NCBI RefSeq assembly: GCF_965219715.1
Contig: NZ_OZ244785.1
Coordinates: forward strand, 484,673 to 548,672
Direction: 5' to 3'
From: Bacterioplanoides sp.
Lineage (GTDB): Bacteria; Pseudomonadota; Gammaproteobacteria; Pseudomonadales; Oceanobacteraceae
Length of the DNA: 64,000 bases
The number at the start of each line of letters is the position of its first letter. Positions within the stretch are counted from its first letter, which is position 1. Position numbers and translations under genes: made by a program. This document shows positions 1 through 64,000 of the stretch, piece after piece. The notes under the pieces are model-generated. The model saw nothing but the letters and a program-made list of their open reading frames with translations, was not told the DNA's origin and ran no database searches.

Positions 1-837
1 TTGCCGGAGTTCTTTAACAGTGGCGTTAATTTTTCCGATGAAATGTTAAGCGCTATCGAAACTGAGAACGGCCCGTCGGCGACCTTTCTGCAGCAGTTTT
101 CTGCCCAGCATCAGGTTGTGATTGGTGGCTCGTTTTTATGTCGTCTGACCAAATCGGATGGCAGTCCTGGTGGTGTTCGTAACCGCTATTTATGCTTTAA
201 CAAGGGCGAGTTGGTGGGTTATCACGATAAAGATTTACCCACCATGTGGGAGGCCGCGTATTACGAAAATGGAGAAGCTGGTGACGATGGCGTTTTGGGC
301 GATATTGATGGTATCCGCACAGGTACGGCAGTTTGTTGGGAGTTCTTACGCAGCCAAACATCCCGGAGATTGCAGGGAAAAATTGATGTGCTGATAGGTG
401 GCTCACACTGGTGGAGCATTCCGGAAAACTGGCCTGCATGGTTGACCCACAGTATGGAAGCACGCAATCAGGAGAACGTTATTGCAACGGTTCAACATAG
501 TGCCCGACTCATTGGTTGTCCGGTTATTCACGCCTCTCACTGTGGTCATTTCGAAGGCAGGCACCCAAGTGTTCCGTTTATGCCGTATCGTGGCCAATTG
601 GAGGGGCAGGCCGCCATTATTGATGGTCATGGTAATCTGCTGGCACATCGCAGCCGGGAACAGGGTGAAGGTTTTGTTATTGCGGATATTACCCCGGAGA
701 ATGTTAGCAACCAGGAGCCGATACCAGACAATTACTGGTTACGAAAACGTGGGGTATTGCCAACCTTTTCCTGGATTGCTGACGGCTTTGTTGGACGCCT
801 GTGGTACAAAAAGAACGTATTAAATAAATCACTGTAA
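1..837 (+). CDS. Carbon-nitrogen hydrolase (nitrilase superfamily), 5'-truncated by window edge
   Basis: Glu-Lys-Cys triad motifs LPEFF, YHDKDLP and AVCWE. The ORF runs off the window start. Confidence 0.85.
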   Translation: MPEFFNSGVNFSDEMLSAIETENGPSATFLQQFSAQHQVVIGGSFLCRLTKSDGSPGGVRNRYLCFNKGELVGYHDKDLPTMWEAAYYENGEAGDDGVLGDIDGIRTGTAVCWEFLRSQTSRRLQGKIDVLIGGSHWWSIPENWPAWLTHSMEARNQENVIATVQHSARLIGCPVIHASHCGHFEGRHPSVPFMPYRGQLEGQAAIIDGHGNLLAHRSREQGEGFVIADITPENVSNQEPIPDNYWLRKRGVLPTFSWIADGFVGRLWYKKNVLNKSL

Positions 838-850
838 AAGGAAAATAAAC

Positions 851-1315
851 GTGGTATTTCCTGATGGAACTCTGATGGCACAGCCCATTACTGACTGGAC
901 GCCAAAACCTGAATGGCTGCTGGTTACTGCAGCCCTTGCTATGCTGATTTCACTGATTGAAGCCTGGCTGGCAACACTGATTATTTATGGCAAAGTCGGA
1001 TGGCTGAAAAAGATATTTCCCGCCACTCATAATCTGATTCGTTCCCATGTGGATTACACCATAATGACTGGCCTGGCGGCGGTGCTGTATTTTGTCATTA
1101 TTCATTTGCAGTTGCAGATTCCACCGGCTGTTATTGCGATTTTCTGTATTGGGCTGTTGTACAACCCCGCCGGGTTTATTGCTAAAGCTGTTAATCCGAA
1201 TATGGGAAATAGCGATACCGTTCTTGGCAGGGTGATGGTGTGTGCCGGTTTCTTACCGGCGACCATTGGATTTGGTTACATTATGATCGCTGTTATCGAC
1301 AGCTTAATTGCTTGA
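851..1315 (+). CDS. Small 4-TM membrane protein, possibly styrene-oxide-isomerase-like
   Basis: Four hydrophobic helices, IRSHVDY His motif; starts 13 bp after the hydrolase stop. Confidence 0.6.
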   Translation: MVFPDGTLMAQPITDWTPKPEWLLVTAALAMLISLIEAWLATLIIYGKVGWLKKIFPATHNLIRSHVDYTIMTGLAAVLYFVIIHLQLQIPPAVIAIFCIGLLYNPAGFIAKAVNPNMGNSDTVLGRVMVCAGFLPATIGFGYIMIAVIDSLIA

Positions 1316-1431
1316 TGAGTGATCTAATGATAAATACCTAATTTACTGACAATACAATAAATTGAGTACTAATGAGTTTTTGATTCGATTAATTTTCCGG
1401 CTTCGATTAACACAACACGGAGTTGTTTCTT

Positions 1432-2214
1432 ATGTTCAGAAAATTATTAGTTTCTTCATTGCTTATGGTTTCTGCATCAGCCTCGCTGGCTGGTGTACAA
1501 ACTTTCACCACTGAAAACATCGGTGGGATTGATAATTTCGTTTATCCCAACCTGGATGTCAGCGGTATAAGTGGCATTGATATTCGCCTTGAGTCAACTC
1601 AGGTTCCGGGCAGCCCGGAGACACAAAACGTAATTAAGCGGGTAGAATTTAAGCTGCCAAATGCTAATAACGTGATTGCAACAAACCTGGTAAAAAGCAC
1701 CACGTCACCGGATAGCTACCGTAAAATCATCAACAGCCCGTGGGTATTCAAAAAGCTGTTAGTTGAGATTAAGGGTTATGAAATCAGCGAAGGTCAGAAC
1801 ATTGAATACCGCGTGATGGTGGTTGAAAACCACTCAAGCAATAACGTGCTGGAAGAAGCGGCTGGTCAAACTGTGATCAGTGGCAACGCTGTTCTGGTGG
1901 ACAAAACCCGTAACAAAGTGGTTGATGTTACCCGTGCCACCGTTGCTGGAAAGCGCGTAACTCTAAAGCTGCTGGATCGCATTAAAAATGATAAAGCCCA
2001 GGTTGAGGCTGTATGGATGGGGCATGGCACCAAGACTCTGCTGATCGATGCGCCTGCTTATAATGCCACTGCAAAGTCCATCAAGTTACAAACGGCTGGA
2101 GATGACAATGCAGTTGAAGTGGTTGTGGTTGATAGCTTTGGTTCTGAACAAACCCACTTCAGTCCAAGTCTGAAACAGCTTTTGGAAGCGGCGTTTGGTC
2201 CAATTCCTCAGTGA
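1432..2214 (+). CDS. Secreted beta-rich hypothetical protein
   Basis: ATG at 1432 after GGAG; signal peptide MFRKLLVSSLLMVSASASLA; followed by a terminator. Confidence 0.75.
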   Translation: MFRKLLVSSLLMVSASASLAGVQTFTTENIGGIDNFVYPNLDVSGISGIDIRLESTQVPGSPETQNVIKRVEFKLPNANNVIATNLVKSTTSPDSYRKIINSPWVFKKLLVEIKGYEISEGQNIEYRVMVVENHSSNNVLEEAAGQTVISGNAVLVDKTRNKVVDVTRATVAGKRVTLKLLDRIKNDKAQVEAVWMGHGTKTLLIDAPAYNATAKSIKLQTAGDDNAVEVVVVDSFGSEQTHFSPSLKQLLEAAFGPIPQ

Positions 2215-2246
2215 ACACCGTTACAGATTTGCAGTTAAAATAACGA

Positions 2247-2280
2247 AAATAAAAAACCGCCTGAAGGCGGTTTTTTATTT
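2247..2280. terminator. Bidirectional intrinsic terminator
   Basis: AAATAAAAAACCGCC-TGAA-GGCGGTTTTTTATTT between convergent genes. Confidence 0.85.
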
Positions 2281-2375
2281 TTCTGATTCTGAACTTAGTC
2301 AGAACTGCTTTATCTGGTTGGTCTGAAAATCGTTCAATCAAATGGCCTGAAATAAACAGATCCGGATTGAACAGA

Positions 2376-2957
2376 TTAAAAATAAATATTGGCCTCCAGA
2401 GAAACCGCACTGACGTCCTCGTGAAAGTGAGCAATATTTTCGTAAGTCAGTGACAGGTCGAGATCGCTGGCGACTTTCAGCTCCAGACCGGCGCCATAAA
2501 CAAAACCGCTTGAGGTAATTTTACCGGTGCGCTCTTTTGATGATTGAAAATTATATTTAAATTCTGCGGTATTCAGACCGAGAATTAACAATGGCGTCAG
2601 GGTTTTATTACCAAGTGGGCGAACCTTTGCCAGTGCACTCAGGCTGTAGGCGAGTTTAGCGGCATATTGCGCTGTTTTATCTTTTTCATTCTCATAATCA
2701 GACGTCTGGTTTTTGATCCCTGTAGCCAGCTCCAGGTGTGTACTGAAATAGGGTGACACACGATCTGAAACAGCAATCGCGACGGCGGGAAAATCATTGC
2801 TTTTATCAATGCGAGATACGTCGCTCTGGTGTGGTACGGCAGCATTAATATGCTTGTAGGCAATGCCAAACTTAAGCTGATGGTTGGTGCTCTGATCTGC
2901 CTGTGCCATCGTAGAAAGGCTAATCAGTAGCGAGAGAAGTGGCAGCGCCGGTTTCAT
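2376..2957 (-). CDS. Outer-membrane beta-barrel protein (OmpA-like transmembrane domain)
   Basis: Signal peptide, amphipathic strands (GFVYGAGLELKV), C-terminal Phe (ANIYF). Confidence 0.8.
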   Translation of the reverse strand: MKPALPLLSLLISLSTMAQADQSTNHQLKFGIAYKHINAAVPHQSDVSRIDKSNDFPAVAIAVSDRVSPYFSTHLELATGIKNQTSDYENEKDKTAQYAAKLAYSLSALAKVRPLGNKTLTPLLILGLNTAEFKYNFQSSKERTGKITSSGFVYGAGLELKVASDLDLSLTYENIAHFHEDVSAVSLEANIYF

Positions 2958-2995
2958 TAATACTTCCTTATTTCATGAAGCGGATAAAACCCAGA

Positions 2996-3014
2996 GATGA
3001 TATCCATTCTCATT
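2996..3014 (-). promoter_or_regulatory. Possible Fur box upstream of the beta-barrel gene
   Basis: Minus-strand AATGAGAATGGATATCATC resembles AATGATAATnATTATCATT with three mismatches. Confidence 0.4.
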
Positions 3015-3138
3015 GATATAAGGAAGTAAATTATCAGTAGCAGCGGCGACGGGATAAACGATTTGAGACGTCTATCCCATTGCTGAATGCATTAGCAAAT
3101 TCAGGGTTGCCACTTCTGCTGAATACAGCACCTTAGCA

Positions 3139-4620
3139 TTAATGAAATACGGAGAATCCGGTGTCGTTACCAATGCGCTTCAGGCTATTGCTTTTAAGCA
3201 CATTCACGCTGTAAATGCCGCCGTAATTTCTGCCATCGGTATCCAGCGTACTCAGTAGTGCAACGCCACTTTTGCTGGTGTAAGGGTCCAGACGAACCGC
3301 TTCAACGCTTTTATCAAACTGTGCCAGCACGTGCAGCGGTTTTGATTGCGCCGCAGACCAGGCCACCAGGCTGTTGTTGGTTTCGCCATAGTTCAGTAAC
3401 ACGGGCAGATTGTTCTCGCTATTGATTGGGCTGCCGACGTTGACCCAGCTGGCGTTCTCAATGTTAGTCACTTTACCCGCGTTGCTGATTAAGCTGGCTA
3501 CCCGGCTTTTATCAGTGTTGGCTCCGCCAGACACAAAGCCACCTTCAACGGCGTAAAGCGTGCTGCTGGCATTGGCGATGGTCAGGTTCAGTTCGGTAAC
3601 AACCGGAGCAGATACCGATGTGAAATTCACCAGTTTGTAGCGCGTCAAAGCGCCAAATTGAGTACGTACAATGGCACTGTTCTGACCCAGATCGATATTA
3701 CGGATATCGGCACTTGGGTTGCTGTTATCTGCGCCATTGTCGTTATAAACCAGAGTGGAGGTTTTGCTCGCCAGGTCGTAGTGATACAGCTTGGCGGAAT
3801 CGGCGTAGACAAAAGTTCCGCTGTGCAGGCTTTCGGCTTCGGTCCAGCTGTTGCTGCTGGTGTAGAAGGCTTCGCCCAGCTCGCCAGCGGCTAGCTGAGT
3901 GGCGGTGACATCGTACAGGTCTGAGCCAATTCGCAGGATCACTGAGCTGTGATTAGCGAAATTAAAGACATGCACGGGAGCATCAATGCCGTTTTTTAAC
4001 TGCACGGTTTCGCCATCTAAGTTGGCGTACAACAGCGTATCGCCACGTTCACCCGTACGAATCACCATACCGGTCAGGTTGTTATTGATCACCACGGCGT
4101 CCGCATCGTAGTTATCGGCAACTGCAGCATTGGCAATGGCCAGTGGTGCTTCGCTGCTGGTCTGGCTGCTATCAATGCGCCAGTAACGGTTGTCGGCGGT
4201 CTTGCCACAATCGTTGTCGGCGCCGGGAGTGGAATAAAACAGATAGGCTTTGCCAACGGAACCAAAAGCTTCGTTGTCGCACACTTCGTTGCTGATTAAT
4301 GCACTGCTGACCTGAGACGCCGCATTCGTGGTGGCTGACACCTGATACCAACGCTGATCTTTCAGATAAAACATGGTGCCAAATATTTCGCGGCCCTGGC
4401 TGTCGTATTGGTCGGCCAGATCAAGCAACTTGGGCTTAGAAACAACCTCTTTAATTTCGTTGTTGGTTTTATTAAAACTTAAAATGGTTTCGCTGGCGGG
4501 CTTGGCGAAATAGGTGAACTCGTTTTCGGCTTTTTTACTGCTGCTGGAATCAGAACCACAAGCAGTTAACAGAGCGATAGGTAAAGCCAACAGGAAAGGG
4601 AACGTAACAATACGTGTCAC
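3139..4620 (-). CDS. Lipoprotein of unknown function, beta-rich (propeller-like)
   Basis: Lipobox LLTA-C followed by a GSDSSSS linker. GTG at 4620 has a GGAG upstream; the ORF track starts at 4632. Confidence 0.75.
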   Translation of the reverse strand: MTRIVTFPFLLALPIALLTACGSDSSSSKKAENEFTYFAKPASETILSFNKTNNEIKEVVSKPKLLDLADQYDSQGREIFGTMFYLKDQRWYQVSATTNAASQVSSALISNEVCDNEAFGSVGKAYLFYSTPGADNDCGKTADNRYWRIDSSQTSSEAPLAIANAAVADNYDADAVVINNNLTGMVIRTGERGDTLLYANLDGETVQLKNGIDAPVHVFNFANHSSVILRIGSDLYDVTATQLAAGELGEAFYTSSNSWTEAESLHSGTFVYADSAKLYHYDLASKTSTLVYNDNGADNSNPSADIRNIDLGQNSAIVRTQFGALTRYKLVNFTSVSAPVVTELNLTIANASSTLYAVEGGFVSGGANTDKSRVASLISNAGKVTNIENASWVNVGSPINSENNLPVLLNYGETNNSLVAWSAAQSKPLHVLAQFDKSVEAVRLDPYTSKSGVALLSTLDTDGRNYGGIYSVNVLKSNSLKRIGNDTGFSVFH

Positions 4621-4858
4621 TGGGATCTCCACTGAATCTACGTGTAATACAAAAACAGCGCATGTCTGATGGATAAATCAGATCATTCGCTGTTTAACTG
4701 GCCCGGACTATACCCGAATGAAAATGAACAGACTGTGAACTCTTGTTGTTTTGGACAACTTTTTACGCCGTTCTTACGCGGATGTTCGTTACGCTGGTTT
4801 TGTGAATTACCAATTGGCCCATCAGATTACATAATGGCTCAGTCGTTAAAAGAACAAG

Positions 4859-6043
4859 TCAGTGTGAAGTTTTCTTTTCACGATGGTTTTGGCGTTTTTT
4901 TAACCAGATAACGATGCCGCTGTAGCTGAAATAACAGATCATTAATCCCAATAAAAACACCAGTAATTGATAAGGCCAGCCGAATACTTCCGCCATATGC
5001 AAACCGTATAACCACTGAGTTACGGTAATTGCTGCGTGTTGTTCACTCGGCCAGTATTCGCCTAATAATTGACCACTATTAGCATCGATGTATATCCGGC
5101 TGCGGGTCAGTTGTGGGTCGAGATCCCGGGATGAATTAAACCGATAAACATAACTGTTGGAGAATTCGCTGTAGCGGATTGAACCTTCTAGGCCGAGTTC
5201 CAGTCGGTATTTCTCGCTTAAATCTTGTGCGTGCTGACGGGCGAACATCAGCGCTTTATACATCTTCATTTCCGGAAGTTGATGGCCTGCAGAGGGTGTA
5301 GCCGGTGGTTCGCCGAGTACCGTGTAGGTCACCGGTTTATAAACATCGCGCAGGTTAAATGCCACCGACGACCAGGCAAAAATCAGTAACAATCCCCACA
5401 ACCATAAACCGGCCGAGCGGTGTAATAAAAAATGAAATGAATAACCACGGCTGCGCCAGCGCATTTTAAAACTCTGCTTCCAGCGGCTGAAAAATAACCG
5501 TAAGCGAAACACCTTCACTACCGGCAAGGTTGTTACCAGTGAGATAAAACAATCCAGCGTCCACAGCAGGGCGACAATACCCAACAACCAATAGCCCCAG
5601 TTATTTGGAATCCATAAGGTGTAATGCAGTTTATAGATAAAACCCATCAGGTTTCGCAAGCTCTGGCCAAGGTCGGATGGGTCGCGCAGGCCGATGATGT
5701 CGGCGGTGTAGGGATTAATAAATAACTGACTGAAGCCACCGTCATGACGTACCCAGATCAGTAATGACCGACCATCGCGGAAATTCAATGGCATGGTGTT
5801 GAACTCACCATCAAATGTGGCGACGTGGCGTCGTGCGATCAGGAATAATTCACTCGGCTCCAGAAACTGATCACCGTGCTCGGCGGTATAAAACAACTGC
5901 GGGTTCAGCCATTCATCAATTTCGTCGTGATAGGCCAGGGCTGCCCCGGTTATGCCAGTAACAATCAGGAATAGCGCGGCTGTTAAACCGAGGTAGCGGT
6001 GTAGCAGGATAAACCATTGTTTGTGTCTGGCGTGGGTGAACAT
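4859..6043 (-). CDS. PepSY-associated TM helix protein (FoxB/PiuB-like membrane reductase)
   Basis: His-bearing helices LHRYLG, YKLHYTL, LLHRSAG and YGLHMA around periplasmic domains. Confidence 0.85.
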   Translation of the reverse strand: MFTHARHKQWFILLHRYLGLTAALFLIVTGITGAALAYHDEIDEWLNPQLFYTAEHGDQFLEPSELFLIARRHVATFDGEFNTMPLNFRDGRSLLIWVRHDGGFSQLFINPYTADIIGLRDPSDLGQSLRNLMGFIYKLHYTLWIPNNWGYWLLGIVALLWTLDCFISLVTTLPVVKVFRLRLFFSRWKQSFKMRWRSRGYSFHFLLHRSAGLWLWGLLLIFAWSSVAFNLRDVYKPVTYTVLGEPPATPSAGHQLPEMKMYKALMFARQHAQDLSEKYRLELGLEGSIRYSEFSNSYVYRFNSSRDLDPQLTRSRIYIDANSGQLLGEYWPSEQHAAITVTQWLYGLHMAEVFGWPYQLLVFLLGLMICYFSYSGIVIWLKKRQNHREKKTSH

Positions 6044-6069
6044 GAATAATTAAGGGGGATGGCTCAGGG

Positions 6070-6408
6070 TTATTTATTGTTGAGCTCTTCGAGCTGCACG
6101 AGTAATTCTGGAATGTTCTCAGAAACTATGTTCCAGAGAATATCGTTATCGATACCAAGGTAGCCATGAATCAGCTGATTTCTTGTTGCTACCATCATTC
6201 GCCAGGGGACCTCTGGGTATTGGTCTCGAATACCCGGTGGAATATGAGTTGCCGCTTCACCGATAACTTCGATATTTCGGATAGTGGCATCGTAAGTGAG
6301 GCTGCTGGATTCAAAGTCAACCTGAGTCATATCTGCGGTATAGCTAAGAATCTTCTCAGAACAGGAAATCATATCCTGAATATAGAACTGCCATTCACGA
6401 TCAGACAT
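6070..6408 (-). CDS. hepT: HEPN (DUF86) ribonuclease toxin, HepT-like
   Basis: RNQLIHGY matches RX4HXY; overlaps the MNT gene by 8 bp. Confidence 0.85.
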   Translation of the reverse strand: MSDREWQFYIQDMISCSEKILSYTADMTQVDFESSSLTYDATIRNIEVIGEAATHIPPGIRDQYPEVPWRMMVATRNQLIHGYLGIDNDILWNIVSENIPELLVQLEELNNK

Positions 6409-6691
6409 CTATGCGATCCTGATTAATATAAGGCTCTAGTTCTTTGCGCAGTGCTTTGCGGGTAACCAGATCAACGGAAGAACCGAGCATATCTTCTAAA
6501 TAGAACTGAACTCCAAAGAACTGCTTTGAGGTGGCAGGGCCATCGAAGTCGATGAGGATGTCTATATCGCTGTCATCGTTAGCTGTATTACGCGCCGTGG
6601 AGCCAAACAGAGACAACGCAGACAAGCGATAACGCTCCTGCAGAATTGGCTTGCAACGAGATAGAATCTCCAAGACCTGGTCTCTGTTCAC
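6401..6691 (-). CDS. mntA: Minimal nucleotidyltransferase antitoxin, MntA-like
   Basis: FGSTARNTANDDSDIDI matches GSX10DXD; GTG start with AAGGAGG. Confidence 0.85.
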   Translation of the reverse strand: MNRDQVLEILSRCKPILQERYRLSALSLFGSTARNTANDDSDIDILIDFDGPATSKQFFGVQFYLEDMLGSSVDLVTRKALRKELEPYINQDRIDV

Positions 6692-6765
6692 AGTCGCCTC
6701 CTTAGGCAGATCTGAATGGATAAGGGAAAGTTTAACCCAGATTGGCAGTTAGCCAAAAGCACCGA

Positions 6766-7158
6766 TCACTTCAATAACGGCGCTACCACCAGCACACAGC
6801 TGCTGACAAAACCTACGCCCCAGCTCAGGCTGCGCATTGCATGAACATCCATCCAATAGAACACCGTGTAGAGCACCCGGCCAGCGATAAATAGCAGGCA
6901 ACAGGCATTAACCAGAGTTTCGTCTGCCTGGAAAAACAACGCGCAGAACAGGCCTGCAATAAAGACTGGCAGTGCTTCAAGACTGTTCATGTGAGCGGAG
7001 AGTGCGCGTTTGCCGAAACCAGTCAGCTGCGCCTGCTGATCTCGCGGGTAGCGGTTGTTGTAGCCGCCTTTCTGTTGGTTCATGGCGTATGCCACCGGCA
7101 TCTTAGTGATTACGATCGACAGGATGGCGAATAGTACAGTCAGTACTGGGATGGTCAT
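6766..7158 (-). CDS. MAPEG family membrane protein
   Basis: YNNRYPRDQQAQL..RALSAHMNSLEALP motif, 4 TM helices. Confidence 0.85.
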   Translation of the reverse strand: MTIPVLTVLFAILSIVITKMPVAYAMNQQKGGYNNRYPRDQQAQLTGFGKRALSAHMNSLEALPVFIAGLFCALFFQADETLVNACCLLFIAGRVLYTVFYWMDVHAMRSLSWGVGFVSSCVLVVAPLLK

Positions 7159-7539
7159 TTATCAGGCTCCGGTTAGGAATGAGTCAGGTTGTGAAAGTGT
7201 CGGACAGTGTGGCTGGCTGCGGTGTTCGGTTGAAGGGTGAATCAAGACAGAAGGGTGGTAAATACGGACAGGGTTGGTTGTGGTTGAGTTGGCCTATCTG
7301 CGCAGGTTGATTGTCGGATTGGCCTAAAAACAATGGAAGATGTCGTCTCAGGTCAATTTATTAATGGATAAGATTGTTAGTATTGGGGCCAATATTGAAT
7401 GAGTCTGCCAAGGTTTTACTGCTCTGAGGTTGAAGAGTAGGGGTGGACAGGGAATACAAGGATCTCGTGTGATGACGGTCATACGTTACTTCTGGAACAT
7501 CTCATTTTTAGGAAAAATAGAGTTGTAAGGGGAAAGAGT

Positions 7540-9129
7540 ATGAAAAAGGATGTGGTCGCATACTTAGCAAAGGAAGGTGTTACTAAAGATGATTTTATTG
7601 ACAGAAGTTCGCGGCCGCAGCGGATCGAAATTAATCATGATGACTTGGTGGCAGAGCTTTATATCAAAAGGAAAGAAAGCACTCCCCAATGGCTGGAGTT
7701 GTTTAGTGACATTGATATTAGTGATGCGCTTAGAAAACAGAGCACTCTCAGAGGTCTATTGTTAGTCGAATCTGGTGATAGATTGATAGCTCTAACCTTT
7801 GGCCATGGCAGGTCATTAATAAAACAACACTTAATAGTTCGTGGATTCGGACTGAGGGTTGCGATGAACCTTGGCAACCCGAAGCAATTGAAATCTATCG
7901 ATAAATCTACATTAGACAAAGTCTCGTTAAACACCAGATCTCAAGCAGCAAAAAATACTGGGGTAGAGGACTTTGGATTTGAATTTGATCACGAAATATT
8001 GAAGTCGTTAACTGCTATTGTGGATGGAGATGATGAAGATCTCGAAATAGTATCAGGTAAGGATTCTGTTTCGTTATATACGGATATTCGTTTTGATACG
8101 ATTCAGGAGATTGTCGATCGACTTATCGAGGCTTATAAGTTAGAAGATTTTCGCCGAACATATCCTTGGGCTGAAGATATTGAGCCTGAGCGTGATGGTT
8201 TGATTGTCGATGCGTTAGACGAGCTGGTTGTTACTAAGCTAAACCGAGGAGAGATAGACGGTCTGTGGATGTCACCACCAGAGATTATCGACTATATGGA
8301 TTTTTCTGGGTTTGTATACCGCCAGCGAGATCCCATTGTTAAGTACCAAGAATTAAATTTACCTTCTTTTATAAGCGATGCTGGATTTCGAGGTGATTTA
8401 ACCGTTTCTTCCCTCAAGTCAAAGAAGGTGTGTATCTACAATGCTTCGGAAAGCTATAAAGAGCATTGGAGCGCTTTTCGCTGTTTAAATGGTGAAATGG
8501 ATCTGGATGGAGCAAGATATATCCTAAATGACGGGCAATGGTACAAGATTAAGCAATCATTCTACGAAGAGGTTTGTGATTTCTTTAATGGAATTAAAAA
8601 ATCGAACTTACTCTTTCCAGATTATCAAGGTCGAAAAGAAGGCCCTTACCTACGTTCAATCGCGAATGATGTTGATTTGGCGCTATTAGATCAGAAGTGG
8701 GTCAGACCGAACGGCGTTACGAATAACTTGGAATTTTGCGATCTGTTATCAAGCTGTAATGGGATTATCCACGTGAAGAAATATGGCGCATCTTCCGTAT
8801 TAAATCATCTATTCGCCCAAGCCTACCAGTCCATAGAAATGCTCGTTAATAGCCCAGAAGTTATTGAGAGAGTTAACGAACATCTTGCGAATACGAAATT
8901 GACTTTGAATTTTGATCCAAATATTTCTCCACGGGTTCAAAGAATTGTTTTGGCAATTATGGATCATCGAAATGGGGATCTAGATATTCCATTCTTTGCC
9001 AAAGTTAATCTTCGGCAGTATGTCAGAAAAATCACTGCTATGGGGTTTGCTGTCGAGCTAGCTAAAATTAATATGGGCTTGCCGATGACAGATTTGGAAT
9101 TAAAGGCTGAAGAGAAAGCCTTAGCTTGA
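7540..9129 (+). CDS. TIGR04141/DUF6119-like sporadically distributed protein
   Basis: Family motifs TFGHG..GFGLRVAMN and EFCDLL..IIHVKK.GASSVLNHLFAQ; visibly AT-richer than its neighbours. Confidence 0.75.
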   Translation: MKKDVVAYLAKEGVTKDDFIDRSSRPQRIEINHDDLVAELYIKRKESTPQWLELFSDIDISDALRKQSTLRGLLLVESGDRLIALTFGHGRSLIKQHLIVRGFGLRVAMNLGNPKQLKSIDKSTLDKVSLNTRSQAAKNTGVEDFGFEFDHEILKSLTAIVDGDDEDLEIVSGKDSVSLYTDIRFDTIQEIVDRLIEAYKLEDFRRTYPWAEDIEPERDGLIVDALDELVVTKLNRGEIDGLWMSPPEIIDYMDFSGFVYRQRDPIVKYQELNLPSFISDAGFRGDLTVSSLKSKKVCIYNASESYKEHWSAFRCLNGEMDLDGARYILNDGQWYKIKQSFYEEVCDFFNGIKKSNLLFPDYQGRKEGPYLRSIANDVDLALLDQKWVRPNGVTNNLEFCDLLSSCNGIIHVKKYGASSVLNHLFAQAYQSIEMLVNSPEVIERVNEHLANTKLTLNFDPNISPRVQRIVLAIMDHRNGDLDIPFFAKVNLRQYVRKITAMGFAVELAKINMGLPMTDLELKAEEKALA

Positions 9130-9367
9130 TTAGTTGAATTTTGAGTATATCTAGATTTAGAGAGTTATGCGCCGATTACTTGATATAAGATCCATAGGTA
9201 ATTAGCCAGTACTTGAACACTAGGGAATAGTTTATAGCAACCTATGTGCTATTTGACCGGTTAAAGTAATGTTTGGTGAAAACATCCTGGTTGTCTGCCT
9301 TTGGCTATCCCCCTACAATGTCGCTCGTTTTTACACTATCCCATTACCTTAAACTCAGGTTGTAACA

Positions 9368-9607
9368 ATGAGCGACAAGCCAGCACTGCCAGACCACCTG
9401 TCTGTTAACCCTAAAAGCAAGTTCTACGCAGAAGAGTACTTCGAGCATGAAGTCGGTATCCGCCTGAACGGCAAAGAGCGCAACAACGTTGAAGAATACT
9501 GCATCAGCGAAGGCTGGGTGAAAGTATCCTCACCAGTTGCCAAAGACCGTTTCGGCAACCCAATGCTGGTGAAGCTGAAAGGCGAAGTAGAAGCGTTCTA
9601 CAAGTAA
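9368..9607 (+). CDS. DUF3297 family protein
   Basis: Characteristic LPDHLSVNPKSKFY..GKERNNVEEYCISEGWV sequence. Confidence 0.8.
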   Translation: MSDKPALPDHLSVNPKSKFYAEEYFEHEVGIRLNGKERNNVEEYCISEGWVKVSSPVAKDRFGNPMLVKLKGEVEAFYK

Positions 9608-9653
9608 GTCTCAGTGCTTTTCCTAGCCAGCTATTCGCTGAATAGCTGGCAAC

Positions 9654-9692
9654 AAAAACCGCCCAACCTTTCTCAAGGTGGGCGGTTTTTTT
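9654..9692. terminator. Bidirectional intrinsic terminator
   Basis: AAAAACCGCCCA..TGGGCGGTTTTTTT between convergent genes. Confidence 0.8.
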
Positions 9693-9716
9693 ATTGCTTC
9701 AAAGCAAGACCAAAAT

Positions 9717-11129
9717 CTACAGACGCAGTTTCAGCATCAGGTTGGTCACGTTCTTAAACAGTGGGCCGTACGGTGGCGCCAACATCAGAATAATCTTAGA
9801 CGTCATGGTCGACTGCTTAAATACCGGACGCAGTTTCGAGAACTCAATGAAGCCTTCGATGCCATGGTAGTGGCCCATGCCGCTGTTACCAACACCACCA
9901 AATGGCATGTCGTGTTGAGCAACGTGGAACATGCTGTCGTTAATACATACCGCACCAGACAGGGTGCTGTAGAACACCTTATCCTGGAACTTCTTATCGT
10001 TAGAGAACATATACAGTGCCAGCGGACGCTCGCGCTCGTTAATGTACTCAACCACGTCGTCCAGCGACTTGTAGGTTTTGATCGGGAACAGCGGCCCGAA
10101 AATTTCGTCCTGCATAATGATCATATCGTCAGTCGGGTTAACGACGACGTGAGGCGCAATCTTCTGACCTTCGGTATTGCTGTCATCACCGCTCAGCAGG
10201 TTGATGCATTCTGCGCCTTTTTCTTTGGCGTCCGCCAGAGTCGCGGTTAAACGATTAAACGCCGCTTCATCGATGATGGCGGTTAGGTCGTTATTGTTGA
10301 CGCTGTCGTAGCGGCTGCCAACGATGTCTTTGGCGTGCTTAACGAACTCTTCAACTTTACCTTCCGGCACGAACAGGTAGTCCGGCGCCACACAGGTCTG
10401 GCCCGCGTTTAAGAACTTGGTGAAGGTCACACGTTCTGCCGCCGTACGGATATCGAAATCCGGTGCGATGATGGTTGGAGATTTACCACCCAGTTCCAGC
10501 GTAACCGGCGTCAGGTTTTTAGACGCCGCTTCCATGACCACTTTACCGGTGGCGGCAGAGCCGGTGAATACCATGTGATCCCACGGCATGGAGGAGAATT
10601 TGCGTGCTGATGTACCCGGAATTACCGCCAGTACAGTTTCATCCAGTACCGGAGAAATAATCTCGTCTAATAAACGACACAGGTTCTGCGAGTTTGCAGC
10701 CTGCTTAACGATACAGCGGTTACCGGCAGCCATGGCGCTGACAACCGGGCCCAGAGCCAGTAGCAGCGGGTAGTTCCATGGGGTAACGACACCAATCACA
10801 CCTTTCGGCTGAGGAATCAGCTTGTTACTGGCGCCTTTAAACGCCAGGCCAACGTGACGACGTTGCGGCTTTGACCACTTCTTCAGACGCTTCTTGGCAT
10901 CGGCGATGTTGCCCATCAGCGGTACCAGTTCCAGCAGGGTGGATTCGTTGTGGGAGCGGCCACCAAAGTCTTTATCAATGGCGTCACAGATACGATCGCG
11001 GTTAGCGTCGATCACCTGGGCCAGTTTTTCCAGGTTGTCTTTACGTTCCTGAATGCTTGGGTAGGCGTGTTTACGGGAAGCTTCGTATTGCTTCTTATAG
11101 GTAGCCTGAAGTCTTTCTGAAGGAGTCAT
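9717..11129 (-). CDS. calB: Coniferyl-aldehyde/fatty-aldehyde dehydrogenase (ALDH3-like)
   Basis: WNYP, FTGS, LELGGKSP, GQTCVAPDY, EIFGP and PFGGVGNSG motifs. Confidence 0.85.
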   Translation of the reverse strand: MTPSERLQATYKKQYEASRKHAYPSIQERKDNLEKLAQVIDANRDRICDAIDKDFGGRSHNESTLLELVPLMGNIADAKKRLKKWSKPQRRHVGLAFKGASNKLIPQPKGVIGVVTPWNYPLLLALGPVVSAMAAGNRCIVKQAANSQNLCRLLDEIISPVLDETVLAVIPGTSARKFSSMPWDHMVFTGSAATGKVVMEAASKNLTPVTLELGGKSPTIIAPDFDIRTAAERVTFTKFLNAGQTCVAPDYLFVPEGKVEEFVKHAKDIVGSRYDSVNNNDLTAIIDEAAFNRLTATLADAKEKGAECINLLSGDDSNTEGQKIAPHVVVNPTDDMIIMQDEIFGPLFPIKTYKSLDDVVEYINERERPLALYMFSNDKKFQDKVFYSTLSGAVCINDSMFHVAQHDMPFGGVGNSGMGHYHGIEGFIEFSKLRPVFKQSTMTSKIILMLAPPYGPLFKNVTNLMLKLRL

Positions 11130-11156
11130 AGGAGATCAGTTTCGTTAATGTTATTA

Positions 11157-11176
11157 GAGTATTTACTCAGGTGAGT
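11157..11176. promoter_or_regulatory. Overlapping inverted repeats upstream of the aldehyde dehydrogenase, possible repressor operator
   Basis: GAGTA-TT-TACTC overlaps ACTCA-GG-TGAGT, 28-47 bp upstream of the start codon. Confidence 0.3.
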
Positions 11177-11276
11177 GTACCGTGCTTTTCGAGGCAAATC
11201 GACATTAGTATTAAGAATAAATATTTAGAACGTTGGGGCATAAAGGCGATGGCTGCCATGCGGCTTTTGGAGGCAT

Positions 11277-11313
11277 AAAAAAACCGCCCAACTCAGGGAG
11301 TAGGGCGGTTTTT
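11277..11313 (-). terminator. Intrinsic terminator after the Fic-MNT-HEPN genes
   Basis: AAAAAAACCGCCC..GGGCGGTTTTT hairpin. Confidence 0.75.
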
Positions 11314-11326
11314 GTTGGATCCGAGT

Positions 11327-11740
11327 TTAATGGCTCAGGTAATCCAGACCGGCTCCAATAAACTCGCCTAATGCTTCGTATTGCTTATTCACGATGACGG
11401 CTTCGATACGAGCCCAGTCCAGATTCAGGTAATCATGAACAATCGCATTTCTCATCCCAGCGGCGCCTTTCAGTGTCGCGTGAGGAATGTTGCTATTCAA
11501 TAGGTCATGAGCGGTTAGCAGGTTTTTATAAGCATCACCAGAGTGGGTTTTTCCGGCTTTTTTGCAGCAATGTTTAGCTACACCGATGGCAGCTTCGATC
11601 ATGATTTGCAGGCTACGCTCTGCAGCGAGACGTTCGATTTTACGCAGCGGCTGTAGTTTTATGGCTTCAGCAAGTTCGTTTAATGTTTCGAGTTGTTCCT
11701 GCACATGCTGGCGCATGGAGATAACGTAAGCTTCATTCAT
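11327..11740 (-). CDS. hepT: HEPN (DUF86) ribonuclease toxin, second subfamily
   Basis: AAERSLQIMIEAAI and GMRNAIVHDY (RX4HXY); 4-bp ATGA overlap with the MNT gene. Confidence 0.85.
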   Translation of the reverse strand: MNEAYVISMRQHVQEQLETLNELAEAIKLQPLRKIERLAAERSLQIMIEAAIGVAKHCCKKAGKTHSGDAYKNLLTAHDLLNSNIPHATLKGAAGMRNAIVHDYLNLDWARIEAVIVNKQYEALGEFIGAGLDYLSH

Positions 11741-12099
11741 CCTTGCTGGCTCCAGTATTTAAAATCTTCCCATTTCGACCACACCCTTTGTTCAATCAGC
11801 ATTGCCTGATCTTCACCGAAAAGGCGTTTACCTTCGATTGCTTCGAAAGCGAGTGGCGCAGGTGCTTCGATGATTGAGATAGAGTTAACATCACGTTGAG
11901 TTAAATCACTCAGAGCTGAATCAAACTCAGGGAGTTGCTGCCAGGAATCAGACTGTTCTGGCAGCAGAAGGGCAAGATCAATATCGCTGTGTTCGTTGGC
12001 AGTTCCTTTGGCAAAGCTGCCATACAGCCAGGCTGCCAGAACCCCTTGCTGTTGCAAGTAATCAGATACTTGTTGGAGGAGTGCGTCAGATAGCTGCAT
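11737..12099 (-). CDS. mntA: Minimal nucleotidyltransferase antitoxin
   Basis: YGSFAKGTANEHSDIDL motif; AAGGAG RBS. Confidence 0.85.
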   Translation of the reverse strand: MQLSDALLQQVSDYLQQQGVLAAWLYGSFAKGTANEHSDIDLALLLPEQSDSWQQLPEFDSALSDLTQRDVNSISIIEAPAPLAFEAIEGKRLFGEDQAMLIEQRVWSKWEDFKYWSQQG

Positions 12100-12110
12100 C
12101 GGAAGCTCCT

Positions 12111-12803
12111 TTATTCCTGCATAATTTCTACGGCTCTGGGATCAAGACATGAGCGCATAAAGGCATTCATAGGGCCTTGCTCATCCGACTCATAAAAATC
12201 CAGCATCAGCTGGTTAAATTCCAGTTGCCGGGAGGCGGGTAGGTTAATCGCCGGGTAGCCTGCTTGCAGCAGAATACCATTCATCATAAAACGGCCCATG
12301 CGTTTATTGACGTCCCAGAAGAACTGATTGCGGGCCATGGTCAAGAATATATGAATAGCCTGATCGTAAATATCAGTCAGCTGATTCATATCGGCGACCA
12401 TTTTTTCAAATGCAGCTGGCAACAAATCGGCTTTGGGCGGGGTGTAGCTGGTGCCTGCGATCAGAACGCCCCCTGTTCTGAAATGACCCCATTCCAACGC
12501 TTCTTCCAGTCCGGCTATGCCATGAAGTTTGCAGGCAATGTCTGCAGTTACTTCAAACTCATCATTTTTGATCATGGTGAATAAAGCATTCCAGGCTTTG
12601 CCCTGGTTTGCGGTAATCACCTGGTCGGTTAATTTACTGCCGCCAATGGTGATGCCATCGAGAATGGTCTGAACTTCCGGCAGGGTGAAATTAATATTTT
12701 CCAGCTGAATGGCGTTATGAACCAATGAAGACAGGTCATGCTTAGCCAGCATCAGGGCTTTAGCCTGATTGGGTTTGATCTGAACGAAAGCTTGTTGGTT
12801 CAT
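12111..12803 (-). CDS. Fic/Doc family protein with non-canonical motif
   Basis: NQFFWDVNKRMGR versus canonical HPFxDGNGRxxR; FRTGGVLI flap motif upstream. Confidence 0.8.
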   Translation of the reverse strand: MNQQAFVQIKPNQAKALMLAKHDLSSLVHNAIQLENINFTLPEVQTILDGITIGGSKLTDQVITANQGKAWNALFTMIKNDEFEVTADIACKLHGIAGLEEALEWGHFRTGGVLIAGTSYTPPKADLLPAAFEKMVADMNQLTDIYDQAIHIFLTMARNQFFWDVNKRMGRFMMNGILLQAGYPAINLPASRQLEFNQLMLDFYESDEQGPMNAFMRSCLDPRAVEIMQE

Positions 12804-12858
12804 AGGATAAAGCTCAGAAAGAGATTGGTTTTTCGCTATTTTAGCGGAAGCAGATAAT

Positions 12859-12893
12859 AAAATCCCTCTGAGCTAAAAGCATCAGAGGGATTT
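12859..12893 (-). terminator. valS terminator
   Basis: AAATCCCTCTGA..TCAGAGGGATTT inverted repeat 25 bp after the valS stop. Confidence 0.7.
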
Positions 12894-12917
12894 AAAGTTC
12901 GAGAATTCAGCAGCTGA

Positions 12918-15872
12918 TTACAGCGCCTGAATTTTCTCGATTTGCTCTTTCAGCTTAGCGATATCACGCTCGAAACCAGCGGCTTTTTCTTTCTCTTTTT
13001 CGATAACCGCAGCGGGAGCTTTGTCGGTAAAGCCTGGGTTGCCCAGCTTGTTGGTTACGCGATCCAGATCTTTGCCCAGCTTCTCAATCGATTTATTCAG
13101 ACGCGCAACTTCGGCGTCTTTATCGATAAAGCCAGCCATTGGAATCAAAATTTCCATGTCGCCAACTAACTGAGTGACCGACATTGGTTCTTCATCACCT
13201 TCGTTCAGCCAGGTCAGCTTCTCCAGCTTGGCCAGCTTCATCAGGAAGGCCTGGTTTTCTTCAGCACGACGGAAGTCATCGTCGTCGCCGTTTTTGAACA
13301 ATAATTCCAGTTCTTTACTTGGTGGAATCTGCTTTTCACCACGTACGTTACGTACCGCGGTGATCACATCCTGCAGCCATTTTACGTCAGCTTCCGCGTC
13401 GGTATCGATCAGGGCTTCCTGAGCTTGCGGGAATTCCGCCAGCATAATGCTGTCACCAGATTTACCCGCCAGCTCTTTTACCTGCTGCCAGATTTCTTCG
13501 GTGATAAACGGCATGATTGGGTGAGCCAGTCGTAATACCGCTTCCAGTACACGAACCAGAGTGCCCAGGGTGCCACGCTTAGCTTCGATTGGTGCATTTT
13601 CGTCCCACAGAACCGGCTTAGACAGTTCCAGGTACCAATCGCAGTATTCGTTCCAGATAAATTCGTACAGCGCAGACGCCGCCATATCGAAACGGTACTG
13701 GTCGAAGTGACGACGCACTTCCTGCTCGGCAAATTGCAGGCGGGAAATAATCCAGCGATCTGCCAGAGACAGCATTGCATCTTCGCCGTTGGCGCCACAC
13801 TTGGCTTTCATTTCGTCAGTGATGGCGATGGTGGTGCCATCTGCTGCGGCTTTATCAACCGCTTCTTCGCCAGCAACCGATAACATCACATAACGCGAGG
13901 CGTTCCATAACTTGTTACAGAAGTTACGGTAACCCTCCAGACGTTTCATATCCCAGTTGATATCACGACCGGTAGAAGCCATCGCCGCCAGGGTGAAACG
14001 CAGGGCGTCGGTACCGTGTGGTGCAATGCCTTCCGGGAATTCTTTTTTCGTGCGCTTGCCAATTTTCTCAGCCAGCTGTGGCTGCATCATGTTGCCGGTA
14101 CGCTTGTGCATCAGGTTGTCGAGGGAAATACCATCGATCATATCCAGTGGGTCGAGTACGTTACCCTTGGATTTCGACATCTTCTGACCGACTTCGTCAC
14201 GAATCAGGCCGGTCACGTAAATGGTTTTAAACGGTACCTGAGCTTTGCCGTCTTCATCTTTGCAGAAGTGCATGGTCATCATGATCATGCGCGCAACCCA
14301 GAAGAAGATAATATCGAAACCGGTAACCAGAACGTCAGTCGGGTGGAAGTCCTGCATGCGTTTCAGTACTTCAGGATCATCCAGGTTTGGCCAGCCTAAG
14401 GTGCCGAAGGTCCATAGGGCAGAGGAGAACCAGGTATCCAGAACGTCGTTGTCCTGAACCAGTTCAACGTCGGCCGCCAGGTTGTTTTGCTCACGCACTT
14501 CTTCTTCGGTACGCGCAACGTAGACGTTACCTTCTTCGTCGTACCAGGCCGGGATACGGTGACCCCACCACAGCTGACGGGAAATACACCAGTCCTGGAT
14601 GTCGCGCATCCAGGAGAAGTACATGTTTTCGTAGTTTTTCGGCACAAATTCGATGTCGCCGTTTTCAACCGCTTCGATAGCCGGTTTCGCCATGGTTTTC
14701 GCGTCAACGTACCATTGGTCGGTCAGCATTGGCTCAATCACCACGCCGCCACGGTCGCCATAAGGGATAACCATGTCGTTTTCAGCGATTTCAACCAGCA
14801 GGCCGGCTTCTTCGAAATCGGCCACAATGGCTTTACGCGCCGCAAAACGCTCCATGCCGCGGTATTTTTCAGGAATAAAACCAGACAGTTCGTTATTCAC
14901 GCTGCCGTCGGTGTTGAAGGTCTGAGCTTCGTCGCGGATATCGGCGTTAAAGGTCAGCACGTTGATCATCGGTAATTTACAGCGCTGGCCAACTCCATAG
15001 TCATTGAAGTCGTGGGCCGGAGTGATTTTCACACAGCCGGTGCCTTTTTCCATATCGGCGTGTTCATCACCAACGATTGGAATACGACGCTCAACAAACG
15101 GCAGTACCACTTCTTTGCCAATTAAATGCTTGTAGCGTGGATCTTCCGGGTTAACGGCTACGCCGGTATCACCCAGCATGGTTTCCGGACGAGTTGTTGC
15201 GACCACGATATGAGCGTGTTCGTTACCGTCTTCGTCTTTGTAGGTTAAGCCGTCAGCCAGTGGGTATTTCAGGTGCCACATCTTGCCTTTTACGTCTTTG
15301 TTTTCGACTTCCAGGTCAGAGATGGCGGTGTGTAATTTCGGGTCCCAGTTAACCAGGCGCTTACCGCGGTAGATCAGGCCGTCTTTGTATAAACGAACGA
15401 ATACTTCCTGAACCGCTTTGTAGAAACCGTCGTCCATGGTGAAACGTTCGGTTTCCCAGTCAACGGAGTTACCTAAACGGCGCATCTGGCTGGTGATGGT
15501 GCCACCGGAGTGTTCTTTCCACTCCCAGATTTTTTTAGTGAATTCTTCACGACCTAGCGCGTGACGATCTGGCTGGCCTTCCGCCGCCAGTTTACGCTCA
15601 ACCACCATCTGGGTGGCGATACCGGCGTGGTCGGTACCAACCTGCCACAGGGCTTTGTTGCCGTTCATACGCTTGTAGCGGGTGAGGGCATCCTGAATGG
15701 TGTGCTGGAACGCGTGACCCATGTGCAGCGAGCCGGTGACGTTCGGCGGCGGAATCATGATGGAATATCCTTCGCCGGTCAGGTGGTCCTGATAAGGTTT
15801 GAAATAACCTTTCTCTTCCCACTGCTTGTACCAGTTTTGCTCTAAAGCGTTGGGTTGATACGTCTTATCCAT
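12918..15872 (-). CDS. valS: Valine--tRNA ligase
   Basis: [13 protein letters not shown] (HIGH), [17 protein letters not shown] and C-terminal coiled coil. Confidence 0.99.
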
Positions 15873-16031
15873 AGTGCTCGTTGCTACTCGTTCGTTGTAT
15901 TCGGGCGTTTTGTTCGGAATGCGTCAGTGGCGGGCGTTTGTTTAAATGCCAGTCAGTGCGCGAAAAATGGGGCGTATTATAGCGGAAGTAAAGCAAGGAA
16001 GCAGCCGGTTTTCAGCGGCTTTTACAGGCAT

Positions 16032-16069
16032 AAAAAAACGCCGCTCAGGGCTGACTGAGCGGCGTTTTT
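16032..16069 (-). terminator. Intrinsic terminator
   Basis: AAAAAAACGCCGCTCAG..CTGAGCGGCGTTTTT hairpin. Confidence 0.8.
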
Positions 16070-16100
16070 GTTAATGACGTTGTTATTAATGGCGATGTGC

Positions 16101-16955
16101 TCAGAGTTTATCAGCCAGAATCTGACGTAACCGCGCTTCAATTTCCGGCATCATTTCGTGTACCAGCTGGTCGATGATGGCGGTTTTGTGCAGCTCGGTC
16201 AGTGGTACTGAACTGGCCGCTGGTGTAGCTGCAGGCTTGATCGGCTGTGGTGGTTCTTCCGCCGGAGTTCCCATGATTTTCGCCATGGTCGCTTGTGCCT
16301 GTTCGGCGCTGAACTGGGCGGCTTCACGTTCACGAGCCAGGCGCTCCAGTACCGCCTGGGGCAGGAATGGGTTGTTCGATGCCACTGTCGACTTGATTTG
16401 TGGCGCTGCAGTCGACATTAGTGGTGGTTCTGATGATTGTTGGGCAGATTGGTCGGATGAGCGCTCAACGGGCTGTTCAGTTTCCGCCCCCGCAGGCTGC
16501 CGGTCATCCAGTGCAAACACATCGTTGTCAGCCAGGGTTGGAATGTCGATATCGTTGGCGGCCGGGTTGCCCTGTGGTTCATCGAACAGGTCAACATACA
16601 CGTCGCTGTTATTGTCCAGAGCACTGTCGATCAGATCGGCAATGGCGTTTGGATCAAAACTGGTGGCTTCTTCTTCGAGTGGGAAGATGGCTTCGTTGGA
16701 AGAGGGCTGGTTAGGATTGAATGCAGGTTTGGCGACGGCTTTGAGAACGGGGGCTTCGGGTTTGAGCAATGGTGGTTCCGATTGCATTGCCGCTTTGTCG
16801 CCCAGAGCATCACTGAGTACCGGGATGTCCTGGGCAGGCTCAATCACGGGTACGGCTTTTGCCTGATCCACCTGATCACTGGCGGCGTCATCAAGCACCC
16901 GCTGCAGTGTCTCTAACTCGTCTAACAAGTCACGTGGTTCGTTGCTGTTGCTCAT
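16101..16955 (-). CDS. Acidic, Pro-rich, largely disordered protein with terminal helices (PopZ-like architecture)
   Basis: N-terminal helix DLLDELETLQRVLDD, long D/E/P/A/Q-rich linker, C-terminal IIDQLVHEMMPEIEARLRQIL; abuts the holC stop. Confidence 0.8.
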   Translation of the reverse strand: MSNSNEPRDLLDELETLQRVLDDAASDQVDQAKAVPVIEPAQDIPVLSDALGDKAAMQSEPPLLKPEAPVLKAVAKPAFNPNQPSSNEAIFPLEEEATSFDPNAIADLIDSALDNNSDVYVDLFDEPQGNPAANDIDIPTLADNDVFALDDRQPAGAETEQPVERSSDQSAQQSSEPPLMSTAAPQIKSTVASNNPFLPQAVLERLAREREAAQFSAEQAQATMAKIMGTPAEEPPQPIKPAATPAASSVPLTELHKTAIIDQLVHEMMPEIEARLRQILADKL

Positions 16956-17393
16956 CTAGCGCATTCTCATATCGGTATGGGTTATAGGATAACCCCGGTC
17001 TTGCAAATATTTATAGTGTTTTCGAGTGTAGTTCAGTACGTCGTCCTGTTGAACCACTACCTCAACCAGACGATGAAATCGGCTGAAAAAGTCTGGTAGC
17101 TGATGGCTGAGATTGATCAGCACATCATGCTGGTGTCCGGCATCGGCCTGCCAGCCAATACTGACCTGACAATTAGCCGGAGCCTGTGGATCATTCAGCA
17201 GGGCGTGGGGCACAAAGGCATCATCACGATAGCACCAGAGTAATTCACTAAATGCCTTAGCCTGTTGCTCTGAATCAAGCTGAATTAACACCTGATTGCC
17301 TTGGCGGCTGGCTTTTTCGGTTAAACGGCAGGCGAACTGCCATTGATCCTGCTGTTGTTGTCCGGCCAGGATATAGAAGCCAACGTCGGTCAT
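16956..17393 (-). CDS. holC: DNA polymerase III subunit chi
   Basis: VGFYIL..FACRLTEKA..LWCYRDDAFVPH..FSRFHRLVEVV..RKHYKYLQDRGY. Likely start 17393; ORF track 17423. Confidence 0.95.
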   Translation of the reverse strand: MTDVGFYILAGQQQQDQWQFACRLTEKASRQGNQVLIQLDSEQQAKAFSELLWCYRDDAFVPHALLNDPQAPANCQVSIGWQADAGHQHDVLINLSHQLPDFFSRFHRLVEVVVQQDDVLNYTRKHYKYLQDRGYPITHTDMRMR

Positions 17394-17409
17394 CGCTTGT
17401 GTTCTCTGT

Positions 17410-18078
17410 TCATGGCTCGCCACGCTCGGTCTGGATAAAGCCGGCCATTAACCAGTGAATATGCTGGTGAAACACGGTTTTAAAATCGACCAGTAATATA
17501 TTGAACGGCGGCTGTTGCATGGCCTCTGCGGCGGTTTCGCTTGGGTGAGCTATGTGCCAGCAGCCAATCATGGTGGCCTGAATATGGTGTAACAGGCTGA
17601 TAGCCTGGGGAATGGAAATGCCCAGCCAGTCGGAAATTTTCTGGGCGAAACGTGCCATTAGTGGCATTAATTCGCGCTTAAAGTCTTTTGCTTCATCAAC
17701 GGTCAGATTCTGTTCCAGCACGGTATGCAGAATGGCATTCAGGCGGCAAAACAGCGGATGCTGGTTGATCACTTCAACGCAGGCGTCGGCCGGAGTTCGT
17801 TGTTCATCCAGCGCCTCGGCAGAAACCACCATGGCTTCGAGCTGTTGCAGATAGAGCGCCAGAAACAGCGTTTCCTTTGAACGGAAATAGCGATACAGCG
17901 CCGCTTTAGTGATGCCGATGTGTTGTGCAATATCGATCAGATTCACCTTATCAAACGCGGCATCGTCAAAATGCACGGCCGCAGCGTCCAGAATTTGCTG
18001 GCGACGCAGGGCTTTTTGTTCCGGGCTTTTGGCTCGCTGGCGAATTTCCGGGATGGCGTTGTCTGATTTGGCGGTCAT
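17410..18078 (-). CDS. TetR/AcrR family regulator
   Basis: HTH LIDIAQHIGITKAALYRYFRSKETLF. Confidence 0.9.
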   Translation of the reverse strand: MTAKSDNAIPEIRQRAKSPEQKALRRQQILDAAAVHFDDAAFDKVNLIDIAQHIGITKAALYRYFRSKETLFLALYLQQLEAMVVSAEALDEQRTPADACVEVINQHPLFCRLNAILHTVLEQNLTVDEAKDFKRELMPLMARFAQKISDWLGISIPQAISLLHHIQATMIGCWHIAHPSETAAEAMQQPPFNILLVDFKTVFHQHIHWLMAGFIQTERGEP

Positions 18079-18110
18079 AAGGTACTGCAGTGACTTAACT
18101 CGCTAATGGG

Positions 18111-19028
18111 CTACTGATCAACATTCAGGTCAGAGGTATTCTGCGTTGCTGATGGGTTTTGTGCAAACTGGTGCAATACCACATCAATAGTGACGGTCAG
18201 GTTCTCCCGCGCCAGCAATCGATCACGCGCTTCCTGGCTGGCTTTCCATACATGGGGTGTCATCAACAGTAAGTCGTGAATCTGCTCCGAACTGGTCAGT
18301 TCAATGGTGTAGCTCAGCGGTTGTTCGTTAACGCAGAAAAATCCGTTGTCTTCCATTACCCGGGTCGGGTTAAAGCAGCTGTCTTTAACTTGCGGGTAGA
18401 GGATTTCGCGCATTTCGCGTAGATGGCCAAGGCCGGTATTGATGGTAAATACCTGACCTTCCGGGCGCAGTACCTTGCTGAAACCTTCCGGCATCAGGCG
18501 GGTAAACAAACAGCAGATATGGTCGAGGCTGTGTTGCTGAAACGGCAAGTCAGCGCCGGACGCAACCAGCCATTCGAGCTGATTGTTGGCCGCTTCAAGC
18601 TGTTTGCCACGACGAGCCGCCGCGCGTACCGCATCCTTGGAAATATCAACGCCGTAGACACGATGCGTATGTTGGCTGTTGCTCAGCGACTGCGATAAGC
18701 GGGTGGTGTAATAACCCTCGCCACAGCCAACATCACACAGCTGCAGTGACTGATCGGCAACCAGGCTGTTATTTACGGCCTTATTTAATAGCTCAGAAAT
18801 AGGCTGGTATACACCGGAATCCAGCAGCCGTTGGCGTGCGTCGACCATGTCGGCACCGTCGCCGGGAGACTTTGAACGCTTTTTATGCGCCAGCAGTAAA
18901 TTCAGGTATCCCTGGCGCGCACGGTCGAAGCTGTGGTTGTTGTCGCAGCGCCAGTGCTTATGGTCGTCACTGCTCAGTGGCTCGCGGCACACCGGGCAGA
19001 TCAGTTGTGAAGGTAAAGCCTGGGTCAT
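18111..19028 (-). CDS. rlmA: 23S rRNA m1G745 methyltransferase
   Basis: N-terminal Zn finger CPVC..CDNNHSFDRARQGYLNLL and SAM motif DVGCGEGYY. Confidence 0.9.
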   Translation of the reverse strand: MTQALPSQLICPVCREPLSSDDHKHWRCDNNHSFDRARQGYLNLLLAHKKRSKSPGDGADMVDARQRLLDSGVYQPISELLNKAVNNSLVADQSLQLCDVGCGEGYYTTRLSQSLSNSQHTHRVYGVDISKDAVRAAARRGKQLEAANNQLEWLVASGADLPFQQHSLDHICCLFTRLMPEGFSKVLRPEGQVFTINTGLGHLREMREILYPQVKDSCFNPTRVMEDNGFFCVNEQPLSYTIELTSSEQIHDLLLMTPHVWKASQEARDRLLARENLTVTIDVVLHQFAQNPSATQNTSDLNVDQ

Positions 19029-19029
19029 A

Positions 19030-20880
<1,851 letters not shown>

Positions 20881-20901
20881 CGCCGCACATTATCCAGACA
20901 C

Positions 20902-20938
20902 AAAAAACACCGCTGACTCACATCAGCGGCGTTTTTTT
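20902..20938. terminator. Bidirectional intrinsic terminator
   Basis: AAAAAACACCGCTGA..TCAGCGGCGTTTTTTT between convergent genes. Confidence 0.8.
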
Positions 20939-20970
20939 ATGGCTGAAATTCAGCGGTCAGAGCCGGGCTG

Positions 20971-22542
20971 TCAGGCAGCCCGTGTTTCTTTTTCTTCAGC
21001 AGATTCTTCCGTGACCTGAGACTTGCGGCCCTGTTTGGCTTTCTCTGTTGGTTTTGGCAGGCGCCAGCCAAAATAGCCACACACCAATGCCAGGGCAATC
21101 AGTGTCAGGTGAATGCCATCAACAATCTCATTGCCGCCACCAATCCAGCGTTGGCTGATAACGCCATCGGCAACGATAACTGACAATAGCGCAACCACGG
21201 TGGCGGCCAGATAACCGCGGGTGCGTGCGTGCAGATCGCGACCAAACATGGCTGGCAGGATGGCGATAAACCAGGCACCCCAGAAAATCGCTTCTTCGGT
21301 GTGATGTTGTTCTTCACCCAGGTTCAGTGGCAGCAGCCATTGGCTGGCGCCCAGGGTAATGCCACAGCTGACCACCAGTCCGGCGCAAATGCCGAGTGTC
21401 AGGCGCGCCAGCATATGAGGTTTATCAAGTTCGGCAGTGTTGTCGCTGCTGGCCTGACCCTGTTTTTTCTTCGCCAGCCAGATCATATTGCCGCTGATGA
21501 TCAGGGCACACAGCGCCAGAGTTGAAATGGCATAGAAGAATTTCAGCGCCATATCACCAAATAACACGTAATGCAGTGGCGTCACTGCGGCGAAGATGCG
21601 CTGGAACGGACCTTTCTCAACGCCGTTTAATTCATGAATCTGAGCGCCGTCTTTCAGCTGGAAGGTAATGCTCTGCAGATTGCTCAATGCATCTTTGTGG
21701 TTGCCGGAGAACTTCGCCACACCACCGGCATCACCATAGCCATCCACCTGGATAAAGGTCACATCCAGCTCGGGTTGAATGGTTAAAGTGCGCTGGTACA
21801 GCTCATTTAAAGAAACTGCTGGGGCGGCCTCTCCGACCACTTCGGCGGTTGGGCCTAAAACAGCGATGGTGGCTTTTTCGACATCACCGTCGAACTTCGC
21901 CAGTGCCAGGATCGGAGAGATCAGTCCCAGTAAGCCAAGAATGGTGCCGGTGAATGCCAGAATAAAAGAGAACGGCAGCGTCCACAGGCCCATCAATTTG
22001 TGGTGATCCGTCAGCAACAAACGCCAGCTGCGTTTAGGGCGCAACATCACAAACTCTTTGCGCCATTTGGTATGAATGACAATACCGGCAATGATCGACA
22101 GCAGCATAACCATACCCGCCAGGCCAACCAGGTAGCGACCAAAAGGGCGAGGGATATGCAGATCCGTGTGCAGGTGTTCGAAAATATGAGATACCTCGGA
22201 GCCACCAATATCGATTTGCTGATAGTTTTCCAATTCAACATAACGGATCACGGAGTTTTCACCGTCGAAGCGGGCGACCATGCCGTAACCTTTGTCGGTT
22301 TCTGGTGCGACAAAGAAGGTCTCGGTACCGAATTCTTCGCTGTTGGCTGCAGCCAGCAATCGATCCAGGTCAATGGATTCGGCTGGCTTTAGATTATTCA
22401 GCGTGGTGGACTGCCAGTTCTCCAGTTCGTGGGCAAACATGGCCGGAAAGCCGGAAAAGGTGACCACAAACAATAAAATTCCGGCCAGGATACCGAGCCA
22501 GGTATGGGCGCCGTAAAACACCTTATGGGTACGTTGTTGCAT
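20971..22542 (-). CDS. PepSY-associated TM helix protein (iron-uptake membrane reductase family)
   Basis: AHTWLG, EHLHTDLH, DHHKLMG and PLHY His motifs, plus extra C-terminal TMs. Confidence 0.85.
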   Translation of the reverse strand: MQQRTHKVFYGAHTWLGILAGILLFVVTFSGFPAMFAHELENWQSTTLNNLKPAESIDLDRLLAAANSEEFGTETFFVAPETDKGYGMVARFDGENSVIRYVELENYQQIDIGGSEVSHIFEHLHTDLHIPRPFGRYLVGLAGMVMLLSIIAGIVIHTKWRKEFVMLRPKRSWRLLLTDHHKLMGLWTLPFSFILAFTGTILGLLGLISPILALAKFDGDVEKATIAVLGPTAEVVGEAAPAVSLNELYQRTLTIQPELDVTFIQVDGYGDAGGVAKFSGNHKDALSNLQSITFQLKDGAQIHELNGVEKGPFQRIFAAVTPLHYVLFGDMALKFFYAISTLALCALIISGNMIWLAKKKQGQASSDNTAELDKPHMLARLTLGICAGLVVSCGITLGASQWLLPLNLGEEQHHTEEAIFWGAWFIAILPAMFGRDLHARTRGYLAATVVALLSVIVADGVISQRWIGGGNEIVDGIHLTLIALALVCGYFGWRLPKPTEKAKQGRKSQVTEESAEEKETRAA

Positions 22543-22552
22543 ACAGAACTTC

Positions 22553-22843
22553 CTAAGCGAATACGGTCAGAGACAGGGCGTCGTAAATACCAAACGCCAA
22601 TAACAGTGAACCAACTCTGGCCCAGGCTTTTAATCCGCCGTCTGCCAGCAGCGCCCAGTAAAACAGTGACGCCCAGAACACAAAGAAGAACACACCACCG
22701 GCAAAAATCTGTTCGACTTTATCGCCGAACGGCCATGACAGGGTGATGGCGATGGTCAGGCTGATGGTCGTCAGGAAAGCACCAAGAATCGCGGCGGTGA
22801 TCTGACTGGCATTAGAGTTAAATTTGCGTTTAAACCAGAGCAT
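22553..22843 (-). CDS. DUF3649-like small iron-uptake membrane protein
   Basis: 3-TM protein within the Fur-boxed operon; likely ATG at 22843. Confidence 0.6.
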   Translation of the reverse strand: MLWFKRKFNSNASQITAAILGAFLTTISLTIAITLSWPFGDKVEQIFAGGVFFFVFWASLFYWALLADGGLKAWARVGSLLLAFGIYDALSLTVFA

Positions 22844-23120
22844 AAATACCTCCGGCAATACTGATGGCGGTAATGGCCTGAACCAGTACCGGGCGCCAGA
22901 TACGCAGCTGAACAAAAACCACAGAACAGGCCATCAGCGAAAACAGCAGATAAAAAATACCTTTTTCCCAACCGTACGGCTGGCTAGCAAATAAGAAGGC
23001 TGCGAATAACAGAGCACGGCCAGCATAGCGGCGGCGCTGGTCAATTTTGTCACTGCGATGCTGGTTTACACCGTACATCAGATGCAGAGCAGGCCAGAGG
23101 GCAAAAACCGCAATGGGCAT
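22830..23120 (-). CDS. DUF3325-like membrane protein
   Basis: LMYGVNQHR motif and 3 TMs; usually clustered with PepSY-TM genes. Confidence 0.65.
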   Translation of the reverse strand: MPIAVFALWPALHLMYGVNQHRSDKIDQRRRYAGRALLFAAFLFASQPYGWEKGIFYLLFSLMACSVVFVQLRIWRPVLVQAITAISIAGGIYALV

Positions 23121-23162
23121 AAGGGCTTACCTGATAATTTTATAAAACGCGAATGGTAATGA

Positions 23163-23181
23163 AATGCAAATGATTATCAAG
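23163..23181 (-). promoter_or_regulatory. Fur box
   Basis: Minus-strand TGATAATCATTTGCA upstream of the DUF3325-DUF3649-PepSY operon. Confidence 0.7.
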
Positions 23182-23264
23182 GTTTTTTGAATGCTGCGAA
23201 GGATATTGTCAGAAGCGATGAAATGGGTGCTTGGAGACGCTGGGTTTCAAGCTTTGTCAGCTCG

Positions 23265-23279
23265 GTAAAGATGGGTAAA
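23265..23279 (+). promoter_or_regulatory. CpxR-type box
   Basis: Exact GTAAA-N5-GTAAA about 90 bp upstream of the RND operon. Confidence 0.55.
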
Positions 23280-23368
23280 AGCCGTAACCTTGGGCTTTTG
23301 TGGCTGCTTATCATAGCCACCTGTCCCTAACCTTCCTATGGTTATTCAACGCTAAAAAGGAACCCTTT

Positions 23369-24775
23369 ATGACTGCCGTCGTCCGACGACCTCTGATGGC
23401 TGCTTTGTTGTTGCCCTTGCTTTTGCAAGGGTTAACTGCCTGTAGCAGCGTCGAGTCTGTCCCTCAGCCCGAATTCGAATCATCAGAATTATTGTCTGGC
23501 TTTGCCGACTCGGAGACGACTGCGACGCAGAGCCGCTGGTGGAATGAATTCAGTGACGTTCAGCTGGATCAACTGGTCAGTCAGGCGCTGGAGAAAAATT
23601 ACGATCTGAAAGCATCTCTGGCGCGGTTGCGCCAGAGTGAGGCGTTGTTACGTATTAACTCCGCTGATCAGTACCCAAGCGTTAATCTCAATGCCGGAAA
23701 AAACCGCAGCTGGCGTGAGAATTCTACCGGAGACAGCTGGTCCGCCGGGCTAAGTGCCAGTTACGAGATCGATTTCTGGGGATCGGTTGCAGCAACTCGT
23801 CAACGTGCAGAATACGATTTATTAGCCACGCGTGCCGCCAGCCGGATTCAGGCCAATACAGTGGCCAGTCAGGTTGGGATTGCCTGGTTTGGTTTATTAC
23901 ACGAGACCTATCTCATAGAACTGTTGAATCAGCAGAAGCAACGGATTGAATCCGGACTGAAGGTCATTAATGCCCGCTTCCAGCGTGGTCAATCTCAGGT
24001 TTCCGACGTCTGGCAGCAACAAACTCTGCTGGAATCCATTAACGGTGATCTGGTGTCAGCAACCGCAAAGCGGGATATTTATCAGCAGCAGTTACAGTTA
24101 TGGCTCGCATCTGACATCAACATCAATCTGCAGCAAATGACATTGCCTGCTGTTGCTGTTAGCCGTATGGAGGTTAATGCGGCGGCGTTGTTCGAACGCC
24201 CGGATGTGCAGCGGGCCTTCTTTAACGTGCAGTCGGCAAATGCTGGGGTCGCCGTCGCCGAAGCCAATCGTTATCCGCGTTTTACCTTAACTGCCAGCTA
24301 CAACGGTCAGGATCCAAATATTGAAAACGTGTTTGATAACTGGGTAGCGAACCTAGCAGGTAATCTGGTGTTACCTCTTATTGATGGAGGAAATCGCCGT
24401 GCTCAGGTCGATAGTCAGCAGGCGCTGTTGGAAGCTGAGATTGCCGCCTATCAGCAGGTGTATCTGAAAGCCGCGCAACAGGTTCAGGAATTATTGGTGA
24501 CGCTGGATGAACAGCAGCGTCTTGATACCAGCTTGCAGCGCCAGCTGCAGTTGGCGCAGAAAACCGAATCGTTCCAGACCAGCCGCTACCGCAAGGGCGT
24601 TGGCGATTATTTATCGCTATTAAATGCCCAGCGTGACGTACTTAAACTGGAGCGGCAGTTGCTGGCTAACCAGCTGAATTTTAACCAGTCCCGCATTCGT
24701 TTATACCAGGCTGTCAGTCATGGGCGTTTTTCTGAATCCCACACTGACACTCAACCGTTATCACAGGAATCCTGA
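23369..24775 (+). CDS. RND outer-membrane factor lipoprotein (NodT/OprM family)
   Basis: Lipobox LTAC, WWNEFSDVQLDQLV, SYEIDFWG and YRKGVGDYLSLL; ATG at 23369 after AAGGA. Confidence 0.92.
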   Translation: MTAVVRRPLMAALLLPLLLQGLTACSSVESVPQPEFESSELLSGFADSETTATQSRWWNEFSDVQLDQLVSQALEKNYDLKASLARLRQSEALLRINSADQYPSVNLNAGKNRSWRENSTGDSWSAGLSASYEIDFWGSVAATRQRAEYDLLATRAASRIQANTVASQVGIAWFGLLHETYLIELLNQQKQRIESGLKVINARFQRGQSQVSDVWQQQTLLESINGDLVSATAKRDIYQQQLQLWLASDININLQQMTLPAVAVSRMEVNAAALFERPDVQRAFFNVQSANAGVAVAEANRYPRFTLTASYNGQDPNIENVFDNWVANLAGNLVLPLIDGGNRRAQVDSQQALLEAEIAAYQQVYLKAAQQVQELLVTLDEQQRLDTSLQRQLQLAQKTESFQTSRYRKGVGDYLSLLNAQRDVLKLERQLLANQLNFNQSRIRLYQAVSHGRFSESHTDTQPLSQES

Positions 24776-24780
24776 CAGTT

Positions 24781-26079
24781 ATGAGCTCCGTTAATGATCC
24801 GTATCGCCATTCGGGCGACCATTCCGGCAATAAAGGCAGTGCCGTAAAAAGTATTCTGATCGGTGTTGGCGTTCTGGCGATGGGTATCGCGATAGCGGTG
24901 TGGGTGGTAAAGAGCGCGCCGAAACCCGGAAAGGTGGTACCTGAAACCAAAGCCCGGTTAGTGGAAGTTGAACCGTTATTAATGCAAAGCAGCCGTCCGA
25001 CCTGGCAGGCCGGTGGTCAGGTGACTGCGTCACAACAGGTCATGTTAAAACCCCAGGTCAACGGCCGGGTTATTGCCATTGCTGAGGCTGCGGTTCCGGG
25101 TGCCCGATTAGCGCAGGGAGATTTATTAGCGCGTATCGATCCTAAGGATTTTCGCCTGATGCTGGAGCAGAAGCAGGCGGCTTACACCCAGGCAATGGCG
25201 GATCTGGATATCGAAAAAGGCCAGGCGTCGCTGGCACGGGAAGAATACGAACTGTCAGAAGCCCGGTTATCGCCACAAGACAAAGCTCTGGTGTTACGTG
25301 AACCACAGATTGCCAAGGCCAAAGCGGCGGTAAAAACCGCCAAAGCCAATCTCAATCAAGCCAGGCTGGATCTGCAGCGCAGCGAAATTCGTATGCCGTT
25401 CCCCGGTCAGATTAACAGCCGTAACGTTTCCATCGGCAGTCAGGTGTCAGCCAGCTCTGATGTGTTCGACCTGATCAGCACCGATGAATTCTGGATTGAA
25501 GTAAAAATTCCGGCGGCGTTTCTGCCATGGTTGGATAAACAACATATCGTTGAAATCACCATGCCGGGCTGGCAGGGAAAAACCCGCGAAGCCCGCGTTC
25601 TCAACGTATTGCCTGCGGTAGACAGTACCGATCGCCAGGTAAAACTGGTGTTGGCGATTCAAGACCCGCTGGCGTTGCAAAACAGTGATTTACCTCCGGT
25701 GCTGTTAAACGATTTTGTTGAAGTGCAGTTGTTTGGTCGCGAGTTGAAAAACACGTATCAGATTGAAACCCGCCACCTCAATAATAACGATGAGGTATGG
25801 GTGGTCAGTGCCAACAATGAACTGCAAAAACGGGCGGTGACCGTGTTGTATCACGGCCGGGAAATGTCCTGGGTCGCAGTTGAAAATGCCGCCGAAGCTA
25901 ATGGCCAGGTCGATAGCCAAGCCGGTAACAACAGCGGATTTAACGCTGACGATCGCTTGCTGGTCAGTCGTGTCGATGCACCTGTGCCTGGGTATCCGGT
26001 TCGTATCCTGGGTGATAGGCAAGCCGCTGGCGCTGAAGACGCACTGGCCGATCATACTGATGGCAAGCCACAGCGCTAA
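24781..26079 (+). CDS. RND membrane fusion (periplasmic adaptor) protein
   Basis: N-terminal TM, LKPQVNGRVI lipoyl half, coiled hairpin, EIRMPFPG. Confidence 0.92.
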   Translation: MSSVNDPYRHSGDHSGNKGSAVKSILIGVGVLAMGIAIAVWVVKSAPKPGKVVPETKARLVEVEPLLMQSSRPTWQAGGQVTASQQVMLKPQVNGRVIAIAEAAVPGARLAQGDLLARIDPKDFRLMLEQKQAAYTQAMADLDIEKGQASLAREEYELSEARLSPQDKALVLREPQIAKAKAAVKTAKANLNQARLDLQRSEIRMPFPGQINSRNVSIGSQVSASSDVFDLISTDEFWIEVKIPAAFLPWLDKQHIVEITMPGWQGKTREARVLNVLPAVDSTDRQVKLVLAIQDPLALQNSDLPPVLLNDFVEVQLFGRELKNTYQIETRHLNNNDEVWVVSANNELQKRAVTVLYHGREMSWVAVENAAEANGQVDSQAGNNSGFNADDRLLVSRVDAPVPGYPVRILGDRQAAGAEDALADHTDGKPQR

Positions 26080-26092
26080 CAGGAGATAACCG

Positions 26093-29000
26093 ATGAGTAT
26101 TGATCATAAGCTCGCTTCTCGTCGCGGGCCTGTTGCCTGGATGTCGGAACACCGGGTTGCTCCGAACCTGCTGATGGCATTTTTAATTGTTGGCGGCTTT
26201 TTGATGTCGCTGGTTATCCGCAAAGAATTTATCCCTCCATTTGAAGCCGACATGATTATTGTTGGCGTCGCTTATCCCGGCGCTACGCCGTCGGAAATGG
26301 AAAAAGGCGTGGTGTTGCCAATCGAAAACGAACTGGCATCGCTGGAAGGCTTTAAAGAAATAAAATCGTCGGCCAGTCGGGGTTCGGCAGATGTTCGGAT
26401 TGAACTGGAGAACGGTGTCGATCGACAAAAAGCCTATCAGGATATCCAGCAGGCGGTTAACCGTATCAGTACCTTCCCGGCGGATATCGAGCGACCGGTA
26501 GTGAGCATTGCCAGTCGTTCCATTGAAGTGATGGAGCTGGCGTTTTTTGGGCCGTTAGAGCGCTTTGAATTAAAGCGTCTGGCAGAGCGGGTAAAAGATC
26601 AGCTACTGTCGTCGCCACAAATCAGTAAGGTCGAATTAAAAGGCATGCCGGATGAAGAAATTCAGATCGAAATCCGTCAGCGCGATTTGCAACGTTACGG
26701 TTTAAGCCTCAACGAAGTTGCCAATATCATCAGTAATAATGCATTGGAGCAAAGTGCCGGTGCCGTGAAAACCGATGGTGGAGATATTCTGGTTACCTTA
26801 AATGATCGTGTTTATTGGGCTGCGGGTTTTAAAGATATTCCGCTGATCAGTGATGACGGTGGTGTGCGTGTGCGACTGGGTGATGTGGCCACCATTCGTG
26901 AAGGCTTCAGTGACAGTGCAAGGCTGGTGACCTACAACGGTCAGACTTCTGTACGCTTCGATATTTTCCGGGGTGAAAATCAGACGCCGTTAACCGTGGT
27001 TGAAGCAGCCTACGTTGAGCTGGAAAAAATACGCGCTGAATTACCGCCGGGCGTTGAAATTATTATCACCGATGATGATGGTGAAACGTATCGTCAGCGT
27101 GTTGGCCTGTTATTAAAAAATGCCGCCATTGGTTTAATTCTGGTGATGGTGCTGTTGAGTTTGTTCCTGGAATATAAGCTGGCCTTCTGGGTCACCATGG
27201 GTATTCCAACGGCCTTTATGGGGGCGATGTTGTTGCTGCCTATCTGGGATGTGTCGATCAATATGGTGTCGATGTTCGCCTTTATTGTTGCCCTCGGGAT
27301 TGTGGTCGATGACGCCATTATTGCTGGTGAAAATATTTACGAACATATGCAGCGTGGCATGCCGTTCCACGATGCGGCCATTGTTGGCGCACGGGAAGTG
27401 GCGATGCCATTGGCGTTTGCGATTCTCACCAATATTGCCGCTTTCCTGCCGTTATTAAGTCTGCCGGGTATGATGGGCAAGCTGTTCCTTGCCATTCCGA
27501 TTGTGGTGATCAGTTGCTTTATGATTTCCTGGCTGGAAGCGCTGTTTATTTTGCCGACACACTTAGCGCATCTGAAAGAGAAAAATCCTTCCGCAATCGG
27601 TCGTAAAGTCGATGCCATGCAGGCACGGGTCGATAAGCGGCTGCATCATTTTATTAATAACACCTATCTTCCGGTTTTAAATAAGGTACTGGCGAATCCG
27701 GGGTTAACTCTGATTACCGCCATTTCTATTGCGTTTGTGGTGATGTCGTACCCGGCCAGCGGTCGTATGGGCTTCAGCATGTTTCCGCGTCTTGAGGGTG
27801 AGTTTGCCGTTGCGACGGTTGAGCTGCCGAGCAATGCGCCATTCGATCAGGCGAAAGCGGTTCGTGAACATCTCGAGAAAAGTCTGTACCAGGTGTCGCA
27901 ACCGTTTGATGACGCCGATGTACCGTTAGTGATCAGTGTTGAGGGCAATATCACCGGCTCCAGCATTGAAGTAGAAGCGCGTTTGGTTCCGAACGAAGTG
28001 CGTCCGATCAGTGCCAATGAAACGGTAAAACGCTGGCGGGAAATAATTGGAGAAATCCCCGGTATCCGCAGCTTAACCTTTGATGCCGAGCGCGGCGGCG
28101 GCCCGTCCGGTGGTTTTGGTTTAACCGTCGAATTGCGCGGCAGTAACAGTGATGAGTTGCGTTTGGCCAGTGCCGAACTGGCGAATCAGCTGGCACAGCT
28201 GTCGGGTGTTACCGATGTTGCCAACAGTTTTGAAGCCGGCTCACCCCAGTGGGATGTTGAATTAAATCAACTGGGCCGAAGCCTTAATCTCGATGCGAAC
28301 AACGTTGCACGCCAGGTCCGCTCGGCATTATATGGCGCCCGTGCGCTACGTCAGCAACGTGAACGGAATGAAGTGACGGTGCTGGTGCGTTTGCCACTGG
28401 AAGAGCGCTCTTTCAGTGCAGATATCGAACGCCTGCAGATTCGGACTCCGGCTGGTGGTTATGTGCAGCTGGGTGATATCGCCACGCTGAAGAAAGAACG
28501 TGCCCCGGCCAAGATCAGTCGTCGCGATGGTGAGCAAATCGTAAAAGTCACCTCCGAAGTTGAGCCTCGGGAACAGATACCGGCAGCGATGGATGTTCTG
28601 CGTGAAGATGTCTTCCCATTATTGCAGGCGCGTTTTCCGTCGGTGGATTTCAGCTTCCGCGGACGCCAGGCGAATACTCAGGAAACCATGGATAACCTGC
28701 AGCTGTATGGCATGTTCTCGTTGTTGCTGATTTATGTGTTGCTGGCGATTCCATTCCGCAGCTACGCACAGCCGTTGCTGATTATGCTGGTGATTCCGTT
28801 TGGCGCAGTAGGAGCGATTATTGGCCATATTATGCTTGGTTACGGTTTGTCGATCATGAGCATAATGGGCATTGTGGCATTGGCCGGTGTGGTGGTGAAC
28901 GACAGTCTGATTCTGGTGACCTATGCCAATGAACAACAACAAAAGGGACTGTCGGCCTTTGAAGCGGTGCGTGCGGCAGGTGTGCGTCGCTTCCGTCCTA

Positions 29001-29248
29001 TTTTGCTGACCACGCTAACGACCTTTGGTGGTCTGTCGCCGATGGTGTTTGAAACGTCACGCCAAGCGCAGTTTATTACGCCAATGGCGGTGTCACTTGG
29101 CTTTGGTATTTTGTTTACCACCTTTGTCTGCTTACTGATCCTGCCAGCGATTTATGTGCTGCTGGATACCGTTCAGCAAAAACTGGGCTTTAACACCATG
29201 CGCACGGAGCCTGCTTCCCAGGCGGTATCTGAGCAAGTGTCGCAGTAG
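26093..29248 (+). CDS. RND efflux permease (AcrB/AcrD/AcrF family)
   Basis: 1051 aa; GIVVDDAII, VVNDSLILV and RFRPILLTTLTT. Confidence 0.96.
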   Translation: MSIDHKLASRRGPVAWMSEHRVAPNLLMAFLIVGGFLMSLVIRKEFIPPFEADMIIVGVAYPGATPSEMEKGVVLPIENELASLEGFKEIKSSASRGSADVRIELENGVDRQKAYQDIQQAVNRISTFPADIERPVVSIASRSIEVMELAFFGPLERFELKRLAERVKDQLLSSPQISKVELKGMPDEEIQIEIRQRDLQRYGLSLNEVANIISNNALEQSAGAVKTDGGDILVTLNDRVYWAAGFKDIPLISDDGGVRVRLGDVATIREGFSDSARLVTYNGQTSVRFDIFRGENQTPLTVVEAAYVELEKIRAELPPGVEIIITDDDGETYRQRVGLLLKNAAIGLILVMVLLSLFLEYKLAFWVTMGIPTAFMGAMLLLPIWDVSINMVSMFAFIVALGIVVDDAIIAGENIYEHMQRGMPFHDAAIVGAREVAMPLAFAILTNIAAFLPLLSLPGMMGKLFLAIPIVVISCFMISWLEALFILPTHLAHLKEKNPSAIGRKVDAMQARVDKRLHHFINNTYLPVLNKVLANPGLTLITAISIAFVVMSYPASGRMGFSMFPRLEGEFAVATVELPSNAPFDQAKAVREHLEKSLYQVSQPFDDADVPLVISVEGNITGSSIEVEARLVPNEVRPISANETVKRWREIIGEIPGIRSLTFDAERGGGPSGGFGLTVELRGSNSDELRLASAELANQLAQLSGVTDVANSFEAGSPQWDVELNQLGRSLNLDANNVARQVRSALYGARALRQQRERNEVTVLVRLPLEERSFSADIERLQIRTPAGGYVQLGDIATLKKERAPAKISRRDGEQIVKVTSEVEPREQIPAAMDVLREDVFPLLQARFPSVDFSFRGRQANTQETMDNLQLYGMFSLLLIYVLLAIPFRSYAQPLLIMLVIPFGAVGAIIGHIMLGYGLSIMSIMGIVALAGVVVNDSLILVTYANEQQQKGLSAFEAVRAAGVRRFRPILLTTLTTFGGLSPMVFETSRQAQFITPMAVSLGFGILFTTFVCLLILPAIYVLLDTVQQKLGFNTMRTEPASQAVSEQVSQ

Positions 29249-29321
29249 GGGCAATGGTCGTACCGGGTTTGGACGGACTGCTGAGTATTAACTCTCAGCG
29301 GCCAAATTCATGCTTGGGATG

Positions 29322-29552
29322 TTAATACACGTCATTTTCACTGATTAGCTCAACACCAATACTGCCGTCGCCCATTGGGTCGCTGATTAAGCGGATGTAG
29401 ATAGGGCGACAACACACCTGGCAGTCCTGTTGTTGATCAAGACTTAGCTCATCCAGCTGATCGTCCAGCTCGTCATACTCCGGCAATTCGATAAATACAG
29501 TAATGAGTTCGTTGCAGTAGGGGCAGCTACGGCTGTGTTCAATAACCGGCAT
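29322..29552 (-). CDS. CPXCG-motif cysteine-rich protein
   Basis: CPYCNE..QDCQVCCRPI. Confidence 0.85.
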   Translation of the reverse strand: MPVIEHSRSCPYCNELITVFIELPEYDELDDQLDELSLDQQQDCQVCCRPIYIRLISDPMGDGSIGVELISENDVY

Positions 29553-29561
29553 CGCGACCTC

Positions 29562-30074
29562 TCAGAGTAGTGATTGTTGTGGTGTGAACAATTCAATGCG
29601 GTCGCCGAGCCGAATTTTCCCTGAGTGAATGACCTTACAGCATAAGCCACCATGGCCAAGCATGGCGGCCAGGCCACCTTTGCCCAGCTCCTGTTCCATA
29701 CGACTGCAGGGATGACACAGAGCGGTGGCTTCGAAGACAGCGTCACCAATTTTGAACGTCTGGTAGCGCAGTGCATTAAGGTTGATATTGCGCACCACCA
29801 GATTGCGTCTCAGTTGCTCCGGGCGAACGACTTTGCCGCCGAGGAAATGGCCAATCTGCTGAATAAACTCTTCGCTGATCAATGTGACCTGGCGGCCGCT
29901 ACCGGGAGTTTTTTCCATGCGGTGGTCGCCTTTAAGGCCCAGTGTGGCCACGGCCTGGGTGCTTTCTAATGATTGCATCGACATACGTCTGCCGGGACGA
30001 ACGCCAATCCAGCTCAACTCGCCGGGCGGCAACTGGGTAACATAGCGGGAGAATAATCTGCTCTGGGCTGACAT
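29562..30074 (-). CDS. MOSC domain protein
   Basis: GLKGDH, RQVTLI, LRRNLVV and CHPCSRME motifs. Confidence 0.9.
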   Translation of the reverse strand: MSAQSRLFSRYVTQLPPGELSWIGVRPGRRMSMQSLESTQAVATLGLKGDHRMEKTPGSGRQVTLISEEFIQQIGHFLGGKVVRPEQLRRNLVVRNINLNALRYQTFKIGDAVFEATALCHPCSRMEQELGKGGLAAMLGHGGLCCKVIHSGKIRLGDRIELFTPQQSLL

Positions 30075-30177
30075 AACAAAATCACTTTAACGTACAACTA
30101 AACACGACCAGTGTGATGGTCGCAGGTTTGTGGCTGAAGCGTAAAGTAAATGGTGCAGGCTTCTGCGGTGGCTTTTG

Positions 30178-30243
30178 CTTTGCACTTTCACTTTGCACTT
30201 TGCACTTTGCACTTTGCACTTTGCACTTTGCACTTTGCACTTT
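30178..30243. repeat. 7-bp tandem repeat (CTTTGCA)n, VNTR
   Basis: Seven perfect contiguous copies at 30191-30239, preceded by one full copy (30178-30184) and a 6-bp variant CTTTCA. Confidence 0.95.
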
Positions 30244-30314
30244 CGCTTCGTGCATTTCAGGCGAGATATCAGAGTGATGCTGCAATGTGAGGAATACTAA
30301 TGACAACATGAGAA

Positions 30315-31151
30315 ATGACCAATTTTCTTCATGAGACCAATTTATTAGAGTGCTGCCCGGTTATTCATCGCAACAGGAACTTTACCGTGGCTCATATTCT
30401 TCACTCCGATTTCTCCGCTGGCAGTCATCAGCTCCAGGAAGCGTTCTCGCTGTCCAACCTGATTGGGGAAATGGCTGCGGTGATGGGATGTGAAGTGGCA
30501 TCGTCTGGTTTGAGATTCGGTGAAGATCATCCGTATCAAGCGCCAGTCGTTGGGAAAAACACTCAGTTTTCATTTAATCCGGGTGTGTTACAGCAACAAT
30601 GGCGTCAGGACAAAGCATCAAACTCCGAGGTTAAACCGGCAATTCTTGGGCCACTGACGTTTCTGGCGCTGGCAGAAAACGAAGATGGCAGTGATCCACT
30701 ATCACTGCTTGACCAGCTGATCCCGTTGTACAGTGAGCTGCTGGAATTGTTTGCGGCAGAAGGGGCGGAATGGGTTCAGATAGATGAGCCCATTCTGGTG
30801 ACTGAGCTGTCACTGGCATGGAAGATCGCTTTTGAACAGTCCTACCACACACTGAAGGCGAATCGTCCGAATATTTTACTGGCCACGTATTTTGGTGCGT
30901 TAAAAGATAACCTGCAGCTGGCCTGTAACTTACCAGTAGCCGGGTTGCACCTGGATGTTGCTGCTGATCGTTCAGAGCTTAACCGTGTGATTGACTGGTT
31001 ACCCATTCATAAGGTGCTGTCGTTGGCGGTTATAGTGGGAGCTGAATCGTCGGAAACCGACACGGTGCGCGGCGCTGAACGTTCTGGTTGGCTGCAGTCA
31101 TTAGCGGAAAAGCTCGGCGAAAGATTATGGCTGGCTTCTGCCTGTCGCTGA
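30315..31151 (+). CDS. MetE N-terminal-domain-only protein (no catalytic C-terminal barrel)
   Basis: KPAILGPLTFL, WVQIDEP, LLATYFG and LPVAGLHLD; ends at LWLASAC with a terminator downstream. Confidence 0.75.
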   Translation: MTNFLHETNLLECCPVIHRNRNFTVAHILHSDFSAGSHQLQEAFSLSNLIGEMAAVMGCEVASSGLRFGEDHPYQAPVVGKNTQFSFNPGVLQQQWRQDKASNSEVKPAILGPLTFLALAENEDGSDPLSLLDQLIPLYSELLELFAAEGAEWVQIDEPILVTELSLAWKIAFEQSYHTLKANRPNILLATYFGALKDNLQLACNLPVAGLHLDVAADRSELNRVIDWLPIHKVLSLAVIVGAESSETDTVRGAERSGWLQSLAEKLGERLWLASACR

Positions 31152-31198
31152 TTTTTGTTTATCGCTGGTTTCGGCTCGTCGCGAACAGCGGAGCACGG

Positions 31199-31221
31199 AG
31201 CATCCGATAGGATGCTTTTTT
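31199..31221 (+). terminator. Intrinsic terminator
   Basis: AGCATCC-GATA-GGATGCT-TTTTT. Confidence 0.7.
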
Positions 31222-31441
31222 CATGACTTAATACGCTTTCCTGACATTCCTGTCTGATATTTCGGCGGTTATCAGGCCAATCACTGGCCTGCTAATGACC
31301 GCCTGCTTTACTAAATTCATACGCATTGCTTAGAAGCGGAGATCGCCTGGTATGAATTTTCCTGTCTTACCCTTTTTAAAAACGTCCTTTACAACGTTGT
31401 TGGCTGTTTGCTCAGGCCAGAAAAAACGGGGGAGCTGAGGT

Positions 31442-33550
31442 ATGTTGCGCAAAATACACTACAAAATAGCCATGGCGGCCGGGCTTTGTATCGTGGTCGC
31501 AGTGGTGACTCTGGCACTGGTGGTGGTCAATCGAAACAACGCGCTGCAACAGCAGGTTATGGCAATGACCTCCCAGGAGCTCAGTCAGAAAGCCGAAAAC
31601 GAGCTGCAGAAGCTGGCGGAAATCCAGGCGGGCAAGGTAATTGAGCCTCTGACCCAGGCGATGGAAGTTACCCGTGGCATCACCAACACCATGAAAAGCT
31701 TTTTGCTTGGTCAACGCCCGGAATTGCTTGATCGGGTTGCATTCAGTGAATACACCCGTGATGTTCTGGTTCAGAATCCGGATTTGATGGGCACATACAT
31801 TGCCTGGGAAGAGGGTGTGGGTGATGGTCGTGATGCGGAATTTATTGGTACCAACCATACCCACGAATCCGGCCAGTTTGCTCCTTACTGGAATCGTTCT
31901 GCCGACGGTAATATCGCCATTCGGCCACTGAACCTGACCAAGGTTTACGATGATGAAGCCAAGGGCAATCCGGGCGGGGTGTCCGATTGGTATTTGTGCC
32001 CAAAGCATGAGAAACGCGATTGTATGGTTGACCCTTATACCTGGGAGGTACAGGGGCAAACCGTGGTTGGCACTTCACTGGTATCCGCCATTTTGGATCG
32101 TAATCGCTTTATTGGTATGACGGGGATCGATATCAGTCTGGGGTTCCTGCAGGGCATCGCACAAAACGGTGACAGCAATTTCTACAACGGTGCTGGCAGC
32201 ATCTTCTTTGTCGCGCCGAATAATATGTTGGGTGCGGCTTCGGATAACTCTGAGCTGGTGGGCAAACCGCTGCCGGGTGATCGTGCCCAGATTATCGCCT
32301 CAGCAATGGCCGACGGTAAGGCTCAGGTGTTGTCTGCGGGAGACCTTTATTACGCCATTGCGCCGATTGTGGTGAAGGGCGTTCCGGAACGCTGGGCTGC
32401 TGTAATCGAAATTGAAAAAGCGGTGGTACTTGCCGGTGTCGCCAAAACCGATCAGGTGGTTACGGCATCATTCGTCAGCACCATTGAGGTGTTTGTATTG
32501 ATTGCTGCCCTGATTGCGGTGCTTTCAGTGGTGGTTATGAGCGTGCTGGCGAAAGGTATTTCTTCACCAATCGAAAATACTGCCCGGGCGCTGGCGCAGC
32601 TGGCTTCCAATGAGGGTGATCTGACCCGTCGTACAGCGTTGAGTCGTGATGATGAAATTGGTGATTTATCGAAATCTATTGATGCTTTCCTTAGTAAAAC
32701 CCACGATATCGTTAAAGACATTGCCGGTGAGATGGATCAGGTGAACAACAGTGTGGATGTGTCAAAACGGCTGTCGGATAACACCAACAAAGGTATGCAA
32801 ACCCAGCGCGAAGAGTTGGAGCTGGTGTCGGTTGCGATCAACGAAATGAGTGCGACTGCGGCTGAAGTAGCGAAGTCTGCTGCGATGACGGCGGAGTCTG
32901 CCGGGTCTGTGCGTGACTCTGTGCATGCCGGTAATCAGAAGGTGGAGCTGAATCTGAATTCTATTCGCGAGCTGGTGGAAGATATGGAGTCGACGGGTTC
33001 TGTGATTCAGCGCTTGTCTGACGACAGTGCCAATATCAGCAATATTGTGAATGTGATTAATGGTATTTCTGAGCAAACCAATTTACTGGCTCTCAACGCT
33101 GCGATTGAGGCGGCGCGTGCAGGCGAGCAGGGGCGTGGTTTTGCGGTGGTTGCCGATGAGGTACGTACATTGGCAGCGAAAACTCAGGAATCCACCGGTG
33201 AGATTCAGTCATTAATCGATACGCTGCAGGCCTGTACCAATGAAGCGGTCAGCTCAATTGATCAGGGCCGTGAGAAATCCGCCCGTTGTATTGAGCAGGC
33301 CCAGGATGCCGTTGCTTCGCTACAAGAGGTGGTGTTATCGATCAGCCAGGTGGACGATATGACCACCCAGATTGCCAGTGCTGCAGAAGAACAGCGCAGT
33401 GTATCGGAAGACATCACCCGCAATGTGAACACCATCAGTGATGTTGCTACAGATGTTGCTAACGGTGCTGAAGAAAGTCAGCGTGAAAGTGCACATATGA
33501 TGGATTCTGTGTTTGCGTTAAAAGAGCAGCTGAATCGCTTCCGCTACTAA
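31442..33550 (+). CDS. Methyl-accepting chemotaxis protein with dCache sensor
   Basis: Two TMs, Cache motifs (FAPYW, DPYTW), HAMP and signalling hairpin [31 protein letters not shown]. Confidence 0.96.
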
Positions 33551-33732
33551 AACTTTGCTGCCTGATTTATTCGAATCCGATTGGTCGTCTTTATCGCAGA
33601 ATCTGAGATCCCGGGTCCTTCCGGGATCATGCGAAAAACCTGAATTTGTTATCCGATGCTGGTATAGTTCGCGCCTTTTTACGGCGCTCTGATTCCATCG
33701 CCGACATAATCCAACAGAAGGGACCCGCTCTG

Positions 33733-35310
33733 ATGTTATTGCTGCGCGAATTTATGCAGACTTTTTCTCCCAACCTGAAAAACGACACGCTATCAGGTTT
33801 AACCGTTGCGCTGGCTTTGGTGCCTGAGGCAGTGGCGTTTGCCTTTGTTGCTGGTGTGCATCCGTTAACCGGCTTGTATGCTGCCTTTATGGTGGGTCTG
33901 GTAACGGCTGTTATGGGTGGTCGCCCGGGTATGATTTCCGGTGCAACCGGTGCTCTGGCCGTTGTAATGGTATCCCTGGTGGCCGAGGCCGAACGTGATT
34001 TTGGTTCCGGTATGGGACCGCAATACCTGTTTGCCGCTGTGGTGCTGATGGGGGTGATTCAGATCACTGCCGGTGCATTTAAACTCGGTAAATTCATTCG
34101 TATTGTGCCGTATCCGGTGATGCTGGGTTTCGTAAATGGCCTGGCAATTGTGATCTTTCTGGCCCAGTTACCACAGTTACAATCGGCGACTCCGGGTGGT
34201 AAGTGGGGCTGGACCGACGGCACCTGGTTGGCAGGTTCCGAGCTGTTCATTATGTTGGGCTTAATCGCCTTAACCATGGCGATTACGCATTATCTGCCTA
34301 AGATCACCACTGCATTTCCATCCGCTCTGGCCGGTATTCTGGCGGTGAGTGGTATCGCCTTGTTTGCTGATCTGGATACCAAAACTGTTGGAGATCTGGC
34401 TTCGATTGCCGGTGGCTTGCCAGAGTTTGGTGTACCTAATGTTCCGCTAACCATGGAAACCTTCTGGTTCATCCTGCCTTATTCAGTGATTTTTGCCGCC
34501 ATTGGTTTGATTGAATCTCTGCTGACGGTCACAGTGATTGATGAAATGACCAACACTCGTGGTCGTGGTAACAAAGAATGTGTCGCCCAGGGCAGTGCCA
34601 ACCTGTTAACCGGTTTCTTCGGTGGTATGGGTGGTTGTGCCATGATTGGTCAGAGCATGATTAACGTCAGCTCTGGTGGTCGTGGTCGCTGGTCTGGCAT
34701 CGCAGCAGCATTGTTCCTGCTGAGCTTTATTCTGTTTGCCTCGCCATTGATTGAACAGATTCCGATTGCTGCATTAACCGGCGTGATGTTTATGGTGGTG
34801 ATTGGCACCTTTGAGTGGTCCAGCTTCCGTATGTTGCGCAAAATTCCGAAGCAGGATGCTTTTATTATTGTGCTGGTATCCGGCGTAACGGTTGTGACTG
34901 ACTTGGCGATTGCTGTGATTGTTGGTGTAATTGTGGCGGCTCTGGTGTTTGCCTGGGAGCATGCCAAGCACATCAGTGCCCGCACCATCATTCAGGAAGA
35001 TGGCGCTAAGGTTTATGATCTGTTTGGCCCGCTGTTCTTTGGTTCTGTGTCTGCGTTTAAAGACATCTTTGAGCCGGAAACAGATCCGGATGTGGTGATC
35101 ATCGAGTTTAAGAACTCACGCGTTGCGGATTCTTCAGCGATTGAAGCGATTGACACCATTGCTGAGCGTTACATTGCCGCGGGTAAAGAAGTGCATCTGC
35201 GTCACTTATCTGAAGAGTGTCGACTGTTGCTGAAGAAAGCTGGCAACCTTTGTGATGTTAACGTGATTGAAGATCCTAACTATCGTGTAGCAACGGATAA
35301 GCTGGCTTGA
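33733..35310 (+). CDS. SulP family anion transporter with STAS domain
   Basis: ALALVPEAVAFA, GGRPGMISGATGA and a C-terminal STAS (GPLFFGS); start 33733 or 33754. Confidence 0.93.
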   Translation: MLLLREFMQTFSPNLKNDTLSGLTVALALVPEAVAFAFVAGVHPLTGLYAAFMVGLVTAVMGGRPGMISGATGALAVVMVSLVAEAERDFGSGMGPQYLFAAVVLMGVIQITAGAFKLGKFIRIVPYPVMLGFVNGLAIVIFLAQLPQLQSATPGGKWGWTDGTWLAGSELFIMLGLIALTMAITHYLPKITTAFPSALAGILAVSGIALFADLDTKTVGDLASIAGGLPEFGVPNVPLTMETFWFILPYSVIFAAIGLIESLLTVTVIDEMTNTRGRGNKECVAQGSANLLTGFFGGMGGCAMIGQSMINVSSGGRGRWSGIAAALFLLSFILFASPLIEQIPIAALTGVMFMVVIGTFEWSSFRMLRKIPKQDAFIIVLVSGVTVVTDLAIAVIVGVIVAALVFAWEHAKHISARTIIQEDGAKVYDLFGPLFFGSVSAFKDIFEPETDPDVVIIEFKNSRVADSSAIEAIDTIAERYIAAGKEVHLRHLSEECRLLLKKAGNLCDVNVIEDPNYRVATDKLA

Positions 35311-35608
35311 TACCGCCTGGCTTTATTTTGTAGTTCTGCATAAACAGGCTGTCAGGACTGTTTATGCCACTGGATCGGAGGTACGCCATTGTGCCTCCGA
35401 TTCTAGCGCGTTCGATCATTCCGTACTTCCATATACTTCTCCCAGCGGGCAGCTTCATTGCCCAAAGCTCAATCAGTTTAATATCTTTTTAAAGCGGTAA
35501 CGGCTAAAAGTTGTTGTGCTGGTTGTAGCTATGAAAGGCGTGAGCAGGTTTGCCAAGCGCTATGCGTCCTGCAACAATACGCCTTTGAATTATGAAAGGC
35601 TCACGCCC

Positions 35609-36763
35609 GTGCACATCGTTGCTGACGAAAATATTCCTCTTATCGACGAATTCTTCGCCGATATCGGCCAGATTACCCGGGTTCCGGGACGCACTTTAAC
35701 CAACGACGATATAAAAGACGCGGATGCGTTATTGGTTCGCTCTGTCACTCAGGTTAATGAGTCTTTGTTGGCAGGATCCAAGGTCAAATTTGTTGGTACG
35801 GCAACCATTGGCACCGATCATATTGATGAAGAATACCTTCAGCAGCAGGGTATTGGTTTTAAGAGTGCGCCAGGTTGTAACGCTCAGGCTGTCGTCGATT
35901 ATGTTCTGAGTGCTGTTAGCGTTGTTATTGATGATCGCGGCATTGGTTTCACCGATTTGTCGGTTGCCATTATTGGTATCGGTAACGTTGGCTTGTTATT
36001 GCGCCAGCGACTGGAAGAAATGGGCGTGTCGGTTCTGGCGGTTGACCCGTTTAAGGATCCGGAAACTGTTGGCGATCTGGTTTCGCTGGATGAGGCGTTA
36101 ACGGCTGACGTTATTTCTCTGCATACACCGTTGACTACCGAAGGCGAACACGCCACATATCATCTGATTAATGAACAGCGCCTGCAGCAAATGAAACCGG
36201 ATGCATGCCTGATCAATAGTTGCCGTGGTGCGGTTGTCGACAATAAGGCGTTGTTAGCTCACCTGGATGGCAATAACGAATTCGAAGCCATTATGGATGT
36301 CTGGGAAAATGAGCCGGAGCTCGATATTGAGCTGATGCATCGCGTGATGCTTGCAACACCACACATTGCCGGGTATTCGTTGGATGGCAAAATGCGTGGC
36401 ACTGAATTTGTGTATCAGGGGCTGAGTGAATTTTTTGGTCTGCCAGTGCGCCGTAAACTGGCTCAGTTTCTACCTGAGCCGGGTATCAAAATGGTAGCCT
36501 TCACCGATCAGGTGCCGAAGTTTCAGGCGTTGCGGACCGCCATTCGCGCTGCTTATGAAATTCGGGTAGATGATGGTGTGATGCGTTCCGCCATGATTCG
36601 TGCAGATAAAGCCGGAGAGGGATTGCGTGAGACGTTCGATCGTCTGCGCAAGAACTATCCGCTGCGTCGTGATATACCAAGGCTTAAAGTGAATGTTCCG
36701 GCTAAGTGTCATAAATTGCAGGACACGTTAAAAGCCGCTGGCTTCGATGTCAGAACCAAATAA
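35609..36763 (+). CDS. pdxB: Erythronate-4-phosphate dehydrogenase
   Basis: HIVADENIP, LLVRSVT, GTATIGTDH and TPHIAGYS; GTG start at 35609. Confidence 0.95.
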   Translation: MHIVADENIPLIDEFFADIGQITRVPGRTLTNDDIKDADALLVRSVTQVNESLLAGSKVKFVGTATIGTDHIDEEYLQQQGIGFKSAPGCNAQAVVDYVLSAVSVVIDDRGIGFTDLSVAIIGIGNVGLLLRQRLEEMGVSVLAVDPFKDPETVGDLVSLDEALTADVISLHTPLTTEGEHATYHLINEQRLQQMKPDACLINSCRGAVVDNKALLAHLDGNNEFEAIMDVWENEPELDIELMHRVMLATPHIAGYSLDGKMRGTEFVYQGLSEFFGLPVRRKLAQFLPEPGIKMVAFTDQVPKFQALRTAIRAAYEIRVDDGVMRSAMIRADKAGEGLRETFDRLRKNYPLRRDIPRLKVNVPAKCHKLQDTLKAAGFDVRTK

Positions 36764-36796
36764 AAAAACGGGGACTGAAAAGTCCCCGTTTTTTTT
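36762..36796. terminator. Bidirectional intrinsic terminator
   Basis: AAAAAAACGGGGACT-GAAA-AGTCCCCGTTTTTTT. Confidence 0.9.
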
Positions 36797-36803
36797 GTTC
36801 AGG

Positions 36804-37814
36804 TCAGTTAAGCACTACCGGTTTATCCTGATAATTGAGGGATACCTTATCACCAATTTTCACCGCGGGCAGTTCATCACACTCTGCTTGCCAGTTGTCG
36901 ATGTCCAGCTCTGGAAATTCAATTGAGATTAAATGGCCGCGCCCGGTAAATTGAATATCATTGATCACACCACAACCGTTTTCGGCCGGATGAACTGACA
37001 GACGATGGCGTTTGAATAACGCGGTGCCAGATTCGCGTTCAGTATTTCGCTGGGAAGTTGGCAAAATATGATTAAGGTGTTGCTCGGGGCATAAATTGCC
37101 GGCTTCCATAAAGCGTGCAACCTCGAGATTTTCTGGCTCGTTAAATACGTTGGCCGGAGTGTCACTCTGTTGCAGTGCTCCATTAATCATCACAGCGGTT
37201 TTATCGGCAAAAGCAAACGCTTCGTCTTTGGCATGAGTAACAAATATTACACTGATGCCTGCTTGCTTCAGCAGTGCACGCAGCTCAGCCATCATTCGTC
37301 GTTTAACCTGGGTATCAACGTTTGAAAATGGCTCGTCCATTAGCAGCAATTTGGGTTTATTGGCCAGTGCTCGGGCCAGTGCAATTCGTTGTTGTTGGCC
37401 GCCGGATAATTCGTGGGGATAACGATTTTCCAGAGTTGATAGTTCCACCAGTGACAGCACGTCGCGGATTCGCTGCTGTTGTTCGCTATTGGATAGCGAC
37501 GTCAGACCGTAAGCAATGTTTTTTGCCACGGTCATGTGTGGGAATAACGCATAATCCTGAAAAATAAAACCAATCTGGCGTTGTTGTGGTGGCAGATTAA
37601 AGCGGCCGTCGACAACCGTATTGCCGAATAACTCGATTTTGCCGCTGTCGGATTGATGCAAACCGGCGATGGTTTTTAATGCCGTGGTCTTGCCGCAGCC
37701 ACTGGGACCAAGTAAACAAAGAATGTCACCTTGTTCCAGCTCCAGATTGAAATCTTTCAGCACCTGAGTTTGAGCAAACGACAGGTTCAGGTTGTGTGCG
37801 CTCAGAGCTTTCAT
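36804..37814 (-). CDS. fbpC: Fe3+ ABC transporter ATP-binding subunit
   Basis: Walker A GPSGCGKT and LSGGQQQR; operonic with fbpAB. Confidence 0.88.
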   Translation of the reverse strand: MKALSAHNLNLSFAQTQVLKDFNLELEQGDILCLLGPSGCGKTTALKTIAGLHQSDSGKIELFGNTVVDGRFNLPPQQRQIGFIFQDYALFPHMTVAKNIAYGLTSLSNSEQQQRIRDVLSLVELSTLENRYPHELSGGQQQRIALARALANKPKLLLMDEPFSNVDTQVKRRMMAELRALLKQAGISVIFVTHAKDEAFAFADKTAVMINGALQQSDTPANVFNEPENLEVARFMEAGNLCPEQHLNHILPTSQRNTERESGTALFKRHRLSVHPAENGCGVINDIQFTGRGHLISIEFPELDIDNWQAECDELPAVKIGDKVSLNYQDKPVVLN

Positions 37815-37816
37815 AA

Positions 37817-39532
37817 TTAATCCATTTTCTGGGTTCGGGATAATAAAGCGATAGGCAGCAGGCTGACGGCGACAATTAACAGAGCGCCCAGAGCTGCATG
37901 TTCCAGATGTTCATCCGAGGCATATTGAAAAACAAAGGTAGCCAGCGTTTCGAAATCAAACGGTCTTAACAGCAGGGATGCCGGGAGTTCTTTGACGCAT
38001 TCAATAAATACCAGCAACAATGCGGAAACAACTGCTGGTTTTAACAGAGGCCAGTGAATTTTCTGAAACGTTCGACCCCGGCTGGCGCCAAGTATTTGTG
38101 AGGCGGAATCGAGGTTTACCGGCATATGTTGGTAAGCCGCCTGGACGCTGCCATTGGAGATTGCAGCAAAACGAATTACAAAAGCCAGAATTAACGCAAA
38201 GCTGGTGCCTGAAAAAATCAAACCAACACGATCCATTTCCCAGCTGATTAATAACCGGTTGAGCCATAGGTCGGCCTGGGTGAGTGGAATTAATAAGCCA
38301 ATGGCTAATACAGTTCCGGGCAGGGCGTATCCGAGAGACGACATCGCCAGCATGTTTCGGTTAATCGGAACTGGTTGAAAACGAACCTGGCTGTTGAACA
38401 GTAAAGCAATCAGGGTGGCGATGAATGCTGCACTGGCTGCGAGAACAAAAGTGCTCTGACTGTGCTGCCAAAGATTACCGCTGAGGTTTTCCGAAAAATA
38501 CGTTGTGGTATAGCCGATAAGAGTTATCACCGGATAAATAAATCCGGCAATCACAATCAAGCCACAAACGCTCCAGATTAACGCGGTTCTTTTAACTCCG
38601 GCAGCTTGTTTGGTTGCTTCCAGTTTCTGGTTACGACCTTCGAAAAATTGCTGACGGCGTCGATTATATTTTTCTGCGCTGACAAGTACTACAACAAACA
38701 ACAACATCAGACAGGAAATTTTAGCGGCCGTTGTCAGGCTGCCATACACCAGCCAGCTGTCATAAATTGCGGTGGTGAGTGTGCTGATGGCGAATAAATG
38801 AACGGTGCCATAATCCGCCAACGATTCCATCGCCACAAGGGTGCAGCCAATCGCGAGTGCCGGACGAACCAGAGGTAACTCAATTGAGAAAAATACACGA
38901 TGGCGGCTGGCTCCCATTAACTTAGCCGCGTTTGCCAGATTTTCTGAGCGACGACTGAATGCGTTGCGCAGCAATAAATAAATATACGGGTAGAGCGCCA
39001 GGGCCAGCATCATGCTGGCGCCCCAGCGGCTGCGTATATCCGGAAACCAATAGTCCTGGGGTGATTGCCAGGAAAACGTTGCCCGTAAGGCATTCTGGAT
39101 TGGGCCCGCGTAATCAAATAATTCGGTGTAAATATAGGCTGATATATAAGCCGGTATTGCTAATGGGAACACCAGTGCCCACTGGAGCAGGCGTCGACCT
39201 TTAAATTCGTAATGAGAGCACCACCAGGCCGGGAGTATCGCCAGCATCGCGGCAAAAATAACGGCACCAGCGACCACGAGTATGCTGTTAAGTGTGTAGC
39301 TGATTAATACCGTATCTGCGAGTTCAGCAAAAGTGCTGTCGGCTTCGGAGCGCCCTAGGTCGATCAAAGATTCCAGCACCAGGGCAACGACTGGCATAAA
39401 TAACAGCAAGCTGATGAGTAAGCTGGATGGACGTTGCAATTTTGCCAACAGAGCGCTGAAAACATAAACGCCAGAGCCCGCAATTTGCGGGCTCTGTTCA
39501 GATTCGCTGGCTGGTATCGATGCCGATTTCAT
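37817..39532 (-). CDS. fbpB: Fe3+ ABC transporter permease
   Basis: Duplicated permease halves (PLAIPAYI, ESLADYG, VKELPA). Confidence 0.9.
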   Translation of the reverse strand: MKSASIPASESEQSPQIAGSGVYVFSALLAKLQRPSSLLISLLLFMPVVALVLESLIDLGRSEADSTFAELADTVLISYTLNSILVVAGAVIFAAMLAILPAWWCSHYEFKGRRLLQWALVFPLAIPAYISAYIYTELFDYAGPIQNALRATFSWQSPQDYWFPDIRSRWGASMMLALALYPYIYLLLRNAFSRRSENLANAAKLMGASRHRVFFSIELPLVRPALAIGCTLVAMESLADYGTVHLFAISTLTTAIYDSWLVYGSLTTAAKISCLMLLFVVVLVSAEKYNRRRQQFFEGRNQKLEATKQAAGVKRTALIWSVCGLIVIAGFIYPVITLIGYTTTYFSENLSGNLWQHSQSTFVLAASAAFIATLIALLFNSQVRFQPVPINRNMLAMSSLGYALPGTVLAIGLLIPLTQADLWLNRLLISWEMDRVGLIFSGTSFALILAFVIRFAAISNGSVQAAYQHMPVNLDSASQILGASRGRTFQKIHWPLLKPAVVSALLLVFIECVKELPASLLLRPFDFETLATFVFQYASDEHLEHAALGALLIVAVSLLPIALLSRTQKMD

Positions 39533-39593
39533 ACATTTGCGATGTCAGAGGAAAACGCGATTATATGTCGAAACGATACCAGACCGAAATGAA

Positions 39594-40607
39594 TTACAGG
39601 TCAAAACCAACTTTATCAACCAGCTTAAGTGCGGCTTTGCGATTTTCTGCAATCTTAACCAGTGGCAGCTCGTCAGCTTTGAATTCGCCCCAGCTTTGTA
39701 CCAGTTCGGATGCAGGCACGCCTGGTTTTACCGGGTATTCCATGTTCAGTTCGGCGTACAGTTTTTGTGCCTTGTCACCCGATAAAAAGTTCAGCAGCTG
39801 CTGTGCTTCTGCTTTATGAGGTGCGTGTGCAGCAATAACAGCGCCTGACACATTGATGTGAGAACCGCGGTTGGTCTGATTCGGGAAGTTCAGATTGACG
39901 GCATTGGCCCAGGCAATCTGGTTCTTGTCCTGCAGCATTTTGCCCAGGTAGTAGCTGTTGCCCAGTGAAACATCGCACAGACCTTCTTTAATGGCTTTAA
40001 CTTGCGCGCGGTCATTACCTTGTGGCTTGCGTGCCAGATTGGCTTTAACACCACGTAACCAGGTTTCGGTTTCTGCTTCGCCGTGGTGAGCAATCATCGA
40101 TGCAATCAAACCCAGGTTGTATGGGTGCTTACCACTGCGGGTGCAGATCTTGCCTTTAAAATCGGCTTTCGCGAGATCTTCATACTGGATTTTGCTCTGG
40201 TCGCCGGCGCGTTCTTTTGACGAGTAAACGTTACGAACGCGTTGTGTGAGTGCCAGCCATTGATTGCCAGTATCGCGGAATTTGGCCGGGACATTTTTTT
40301 CCAGTTCAGTGCTCAGCTCGTAAGGCTGAGTCAGATTTTCGTCTTTCAGCTGTAACAATTTGGAAAAATTAGACGTTAAAACAATGTCTGCCGGAGATAA
40401 TTCACCTTCACGCTTCAGGCGTTGAATCAGCCCTTTTTTAGCAAAGATGACTTTGGTTTTGATGCCGGTTTCAGCAGTGAACTCTTTCAGGATAGGTTCG
40501 ATCAGGAAAGGCTGGCGAAAAGAATAGATATTTACCTGATCAGCAGCCGCAGCAGGTAGAGAAAGTGTGGCTGTGAGACCCGCGGCTACAAAAGAAGCGA
40601 AACGCAT
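39594..40607 (-). CDS. fbpA: Fe3+ ABC transporter substrate-binding protein (FbpA/FutA)
   Basis: VNIYSFRQPFLI, GNDRAQVKAI and NSYY tyrosine pair; ATG at 40607 after GGAG. Confidence 0.92.
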   Translation of the reverse strand: MRFASFVAAGLTATLSLPAAAADQVNIYSFRQPFLIEPILKEFTAETGIKTKVIFAKKGLIQRLKREGELSPADIVLTSNFSKLLQLKDENLTQPYELSTELEKNVPAKFRDTGNQWLALTQRVRNVYSSKERAGDQSKIQYEDLAKADFKGKICTRSGKHPYNLGLIASMIAHHGEAETETWLRGVKANLARKPQGNDRAQVKAIKEGLCDVSLGNSYYLGKMLQDKNQIAWANAVNLNFPNQTNRGSHINVSGAVIAAHAPHKAEAQQLLNFLSGDKAQKLYAELNMEYPVKPGVPASELVQSWGEFKADELPLVKIAENRKAALKLVDKVGFDL

Positions 40608-40628
40608 TGGAGGCTCCAAAAAGTCCTG

Positions 40629-40647
40629 AATGAGAAGGATTCTTATT
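40629..40647. promoter_or_regulatory. Fur box upstream of fbpA
   Basis: AATGAGAAGGATTCTTATT near-palindrome 22 bp upstream of the start. Confidence 0.7.
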
Positions 40648-40736
40648 TTACACAAAAGTGACAAAGCTGCAGCTTTTTTGTGGGTAATTAAGTGTAAAAG
40701 AAACGGTGTTTATCCAATCGGTTGAGGGTTCTGTAA

Positions 40737-41129
40737 TTACAAAAACAGGAAGTGGTCGCGCAATACATGGCCTAGTAAAATAGAGTCGCCCTGCAGGCGG
40801 GCGTACTCAATAGCGTCGAGAATCGTAGCGCCTTCGTTGCGTGGATCCGGCTTTAATAAACGCGAGAAGGATTTGCTGGTCAGGACGAATTCGTCCACTG
40901 ATTTTTGGCCATCCATTTCACTGAAACGAATAAAGCCTTCATCTTTCAGCCAGATGACCGCACCAAAAGCCGACTGGTGGCGCGGTGAGTGCAGGCCAAA
41001 TTCATCAACATCATCGGGTCCGGAAATATCTTCGACAAACAGGGTTTGTGCACGTGGAAACTGACGAAAGCCTTGCAGCAATACCACGGCACAATCTTTA
41101 TAAAAATCGTCGATATGGACGTCGAGCAC
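40737..41129 (-). CDS. Conserved hypothetical protein
   Basis: 130-aa ORF with typical composition, 24 bp downstream of alaA. Confidence 0.75.
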   Translation of the reverse strand: MLDVHIDDFYKDCAVVLLQGFRQFPRAQTLFVEDISGPDDVDEFGLHSPRHQSAFGAVIWLKDEGFIRFSEMDGQKSVDEFVLTSKSFSRLLKPDPRNEGATILDAIEYARLQGDSILLGHVLRDHFLFL

Positions 41130-41153
41130 GATAGTTCCCTTATCCGTTTCAGT

Positions 41154-42371
41154 TTACAGCTGGCGGTAGCCGTTGAAGAAAATTTCCATACGTTCCATGG
41201 CCGCAGTCAGGTCTTCCGGACGTGGCAGGAACACAACACGGAAATGATCCGGGTAGGCCCAGTTAAAGGCAGTGCCGTGAACGATCAGAATTTTTTGTTG
41301 CTCTAATAAGTCGAGCACCATGCGTTCATCATTACGGATGTTGAATTTTTTGGTGTCCATTTTCGGGAAGCAATACAGCGCCCCTTTAGGTTTCACACAG
41401 CTGATGCCATCAATATTGTTCAGTGCTTCCCAGGCAATATCGCGTTGCTGGCAAATACGACCGCCCGGAGCAACCAGGTCGTCGATGCTCTGATAGCCAC
41501 CTAAAGCGGTTTGAATCGCATGCATGGCGGGTACGTTGGAGCACAGTCGCATCGAAGCCAGCATTTCCAGGCCTTCGATGTAATCTCTAGCCAGGTGTTT
41601 GGCACCACTGATGATCATCCAGCCTGCGCGGAAGCCGGCCAGGCGGTAATTTTTAGATAAACCATTAAAGGTGATGATCAGTAGGTCATCTGCAAGTGAT
41701 GCGGTTGATGTATGGGTTTCGCCATCAAACAGGATCTTGTCGTAAATCTCATCCGAGAACACGATCAGATTATGCTGACGGGCAATTTCCAGCATCTGCT
41801 TCAGCATCTCATCGGAATACACCGCACCGGTTGGATTGTTTGGATTAATCAGCACCATCGCGCGGGTTTTATCTGTGATTTTTGCGCGCATATCATCAAG
41901 GTCCGGGAACCAGTCGGAGCCTTCATCGCAGGTGTAGTGAACGGCTTTGCCGCCAGCCAGGCTGACTGCGCCTGTCCACAATGGATAGTCCGGCGAAGGT
42001 ACTAATACCTCATCGCCATTGTTCAGCAAGCCTTGCATGCACATCACAATCAGCTCGCTGACGCCATTACCAACGATGATGTCTTCAATGGCAACGTTGG
42101 CAATATTCTTCTGCTGAGCGTATTGCATAATCGCTTTACGGGCAGAAAATAAGCCTTTGGAATCGCTGTAGCCTTCTGAATCCGGCAGGTTATAAATCAC
42201 GTCCTGGATGATTTCTTCCGGCGCATCGAGGCCAAACGGTTTTGGGTTGCCGATATTCAGTTTCAGGATTCGGTGGCCATCTTCTTCGAGTTTTTTGGCG
42301 GCATGCAGAACGGGTCCACGAATGTCGTAAAACACATTGGCCAGTTTGTTGGACTTCTTAATTTCCTGCAT
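41154..42371 (-). CDS. alaA: PLP-dependent alanine aminotransferase
   Basis: YDIRGPV, LNIGNP, INPNNPTG, DEIYDK and GLSKNYRLAGFR. Confidence 0.92.
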   Translation of the reverse strand: MQEIKKSNKLANVFYDIRGPVLHAAKKLEEDGHRILKLNIGNPKPFGLDAPEEIIQDVIYNLPDSEGYSDSKGLFSARKAIMQYAQQKNIANVAIEDIIVGNGVSELIVMCMQGLLNNGDEVLVPSPDYPLWTGAVSLAGGKAVHYTCDEGSDWFPDLDDMRAKITDKTRAMVLINPNNPTGAVYSDEMLKQMLEIARQHNLIVFSDEIYDKILFDGETHTSTASLADDLLIITFNGLSKNYRLAGFRAGWMIISGAKHLARDYIEGLEMLASMRLCSNVPAMHAIQTALGGYQSIDDLVAPGGRICQQRDIAWEALNNIDGISCVKPKGALYCFPKMDTKKFNIRNDERMVLDLLEQQKILIVHGTAFNWAYPDHFRVVFLPRPEDLTAAMERMEIFFNGYRQL

Positions 42372-42474
42372 GGAACCGCATTGCCTCGTTAAGCTCTAAA
42401 AGATTGAAATAGCTTCAAAAAATCGAAAGGAAGCATGATACTCCTACCGAGGCAGGTACGAAATAGGGCATATC

Positions 42475-42873
42475 ATGAAAAAACTAAATAAAAGCCCGGA
42501 AGAATGGCGCAAAGAGCTGGATCCGGAGACTTATCGCATTACTCGTGAAGCCGGAACTGAGCGTGCATTCACGGGTAAGTATTACGATTGTAAAGAGAAG
42601 GGCAGTTACGCCTGTGTGTGTTGCGGCGAGGTGCTGTTTTTCTCGGATGCAAAGTATGACTCAGGATGTGGTTGGCCGAGCTTTTTCCAACCGGCTGATG
42701 ATCAGGTGATAGAGGAGCGTCAGGATACCTCTCATTTTATGGTGCGAACCGAAGTGGTGTGTCAGCATTGTGATGCGCATCTTGGCCATGTTTTTACCGA
42801 TGGGCCAGCTCCGACCGGATTACGTTACTGCATTAACTCCGCGTCTATTCAACTAAACCCAGAAGATAGTTAG
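42475..42873 (+). CDS. msrB: Peptide-methionine (R)-S-oxide reductase
   Basis: [20 protein letters not shown] and RYCINS. Confidence 0.97.
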
Positions 42874-42951
42874 TTATAGAAGGCGACCGCTTGGCATTTA
42901 TGCCACGGCCGCTGACCCAAAACCCATCTTGCGTGTTCTTATAATGATATG

Positions 42952-42965
42952 TATTGTGCACAATA
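42952..42965. promoter_or_regulatory. Candidate OhrR/OspR-type operator
   Basis: Perfect palindrome TATTGTGCACAATA upstream of the gpx-MarR pair. Confidence 0.5.
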
Positions 42966-43001
42966 TAAAAGTAAGCGATATATCTAATGTGAGACATACC
43001 A

Positions 43002-43481
43002 ATGAGTGTACTGAACTACGAAATGCCATTATTGAATGGTGAGATGCAAAACTTGGCTGAATATCAGGGAAGTGTTGTACTGATCGTTAATACCGCCAGT
43101 AAATGTGGTTTTACGCCGCAATACGAAGGTCTTGAGGCGATCTACCAGGACTACAAAGACAAAGGTCTGGTGATTCTGGGTTTCCCTTGTAATCAGTTTG
43201 GCAAGCAAGAGCAGGGCGATGCCAGTGAAATTGGTGCCTTTTGTCAGAAGAACTACGGAGTGTCTTTTCCGATGTTCTCCAAAATTGAAGTGAATGGTGA
43301 TAATGCTGCACCTCTCTATAATGACCTGAAAAAAGCAGCGCCGGGTGTAATGGGTACAAAAGGCATTAAGTGGAACTTCACTAAATTTCTGGTTAATAAA
43401 GAAGGCAAGGTGCTGAAGCGTTATGCGCCAACGACTAAGCCAGAGGATATCAAAGCTGATATTGAGGCTGCTCTGGCCTGA
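43002..43481 (+). CDS. Glutathione peroxidase
   Basis: NTASKCGFT, GFPCNQFG and WNFTKFL. Confidence 0.95.
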   Translation: MSVLNYEMPLLNGEMQNLAEYQGSVVLIVNTASKCGFTPQYEGLEAIYQDYKDKGLVILGFPCNQFGKQEQGDASEIGAFCQKNYGVSFPMFSKIEVNGDNAAPLYNDLKKAAPGVMGTKGIKWNFTKFLVNKEGKVLKRYAPTTKPEDIKADIEAALA

Positions 43482-43578
43482 TTGTCTGCGACCTGAATCA
43501 ACTTGGCTGTGTTCAGGTTGATTTATCCTGCTTTTGAATCTCTGAATATTTCAACGTTCGTAATAAAAGATCCGTTGC

Positions 43579-44031
43579 GTGACCATTAAGAAGCTCCCTC
43601 AGTTACATCTGGATAACCAACTCTGCTTTTCGGTCTACAGCCTGTCGCGTCAGATTACTCAGGCCTATCAGCCGTTGCTTAAGCCTTTAGGGCTGACTTA
43701 CCCGCAATATCTGGTGATGTTGGTTCTGTGGCAGGACTACGAAGAACAGCGTTTACCTGTATCGGTTAAACATCTTTGCCAGCAGTTGATGCTGGACACT
43801 GGGACCATCACTCCGCTGCTGAAGCGGATGGAATCAAATGGCTTGTTAACGCGACAGCGTTCTGAGCAGGATGAGCGGGTCGTGTTGGTGATGTTGAGCG
43901 AAGAGGGTATTGCTTTGAGAGATCAGGCGGCGAGTGTGCCGATCAAACTGGCGTGTGGGCATGGTTTTGATGTGAATGAAGCCATCAGCTTACGCGACAG
44001 AATTCGCTCCTGGTTAAAAGCCTGGCGTTGA
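43579..44031 (+). CDS. MarR family redox-sensing regulator (OhrR/OspR-like)
   Basis: LDNQLCF sensing Cys, LTYPQYLVML and DTGTITPLLKRME. Confidence 0.9.
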   Translation: MTIKKLPQLHLDNQLCFSVYSLSRQITQAYQPLLKPLGLTYPQYLVMLVLWQDYEEQRLPVSVKHLCQQLMLDTGTITPLLKRMESNGLLTRQRSEQDERVVLVMLSEEGIALRDQAASVPIKLACGHGFDVNEAISLRDRIRSWLKAWR

Positions 44032-44057
44032 TTTTTATCTGCCTAAGGCATTTCTGA

Positions 44058-44795
44058 TCAGAAATGTTTCTTCTTCCAGGATTCCTGTTCTTCCGCCAAT
44101 TGCTCAGCTGCGTCGGCCAGTTTATTGGTTGCAACCGCAGGGCGGGGGGCTAGATTCTGTAACATTTGTTTCGCTTCGGCTTCCAGTTTTCGTTGATCTT
44201 CACTGGGTTTTCGAATCGCTTTTAATGTTTTCAGCAGCTTATTGAGTTGAAGTTCGGCTTTGGCTGGGTTGTTTAAGCTAATGGCAGCCTTTGCTTGCGA
44301 AAAGAACACTGTGGTGACCAGGTTGACGTTTAACACTCGCAGTTCATTCAATAACAGGCTCGCCTTCTGCTGGTCGATCATTCTTTTTTTATAACAGGCC
44401 TTAATCAGTTCAATCTGTTGTTGAATGGATTTGCGCAGCTGCTTTGCTTTGAGTTCATCCTGAGGCAGGCGTGCTTTATGAGAAGGTGGGGATTGCAGCC
44501 AGTCTGAGGTTTGTTGAATGGCGTGTTTTACTTTGCTGTTAATCGGTAAGCCTATTTGTGCCAGGCTCACACCCGCTTGTGAAATCATGCCACACAACCA
44601 GCTGAAAGAATCTCCGCCCAGCCATGGATTAAGCGTATCTGCCAATTGGTATTGCAGATTAATAAAGTCCATGAGTTCAACTGACGCTCTTGCGCGCTCC
44701 AGTCTTTGCTGTTCGCGCCAGCGCACAAACCAGAGGGCGGTGGTGGCCGCGATAGCGGTAAAAACTGCGAGAATGATCAGGGCCGTGGTCGACAT
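44058..44795 (-). CDS. Membrane-anchored helical hypothetical protein
   Basis: Single N-terminal TM followed by a helical cytoplasmic region. Confidence 0.75.
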   Translation of the reverse strand: MSTTALIILAVFTAIAATTALWFVRWREQQRLERARASVELMDFINLQYQLADTLNPWLGGDSFSWLCGMISQAGVSLAQIGLPINSKVKHAIQQTSDWLQSPPSHKARLPQDELKAKQLRKSIQQQIELIKACYKKRMIDQQKASLLLNELRVLNVNLVTTVFFSQAKAAISLNNPAKAELQLNKLLKTLKAIRKPSEDQRKLEAEAKQMLQNLAPRPAVATNKLADAAEQLAEEQESWKKKHF

Positions 44796-44867
44796 TATTT
44801 TCCCATCCCGGGAGCTCTATTGTTAGCTATGTCCTTAGTGTAGTTGGATTTTTTTTATTTGTAGGGG

Positions 44868-44896
44868 TTGACGTAAGATCTAACTCTCTCTAATAT
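44868..44896 (+). promoter_or_regulatory. Sigma70 promoter of the tRNA cluster
   Basis: TTGACG-17-TAATAT followed by a GC-rich discriminator. Confidence 0.75.
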
Positions 44897-44916
44897 TCGC
44901 GCTCCTTGATTGAGAC

Positions 44917-44992
44917 GTCCCCATCGTCTAGAGGCCTAGGACACCGCCCTTTCACGGCGGTAACAGGGGTTCGAATCCCCTTGGGGATGCCA
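44917..44992 (+). tRNA. tRNA-Glu(TTC)
   Basis: 76-nt cloverleaf, anticodon TTC, encoded CCA. Confidence 0.98.
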
Positions 44993-45026
44993 TCTTCCTT
45001 CTGATTCAGAAGAAGATGCATTAAGT

Positions 45027-45102
<76 letters not shown>

Positions 45103-45170
45103 ATTTCTTTGTTGAAGTTGGAGTCGACGTTAAAATCAGGAAAGCAGCACTAGGCGCTGCAATACGGTGC

Positions 45171-45246
45171 GTCCCCATCGTCTAGAGGCCTAGGACACCG
45201 CCCTTTCACGGCGGTAACAGGGGTTCGAATCCCCTTGGGGATGCCA
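45171..45246 (+). tRNA. tRNA-Glu(TTC)
   Basis: Identical to the copy at 44917. Confidence 0.98.
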
Positions 45247-45285
45247 ACTTCTTATTTGCTTTGGTAAATAGAAGTTGCTGCATGT

Positions 45286-45361
<76 letters not shown>

Positions 45362-45418
45362 ATTCAAAAATGAGTTGGAAGCCGCAAGCACCGAAAATTG
45401 ATTTTTAAGAAAAAAGTC

Positions 45419-45446
45419 TTGCAAATCAATAAATTAGCTGTATTAT
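45419..45446 (+). promoter_or_regulatory. Internal sigma70 promoter before the third tRNA pair
   Basis: A-tract UP-like region, then TTGCAA-16-TATTAT and a GC-rich discriminator. Confidence 0.6.
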
Positions 45447-45466
45447 ACGCAGCAGCTAAACGATGC

Positions 45467-45542
45467 GTCCCCATCGTCTAGAGGCCTAGGACACCGCCCT
45501 TTCACGGCGGTAACAGGGGTTCGAATCCCCTTGGGGATGCCA
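45467..45542 (+). tRNA. tRNA-Glu(TTC)
   Basis: Identical to the copy at 44917. Confidence 0.98.
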
Positions 45543-45576
45543 CTTTCTTTTCAATGTGATTTGAAAGTTAGCATAA

Positions 45577-45652
<76 letters not shown>

Positions 45653-45683
45653 ATTCAAACCAAGCGTTTGAATAGAGATAAAT

Positions 45684-45711
45684 AAAAGCTGCACTTGATG
45701 CGGCTTTTTTT
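45684..45711. terminator. Terminator of the tRNA cluster
   Basis: AAAAGCTGCA..TGCGGCTTTTTTT. Confidence 0.7.
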
Positions 45712-45775
45712 ATGCCTGTCGTTCAGAGAAGCGTTATGTTGCGCCCGAAAATGCCACGGGCGCGTACATTCGAAA

Positions 45776-46189
45776 TCAGGCGTCGAACTGATCCGAGCTT
45801 TGCTGCAGCAGGGCTTTAACGGCATCGCGGTCAAAGCTACCGGATGTCTGATCATGCTCGGCTTCCTGCTCATCCAGTTTCTGGAACAGATCGATTTCTT
45901 CGTCCGACATAAAGTGCAAGCATTCGCCGCCGAAAAACCACAGCAGATCACGGTCAATAACCGGCGTCAGTTGTGGCTGATGAACCAGGATGCCCATAAG
46001 CCAGTCTTGTCCGGCGGCATAAGCTGAATCAGTGCGTTCCTCCAGTTGCTCAATCAGCTGCTGTAACTGGTGTAAAATCTCATCTGCTATAGCGCCAGGA
46101 TTCGACTCGTTGGCGCGTTGCATTCGTTGCTGTACCTGATTCAGCAATTGGATGTGATGGTTCAGGCGTTCATTTACAGGTTGATTCAT
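45776..46189 (-). CDS. Conserved hypothetical protein (PA2817-like)
   Basis: DRDLLWFFGGECLHFMSDEEIDLFQKLDE motif; lies next to the tRNA-Glu/Gly cluster. Confidence 0.75.
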   Translation of the reverse strand: MNQPVNERLNHHIQLLNQVQQRMQRANESNPGAIADEILHQLQQLIEQLEERTDSAYAAGQDWLMGILVHQPQLTPVIDRDLLWFFGGECLHFMSDEEIDLFQKLDEQEAEHDQTSGSFDRDAVKALLQQSSDQFDA

Positions 46190-46205
46190 AAAGGTACTTA
46201 TCAAG

Positions 46206-47123
46206 ATGGTTCCAGCGTTACAGGTGTCGGGCTTATCTAAAGTCTATGACAACGGCTTTCAGGCGTTGAAAGGCATTGATCTGACGGTAGAGCAGGGTGA
46301 TTTTTTTGCACTGCTCGGCCCGAACGGAGCTGGTAAGTCTACCACGCTTGGTATCGTATCGGGACTGGTGCAGAAAACGGCCGGAAGCGCAGCCATTATG
46401 GGGCATGATGTGAATACCCAGGCGTTTGATGCCAAACGTGATCTCGGGGTGGTGCCGCAGGAGTTTAATTTTAACCAGTTTGAGAAAGTGCGCGATATTG
46501 TTGTGACTCAGGCGGGTTTTTTTGGTTTGACCGCCAGTCAGGCGGGTGATAATGCGGATTACTTATTAAAAGCACTGGATCTTTGGGATAAGCGTGACAC
46601 CCAGGCGCGTATGCTATCTGGTGGCATGAAGCGCCGGTTAATGATTGCCCGGGCCTTGGTTCACAAGCCGAAAGTGTTGATTCTGGATGAACCGACCGCT
46701 GGTGTTGATATTGAGCTGCGTCGTTCCATGTGGGAATTTATGCAGCAATTAAATCAACAGGGAACCACCATTATTTTAACGACGCATTACCTCGAAGAAG
46801 CTGAGCAATTGTGTCGTAATATCGCCATTATCAATCAGGGAGAGATTGTTAAGGCAACCAGTACCCGAGAGCTGCTGTCGCAATTGCACACCGAAACGTT
46901 TGTTTTTGATCTGGATTCAGCCGTGCCTGAGGGTTTGCAGTTGCCAGGCTATGACGTTTCCGTTGCTTCCCAGGACTGCATCGAAATAACGGTCGAAAAA
47001 GGCCAGAGCATTAATGCTATTTTTCAGCAATTAACGGAAGTGGGATTAGAAGTACGTAGTATGCGGACAAAATCCAATCGTCTGGAAGAGTTGTTTGTTA
47101 ATCTTGTTCAGGAGTCAAAGTAA
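46206..47123 (+). CDS. yadG: ABC transporter ATP-binding protein (YadG-like)
   Basis: GPNGAGKST, LSGGMKRR and DEPTAGVD. Confidence 0.88.
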   Translation: MVPALQVSGLSKVYDNGFQALKGIDLTVEQGDFFALLGPNGAGKSTTLGIVSGLVQKTAGSAAIMGHDVNTQAFDAKRDLGVVPQEFNFNQFEKVRDIVVTQAGFFGLTASQAGDNADYLLKALDLWDKRDTQARMLSGGMKRRLMIARALVHKPKVLILDEPTAGVDIELRRSMWEFMQQLNQQGTTIILTTHYLEEAEQLCRNIAIINQGEIVKATSTRELLSQLHTETFVFDLDSAVPEGLQLPGYDVSVASQDCIEITVEKGQSINAIFQQLTEVGLEVRSMRTKSNRLEELFVNLVQESK

Positions 47124-47899
47124 TGTCTGTGATGCAGGTGCAGTGGATTGCTCTGAAAACAATTGTTACCAAAGAAATTCGTCGCTTTATGCGCATCTGG
47201 CAGCAAACGCTGGTGCCACCCGCAATTACAATGACGCTGTATTTTATTATTTTTGGTAATCTGATTGGCTCACGCATTGGTGAAATGGGTGGGGTCGATT
47301 ATATGGCGTTTATCGTCCCGGGATTAATTATGATGAGCGTGATTACCAATGCTTACGGTAATGTTGCCTCATCATTTTTCAGCAATAAATTTCAGCGTAG
47401 CGTTGAAGAAATGATGGTTGCCCCAGTGCATCCCGGAACTATTTTGCTGGGATTTGTCGCGGGTGGTGTGGCTCGTGGTGTGCTCGTTGGTTTGATCGTC
47501 ACCCTGTTGTCACTCTATTTTACTCAGTTACAGATTCATAATATTTTCGTTGTTGTGGCGGTAATATTATTGTCGGCGGTGTTGTTTTCATTGGGTGGAT
47601 TTATTAATGCGATTTTTGCCAATAAATTCGATGATATTTCAATTATTCCAACCTTTGTTATAACGCCTCTGACGTATCTGGGTGGTGTGTTTTATTCCAT
47701 CGGTTTATTGCCTGAATTCTGGCAAAGTGTTTCGATGTTTAATCCTATCTTATACATGGTTAATACCTTCCGTTACGGCATTTTAGGCGTGTCGGACGTT
47801 GATTTGTTAACCTCATTTATCATGTTGTTTGTCTTTATTATTGTTGCATCGCTCTATTGCATCTGGTTGATGCGTCGTGGTGTTGGTATGAGACAATAA
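47123..47899 (+). CDS. yadH: ABC-2 transporter permease (YadH-like)
   Basis: KEIRRFMRIWQQTLVPP and TPLTYLGGVFY. Confidence 0.88.
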   Translation: MSVMQVQWIALKTIVTKEIRRFMRIWQQTLVPPAITMTLYFIIFGNLIGSRIGEMGGVDYMAFIVPGLIMMSVITNAYGNVASSFFSNKFQRSVEEMMVAPVHPGTILLGFVAGGVARGVLVGLIVTLLSLYFTQLQIHNIFVVVAVILLSAVLFSLGGFINAIFANKFDDISIIPTFVITPLTYLGGVFYSIGLLPEFWQSVSMFNPILYMVNTFRYGILGVSDVDLLTSFIMLFVFIIVASLYCIWLMRRGVGMRQ

Positions 47900-47925
47900 T
47901 CAGAAAATTATTCGCAGGAAAATGT

Positions 47926-48747
47926 ATGACTTCCGTAAATAGTGAACACAATCCCCTCGGTCAGGTATCCGAATACAAGGATGTGTATGATCCGACCTTG
48001 CTCTATCCAATTGCTCGGGATGAAAGTTGGAAAAATCAGGGGCTTGATCGTTATCAGGTGCCGTTTTTTGGTCTGGATATCTGGAATAGTTATGAGATTT
48101 CCTGGCTGAACCCTAAAGGCAAACCACATGTGTGCCTGGCGGAGTTTCGTATTCCTGCGACGTCGGAGTTTCTGATAGAATCGAAGTCCTTCAAGTTGTA
48201 TCTCAACTCCTATAACCAGACTAAGGTTGCTTCTGCGGAAGAAGTGCGTGCACGTATGGCCCGTGATTTGTCGGCAGCAGCGGGTGCGCCGGTTGAGGTG
48301 ATTTTTCATCCAATTGATGCAACGTTTGCGTCGGCGCCAGCTGCATTATGCATCGATGATGAAGACATCAGTGTTGAGAGTTACGAGTTGGATGCCTCAT
48401 TGCTTAAGGTATCGGAAGGGGAGTTTGATGGTTGGTTGTGCAGCCATCTGTTGAAATCCAACTGTCCGGTTACCGGGCAACCCGATTGGGGCAGCCTGTT
48501 TATCCGATACAAGGGTAAGCAAATCGATAAGGCTGGATTATTGTCTTATGTGGTTTCGCTGCGCCAGCATCAGGACTTTCATGAGCAGTGTGTTGAGCGC
48601 ACGTTCCGCGACATTATGCTGGCTTGTCAGCCGGAAGCGTTAACGGTTTACGCCCGTTATGTGCGTCGAGGTGGTTTGGATATTAATCCGTTCCGCAGTA
48701 CCGATGCAGAGGCTGAAGCGATCAACTTCCGTTTGTCCCGACAGTAA
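47926..48747 (+). CDS. queF: NADPH-dependent 7-cyano-7-deazaguanine reductase
   Basis: IESKSFKLYLNS, SNCPVTGQPD and FHEQCVE; ATG at 47926. Confidence 0.97.
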   Translation: MTSVNSEHNPLGQVSEYKDVYDPTLLYPIARDESWKNQGLDRYQVPFFGLDIWNSYEISWLNPKGKPHVCLAEFRIPATSEFLIESKSFKLYLNSYNQTKVASAEEVRARMARDLSAAAGAPVEVIFHPIDATFASAPAALCIDDEDISVESYELDASLLKVSEGEFDGWLCSHLLKSNCPVTGQPDWGSLFIRYKGKQIDKAGLLSYVVSLRQHQDFHEQCVERTFRDIMLACQPEALTVYARYVRRGGLDINPFRSTDAEAEAINFRLSRQ

Positions 48748-48780
48748 GCGTCTCTGGATTATTGAATGTGTGGCCTGCTG

Positions 48781-50169
48781 TCAGGCCACAATATTGTTAC
48801 GGATTTTACTGGCGGCTTTTTCTAGTGCCGCTGCGACAGCATCACGATCTTCTTCGCGGATTTTGTCCGACTCCAGATGAAGCGAGAACCCGTCGGTTTC
48901 ATGATTCATAAAGCTTGGGTTGGCACCCAGATCACGACGGTAGTCAATGATTTGATATAACGGGAGAGGGTCGCGGAAACCTTTTACTTCCGCCGTGCCG
49001 CGTTTGCGGCAGATGATCTTATCTTTCACCAGGGCATAGGTTTCGTGTGAAATCAGAATTTCGCCGGGCTCTGCTTTGGATTCCAGGCGGCTGGCGAGGT
49101 TCACTTCTTTGCCAATGATGGTGTAATCCATACGGCTTTCGGTACCGAAATTCCCAACCGTACAATAACCGGTGTTGATGCCCATGCGAATTTGCAGGGG
49201 AGCCGTCATACCTATTTCTGCCCATTGTTTTCTCAGGCGTAACATGTGACGGCGCATTTCGATTGCCATTGAAACACAGGCGATGGCATCACCTTTTGTG
49301 CCTTTGCTGGATGGATCGCCGAAGAAGATCATCATGCCGTCACCGATGAACTTATCAATGGTGCCGCCATATTTCAGGGCGATGCGCGACATGTCGGTCA
49401 GGTACTGATTAAGCAGGTCGGTGAACGCTTCTGCTTCCATTTGCTCTGATAAGGCTGAAAAGCCAACGATGTCTGAGAAGAAGATCACCAGCTTTTTTCG
49501 CTGAGTTTCAAGTTTTGCCTGACGCCTGCCGGAAAAAATGGACTGCCAGACCTGGGGGGCGACATAGCGGGATACTTGTTGAGACAGCGCCTGAAAGCGT
49601 TCAACCTGGCCCTGAAACTTGAGTTTCAGTCGCATCAGATCACGAGCTTGGCGATTGCTGTTAAATGCCGAAATGGCCAGATGCATACCAACGCCCAGGG
49701 CCGCGGTGATAAATACCGGGTCCGGAATGGGGGCTGCTTTGTGGTAGCCAAACATCAACAGGCCGGCTGCTCCACCGGAGACCAGTGAAATGACACAAAA
49801 CGCCCACGCAGTCACGCTGCCGACAATAATAAAGCTGGTGTTGATCATGATCAGAAACAGCACCACCAATTCTATTGGTAAATGCAGATAGGCCAGGAAG
49901 ATTCCACACAATACGGCGTCGCCATGAATCAGAAACTGACGCGTGGAATAAGCGTGACGCTTGCGAAAAGGGCGGCTGATGACGTGGACCAGATGAGGGT
50001 ATAGCAAGGCGATGATAACAACGCCGTATGCACTGGCGCTGTAATGGTTCTGAATAATGCCAACCAGGGTGGTAACCACGGCAACACTATAGCCCATGAT
50101 CCGGGCGAGATAGTCTTGTTTAGGCAGAGTTGTCTCTGAAAATTGAGCCGTTTCTTGCGGGTCAAACAT
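48781..50169 (-). CDS. cyaB: Membrane class III adenylate cyclase (MASE2 plus cyclase domain)
   Basis: Six N-terminal TMs, FFSDIVGF, DKFIGDG and GKEVNLASRLE; ATG at 50169. Confidence 0.85.
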   Translation of the reverse strand: MFDPQETAQFSETTLPKQDYLARIMGYSVAVVTTLVGIIQNHYSASAYGVVIIALLYPHLVHVISRPFRKRHAYSTRQFLIHGDAVLCGIFLAYLHLPIELVVLFLIMINTSFIIVGSVTAWAFCVISLVSGGAAGLLMFGYHKAAPIPDPVFITAALGVGMHLAISAFNSNRQARDLMRLKLKFQGQVERFQALSQQVSRYVAPQVWQSIFSGRRQAKLETQRKKLVIFFSDIVGFSALSEQMEAEAFTDLLNQYLTDMSRIALKYGGTIDKFIGDGMMIFFGDPSSKGTKGDAIACVSMAIEMRRHMLRLRKQWAEIGMTAPLQIRMGINTGYCTVGNFGTESRMDYTIIGKEVNLASRLESKAEPGEILISHETYALVKDKIICRKRGTAEVKGFRDPLPLYQIIDYRRDLGANPSFMNHETDGFSLHLESDKIREEDRDAVAAALEKAASKIRNNIVA

Positions 50170-50349
50170 CGTCAGAACCTGAATCGTTGTTGTTATTAGT
50201 CGGCGCTGGCAGAGCAAAGGCGGCGAATCTGTACATCTATATACCCAGAATTGGCGTCAGCAGCAAGTCATTGACTCTTAAGTCAGGCTGCTATGTCGTT
50301 GATGTCAGGATACAATAGTGACATTTCAAAATTATTGATCTGGAACTTT

Positions 50350-50916
50350 ATGGACGCCTTGCAAAATATCTTACAACGGGTTTCTGCGCCGCAACTGACC
50401 GGCCCGGATGTTACTGCTGAACAGCTGGATACCCTGATTCAGGCTGCATTGAGAGCACCTGATCATGCGTGGCTACGACCAAGTCATTACATCTCGGTTC
50501 AGGGTGAAGGTCGTGTTGCTTTAGGTGAGGTGTTTTATCAGGCAACACCCGATCGGGAGCAGTTATCGCCGGAGAAGCAGCAAAAGATCCGTAACATGGC
50601 GATGCGTGCACCGCTGGTATTGGTTGCGGTGACCAAAATCGTTGACCACCCGAAGGTGCCGAGGGAGGAATTATTGCTCTCCACCGGTGCGGGAATTCAG
50701 AATATTCTGAGTGCGGCCTGGGCGATGGGGCTGGGTGCCATCTGGCGTACCGGTGATTTGGCGTATAACTCTGGAGTGAAGCAGGAATTAGGGTTGGCGG
50801 ATGATGAAGAAATTGTTGGTTTTATCTATGTGGGCCACGTGAACTGCAAGCTGAAACAACCGCCCGAACTTAGCAGTGCTGATTTCTTAACCAGCTGGGA
50901 TGGAAAAAGCGAATAA
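50350..50916 (+). CDS. Nitroreductase family protein (YdjA-like)
   Basis: AALRAPDHAWLRP and GAIWRTG; ATG at 50350. Confidence 0.88.
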   Translation: MDALQNILQRVSAPQLTGPDVTAEQLDTLIQAALRAPDHAWLRPSHYISVQGEGRVALGEVFYQATPDREQLSPEKQQKIRNMAMRAPLVLVAVTKIVDHPKVPREELLLSTGAGIQNILSAAWAMGLGAIWRTGDLAYNSGVKQELGLADDEEIVGFIYVGHVNCKLKQPPELSSADFLTSWDGKSE

Positions 50917-50940
50917 AAACAAAGAATTAGAGATAAGGTG

Positions 50941-50969
50941 TTGACCTTGGAAGAATCACTGCGTATAGT
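50941..50969 (+). promoter_or_regulatory. Sigma70 promoter of tRNA-Ser
   Basis: TTGACC-17-TATAGT followed by a GC-rich discriminator. Confidence 0.8.
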
Positions 50970-50996
50970 TCGCGGCCTCTGACGTTGAGTCAGCTT

Positions 50997-51084
50997 GGTG
51001 AGGTGTCCGAGTGGCCGAAGGAGCACGCCTGGAAAGTGTGTATACCGAAAGGTATCGAGGGTTCGAATCCCTCCCTCACCGCCA
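50997..51084 (+). tRNA. tRNA-Ser(GGA)
   Basis: 88 nt with long variable arm, anticodon GGA, encoded CCA. Confidence 0.97.
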
Positions 51085-51095
51085 CTAATTCTATT

Positions 51096-51122
51096 AAAGC
51101 CCTGATTTATCAGGGCTTTTTT
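51096..51122. terminator. Terminator after tRNA-Ser
   Basis: AAAGCCCTGAT-TT-ATCAGGGCTTTTTT. Confidence 0.8.
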
Positions 51123-51138
51123 ATGTCTGCTAGAAAGC

Positions 51139-51157
51139 TATCCCCCAGGTTATCCCC
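51139..51157. repeat. Direct repeat TATCCCC with 12-bp period, candidate integrase arm-type sites
   Basis: TATCCCCcaggtTATCCCC about 55 bp from the tRNA 3' end. Confidence 0.5.
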
Positions 51158-51170
51158 TTGTAGTCATTAT

Positions 51171-52268
51171 TTAGGTCTTGTTATGAAAAGCTGCATAAAT
51201 AAGATCTTCAATAACCTCGTACTGCTTTTTTCCCGTTCTAGTAGCGAGCTTTTTTAGCTGAGTCTTACTTTCGGGAGAAATTTTTGTACTTAGTGCGACC
51301 CGCCCGGAGTTTTTAGCCCGATTGCGTCTGACCCCTAGATTGTTGCTGAAATTTTTATCGTATAGTTCTCGTTCAATGTAACTGGCATCCCATAAGCGCA
51401 GCATGGCGTTCAATACTCTCATCTTTGTTGAATACTCGGTGTTTTGTAGATGATTCTGGGCTTGGAGAATTGAAGCTGGAACGTGATCAGAGTACCGGTC
51501 AATGTGGTCAATCAAATGACTTGCCGCCCACTCTTCTGATGCGTCTTTAGGCTTAAGACGGTTGAAAGTGTCCAGGGATCTTTTAGGCCGAGATGGCTGG
51601 CTATTAGGAGCGCTTGTAGACCGTGACTCAATGAGTTTTTGTTTTCTTCGGAACTCAGAATGAAGATACCTTAGGAGGTAGGTTTTGTTGATCCATCGTG
51701 TTGGAAATGTATCCAAAGCCTCGAACAAATCCTCAGCGCTACTCGATATTGAAATGTCAGCATCTTTAATGGGGTGGGCACCCAAGTCGATTGAGCTTAA
51801 TAGTTCACTGGAAACAGGAGGAAAGACATTATCTTCAATTCGTCCTGCGGGTCCTCGTTTGATTCGTCTCCACCTATTAGCTGGTCCGTCGTTTATGGCC
51901 TTATCAAAGGCATCCTCTATTTGCTTCAGTGAACCTCTATGAAAGGTATTGAGTAGGCAGATCACATAGGTTCGTTCTACGTCGTTTTCGATTAGCCATG
52001 GAAAGTCTGAAGGCGATTTTGCATCTTCTATTTCGGATTCCACAAAGCGCTTTAACTGGGCATTTGCTGAACCTTCTTCTTTCAAGTTAGTGCTGTATAT
52101 GCCTGGATTCTCATCTTTGAAGATGATGGGTACAGTGGTCTTTATCCGACTTATTCTATCTTCTTTCATAAAATTACACAGTAATAAATAGATAATAAAA
52201 AGATAGTATAAAGGTAATTTAATGTGAAATATAAATGGATGAATTCCTCTGTAATAAAGGATTTCCAC
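51171..52268 (-). CDS. Island hypothetical protein with C-terminal ribbon-helix-helix-like segment
   Basis: C-terminal RVALSTKISPESKTQLKKLATRTGKKQYEVIEDLI. Confidence 0.7.
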   Translation of the reverse strand: MEILYYRGIHPFIFHIKLPLYYLFIIYLLLCNFMKEDRISRIKTTVPIIFKDENPGIYSTNLKEEGSANAQLKRFVESEIEDAKSPSDFPWLIENDVERTYVICLLNTFHRGSLKQIEDAFDKAINDGPANRWRRIKRGPAGRIEDNVFPPVSSELLSSIDLGAHPIKDADISISSSAEDLFEALDTFPTRWINKTYLLRYLHSEFRRKQKLIESRSTSAPNSQPSRPKRSLDTFNRLKPKDASEEWAASHLIDHIDRYSDHVPASILQAQNHLQNTEYSTKMRVLNAMLRLWDASYIERELYDKNFSNNLGVRRNRAKNSGRVALSTKISPESKTQLKKLATRTGKKQYEVIEDLIYAAFHNKT

Positions 52269-52478
52269 AGATTTATCTAACTCCAGAGCAGAATTTTGAG
52301 CTTCTAAAGCTCGATAGGGCAGCCGTATCGGGTCTTGAAGTAGGTTGATCTAAGCGTTCTTGGTGTCGGTTATAACTAGTATTACCAGCTGACTTATACA
52401 TAAGCAGTTGAGGAGCTGGAGAGAGGAAAAATACACATTGGGTTGATGCCTTGTACTAACACAACAAGGTAACTACCA

Positions 52479-53120
52479 ATGACCAATCAATACGATTCAT
52501 CAATTCCCTTTTCTTCAGACAGCAGACCGCCGGTTATACAGAATCATGGTCCTTTGAATGAACGCTATCTCGACCAGATTGAGCGGACCATTGAGAAAGC
52601 TATTCAGTGCCATCCCCGCACAATGGCGGTAAGAGTGGATCTTAGGTTTCCAGCTTGTGCAGCCAGAACGGACAAGTCAGTGATTTCGCGTTTTGTGGAT
52701 TCGCTGAAAGCGCAAATCAAAGCTGACCTTAAAGCTAAGGATCGGGCTGGTAAGCGGGTACATCCCTGCCATCTGCGTTACATATGGACTAGAGAGCAGG
52801 ATTCTGGAGCCCGCCAGCACTATCACGTTCTATTGCTACTGAATCTCGATACCTATCGCGACTTGGGGAGATACGATGCTGCTGGAGGAAATCTGACCCA
52901 TCGAATCCGCTCCGCCTGGGCGAGTGCCATTGGTGTTCCGCTATGTAGGCTTGGTGGAGCAGTTCATATCCCTGATAACCCAATCTATCACCTTAATATC
53001 AACTCTTCTGACTTCGGTGATAGTTTTGACGCGTTGTATTATCGAACCAGTTATTTTGCAAAGCAGAAGACTAAGCAGTACGGGGCGGGCGTAAGGCATT
53101 TTGGATGCAGTTCGAGATGA
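52479..53120 (+). CDS. Inovirus Gp2 / YagK-YfjJ family protein (HUH-motif)
   Basis: AVRVDLRFP, YIWTRE, HYHVLL and SYFAKQKTK motifs. Confidence 0.85.
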   Translation: MTNQYDSSIPFSSDSRPPVIQNHGPLNERYLDQIERTIEKAIQCHPRTMAVRVDLRFPACAARTDKSVISRFVDSLKAQIKADLKAKDRAGKRVHPCHLRYIWTREQDSGARQHYHVLLLLNLDTYRDLGRYDAAGGNLTHRIRSAWASAIGVPLCRLGGAVHIPDNPIYHLNINSSDFGDSFDALYYRTSYFAKQKTKQYGAGVRHFGCSSR

Positions 53121-53217
53121 GGTTTTCAGTAGGGTACTTTGCGAAGGCTGATGAAAAATCGACGTTTATTACTAACTGACCAGATCGCATGTGTTAAGCC
53201 TACTAAGACTAAAAACC

Positions 53218-53424
53218 ATGAAGATCTTAAAACTTAAAGAAGTAATGGACCGCACCGCATTGGGTCGTTCAACTATCTACAAGTACATTGCTGAAGATAC
53301 TTTCCCTAAGCCTATCCCTCTGGGCTCTCGTTCAGTGGGGTGGCTGGAGAGTGAGGTGGATGAATGGATTCTTGCCAGAATTGCGGAGAGGGATGAGGCG
53401 CCTACACCGATGGTGAGCTGCTAG
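53218..53424 (+). CDS. alpA: AlpA family regulator / recombination directionality factor
   Basis: MKILKLKEVMDRTALGRSTIYKYIAEDTFPKPIPLGSRSVGWLESEVDEWI. Confidence 0.92.
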   Translation: MKILKLKEVMDRTALGRSTIYKYIAEDTFPKPIPLGSRSVGWLESEVDEWILARIAERDEAPTPMVSC

Positions 53425-53448
53425 GCAGCTCACTTAAGCCGGTAAGGT

Positions 53449-54264
53449 TTATAAGTTATATCGATGGCGAATAATTCGAACATTCGTGTCGTCACACAAG
53501 TGCTCGGCATCAATATTCAGCACAACATTCAATATCGCCGCCATTGCCTTATTGGAAAACCTGAAATCGTCTGGGAGCTGATTTCCCATCTCGAAGCTCT
53601 TGTCAAAACTAATCACAAAGTCTTTTGCGACTGATTCACGTCCATTTAAAACTTCGTCAGTAAAAATGTAGTGTGTCGGTGAATCTAGAGACTGTTCAAA
53701 TTCTGCAATTGCTGAGACCATTTCGGATCTGTCTGGCCAGTATCGTAGGTCAAATTGTCCTGAGAGCGGCTTAATAGCTTTAGACACGTAGCCTGAGTAG
53801 CGTGGGTTGTTAGAACCCGCAAGCTCCAGCAGTGCAGGTATACTTTGGTAATTAGCACGAGAAAACCCACTTTGCTCATACAGTATCTCCTGCTCTTGAA
53901 GCGCGGCTGATAATTCTTGTGATAGCTCTGAAACCTTATGATCAATTTGCCTTAGTGCCTTTAGCTCGGCCTTCGCCTGATTGACGCTTTCTAGGCTGTA
54001 ATCATGGCCGCTCCAAATATGCTCAAGAATCAACCAAATGGCCTCTTTAGACTCCTGATTGGCAAAAGGGTCTCGAACGTCACTAAAACCGAACCGGGCT
54101 ATTAACTCTTCATAGGCATCAGTCATTTCTTCACTGCGTTCAATCAAGCGGCTCATTGTGTCCCAGGAGGACATCCAAATCTGCTCTGTCTTGAATTCCT
54201 CCAGTTGGCGTTCAATAAAAGCTTTGCAGAAATTAGTAGCTGAAGAGGTTGGTAAGGTACTCAT
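53449..54264 (-). CDS. Island hypothetical protein
   Basis: 271-aa helical ORF with an AAGGA RBS; no recognisable motif. Confidence 0.75.
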   Translation of the reverse strand: MSTLPTSSATNFCKAFIERQLEEFKTEQIWMSSWDTMSRLIERSEEMTDAYEELIARFGFSDVRDPFANQESKEAIWLILEHIWSGHDYSLESVNQAKAELKALRQIDHKVSELSQELSAALQEQEILYEQSGFSRANYQSIPALLELAGSNNPRYSGYVSKAIKPLSGQFDLRYWPDRSEMVSAIAEFEQSLDSPTHYIFTDEVLNGRESVAKDFVISFDKSFEMGNQLPDDFRFSNKAMAAILNVVLNIDAEHLCDDTNVRIIRHRYNL

Positions 54265-54509
54265 TTATCTTTTCCTTTTTAAAATACACAAACCAGAGGG
54301 TATGCAATCGGTTGAGCAGGCTCCGTATCTGAAGTTTTAAAGTTTTCTTGCTTTCAGATACGGTTGGGGCAAAAGTTTCCAATTTGGTTAGTCTAAAGAT
54401 TTAATTTGTGGGTGCTACTTGCTTTGTTGGATGAAAGGAAGTTCGTGCTGAAGTGGGGTGTAAAAGCCTCTTTGAGTGTCGAAGGAAGAAAAAATAAGAT
54501 GAGCTTAAT

Positions 54510-54539
54510 AACCCCTCACTACTTCTGTAGTGAGGGGTT
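54510..54539 (-). terminator. Terminator of the island lipoprotein gene
   Basis: 13-bp perfect stem AACCCCTCACTAC-TTCT-GTAGTGAGGGGTT. Confidence 0.8.
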
Positions 54540-54543
54540 TTCT

Positions 54544-54921
54544 TTATAGGTTTTGATGGCTTGAATACCACTTAGAGCCACGCTGGATAAAGAACAGTCT
54601 GCCCTCTGCTAACTGTGGAGCATATATGTCACGGCCAAAGTACTCTTTGAAACCCTTTGCCTCAAACTTTGCTACATCTTCATCGCTTAGATAATAGGTG
54701 ATAGCGTATTCGATGACGGTGTACTCCTCGTTTTCGATATCCTGGCTGTATTCATTGGTTACTTCCCATTTGTCTACAACATACCCTTGATCCATTTTCT
54801 TGGATTTGCTGAGCATATGAGCTTCTAAAACTTCGTTTGGAATACTGCTACCACAGGCTGCCATGAGTGCAGATAAAAATAGGGCGGAGATTACTTTTAG
54901 TACCGTTGATGGCTTGTTCAT
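54544..54921 (-). CDS. Small lipoprotein
   Basis: ATG at 54921 after AAGGAC; lipobox LMAA-C. Confidence 0.75.
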   Translation of the reverse strand: MNKPSTVLKVISALFLSALMAACGSSIPNEVLEAHMLSKSKKMDQGYVVDKWEVTNEYSQDIENEEYTVIEYAITYYLSDEDVAKFEAKGFKEYFGRDIYAPQLAEGRLFFIQRGSKWYSSHQNL

Positions 54922-55079
54922 TTGATGTCTGTCCTTAAGTTGGATGAGATGTAATACCTGGCCAGTCGTCTTTTTAGGTCGACTCTCTATAGATATTCGC
55001 ATCATTATGTTGGTTTTGATTGTTTGATTCAACAGATCTGTTCGTTTTTGATGGTGAGTTCCGGACTTATATTGCGAGT

Positions 55080-55454
55080 ATGGAAACTCTCAATGACAGT
55101 ACCGACGACAAACGACTTCGAAACCAGGCTTTTGGGAAGCGTCTTAAGGTGTTACGCCAGGCCTCTGGATTCACCCAAGATCAACTTGCGGAGCAGGTTG
55201 GCAAGTCATCTGAAACAATTAGCAAGCTTGAACGTGGGCTTATTTACCCTGGCGTTGATATGCTGATTTTGTTAGCAGAGAAGCTAGACAGTTCGTTAGA
55301 TGAGTTGGTGGGGGTGACCCAGAGCCGAGGGCTTTCCGGCAAGCAAGTTACTCTGTTATCTGAAGCTCATATCGCTTTAAAGCAGATGGATGAAGAATTG
55401 CTCAGTGTTGCACTCAAGCAATTACAGGCGTTGAATACTTTAAGTACGCGTTAA
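55080..55454 (+). CDS. XRE/HTH_3 transcriptional regulator
   Basis: RLKVLRQASGFTQDQLAEQVGKSSETISKLERG; likely ATG at 55080. Confidence 0.88.
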   Translation: METLNDSTDDKRLRNQAFGKRLKVLRQASGFTQDQLAEQVGKSSETISKLERGLIYPGVDMLILLAEKLDSSLDELVGVTQSRGLSGKQVTLLSEAHIALKQMDEELLSVALKQLQALNTLSTR

Positions 55455-55468
55455 ACGATTTTGGTTCG

Positions 55469-56425
55469 TCACGCCACCAGCGCAAGTGCAGCATCAAGAG
55501 CTTTCTTCTTGGTGTTCGCACCATGGCCGAACCAGGCTGAGTCAATACGGTGTTCCGTACTGATAGCTCGCTTCTCGTGATCAACGAACTCCGTAATGGA
55601 ATTCAGTAACCCGTAAGCGGTACGGTGTGCTGACTCCAGCTGTGAGCCTCTGCCATTGCCTTCAAACAAATTGATGGCTTTTGCGATAGAGTGCTTTCCA
55701 GCTGATTCTACTCCTGCATACTGAGGTGGAATAAGAACCTTATGGTAGAAATCTCTGGCCTCTTTTAAAGAAACCTTTCGCTCACTCAGTGTTTTCATTT
55801 CATATATAAAGTTATCCCAGCCAGAGACAGAAATACCGAGTTGCTTCTTCACAGCTTCTGGATCGAATTTAGTACTGTGTGGGATTTTGACTGCGCTTTC
55901 TTTATCTTGAGATAGAGAAATTGCCAGAGTGTTGTTACATACAACTCGAACGCTGGTGAATTGAGCTGTAGTGGCCATCGTGCCGTCACACGCGGTAGCT
56001 AATAGCACATAGCCGTTGGTTACATCATTGCCCTTCAAGCTGGTGGATTGGCCTGTACGAGCTAATGCCCAGATTTTCTTACCTCCCTTGAGTACTCCGG
56101 CTGTTTCCAGCTCAAAACCGGATACCTCGGTCAGGTCTCGATAGAATTCGAGGATCTCCCGTGGTTGAACGACGTTATACCGTTGTCCAACTACAGATAG
56201 TGCATCACCAGTATCAGAACGATAGAGCACGGTTTTGTCTTCGAATGAACCGAGAGAATCAGTTTCAATACCTGTATTGAACAGCACAGGGCTACGATTA
56301 ATTTCCCAGTTTAACCCGGCCTTATCTGCCCAGAATTCTAACGGCATACCTTTTTCTAAGCGGGTACCCAGTTCATGCCAAGGCATTTCACCGACGTATG
56401 CCATGCTTTCTACTAAATGAGACAT
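55469..56425 (-). CDS. DUF932 family phage/plasmid-like protein
   Basis: MAYVGEMPWHELG, YNVVQPRE, FTSVRVVCNNTL and TAYGLLNSITEFVDH. Confidence 0.88.
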   Translation of the reverse strand: MSHLVESMAYVGEMPWHELGTRLEKGMPLEFWADKAGLNWEINRSPVLFNTGIETDSLGSFEDKTVLYRSDTGDALSVVGQRYNVVQPREILEFYRDLTEVSGFELETAGVLKGGKKIWALARTGQSTSLKGNDVTNGYVLLATACDGTMATTAQFTSVRVVCNNTLAISLSQDKESAVKIPHSTKFDPEAVKKQLGISVSGWDNFIYEMKTLSERKVSLKEARDFYHKVLIPPQYAGVESAGKHSIAKAINLFEGNGRGSQLESAHRTAYGLLNSITEFVDHEKRAISTEHRIDSAWFGHGANTKKKALDAALALVA

Positions 56426-56449
56426 ATTAGTTTCCTCTAATGTATGGTT

Positions 56450-56791
56450 TTATGCGCAGGTGCTGAATTCATGCCAGCAAGAATTGCAGAGATAATTATC
56501 GAGTACTTTTTCGTCGATAGTTTTACCGACGGCAGCTCCGGTGGTCCCACCGGTAGCAGCACCAAGTAGACCTCCGATAATGGCACCGCCAATACCTCCA
56601 ATTACTGGCCCGCCTGGGCCTGCGATCACGCCCACTTTCATTCCTATTTGGGCTCCGGTGTAAGAAGCTTTGGCACCCCCTATAGCACCGGCAGCGGTAC
56701 CGATTTTTCCTGCAAGTTTACGAGCGGTGTTTTTTGTATGAACTGAATCTGACTTGCATTTTGGGCATAGTGTCATGTGTGTTTTCTCCAT
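56450..56791 (-). CDS. Small Zn-ribbon / glycine-zipper membrane protein
   Basis: CPKC and CNSC flank a GxxxG-rich hydrophobic segment. Confidence 0.7.
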   Translation of the reverse strand: MEKTHMTLCPKCKSDSVHTKNTARKLAGKIGTAAGAIGGAKASYTGAQIGMKVGVIAGPGGPVIGGIGGAIIGGLLGAATGGTTGAAVGKTIDEKVLDNYLCNSCWHEFSTCA

Positions 56792-57197
56792 ATTTACTGA
56801 GGGTAGAGGCTAATTCCTCTATTCGGGTTAGTAATATGGAACTGAAATTTCTTAGAACACGGAATAGTAATAATGTCCCGATTTTTCTCGAATAGGCTAA
56901 GCGAGTGCCCAGAAGAATTACTTATAATCTTTATGTGGGCGATAGAGGTTAAAACCACAGTGGTTTCTGCATAGAGGTTTAGATATGTGATGCTGAGAAT
57001 TTACCGAAGACATGTTATTTGACTCGGCTGGTGTCTATCCGAAAAATATTCAGAATAGTGATATTGTCGTATGTGTCTCGGGTATTTTCCCTTAATAATA
57101 AAGATTATTAATTGATACCTTGCGTTTTTACAGGGGTGTTCTACGCTGGATTAACGAAAGGATTGTAAGCACATGTAACTCAGCACGGATGGCGAGT

Positions 57198-57767
57198 ATG
57201 TTAGATCTGGCTTTACAGCTAATAAAGGATTCTCTTGATCGGTTCCTGTCCAATTTCTTCTCATTGGAGGAGGGAGTTGTCGTCATTAATCGCATCATCG
57301 ATCAGGACGGAAAGCGTCCGGCGGGTAACAGCAATAAGGTTATTCTTTGCCTGATCAATCTTTCGCAAGAAACTAACAGTCAATATTATAATCGGCCTGC
57401 CGCAGCAGTTGACGGTAGTATGGTATCAACTCAGCCAGCTATGTACTTCAATATGGAATTACTGTGTGTCGCTGACTTTGATGAGTACGATGAAGCCCTT
57501 CGTTGTCTCGGTGCTATCCTGAGTTTCTTTCAAAAAAATCCCTCTTTATCATTAAATAGCAGCTCGGATTCTTTTAACGACAAAAATCAGTTACGCCTTG
57601 ATATTGAGTCAGAGTCTTGTTTCAACATGCATAATCTTTGGAGCTCTATTGGCGCTAAATATCAGCCATCTGTCGTTGTTCGTGCCAGTCATATCACTAT
57701 CGATGGCGATGTAATTAATCACCGTAGTCACGGGGTGCGAAGAGCTGAGGTATCTGCTCATGGATAA
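57198..57767 (+). CDS. eCIS cap/terminator protein (DUF4255, Pvc16/Afp16-like)
   Basis: VILCLINLSQE, ALRCLGAILSFFQKNP and LWSSIGAKYQPSVV; first gene of the tail cluster. Confidence 0.8.
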   Translation: MLDLALQLIKDSLDRFLSNFFSLEEGVVVINRIIDQDGKRPAGNSNKVILCLINLSQETNSQYYNRPAAAVDGSMVSTQPAMYFNMELLCVADFDEYDEALRCLGAILSFFQKNPSLSLNSSSDSFNDKNQLRLDIESESCFNMHNLWSSIGAKYQPSVVVRASHITIDGDVINHRSHGVRRAEVSAHG

Positions 57768-58617
57768 CCGAACTCCTTTAATGAGCCTTCGTTTCTGCCA
57801 CCGTTACTTTGGAGCATCATTCCTCAAACATTTTGAATGCCTGTGTGATGCATCAACTTTGTCTCTTTTTAATCAGTATGGGTTGGTGGTTCGGACGTAC
57901 AAGGAGTCCGGAGATTGCACTTGTATCGGGATTTATTCTTTAGGTGACTTTCCTCAAGGCTTACTCATTTCAAGGTTGGATGAGCTGTTAGGGAAGGAAG
58001 CTCTTGTATTTAATATCTGCGGGGATTCATCCATCTATTATGCAGCAACGGACCTAGGTGATGACAAGCCAAAGAGCCTTGTTTTTAGCAATAAAATTAA
58101 ATCAGATAAGCCTGTTGATGCTAATGATTCTGAGAGCTCAAGGACACTAAGTAGTGAAGTTTTACCTGGTTTCAAAAGCGATTTCCTGCTGCGGGTAGAG
58201 ATATTTCCACACATTCTGAAAGAAGATGTTATGCGTGGGTTTAATACATACTCTGTGCAAATCTCTGAGCGAAAGTTACCGAGATTCTATTACGTTGAAA
58301 ATCAGGGGCGTATTCGTCAGCAGTCTATCAGTATTCTCTCGTCGGAAGGTTTTAAATTTCATAGTGAAGAATGCAGTGAGCTAATAAACGGAAAAGAGTA
58401 TCGCGTATTACATTCCGGGTATGTTGCTATGCCGTTGGTTACTTCCGAGGGTGAAACACTATCGTTAGTAGCCGAAGATCCTGAAGACCCAGTTACAGGG
58501 CATGTAAGAAGAGATACGCTGATTAAAAATTTACCGGACCCGATATTGGGAAATTTTTCTGTAAGAAAAAATAATGGGAAGGCACATGCATGCTGCGACA
58601 TGTTTGTGTATGTCTAA
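57760..58617 (+). CDS. eCIS-associated hypothetical protein (candidate cap adaptor)
   Basis: Overlaps the DUF4255 gene by 8 bp and precedes the sheath; N-terminal LRFCHRYF motif. Confidence 0.65.
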   Translation: MDNRTPLMSLRFCHRYFGASFLKHFECLCDASTLSLFNQYGLVVRTYKESGDCTCIGIYSLGDFPQGLLISRLDELLGKEALVFNICGDSSIYYAATDLGDDKPKSLVFSNKIKSDKPVDANDSESSRTLSSEVLPGFKSDFLLRVEIFPHILKEDVMRGFNTYSVQISERKLPRFYYVENQGRIRQQSISILSSEGFKFHSEECSELINGKEYRVLHSGYVAMPLVTSEGETLSLVAEDPEDPVTGHVRRDTLIKNLPDPILGNFSVRKNNGKAHACCDMFVYV

Positions 58618-58649
58618 CCATTTAAGTCATATTAACAGAGGGCAACAGG

Positions 58650-60230
58650 ATGCCAGGCACAGCTAAAACTCCAGGTGTTTATATAAACGAAGCAAACGGA
58701 TTTCCTAATTCCGTAGTACCGATAGCGACAGCGGTACCGGCTTTTATTGGATATACACCGAAAGCTGAATACGAAGGGAAATCGTATCGAAATAAAGCGC
58801 AGAAAATTTCTTCTTTCTCCGAATTTAAAGCCATATACATGCTGGAAGATCCTGCGCTGCCAGCCGACCCGGTTAAGCAATACCAACCGGAGTATTACCT
58901 GGTTCCTCAGAAAGTGAAGCCAGAAAGTGGCGATTATGTCGCTATCGGAGGCAAGTATTATTCAGTGCTGCCAGATCCGACCACAATTTACTATATGTAT
59001 AACGCAATACGCTTGTTTTTCGAAAACGGTGGTGGTGATGCTTACATTGTTTCAGTCGGCGGTTATGGTGATATCGCAGGCAAACCAATGGATAGTAAAG
59101 ATACCCATATAGTAAACCCAAATGTCCAGTTAGCAGATTTAAAGAAAGGTCTGGAACCATTGATGTTCGAGCAAGAGCCGACGATGTACTACTGCCCGGA
59201 TGCGACTCTTATGCCTGCCGATAAAAACGGAACTGTTATGCAGTTGATGTTGTTACAGGCGGAAAAAATGCAAACGGTGGTTTGTCTGTTTGATGTTATT
59301 GGAGGACGTGCACCTGATCCGGTGATGTTCCCGAATGATATTCAGAACTTCCGTAATAGTACTGGGTCCCAGGGACTTAAGTATGGAACCGCTTATTATC
59401 CTTTCGTTAATACCACCATCATGGGAGCAGGAGAAATAGACTTTACGTCTCTGTTTGGTGGTGATGTCAGTAAGTTAGCGGATATTATTAACCCTTCCGG
59501 AAGCAGCGACCCAGTGTCAACCCAGTTACTGGAAATGATTGAGAGCCCTAAATCTCATGATATGACGAATAAGCAGCTGCATACGGCTTTAATGAATGCT
59601 AATAAACATTACGCCTTGATTATAAAGCACGCAACAAATGACGCTAACGTCCTACCACCATGTGGTGGTATGGCAGGAATTTATGCCGTGAATGATCAGG
59701 AAAAGGGCGTTTGGCATGCACCAGCTAATGTCAGCATGGTTGGCGTTTCAGGTTTACCACTGCTCCTTAACGATCATCAGCAGGAAGATCTGAATGTTGA
59801 TGCGATTTCAGGGAAATCCATCAATGCGATTCGTTTTTTTAACGGCCAGGGCATTCTGGTCTGGGGGGCGAGAACGCTGGATGGTAACAGCGAGGATTGG
59901 CGCTATGTCTCCGTCAGGCGCACGATGACTTTTCTGGAACAGTCGGTAAAACTGGCAGCCAGGGCGTATGTGTTTGAACCCAATGATGCAAATACATGGT
60001 CGGCTGTAGAATCTATGATTAGTGGGTTTTTAACATCGATTTGGAAGGAAGGTGGGTTGCAGGGAGCATCGGCGGCCGAAGCATTTCAGGTTGAAATCGG
60101 TTTGGGCTCGACCATGACAGCGGAAGACCTGTTAAACGGCTATATGAATATTACAGTAAAGGTTGCTGTTGTACGGCCGGCTGAATTTATTGAAATTACT
60201 TTCCAACAAGAAATGGCAAAATCTGGCTGA
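58650..60230 (+). CDS. Contractile tail sheath protein (Afp2/3/4-like)
   Basis: TPGVYINE..TAVPAFIGYT, GVWHAPAN, VWGARTL..WRYVSVRR and VRPAEFIEITF. Confidence 0.95.
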   Translation: MPGTAKTPGVYINEANGFPNSVVPIATAVPAFIGYTPKAEYEGKSYRNKAQKISSFSEFKAIYMLEDPALPADPVKQYQPEYYLVPQKVKPESGDYVAIGGKYYSVLPDPTTIYYMYNAIRLFFENGGGDAYIVSVGGYGDIAGKPMDSKDTHIVNPNVQLADLKKGLEPLMFEQEPTMYYCPDATLMPADKNGTVMQLMLLQAEKMQTVVCLFDVIGGRAPDPVMFPNDIQNFRNSTGSQGLKYGTAYYPFVNTTIMGAGEIDFTSLFGGDVSKLADIINPSGSSDPVSTQLLEMIESPKSHDMTNKQLHTALMNANKHYALIIKHATNDANVLPPCGGMAGIYAVNDQEKGVWHAPANVSMVGVSGLPLLLNDHQQEDLNVDAISGKSINAIRFFNGQGILVWGARTLDGNSEDWRYVSVRRTMTFLEQSVKLAARAYVFEPNDANTWSAVESMISGFLTSIWKEGGLQGASAAEAFQVEIGLGSTMTAEDLLNGYMNITVKVAVVRPAEFIEITFQQEMAKSG

Positions 60231-60284
60231 TTAAAATCATTCTGATTTCGTTTTATTATTTGATTCAACAAAAGGAACATTGTT

Positions 60285-60746
60285 ATGGCTGATGATGGTA
60301 GCAAAGAAGGCGCAACCTGGCCCATGCCGAAATTCCGGTTCGAAGTGGACTTGGGTAAAGAGTTAAAGGGTATTGCATTTCAGGAAGTTTCCGGAATGGA
60401 GAAAGAAGTGCAGGTTATTGAATACCGAAAGAGCAATAGTAAGTTATTTTCTGTTGAGAAAATGCCGGGAATTGCAAAATACGGTAATGTGACGATGAAA
60501 CGTGGTGTTTTCGTAAAAGACAATCGATTCTGGAAATGGATGAACGAAATAAAAATGAACACCATTAAGCGGCGTACTGTGATGATAAAACTATTGGATG
60601 AGAATGGAAAAGTCACTGTTCAATGGACGCTGCACAATGCTTGGCCGACTAAAATTTCCGGAACTGATCTTAAGTCGGATGATAGTTCTGTCGCTGTCGA
60701 TACACTAGAAATTGCTCATGAGTATATGACGGTGAAGAATGCCTGA
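60285..60746 (+). CDS. Tail tube protein (T4 gp19-like, Afp1)
   Basis: KFRFEV..FQEVSG, KMPGIAKYGNVTMKRG and AWPTKISG. Confidence 0.95.
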   Translation: MADDGSKEGATWPMPKFRFEVDLGKELKGIAFQEVSGMEKEVQVIEYRKSNSKLFSVEKMPGIAKYGNVTMKRGVFVKDNRFWKWMNEIKMNTIKRRTVMIKLLDENGKVTVQWTLHNAWPTKISGTDLKSDDSSVAVDTLEIAHEYMTVKNA

Positions 60747-61185
60747 TTTTCTGTCTGGATTTTATTTCACTGTTCAGGCTCTGGATCCGGTAAACTTCTT
60801 TGAAGCCGACTTCAAGGAAATTTCCGGTCTTGAGAAAGAAATGAAGACTGAAGAAGTTGTCTGTGGCGGTGAAAATCGTTTCAAATACAAGCTGCCCTCT
60901 GGATCTTCTTATAATAATTTAATTCTTAAGAGAGCGGTTGTCTCAAAATCATCAGGCCTTTTAGATTGGTGTAGTAGCGTAATTGATGGTGGCCTGACGA
61001 AAGCTATCTGTACCAAAGATATACAGGTTCAGCTGAAGAATTCTGACGGAAAACCTGCGCTTTGCTGGACCTTTAAATCAGCCTACCCAATCAAATATTC
61101 TTCCAGTGACCTTAATTCTCAGGAAGGAAGCTTACTTGTTGAAACTATAGAGTTAGCGTATCTGTACTTTGATATTAAAAAATGA
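60739..61185 (+). CDS. Second tail tube protein (gp19-like, Afp5)
   Basis: FKEISGL, GGENRFKYKLP..YNNLILKRA and AYPIKY. Confidence 0.93.
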   Translation: MPDFLSGFYFTVQALDPVNFFEADFKEISGLEKEMKTEEVVCGGENRFKYKLPSGSSYNNLILKRAVVSKSSGLLDWCSSVIDGGLTKAICTKDIQVQLKNSDGKPALCWTFKSAYPIKYSSSDLNSQEGSLLVETIELAYLYFDIKK

Positions 61186-61227
61186 CAGGCATGATCCTGT
61201 TTATAATCTCTTGGTGGAGAAAATATA

Positions 61228-61392
61228 ATGACTGTTGAGATTCGGGAAGTTGTGATCAAAACAGAAATCAAGACCCGTGAAGAGGTTGGTTCGATTTCGC
61301 AGCAAGAACTTCGCAGGCTTAAACATAATATTGTTCGGGAATGTATGAGCCGGATAAGTAAAAAGGCGACCACAGGCTTTCGTAGTCGGTAA
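61228..61392 (+). CDS. 54-aa eCIS protein (DUF5908/Afp6-like), missing from the ORF track
   Basis: MTVEIREVVIKTEIK..LKHNIVRECMSRI with a GGAG RBS, between tube and LysM genes. Confidence 0.75.
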   Translation: MTVEIREVVIKTEIKTREEVGSISQQELRRLKHNIVRECMSRISKKATTGFRSR

Positions 61393-61404
61393 TAAGGTGA
61401 AGGT

Positions 61405-62103
61405 ATGGCGGTACAAAATGGGGCATTAGAAAAAATGGTGCTAACGGGCTATAAGAATGGCCAGTTCAGTGAGAAAACCGGTGATACCTATACGGTGATG
61501 CTCAATCCCGAAAAGTTTAATCTGAATTCATCCGTGAGTTACAACGATAAATCAGCTCCTGGTTCTGTTGGCGGGACCCCTGAATATACCAGTACTCCTG
61601 GTGATGACCTGAGTTTTGAGTTGTTATTGGACTGTACTGGAATTGTTGATCAGAAAAGAACTGACTTGCAAAAAGAACTTAAAGATTTTAAACAGGTTGC
61701 ATACGAGTACAATGGCAGTATTCACCGGCCAAACTTTGTGGTTATACGCTGGGGGGAGGGTTTAGATTTCTCTGGTGTATTAAACGATATGAAGGTTAGC
61801 TATACGCTTTTTTCACCGAGTGGAAAGCCCCTCCGTGCCAGGCTATCGCTTTCATTTTCTTCCTATGTCGATCCAGAGGAAGCGGAGAAAAAGAAGGGAA
61901 AAAACTCTCCTGATATGACCCATATGATCTCAGTTGTCGAGGGAGATGATCTACCTGCATTGGCTTATCAGACTTACCAGGATGCTTCTTTATGTATCCC
62001 ACTTGCACGTTTTAATGACCTTGATCGTTTCCGCAGGCTGAAGCCCAATAACAATTTGGTATTTCCTCCATTAGACCAATCGTCAGGGAGGCAACATGGC
62101 TGA
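61405..62103 (+). CDS. eCIS tube initiator with C-terminal LysM-like domain (Afp7-like)
   Basis: VMLNPE, HRPNFVVIRWG, LFSPSGKPLRA and VVEGDDLPALAYQTY..LARFN. Confidence 0.9.
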   Translation: MAVQNGALEKMVLTGYKNGQFSEKTGDTYTVMLNPEKFNLNSSVSYNDKSAPGSVGGTPEYTSTPGDDLSFELLLDCTGIVDQKRTDLQKELKDFKQVAYEYNGSIHRPNFVVIRWGEGLDFSGVLNDMKVSYTLFSPSGKPLRARLSLSFSSYVDPEEAEKKKGKNSPDMTHMISVVEGDDLPALAYQTYQDASLCIPLARFNDLDRFRRLKPNNNLVFPPLDQSSGRQHG

Positions 62104-63877
62104 CGAAGGGATTGTTACTTATTTGGTTAAGGTTGAAGGCAAGCAGATACCAGATGAATACGAGATAAGTTCGCTGGAGATCAATCAACAAGTTAATAGT
62201 ATCAGTTCTGCCGTAATCACTTTGAAAGAAGAGTACAGCGTAAATAAAAAATATCCGGCTAGTGCTTCTGATCTGTTTATTCCGGGTAAAAAGCTTTCAA
62301 TTGAAGCCGGATACAGTAACCAAACAGAATCTATATTTAGTGGGATTGTCGTCTCACAGAGTATCAGCCTTGATTCAGAAGAAGGAACCATGTTGACGGT
62401 ACAGTGTAAGGATCCTGCTGTCCTTATGGCGGCCGCACGAAAAAACGGGACCTTTCAAAAAATAAAAGACAGTGCTGCTATCTCAAAAATAATCGGTAAC
62501 TACTCAGGGTTGACTGCCAGTGTTTCAGAAACATCCGTAGAAGTACCATTACTGCAGCAATATTACTGTAGTGATTGGGATTTTATAGTCACTAGAGCTG
62601 AGGCAAACGGTCTGATCGTAGTAAATGAAAATGGCAAAGTTTCCGCCATTAAGCCGGATGCAGATACTACTTCGGTAGCTACTGTCGATGCTGAAGGTGA
62701 TCTGCTGGAATTGTCTGCGGATCTTAACTCCATTGGTCAGGTTGCGTCGATGAAGGCCAGTGCCTGGGATCCGGAAAGCCAGAAAGTTATAGAATCAGAG
62801 AGTGAACCTGCTGGCACAGGCCCGGGGAATTTGTCCAGTAAGGACATTGCTGACGCAGTGGGCAGCAAAGATCCTGGGTTGTTAACCATGAGTCAGGTTA
62901 GCTCGGATGATCTTAAATCATGGTCAGCAGCACGAATGGTGAAATGTACTTACAGTAAGGTGAACGCCACTGCCGTTACACATGGAAACCCGAAATTAAA
63001 AGTTGGCTGTTACCTTACACTTGGTGGGACCGGAGCTCGTTTTGATGGCGATCATTTAATCTCTGCGGTGACCCACTCTATTGAAGATGGTACATGGACA
63101 AGTAAGGTTGAGTTAGGTTTATCCGCTGAATGGTTCACTGAAACCCGTCGCGATATTTCTGCTCCAGCGGCGTCTGGTTTGCTGCCCGGCATAGGTGGGT
63201 TGTGCAGTGCTGTGGTAAAGCAGATTCATGATGACCCGGATAACGGTTTTCGCATCATGATTAATCTTCCTATGTTTAATACCGATGATGATGGCATTTG
63301 GGCAAGGCTAATCCAGGATTATGCATCCGATGGGGCTGGCTTCTTTTTTTACCCGGAAGTGGGTGATGAGGTTGTGGTTGGATTCCTTAATAACGACCCG
63401 TGTTTCCCGGTAGTGTTAGGTGGGGTCTATAGTGGCAAACACAAACCCCAGTCGGATCTTACTCCTGATGAAAAAAACAGCAAAAAAGCAGTTGTAACTA
63501 AAGCGGGCCTGACGCTCCTGTTTAACGATGAAGATAAAGTCGTTACTGTCAAGACACCGGGTAATAACAGTGTTGTTCTTGATGATAAAAATAAAAAGGT
63601 AGCTATTGAAGATCAGAATGGGAATTCGCTGGTGATGGGGGATTCCGGCATTACGATTAAAAGCAGTAAAAACATCACACTTCAGGCAGAACAAAAAGTT
63701 TCACTAAAAGGTGATCAGGGTGTGTCTCAGGAAGCATCTGGTGGTGACGTTGCGATTAAAGGCATGAATGTTAAACAGAGTGCTGATGCTGAGCTGTCTC
63801 TTGAAGGCAGTGCTACCGCTAAAATTCAAGGTGGAACGGAGTTGTCCCTTAAAGGGGCGATGGTAATGATTAACTGA
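62096..63877 (+). CDS. eCIS spike protein, VgrG-like (Afp8)
   Basis: QYYCSDWDFIVTRAEANG and gp5 OB-fold WARL..FYPEVGDEVVVGFLNNDP; C-terminal beta-helix repeats. Confidence 0.93.
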   Translation: MADEGIVTYLVKVEGKQIPDEYEISSLEINQQVNSISSAVITLKEEYSVNKKYPASASDLFIPGKKLSIEAGYSNQTESIFSGIVVSQSISLDSEEGTMLTVQCKDPAVLMAAARKNGTFQKIKDSAAISKIIGNYSGLTASVSETSVEVPLLQQYYCSDWDFIVTRAEANGLIVVNENGKVSAIKPDADTTSVATVDAEGDLLELSADLNSIGQVASMKASAWDPESQKVIESESEPAGTGPGNLSSKDIADAVGSKDPGLLTMSQVSSDDLKSWSAARMVKCTYSKVNATAVTHGNPKLKVGCYLTLGGTGARFDGDHLISAVTHSIEDGTWTSKVELGLSAEWFTETRRDISAPAASGLLPGIGGLCSAVVKQIHDDPDNGFRIMINLPMFNTDDDGIWARLIQDYASDGAGFFFYPEVGDEVVVGFLNNDPCFPVVLGGVYSGKHKPQSDLTPDEKNSKKAVVTKAGLTLLFNDEDKVVTVKTPGNNSVVLDDKNKKVAIEDQNGNSLVMGDSGITIKSSKNITLQAEQKVSLKGDQGVSQEASGGDVAIKGMNVKQSADAELSLEGSATAKIQGGTELSLKGAMVMIN

Positions 63878-63911
63878 TTTTTCGACTTATTTGATAAACA
63901 AGGATGTGTTT

Positions 63912-64000
63912 ATGCCACCCGCTGCCCGATTAACCGATTTTCATTCATGCCCGATGGTGACCCCTGCTGTACCACCGATTCCACATGTTGGAGGTCCAAT
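63912..64000 (+). CDS. PAAR-domain spike tip protein (Afp10-like), 3'-truncated by window edge
   Basis: MPPAARLTDFHSCPMVTPAVPPIPHVGGP. Confidence 0.88.
   Translation, partial: MPPAARLTDFHSCPMVTPAVPPIPHVGGP

What the first reader, a model, noticed from the sequence alone, without database searches (positions are those of the whole stretch)
16101..16955. PopZ-like intrinsically disordered protein encoded directly upstream of valS in a gammaproteobacterium
Seen: a short N-terminal amphipathic helix (DLLDELETLQRVLDD), a ~200-aa acidic Pro-rich low-complexity linker, a helical patch (LPQAVLERLARERE) and a C-terminal helix (IIDQLVHEMMPEIEARLRQIL), lying between holC and valS. Established (from memory, needs checking): alphaproteobacterial PopZ (DUF2497) has this helix-IDR-helical-bundle layout, forms polar condensates, and is commonly encoded just upstream of valS. 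Inference: a remote homologue or analogue, i.e. an undescribed condensate-forming polar hub in gammaproteobacteria.
Basis: partly seen in the sequence, partly recalled or inferred. Interest (0 to 1): 0.7.

Follow-up and report, generated by a model that had tools for sequence, protein, structure and literature searches.

The report
PopZ-like acidic scaffold after holC
This is a real gene for a very acidic, mostly disordered protein with conserved end helices. It belongs to a large unnamed gammaproteobacterial family that sits where alphaproteobacteria keep the pole-organiser PopZ and faintly resembles it, so it may be a PopZ relative in a group thought to lack one.

Summary
Window 16101-16955 (-) is a 284-aa ORF (pI 4.1, net charge -31). 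Its ATG directly follows the holC stop codon. An intrinsic terminator follows it, and valS starts 228 nt further on. AlphaFold2 gives helices at 7-27, 102-115, 200-229 and 254-283; the rest is disordered.

It belongs to an uncharacterised family:
- 79 of 201 genomes of its order have it, including 119-129-aa Pseudomonas forms that NCBI names "DNA polymerase III subunit chi".
- holC is always directly upstream.
- Similar small acidic [IV]P[VIL]L proteins lie between holC and valS in 20 of 30 other gammaproteobacterial families sampled.

PopZ membership is not shown. DUF2497 and family profiles fail to find each other in profile-to-sequence searches. Profile-profile comparison gives weak, collinear matches of N helix to N helix (P=8.5e-5) and C helix to C helix (P=3.8e-4). 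Both beat all 38 natural decoys and the cross-module controls.

My reading is a modular PopZ-type scaffold, probably a remote homologue (about 60%). Its clients are unknown. A replisome link is suggested by coupling to holC and by a clamp-binding motif in Cellvibrionaceae relatives. Self-assembly and polar localisation are untested.

The parts
16101..16955 (-). Gene X: 284-aa acidic, mostly disordered protein (pI 4.1, net charge -31). It is the last gene of the holC operon.
   Evidence: ORF. No Pfam or NCBIfam hit. Homologues. Third-codon-position bias of differences, 23 of 34. AlphaFold2 model.
16872..16934 (-). N-terminal amphipathic helix, aa 8-28 (RDLLDELETLQRVLDDAASDQ). It is the family's most widely conserved module and a candidate partner-binding helix.
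   Evidence: Invariant E13 L14 E15 L17 V20 L21 D22 D23 among close homologues. Helix 7-27 in AlphaFold2. hhalign against PopZ H1 gives P=8.5e-5, with controls at 0.03 or worse.
16803..16832 (-). Short linear motif QDIPVLSDAL, aa 42-51. Family consensus is (D/E)(D/E)IP(V/T/L/I)L(D/S/E)(D/E).
   Evidence: P45 and L47 are invariant. The motif is found in 156 of 180 family members. Its pLDDT stays low both alone and fused to HolC.
16515..16553 (-). Second DIP-type motif, DIDIPTLADNDVF (aa 135-147). A weaker copy, EAPVLKAV, lies at aa 67-74 (16734-16757).
   Evidence: Motif scan. Family members carry 1-3 copies.
16605..16646 (-). Short predicted helix inside the linker (AIADLIDSALDNNS, aa 104-117). 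It is followed by YVDLFDE (aa 120-126), a clamp-motif-like string that lacks the Gln.
   Evidence: AlphaFold2 helix 102-115, pLDDT about 70-78. It is conserved only among the closest relatives.
16272..16376 (-). Invariant NPFLP motif plus a 30-residue helix (aa 194-228). This module is specific to part of the family and has no counterpart in PopZ.
   Evidence: N195 P196 F197 L198 P199 are invariant across 45-57 sequences. Helix 200-229. hhalign against PopZ modules gives P 0.2-0.4. The module is absent from the short Pseudomonas forms.
16104..16190 (-). C-terminal amphipathic helix, aa 256-284 (IIDQLVHEMMPEIEARLRQILADKL). It is the candidate self-association module.
   Evidence: P270, L276 and R277 are (nearly) invariant. 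Helix 254-283, pLDDT 81-95. hhalign against the PopZ C-terminus gives P=3.8e-4, aligning IDeLVxEmL-P with lEdlVremLrP.
16031..16069 (-). Intrinsic terminator after gene X: a 10-bp G+C-rich stem, a 6-nt loop and a U7 tail. It separates the holC-X transcript from valS.
   Evidence: Sequence. Fold energy -26.7 kcal/mol, z=-5.0, 0 of 200 shuffles as stable.
16956..17423 (-). holC (DNA polymerase III chi). Its TAG stop is immediately followed, in the same frame, by the ATG of gene X.
   Evidence: PF04364 E=3.7e-40. Junction. In relatives the spacing is 0, -1 or -4 nt in the close clade and 4-160 nt elsewhere.
12918..15872 (-). valS, the downstream neighbour on the same strand, 228 nt after gene X.
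   Evidence: ORF. valS follows the family gene in most loci, and follows popZ in 25 of 30 alphaproteobacterial loci.

Best explanation
Gene X encodes a modular, strongly acidic scaffold or adaptor protein. It belongs to a large, unnamed gammaproteobacterial family that is the positional counterpart of PopZ and probably (about 60%) a remote homologue of it.

Shown here:
- It is a real gene under purifying selection.
- It is translationally coupled to holC and ends at a terminator before valS.
- It consists of a conserved N-terminal amphipathic helix, one to three DIPVL-type short motifs inside a variable acidic Pro/Ala-rich disordered linker, an NPFLP-helix module and a conserved C-terminal amphipathic helix.

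Inferred, by analogy with PopZ:
- The C-terminal helices (200-229 and 254-283) self-associate into small oligomers.
- The polyanionic linker keeps those oligomers apart and projects the N-terminal region.
- The N helix and the DIPVL motifs are binding sites that recruit client proteins.

The clients are unknown. Two observations make replisome or chromosome-linked proteins the most likely candidates. The gene is always co-expressed with chi, and the Cellvibrionaceae branch of the family carries a canonical beta-clamp-binding motif. Whether the protein forms polar condensates is open.
For: Architecture and disorder:
- AlphaFold2 gives helices 7-27, 102-115, 200-229 and 254-283, with the rest below pLDDT 50.
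- pI 4.1 and net charge -31.

Family and module conservation:
-.
- 79 of 201 genomes of the order have it.
- Pseudomonas has a short form that keeps the N helix, the DIPLL motif and the C helix.

Operon structure:
- A 0-nt holC-X junction here; 0, -1 or -4 nt overlaps in the close clade.
- holC is directly upstream in 36 of 38 and 30 of 30 loci.
- A terminator follows X.

Link to PopZ:
- popZ is directly upstream of valS in 25 of 30 alphaproteobacterial loci (PMC5686542).
- Module-wise hhalign gives N-N P=8.5e-5 and C-C P=3.8e-4. These are the best of all cross and reversed controls and lie beyond 38 natural decoy windows, whose minimum P was 0.012.
- The full-length hhalign top two hits are the same collinear pair.
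- Other gammaproteobacterial holC-valS proteins end in Q-L-x3-LP-E-L-I, which resembles PopZ's W-L-D-x-N-LP-x-L-V. For one of them DUF2497 is the top Pfam hit, covering model positions 3-71 of 75 at E=0.029.
- Other Pseudomonadota lineages have acidic repeat proteins with a DUF2497-like C-terminus directly upstream of valS.

Replisome clue:
- LPGQxSLF(D/E) occurs in 42 of 180 family members against 4.4 expected by shuffling, and in 16 of 18 Cellvibrionaceae loci.
Against: - Profile-to-sequence searches fail in both directions.
- The matched stretches are short amphipathic helices. Reversed controls for the C helix reach P=0.002-0.004. Module windows were chosen after I had seen the motifs.
- PopZ's W151 aligns with Arg, and the H4 half of PopZ's trimeric coiled coil is missing.
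- The DIPVL versus VLELTD motif match (P=0.012) is no better than the decoys.
- The linker is less acidic and less Pro-rich than the PopZ linker.
- The clamp-binding motif is absent from this protein and its clade.
- The HolC-X read-through fusion model gave no sign that any X motif docks on chi.
- No oligomer modelling or experiment was possible, so self-assembly is pure inference.
Confidence: 0.5

Rival explanations
1. X is a replisome accessory or adaptor with no evolutionary link to PopZ. It is made together with chi and binds chi, or other proteins that recognise the SSB tail, through its acidic DDIPVL motifs. These motifs would mimic the SSB C-terminal tip, DDDIPF. In some lineages it also binds the beta clamp. 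It would tune traffic at SSB-coated DNA.
For: - Strict, order-wide adjacency and translational coupling to holC, while valS is sometimes not adjacent.
- The genome's own SSB ends in DFDDDIPF. The family motif consensus is (D/E)(D/E)IP(V/L)L(D/E)(D/E), in 156 of 180 members.
- A canonical clamp-binding motif, LPGQQSLFD, is conserved in the Cellvibrionaceae branch.
- The terminator places X in the holC transcript, not the valS transcript.
Against: - The motif is internal, so it lacks the free C-terminal carboxylate that established SSB-tail pockets recognise (established knowledge of the chi/SSB-Ct complex, from memory).
- In many shorter gammaproteobacterial forms the motif is not preceded by acidic residues.
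- In the HolC-X fusion model the motif stays at pLDDT 43-51 and the helices do not gain confidence.
- The clamp motif is missing in this clade and in Pseudomonas.
- holC-valS adjacency is ancestral in gammaproteobacteria, so the linkage to holC could be positional only.
- A separate psi subunit exists elsewhere in the genome.
Confidence: 0.22
2. X is a PopZ analogue by convergence only. It would be an unrelated acidic disordered protein whose helices merely look like PopZ's, because short amphipathic helices are alike. The shared position next to valS would be coincidental. Its role could be anything, for example a small chaperone-like or regulatory partner of a neighbouring gene product.
For: - All profile-to-sequence tests are negative.
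- Reversed-sequence controls reach P about 0.002-0.004 for the C helix.
- The comparison of the gammaproteobacterial short-form C-terminus with X is no better than its reversed control.
- The NPFLP module has no PopZ counterpart.
Against: - Two cognate modules match collinearly and beat every natural decoy.
- The same gene position and strand relative to valS recur in two classes.
- Intermediate forms exist with DUF2497-like C-termini upstream of valS.
Confidence: 0.2
3. The ORF is not a functional gene, for example a spurious reading frame in a long holC-valS spacer.
For: Low-complexity composition and no match to any curated family.
Against: - Hundreds of homologues have conserved modules and intact frames.
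- 68% of differences from a close relative fall at third codon positions.
- Start-stop coupling to holC is conserved.
- A terminator is placed after the ORF.
Confidence: 0.01

Closest known systems
PopZ, pole-organizing protein Z (Pfam DUF2497, PF10691) of Alphaproteobacteria
   Same: - Short N-terminal amphipathic helix: L-x-S/T-I/L-R/Q-R-I/V-I/L-x-D-D in both.
- Acidic Pro-rich disordered linker of variable length.
- Conserved C-terminal amphipathic helix with an internal Pro: LVxEML(R)PxL/I.
- Gene directly upstream of valS on the same strand.
- Weak collinear profile-profile matches of the N and C modules.
   Different: - No match to the DUF2497 model, and no reciprocal HMM detection.
- The C-terminal helix is shorter, lacks the H4 half (NLPxLVERLVRxEIERV) and lacks the Trp that stabilises the PopZ trimer.
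- It has an extra NPFLP-helix module and DIPVL motifs.
- The linker is about twice as long and less acidic and Pro-rich.
- The gene is coupled to holC, which is not found next to popZ in the alphaproteobacterial loci examined.
- The literature states that PopZ occurs only in alphaproteobacteria (PMC9512792).
DUF2486 (Pfam PF10667), an uncharacterised proteobacterial family
   Same: It appears to model another branch of the proteins encoded right after holC. Its only above-threshold hit in 301 gammaproteobacterial genomes lies 38 nt downstream of holC. Its first 39 positions align with the N-terminal IPTLTDV region of a holC-valS protein.
   Different: Gene X and its family do not match PF10667 at E<=1. 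The function of DUF2486 is unknown as well.
HubP / FimV polar hub proteins of Gammaproteobacteria
   Same: They are the polar organisers known in this class: acidic, repeat-rich scaffolds that recruit many clients.
   Different: HubP and FimV are large membrane-anchored proteins with a LysM domain. X is small and cytoplasmic, has no membrane segment, and shows no sequence relation to them. This comparison rests on my own knowledge and was not tested here.
C-terminal tail of SSB (DDDIPF) and clamp-binding motifs (QL[SD]LF) as replisome short linear motifs
   Same: The family motif (D/E)(D/E)IP(V/L)L resembles the SSB tip. Cellvibrionaceae members carry LPGQQSLFD, a textbook clamp-binding motif. 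The gene is co-expressed with chi, which is the SSB-tail reader.
   Different: The DIPVL motif is internal rather than C-terminal. The window's protein has no canonical clamp motif, only YVDLFDE. No docking signal appeared in the HolC-X fusion model.

Membership tests
PopZ / DUF2497 (PF10691) | Match to the Pfam DUF2497 model at or above its gathering score (27 bits). | tested here: not met
   No hit at E<=1 for X or for 20 homologues. A six-frame search of the own genome at E<=10 gives three other places and not X.
PopZ / DUF2497 (PF10691) | Reciprocal detection by profile-to-sequence search. | tested here: not met
   Family profile A2 finds no PopZ locus in 30 alphaproteobacterial genomes at E<=10. 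The PopZ C-module HMM ranks X 69th of 26,431 ORFs. The N-module and full-length HMMs do not place X in the top 400.
PopZ / DUF2497 (PF10691) | N-terminal client-binding helix H1 (MEEILASIRRII.DD). | tested here: inconclusive
   hhalign of N module against N module gives P=8.5e-5, probability 60%, over 17-22 columns. Cross and reversed controls give 0.03-0.11, and 38 natural decoys give 0.012 or worse. The match is suggestive but short.
PopZ / DUF2497 (PF10691) | C-terminal H3H4 trimeric coiled coil with Pro146 and Trp151/Leu152 (PMC12999525). | tested here: inconclusive
   hhalign of C module against C module gives P=3.8e-4, probability 36%. X P270 aligns with the PopZ Pro, and invariant L276 with Leu152. 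Trp151 aligns with Arg, and the H4 half is absent. Reversed controls give 0.002-0.004. Oligomeric state was not modelled.
PopZ / DUF2497 (PF10691) | Tripartite layout: N helix, acidic Pro-rich disordered region, helical C-terminal region. | tested here: met
   AlphaFold2 secondary structure and pLDDT and composition. The PopZ layout is taken from PMC9512792.
PopZ / DUF2497 (PF10691) | Gene directly upstream of valS on the same strand (a typical feature, not strictly defining). | tested here: met
   X lies 228 nt upstream of valS. popZ does so in 25 of 30 alphaproteobacterial loci (PMC5686542).
PopZ / DUF2497 (PF10691) | [quoted passage not shown] | not testable with these tools
   Only monomer AlphaFold2 was available, with no coordinates or PAE. 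This needs multimer modelling and experiments.
DUF2486 (PF10667) | Match to the Pfam model. | tested here: not met
   It is absent from the hit lists of X and its homologues at E<=1, and there is no hit in the own genome.
DNA polymerase III psi (HolD, PF03603) | Psi fold and the N-terminal clamp-loader-binding peptide. | tested here: not met
   X has no match. A separate psi candidate, with LEYLQAMGITQWMPREP resembling the E. coli psi N-terminus, lies at C1:3675579-3676340 of the genome.
DNA polymerase III chi (HolC, PF04364), the name NCBI gives to the Pseudomonas relatives | Match to PF04364. | tested here: not met
   X and the Pseudomonas short forms have no PF04364 match. The true chi is the upstream gene. 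The name looks like a spill-over from the neighbouring gene.
Beta-clamp-binding proteins (QL[SD]LF motif) | A canonical clamp-binding pentapeptide in a disordered region. | tested here: not met
   The window protein has only YVDLFDE (aa 120-126), without the Gln. Cellvibrionaceae relatives do have LPGQxSLF(D/E).

The most novel reading that the evidence does not exclude
The holC-valS proteins of Gammaproteobacteria, including this one and the 122-aa Pseudomonas aeruginosa protein now labelled chi, would be true orthologues of PopZ. All would descend from an ancestral proteobacterial scaffold gene linked to valS. They would self-assemble through the Pro-kinked C-terminal helix into PopZ-like oligomers or condensates. 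In this class they would be wired to the replisome, through co-translation with chi and a clamp-binding motif in some clades, rather than to ParB alone. PopZ-type membraneless organisers would then not be an alphaproteobacterial speciality.
Probability: 0.25. Interest if true: 0.85.

Novelty: new variant of a known kind. Interest (0 to 1): 0.62.

Why it matters
PopZ is a leading bacterial model for condensate-forming organisers, and the literature states that it occurs only in alphaproteobacteria. Here a conserved, uncharacterised gene family occupies the same genomic slot in gammaproteobacteria, has the same modular design and shows faint collinear sequence similarity. In Pseudomonas it is mis-named as chi.

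If the relation is real, it gives a directly testable candidate for a cytoplasmic scaffold in well-studied laboratory organisms such as Pseudomonas and Cellvibrio. It also suggests a link between such scaffolds and the replisome.

Even if the relation is not real:
- The family deserves a name of its own.
- The chi annotation should be corrected.
- The conserved clamp-binding motif in one branch identifies a new probable beta-clamp partner.

Tried and rejected
- **Curated family scans.** Pfam and NCBIfam scans of X, 20 homologues, Pseudomonas forms and distant members gave nothing significant.
- **Solved structures.** A PDB sequence-profile search found no hit at E<=10.
- **Psi hypothesis.** X as a cryptic psi subunit is rejected. 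It has no fold and no match, and a psi candidate lies elsewhere.
- **Docking on chi.** I used the fact that the holC stop and the X start are in frame to fold a HolC-Q-X read-through fusion. HolC folds at pLDDT about 95. The X motifs do not gain confidence compared with X alone, so there is no docking evidence. The test is weak: there were only 6 paired rows and no PAE or coordinates.
- **Failed alignments.** Two attempts to add unpaired X rows or fragments to that alignment failed, because MAFFT stacked them on the HolC columns. They were discarded.
- **DIPVL versus PopZ VLELTD.** The cognate pair scores best, but P=0.012 is no better than natural decoys. It stays a lead only.
- **Short-form C-termini versus X.** The comparison of gammaproteobacterial short-form C-termini with the X C-terminus is no better than its reversed control.
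- **Transcript evidence.** The one metatranscriptome that holds the locus gave 1.7-kb and 30-kb contigs of even depth. This shows that a 97% relative is present, not that the gene is transcribed.
- **Literature.** Searches for PA3833, holC with valS, and PopZ homologues in gammaproteobacteria found no description of this family.
Full report
**1. What is there**

Window 16101-16955 (minus strand) is an ATG-to-TGA ORF of 284 codons. On the same strand it lies between two genes:
- holC at 16956-17423 (PF04364, E=3.7e-40);
- valS at 12918-15872.

The holC stop codon TAG is followed at once, and in the same frame, by the ATG of the ORF.

Downstream of the ORF's stop codon there is a strong intrinsic terminator at 16031-16069. 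It has a 10-bp G+C stem, a 6-nt loop and a U7 tail. Its fold energy is -26.7 kcal/mol, z=-5.0, and none of 200 shuffles folds as well. valS starts 228 nt after the ORF. The gene, called X here, therefore closes the holC transcript and is separated from valS.

**2. Is it a real gene?**

Yes.
- It has 46 close homologues.
- A profile of 20 of them finds 246 proteins at E<=0.001 among 1.84 billion representatives.
- Four modules are conserved while the sequence between them varies freely in length and content.
- 23 of 34 listed differences from a 97%-identical relative fall on third codon positions of this frame.

**3. Anatomy**

The protein has pI 4.1, 50 D+E against 19 K+R, 15% Ala and 11% Pro. 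AlphaFold2 with a 57-sequence alignment predicts four helices:
- aa 7-27;
- aa 102-115;
- aa 200-229;
- aa 254-283, with pLDDT up to about 90.

Almost everything else is below pLDDT 50.

The conserved modules are:
- the N helix, RDLLDELETLQRVLDDAA;
- a short motif, (D/E)(D/E)IP(V/T/L/I)L(D/S/E)(D/E), present in 156 of 180 members in 1-3 copies; here it lies at aa 42-51, with further copies at 67-74 and 135-147;
- an invariant NPFLP leading into the 200-229 helix;
- the C helix, LIDxLVxEMLPxIEARLRxxL.

**4. The family and its neighbourhood**

No Pfam, NCBIfam or PDB sequence match exists for X or its relatives.

Named relatives come from Bacterioplanoides, Thalassolituus, Oceanobacter, Bacterioplanes and many Cellvibrionaceae. 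By the search tool's kinship labels, the window's genome shares a genus with genomes that match named Bacterioplanoides records.

With the family profile, 79 of 201 genomes of the order have a match. Among them are Pseudomonas genomes. There the gene order is pepA-holC-X-valS, and X is only 119-129 aa: N helix, PPLLTE and DNIPLL motifs, and C helix, with no NPFLP module.

holC is directly upstream in 36 of 38 named loci and in 30 of 30 loci of the order-wide sample. valS follows in most but not all of them. The holC-X spacing is 0, -1 or -4 nt in the close clade and 4-160 nt elsewhere.

Outside the order the profile almost vanishes: 3 weak hits in 300 genomes. Those hits are again small acidic proteins between holC and valS.

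I then took 30 diverse gammaproteobacterial holC loci directly.
- 20 have a small acidic ORF between holC and valS. It carries an [IV]P[VIL]L.[DE][VI][VI] motif near the N-terminus and amphipathic C-terminal helices, which often end Q-L-x3-LP-[ED]-[LI]-[IV].
- 5 have holC and valS directly adjacent.

X is therefore one branch of a very widespread, fast-evolving set of holC-valS proteins.

Pfam's DUF2486 seems to cover another branch. Its only above-threshold hit in 301 genomes lies 38 nt after holC.

NCBI names most Pseudomonas short forms "DNA polymerase III subunit chi", although they lack PF04364. This is best explained as a name spilled over from the neighbouring gene.

**5. The PopZ question**

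PopZ has an N-terminal client-binding helix, an acidic Pro-rich disordered region and a helical oligomerisation region (PMC9512792; PMC12999525). popZ lies directly upstream of valS in 25 of 30 diverse alphaproteobacterial loci, as PMC5686542 also says.

Membership of DUF2497 fails by profile-to-sequence tests:
- PF10691 does not match X or its homologues.
- PF10691 does not ring at this locus in a six-frame search of the genome at E<=10.
- The X family profile finds no PopZ in 30 alphaproteobacterial genomes at E<=10.
- HMMs of PopZ modules rank X 69th of 26,431 ORFs, or worse.

Profile-profile comparison is more favourable.
- Full-length hhalign returns, as its top two hits, the collinear pair C helix to PopZ C region (P=0.005) and N helix to PopZ H1 (P=0.027).
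- Module against module, N-N gives P=8.5e-5 (probability 60%), aligning LESIxxxLDD with LASIRRIIxDD.
- C-C gives P=3.8e-4 (probability 36%), aligning IDeLVxEmL-PxIEaxLR with lEdlVremLrPmLkeWLD.
- Cross-module controls give 0.04-0.12.
- Reversed controls give 0.03-0.11 for N but 0.002-0.004 for C.
- Thirty-eight natural decoy windows from HolC, ValS and RlmA alignments give a minimum P of 0.012. Their scores are all below both cognate scores.
- The NPFLP module matches nothing in PopZ.
- A third resemblance, X (D/E)DIP(I/V)L(T)(D/E) against PopZ DD(V/I)LELT(D/E), which is present in 16 of 41 PopZ sequences, scores best among its controls. At P=0.012 it is no better than the decoys.

In the aligned C helix, X P270 falls on the PopZ Pro and invariant L276 falls on Leu152. 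PopZ's Trp151 is Arg in X, and the H4 half of the coiled coil is missing.

Three bridging observations point the same way:
- The LP-E-L-I endings of other gammaproteobacterial forms align with PopZ's NLP-x-L-V (P=0.0013; controls 0.008-0.06).
- For one such protein DUF2497 is the top Pfam hit, E=0.029, covering model positions 3-71 of 75.
- Other Pseudomonadota lineages have acidic repeat proteins with a DUF2497-like C-terminus directly upstream of valS.

I put remote homology at about 60%. It is not proven. The module windows were chosen after I had seen the motifs, so the P-values are optimistic.

**6. Links to the replisome**

Two independent hints exist. The first is the strict coupling to holC described above. 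The second is a motif, (V/P)LPGQ(Q/G/R)SLF(D/E), in the linker of 42 of 180 family members, against 4.4 +/- 2.2 expected from shuffles. It matches the beta-clamp-binding consensus QL[SD]LF, which I cite from memory. It is confined to the Cellvibrionaceae branch (16 of 18 named loci). It is absent from the window's clade, from Pseudomonas and from 148 PopZ sequences.

The DDIPVL motif also recalls the SSB tip. The genome's own SSB ends in DFDDDIPF.

To test docking on chi, I folded the natural in-frame read-through HolC-Q-X with an alignment of 30 rows.
- HolC folds at pLDDT about 95.
- The DIPVL motif stays at 43-51.
- The X helices change little compared with X alone.

This gives no support for docking. 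The test is weak, because the pairing was shallow and no PAE was available.

X is not the psi subunit. A psi candidate with the typical N-terminal peptide lies elsewhere in the genome.

**7. Most likely mechanism**

X is a modular acidic scaffold of the PopZ type.
- *Shown:* the architecture, the module conservation, the operon structure, the position relative to valS, and the weak collinear similarity to PopZ.
- *Inferred:* the C-terminal helices self-associate; the polyanionic linker spaces the oligomers and projects the N-terminal region; the N helix and DIPVL motifs recruit clients.

The clients are unknown. Replisome or chromosome-linked proteins are the best guess. Polar condensate formation is possible but untested.

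The rivals are:
- a pure replisome adaptor unrelated to PopZ (0.22);
- convergence with an unrelated role (0.20);
- a spurious ORF (0.01).

**8. Novelty**

I found no paper describing this family. The literature says that PopZ is found only in alphaproteobacteria.

Earlier notes of this scan flagged the same idea in other genomes. One follow-up on a 121-residue Pseudomonas protein reached the same cautious verdict. These are AI notes, not independent evidence, though I reproduced their core claims here.

I class the finding as a new variant of a known kind: a PopZ-like scaffold family in a new class, coupled to holC, with extra modules.

Noticed in passing
L062-L083 (Cellvibrionaceae loci); for example L062:4236-5285: The Cellvibrionaceae branch of the family carries a conserved (V/P)LPGQ(Q/G/R)SLF(D/E) in the disordered linker. 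This is a textbook beta-clamp-binding motif. It occurs in 16 of 18 named loci and in 42 of 180 family members, against 4.4 expected by shuffling. It points to an undescribed clamp partner encoded next to chi.
   Followed up: partly
L115:2676-3047 and L116:2390-2779; proteins P0305-P0424, including P0391 (Pseudomonas aeruginosa, 122 aa): The short Pseudomonas homologues between holC and valS are named "DNA polymerase III subunit chi" in NCBI and UniRef, although they have no PF04364 match. The real chi is the gene upstream. This is probably an annotation spill-over.
   Followed up: partly
L148-L177 (30 holC loci from diverse gammaproteobacterial families): 20 of 30 loci have a small acidic ORF between holC and valS, with an N-terminal [IV]P[VIL]L.[DE][VI][VI] motif and C-terminal helices often ending QLxxxLP[ED][LI][IV]. 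Five loci have holC and valS directly adjacent. For the L152 protein, DUF2497 is the top Pfam hit (E=0.029, model positions 3-71 of 75).
   Followed up: partly
L178 (G745:C65:20-259, minus strand), next to holC at 298-699: The only above-threshold DUF2486 (PF10667) hit in 301 gammaproteobacterial genomes lies 38 nt downstream of holC. This Pfam family of unknown function seems to be another branch of the same holC-downstream proteins.
   Followed up: partly
L118, L121, L123, L143 (unnamed Pseudomonadota lineages f58 and f71): Highly acidic Glu-rich repeat proteins end in LVREMVSSML..LPELVEEIVREEIxRIR. They are weak DUF2497 hits on the C-terminal half of the model, and they lie directly upstream of valS. 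A disordered scaffold gene next to valS may be widespread in the phylum.
   Followed up: partly
Own genome, contig C1:3675579-3676340 (outside the window; locus L016): A 250-aa ORF begins MLEQTRLEYLQAMGITQWMPREP, which resembles the N-terminal clamp-loader-binding peptide of E. coli psi. PF03603 matches only at E=0.33. It is probably the long, cryptic psi (HolD) type known from Pseudomonas.
   Followed up: partly
Window 17410-18078 and 18111-19028 (minus strand): A TetR-family regulator (TetR_N plus TetR_C_34) overlaps the holC start by 14 nt, and an RlmA-type rRNA methyltransferase lies just upstream. Related genera keep rlmA next to holC, but only some have the TetR gene. pepA, the usual upstream neighbour of holC, is not here.
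   Followed up: partly
Window 16031-16069: The terminator hairpin is flanked by an A7 run on one side and a T5 run on the other. It could therefore terminate transcription in both directions, although no convergent gene is evident here.
   Followed up: no
Window 15600-18200, run X5: A coral "metatranscriptome" holds a 97%-identical relative as 1.7-kb and 30-kb contigs of even depth. This looks like DNA carried into the RNA library. It places close relatives of this organism in coral-associated samples.
   Followed up: no
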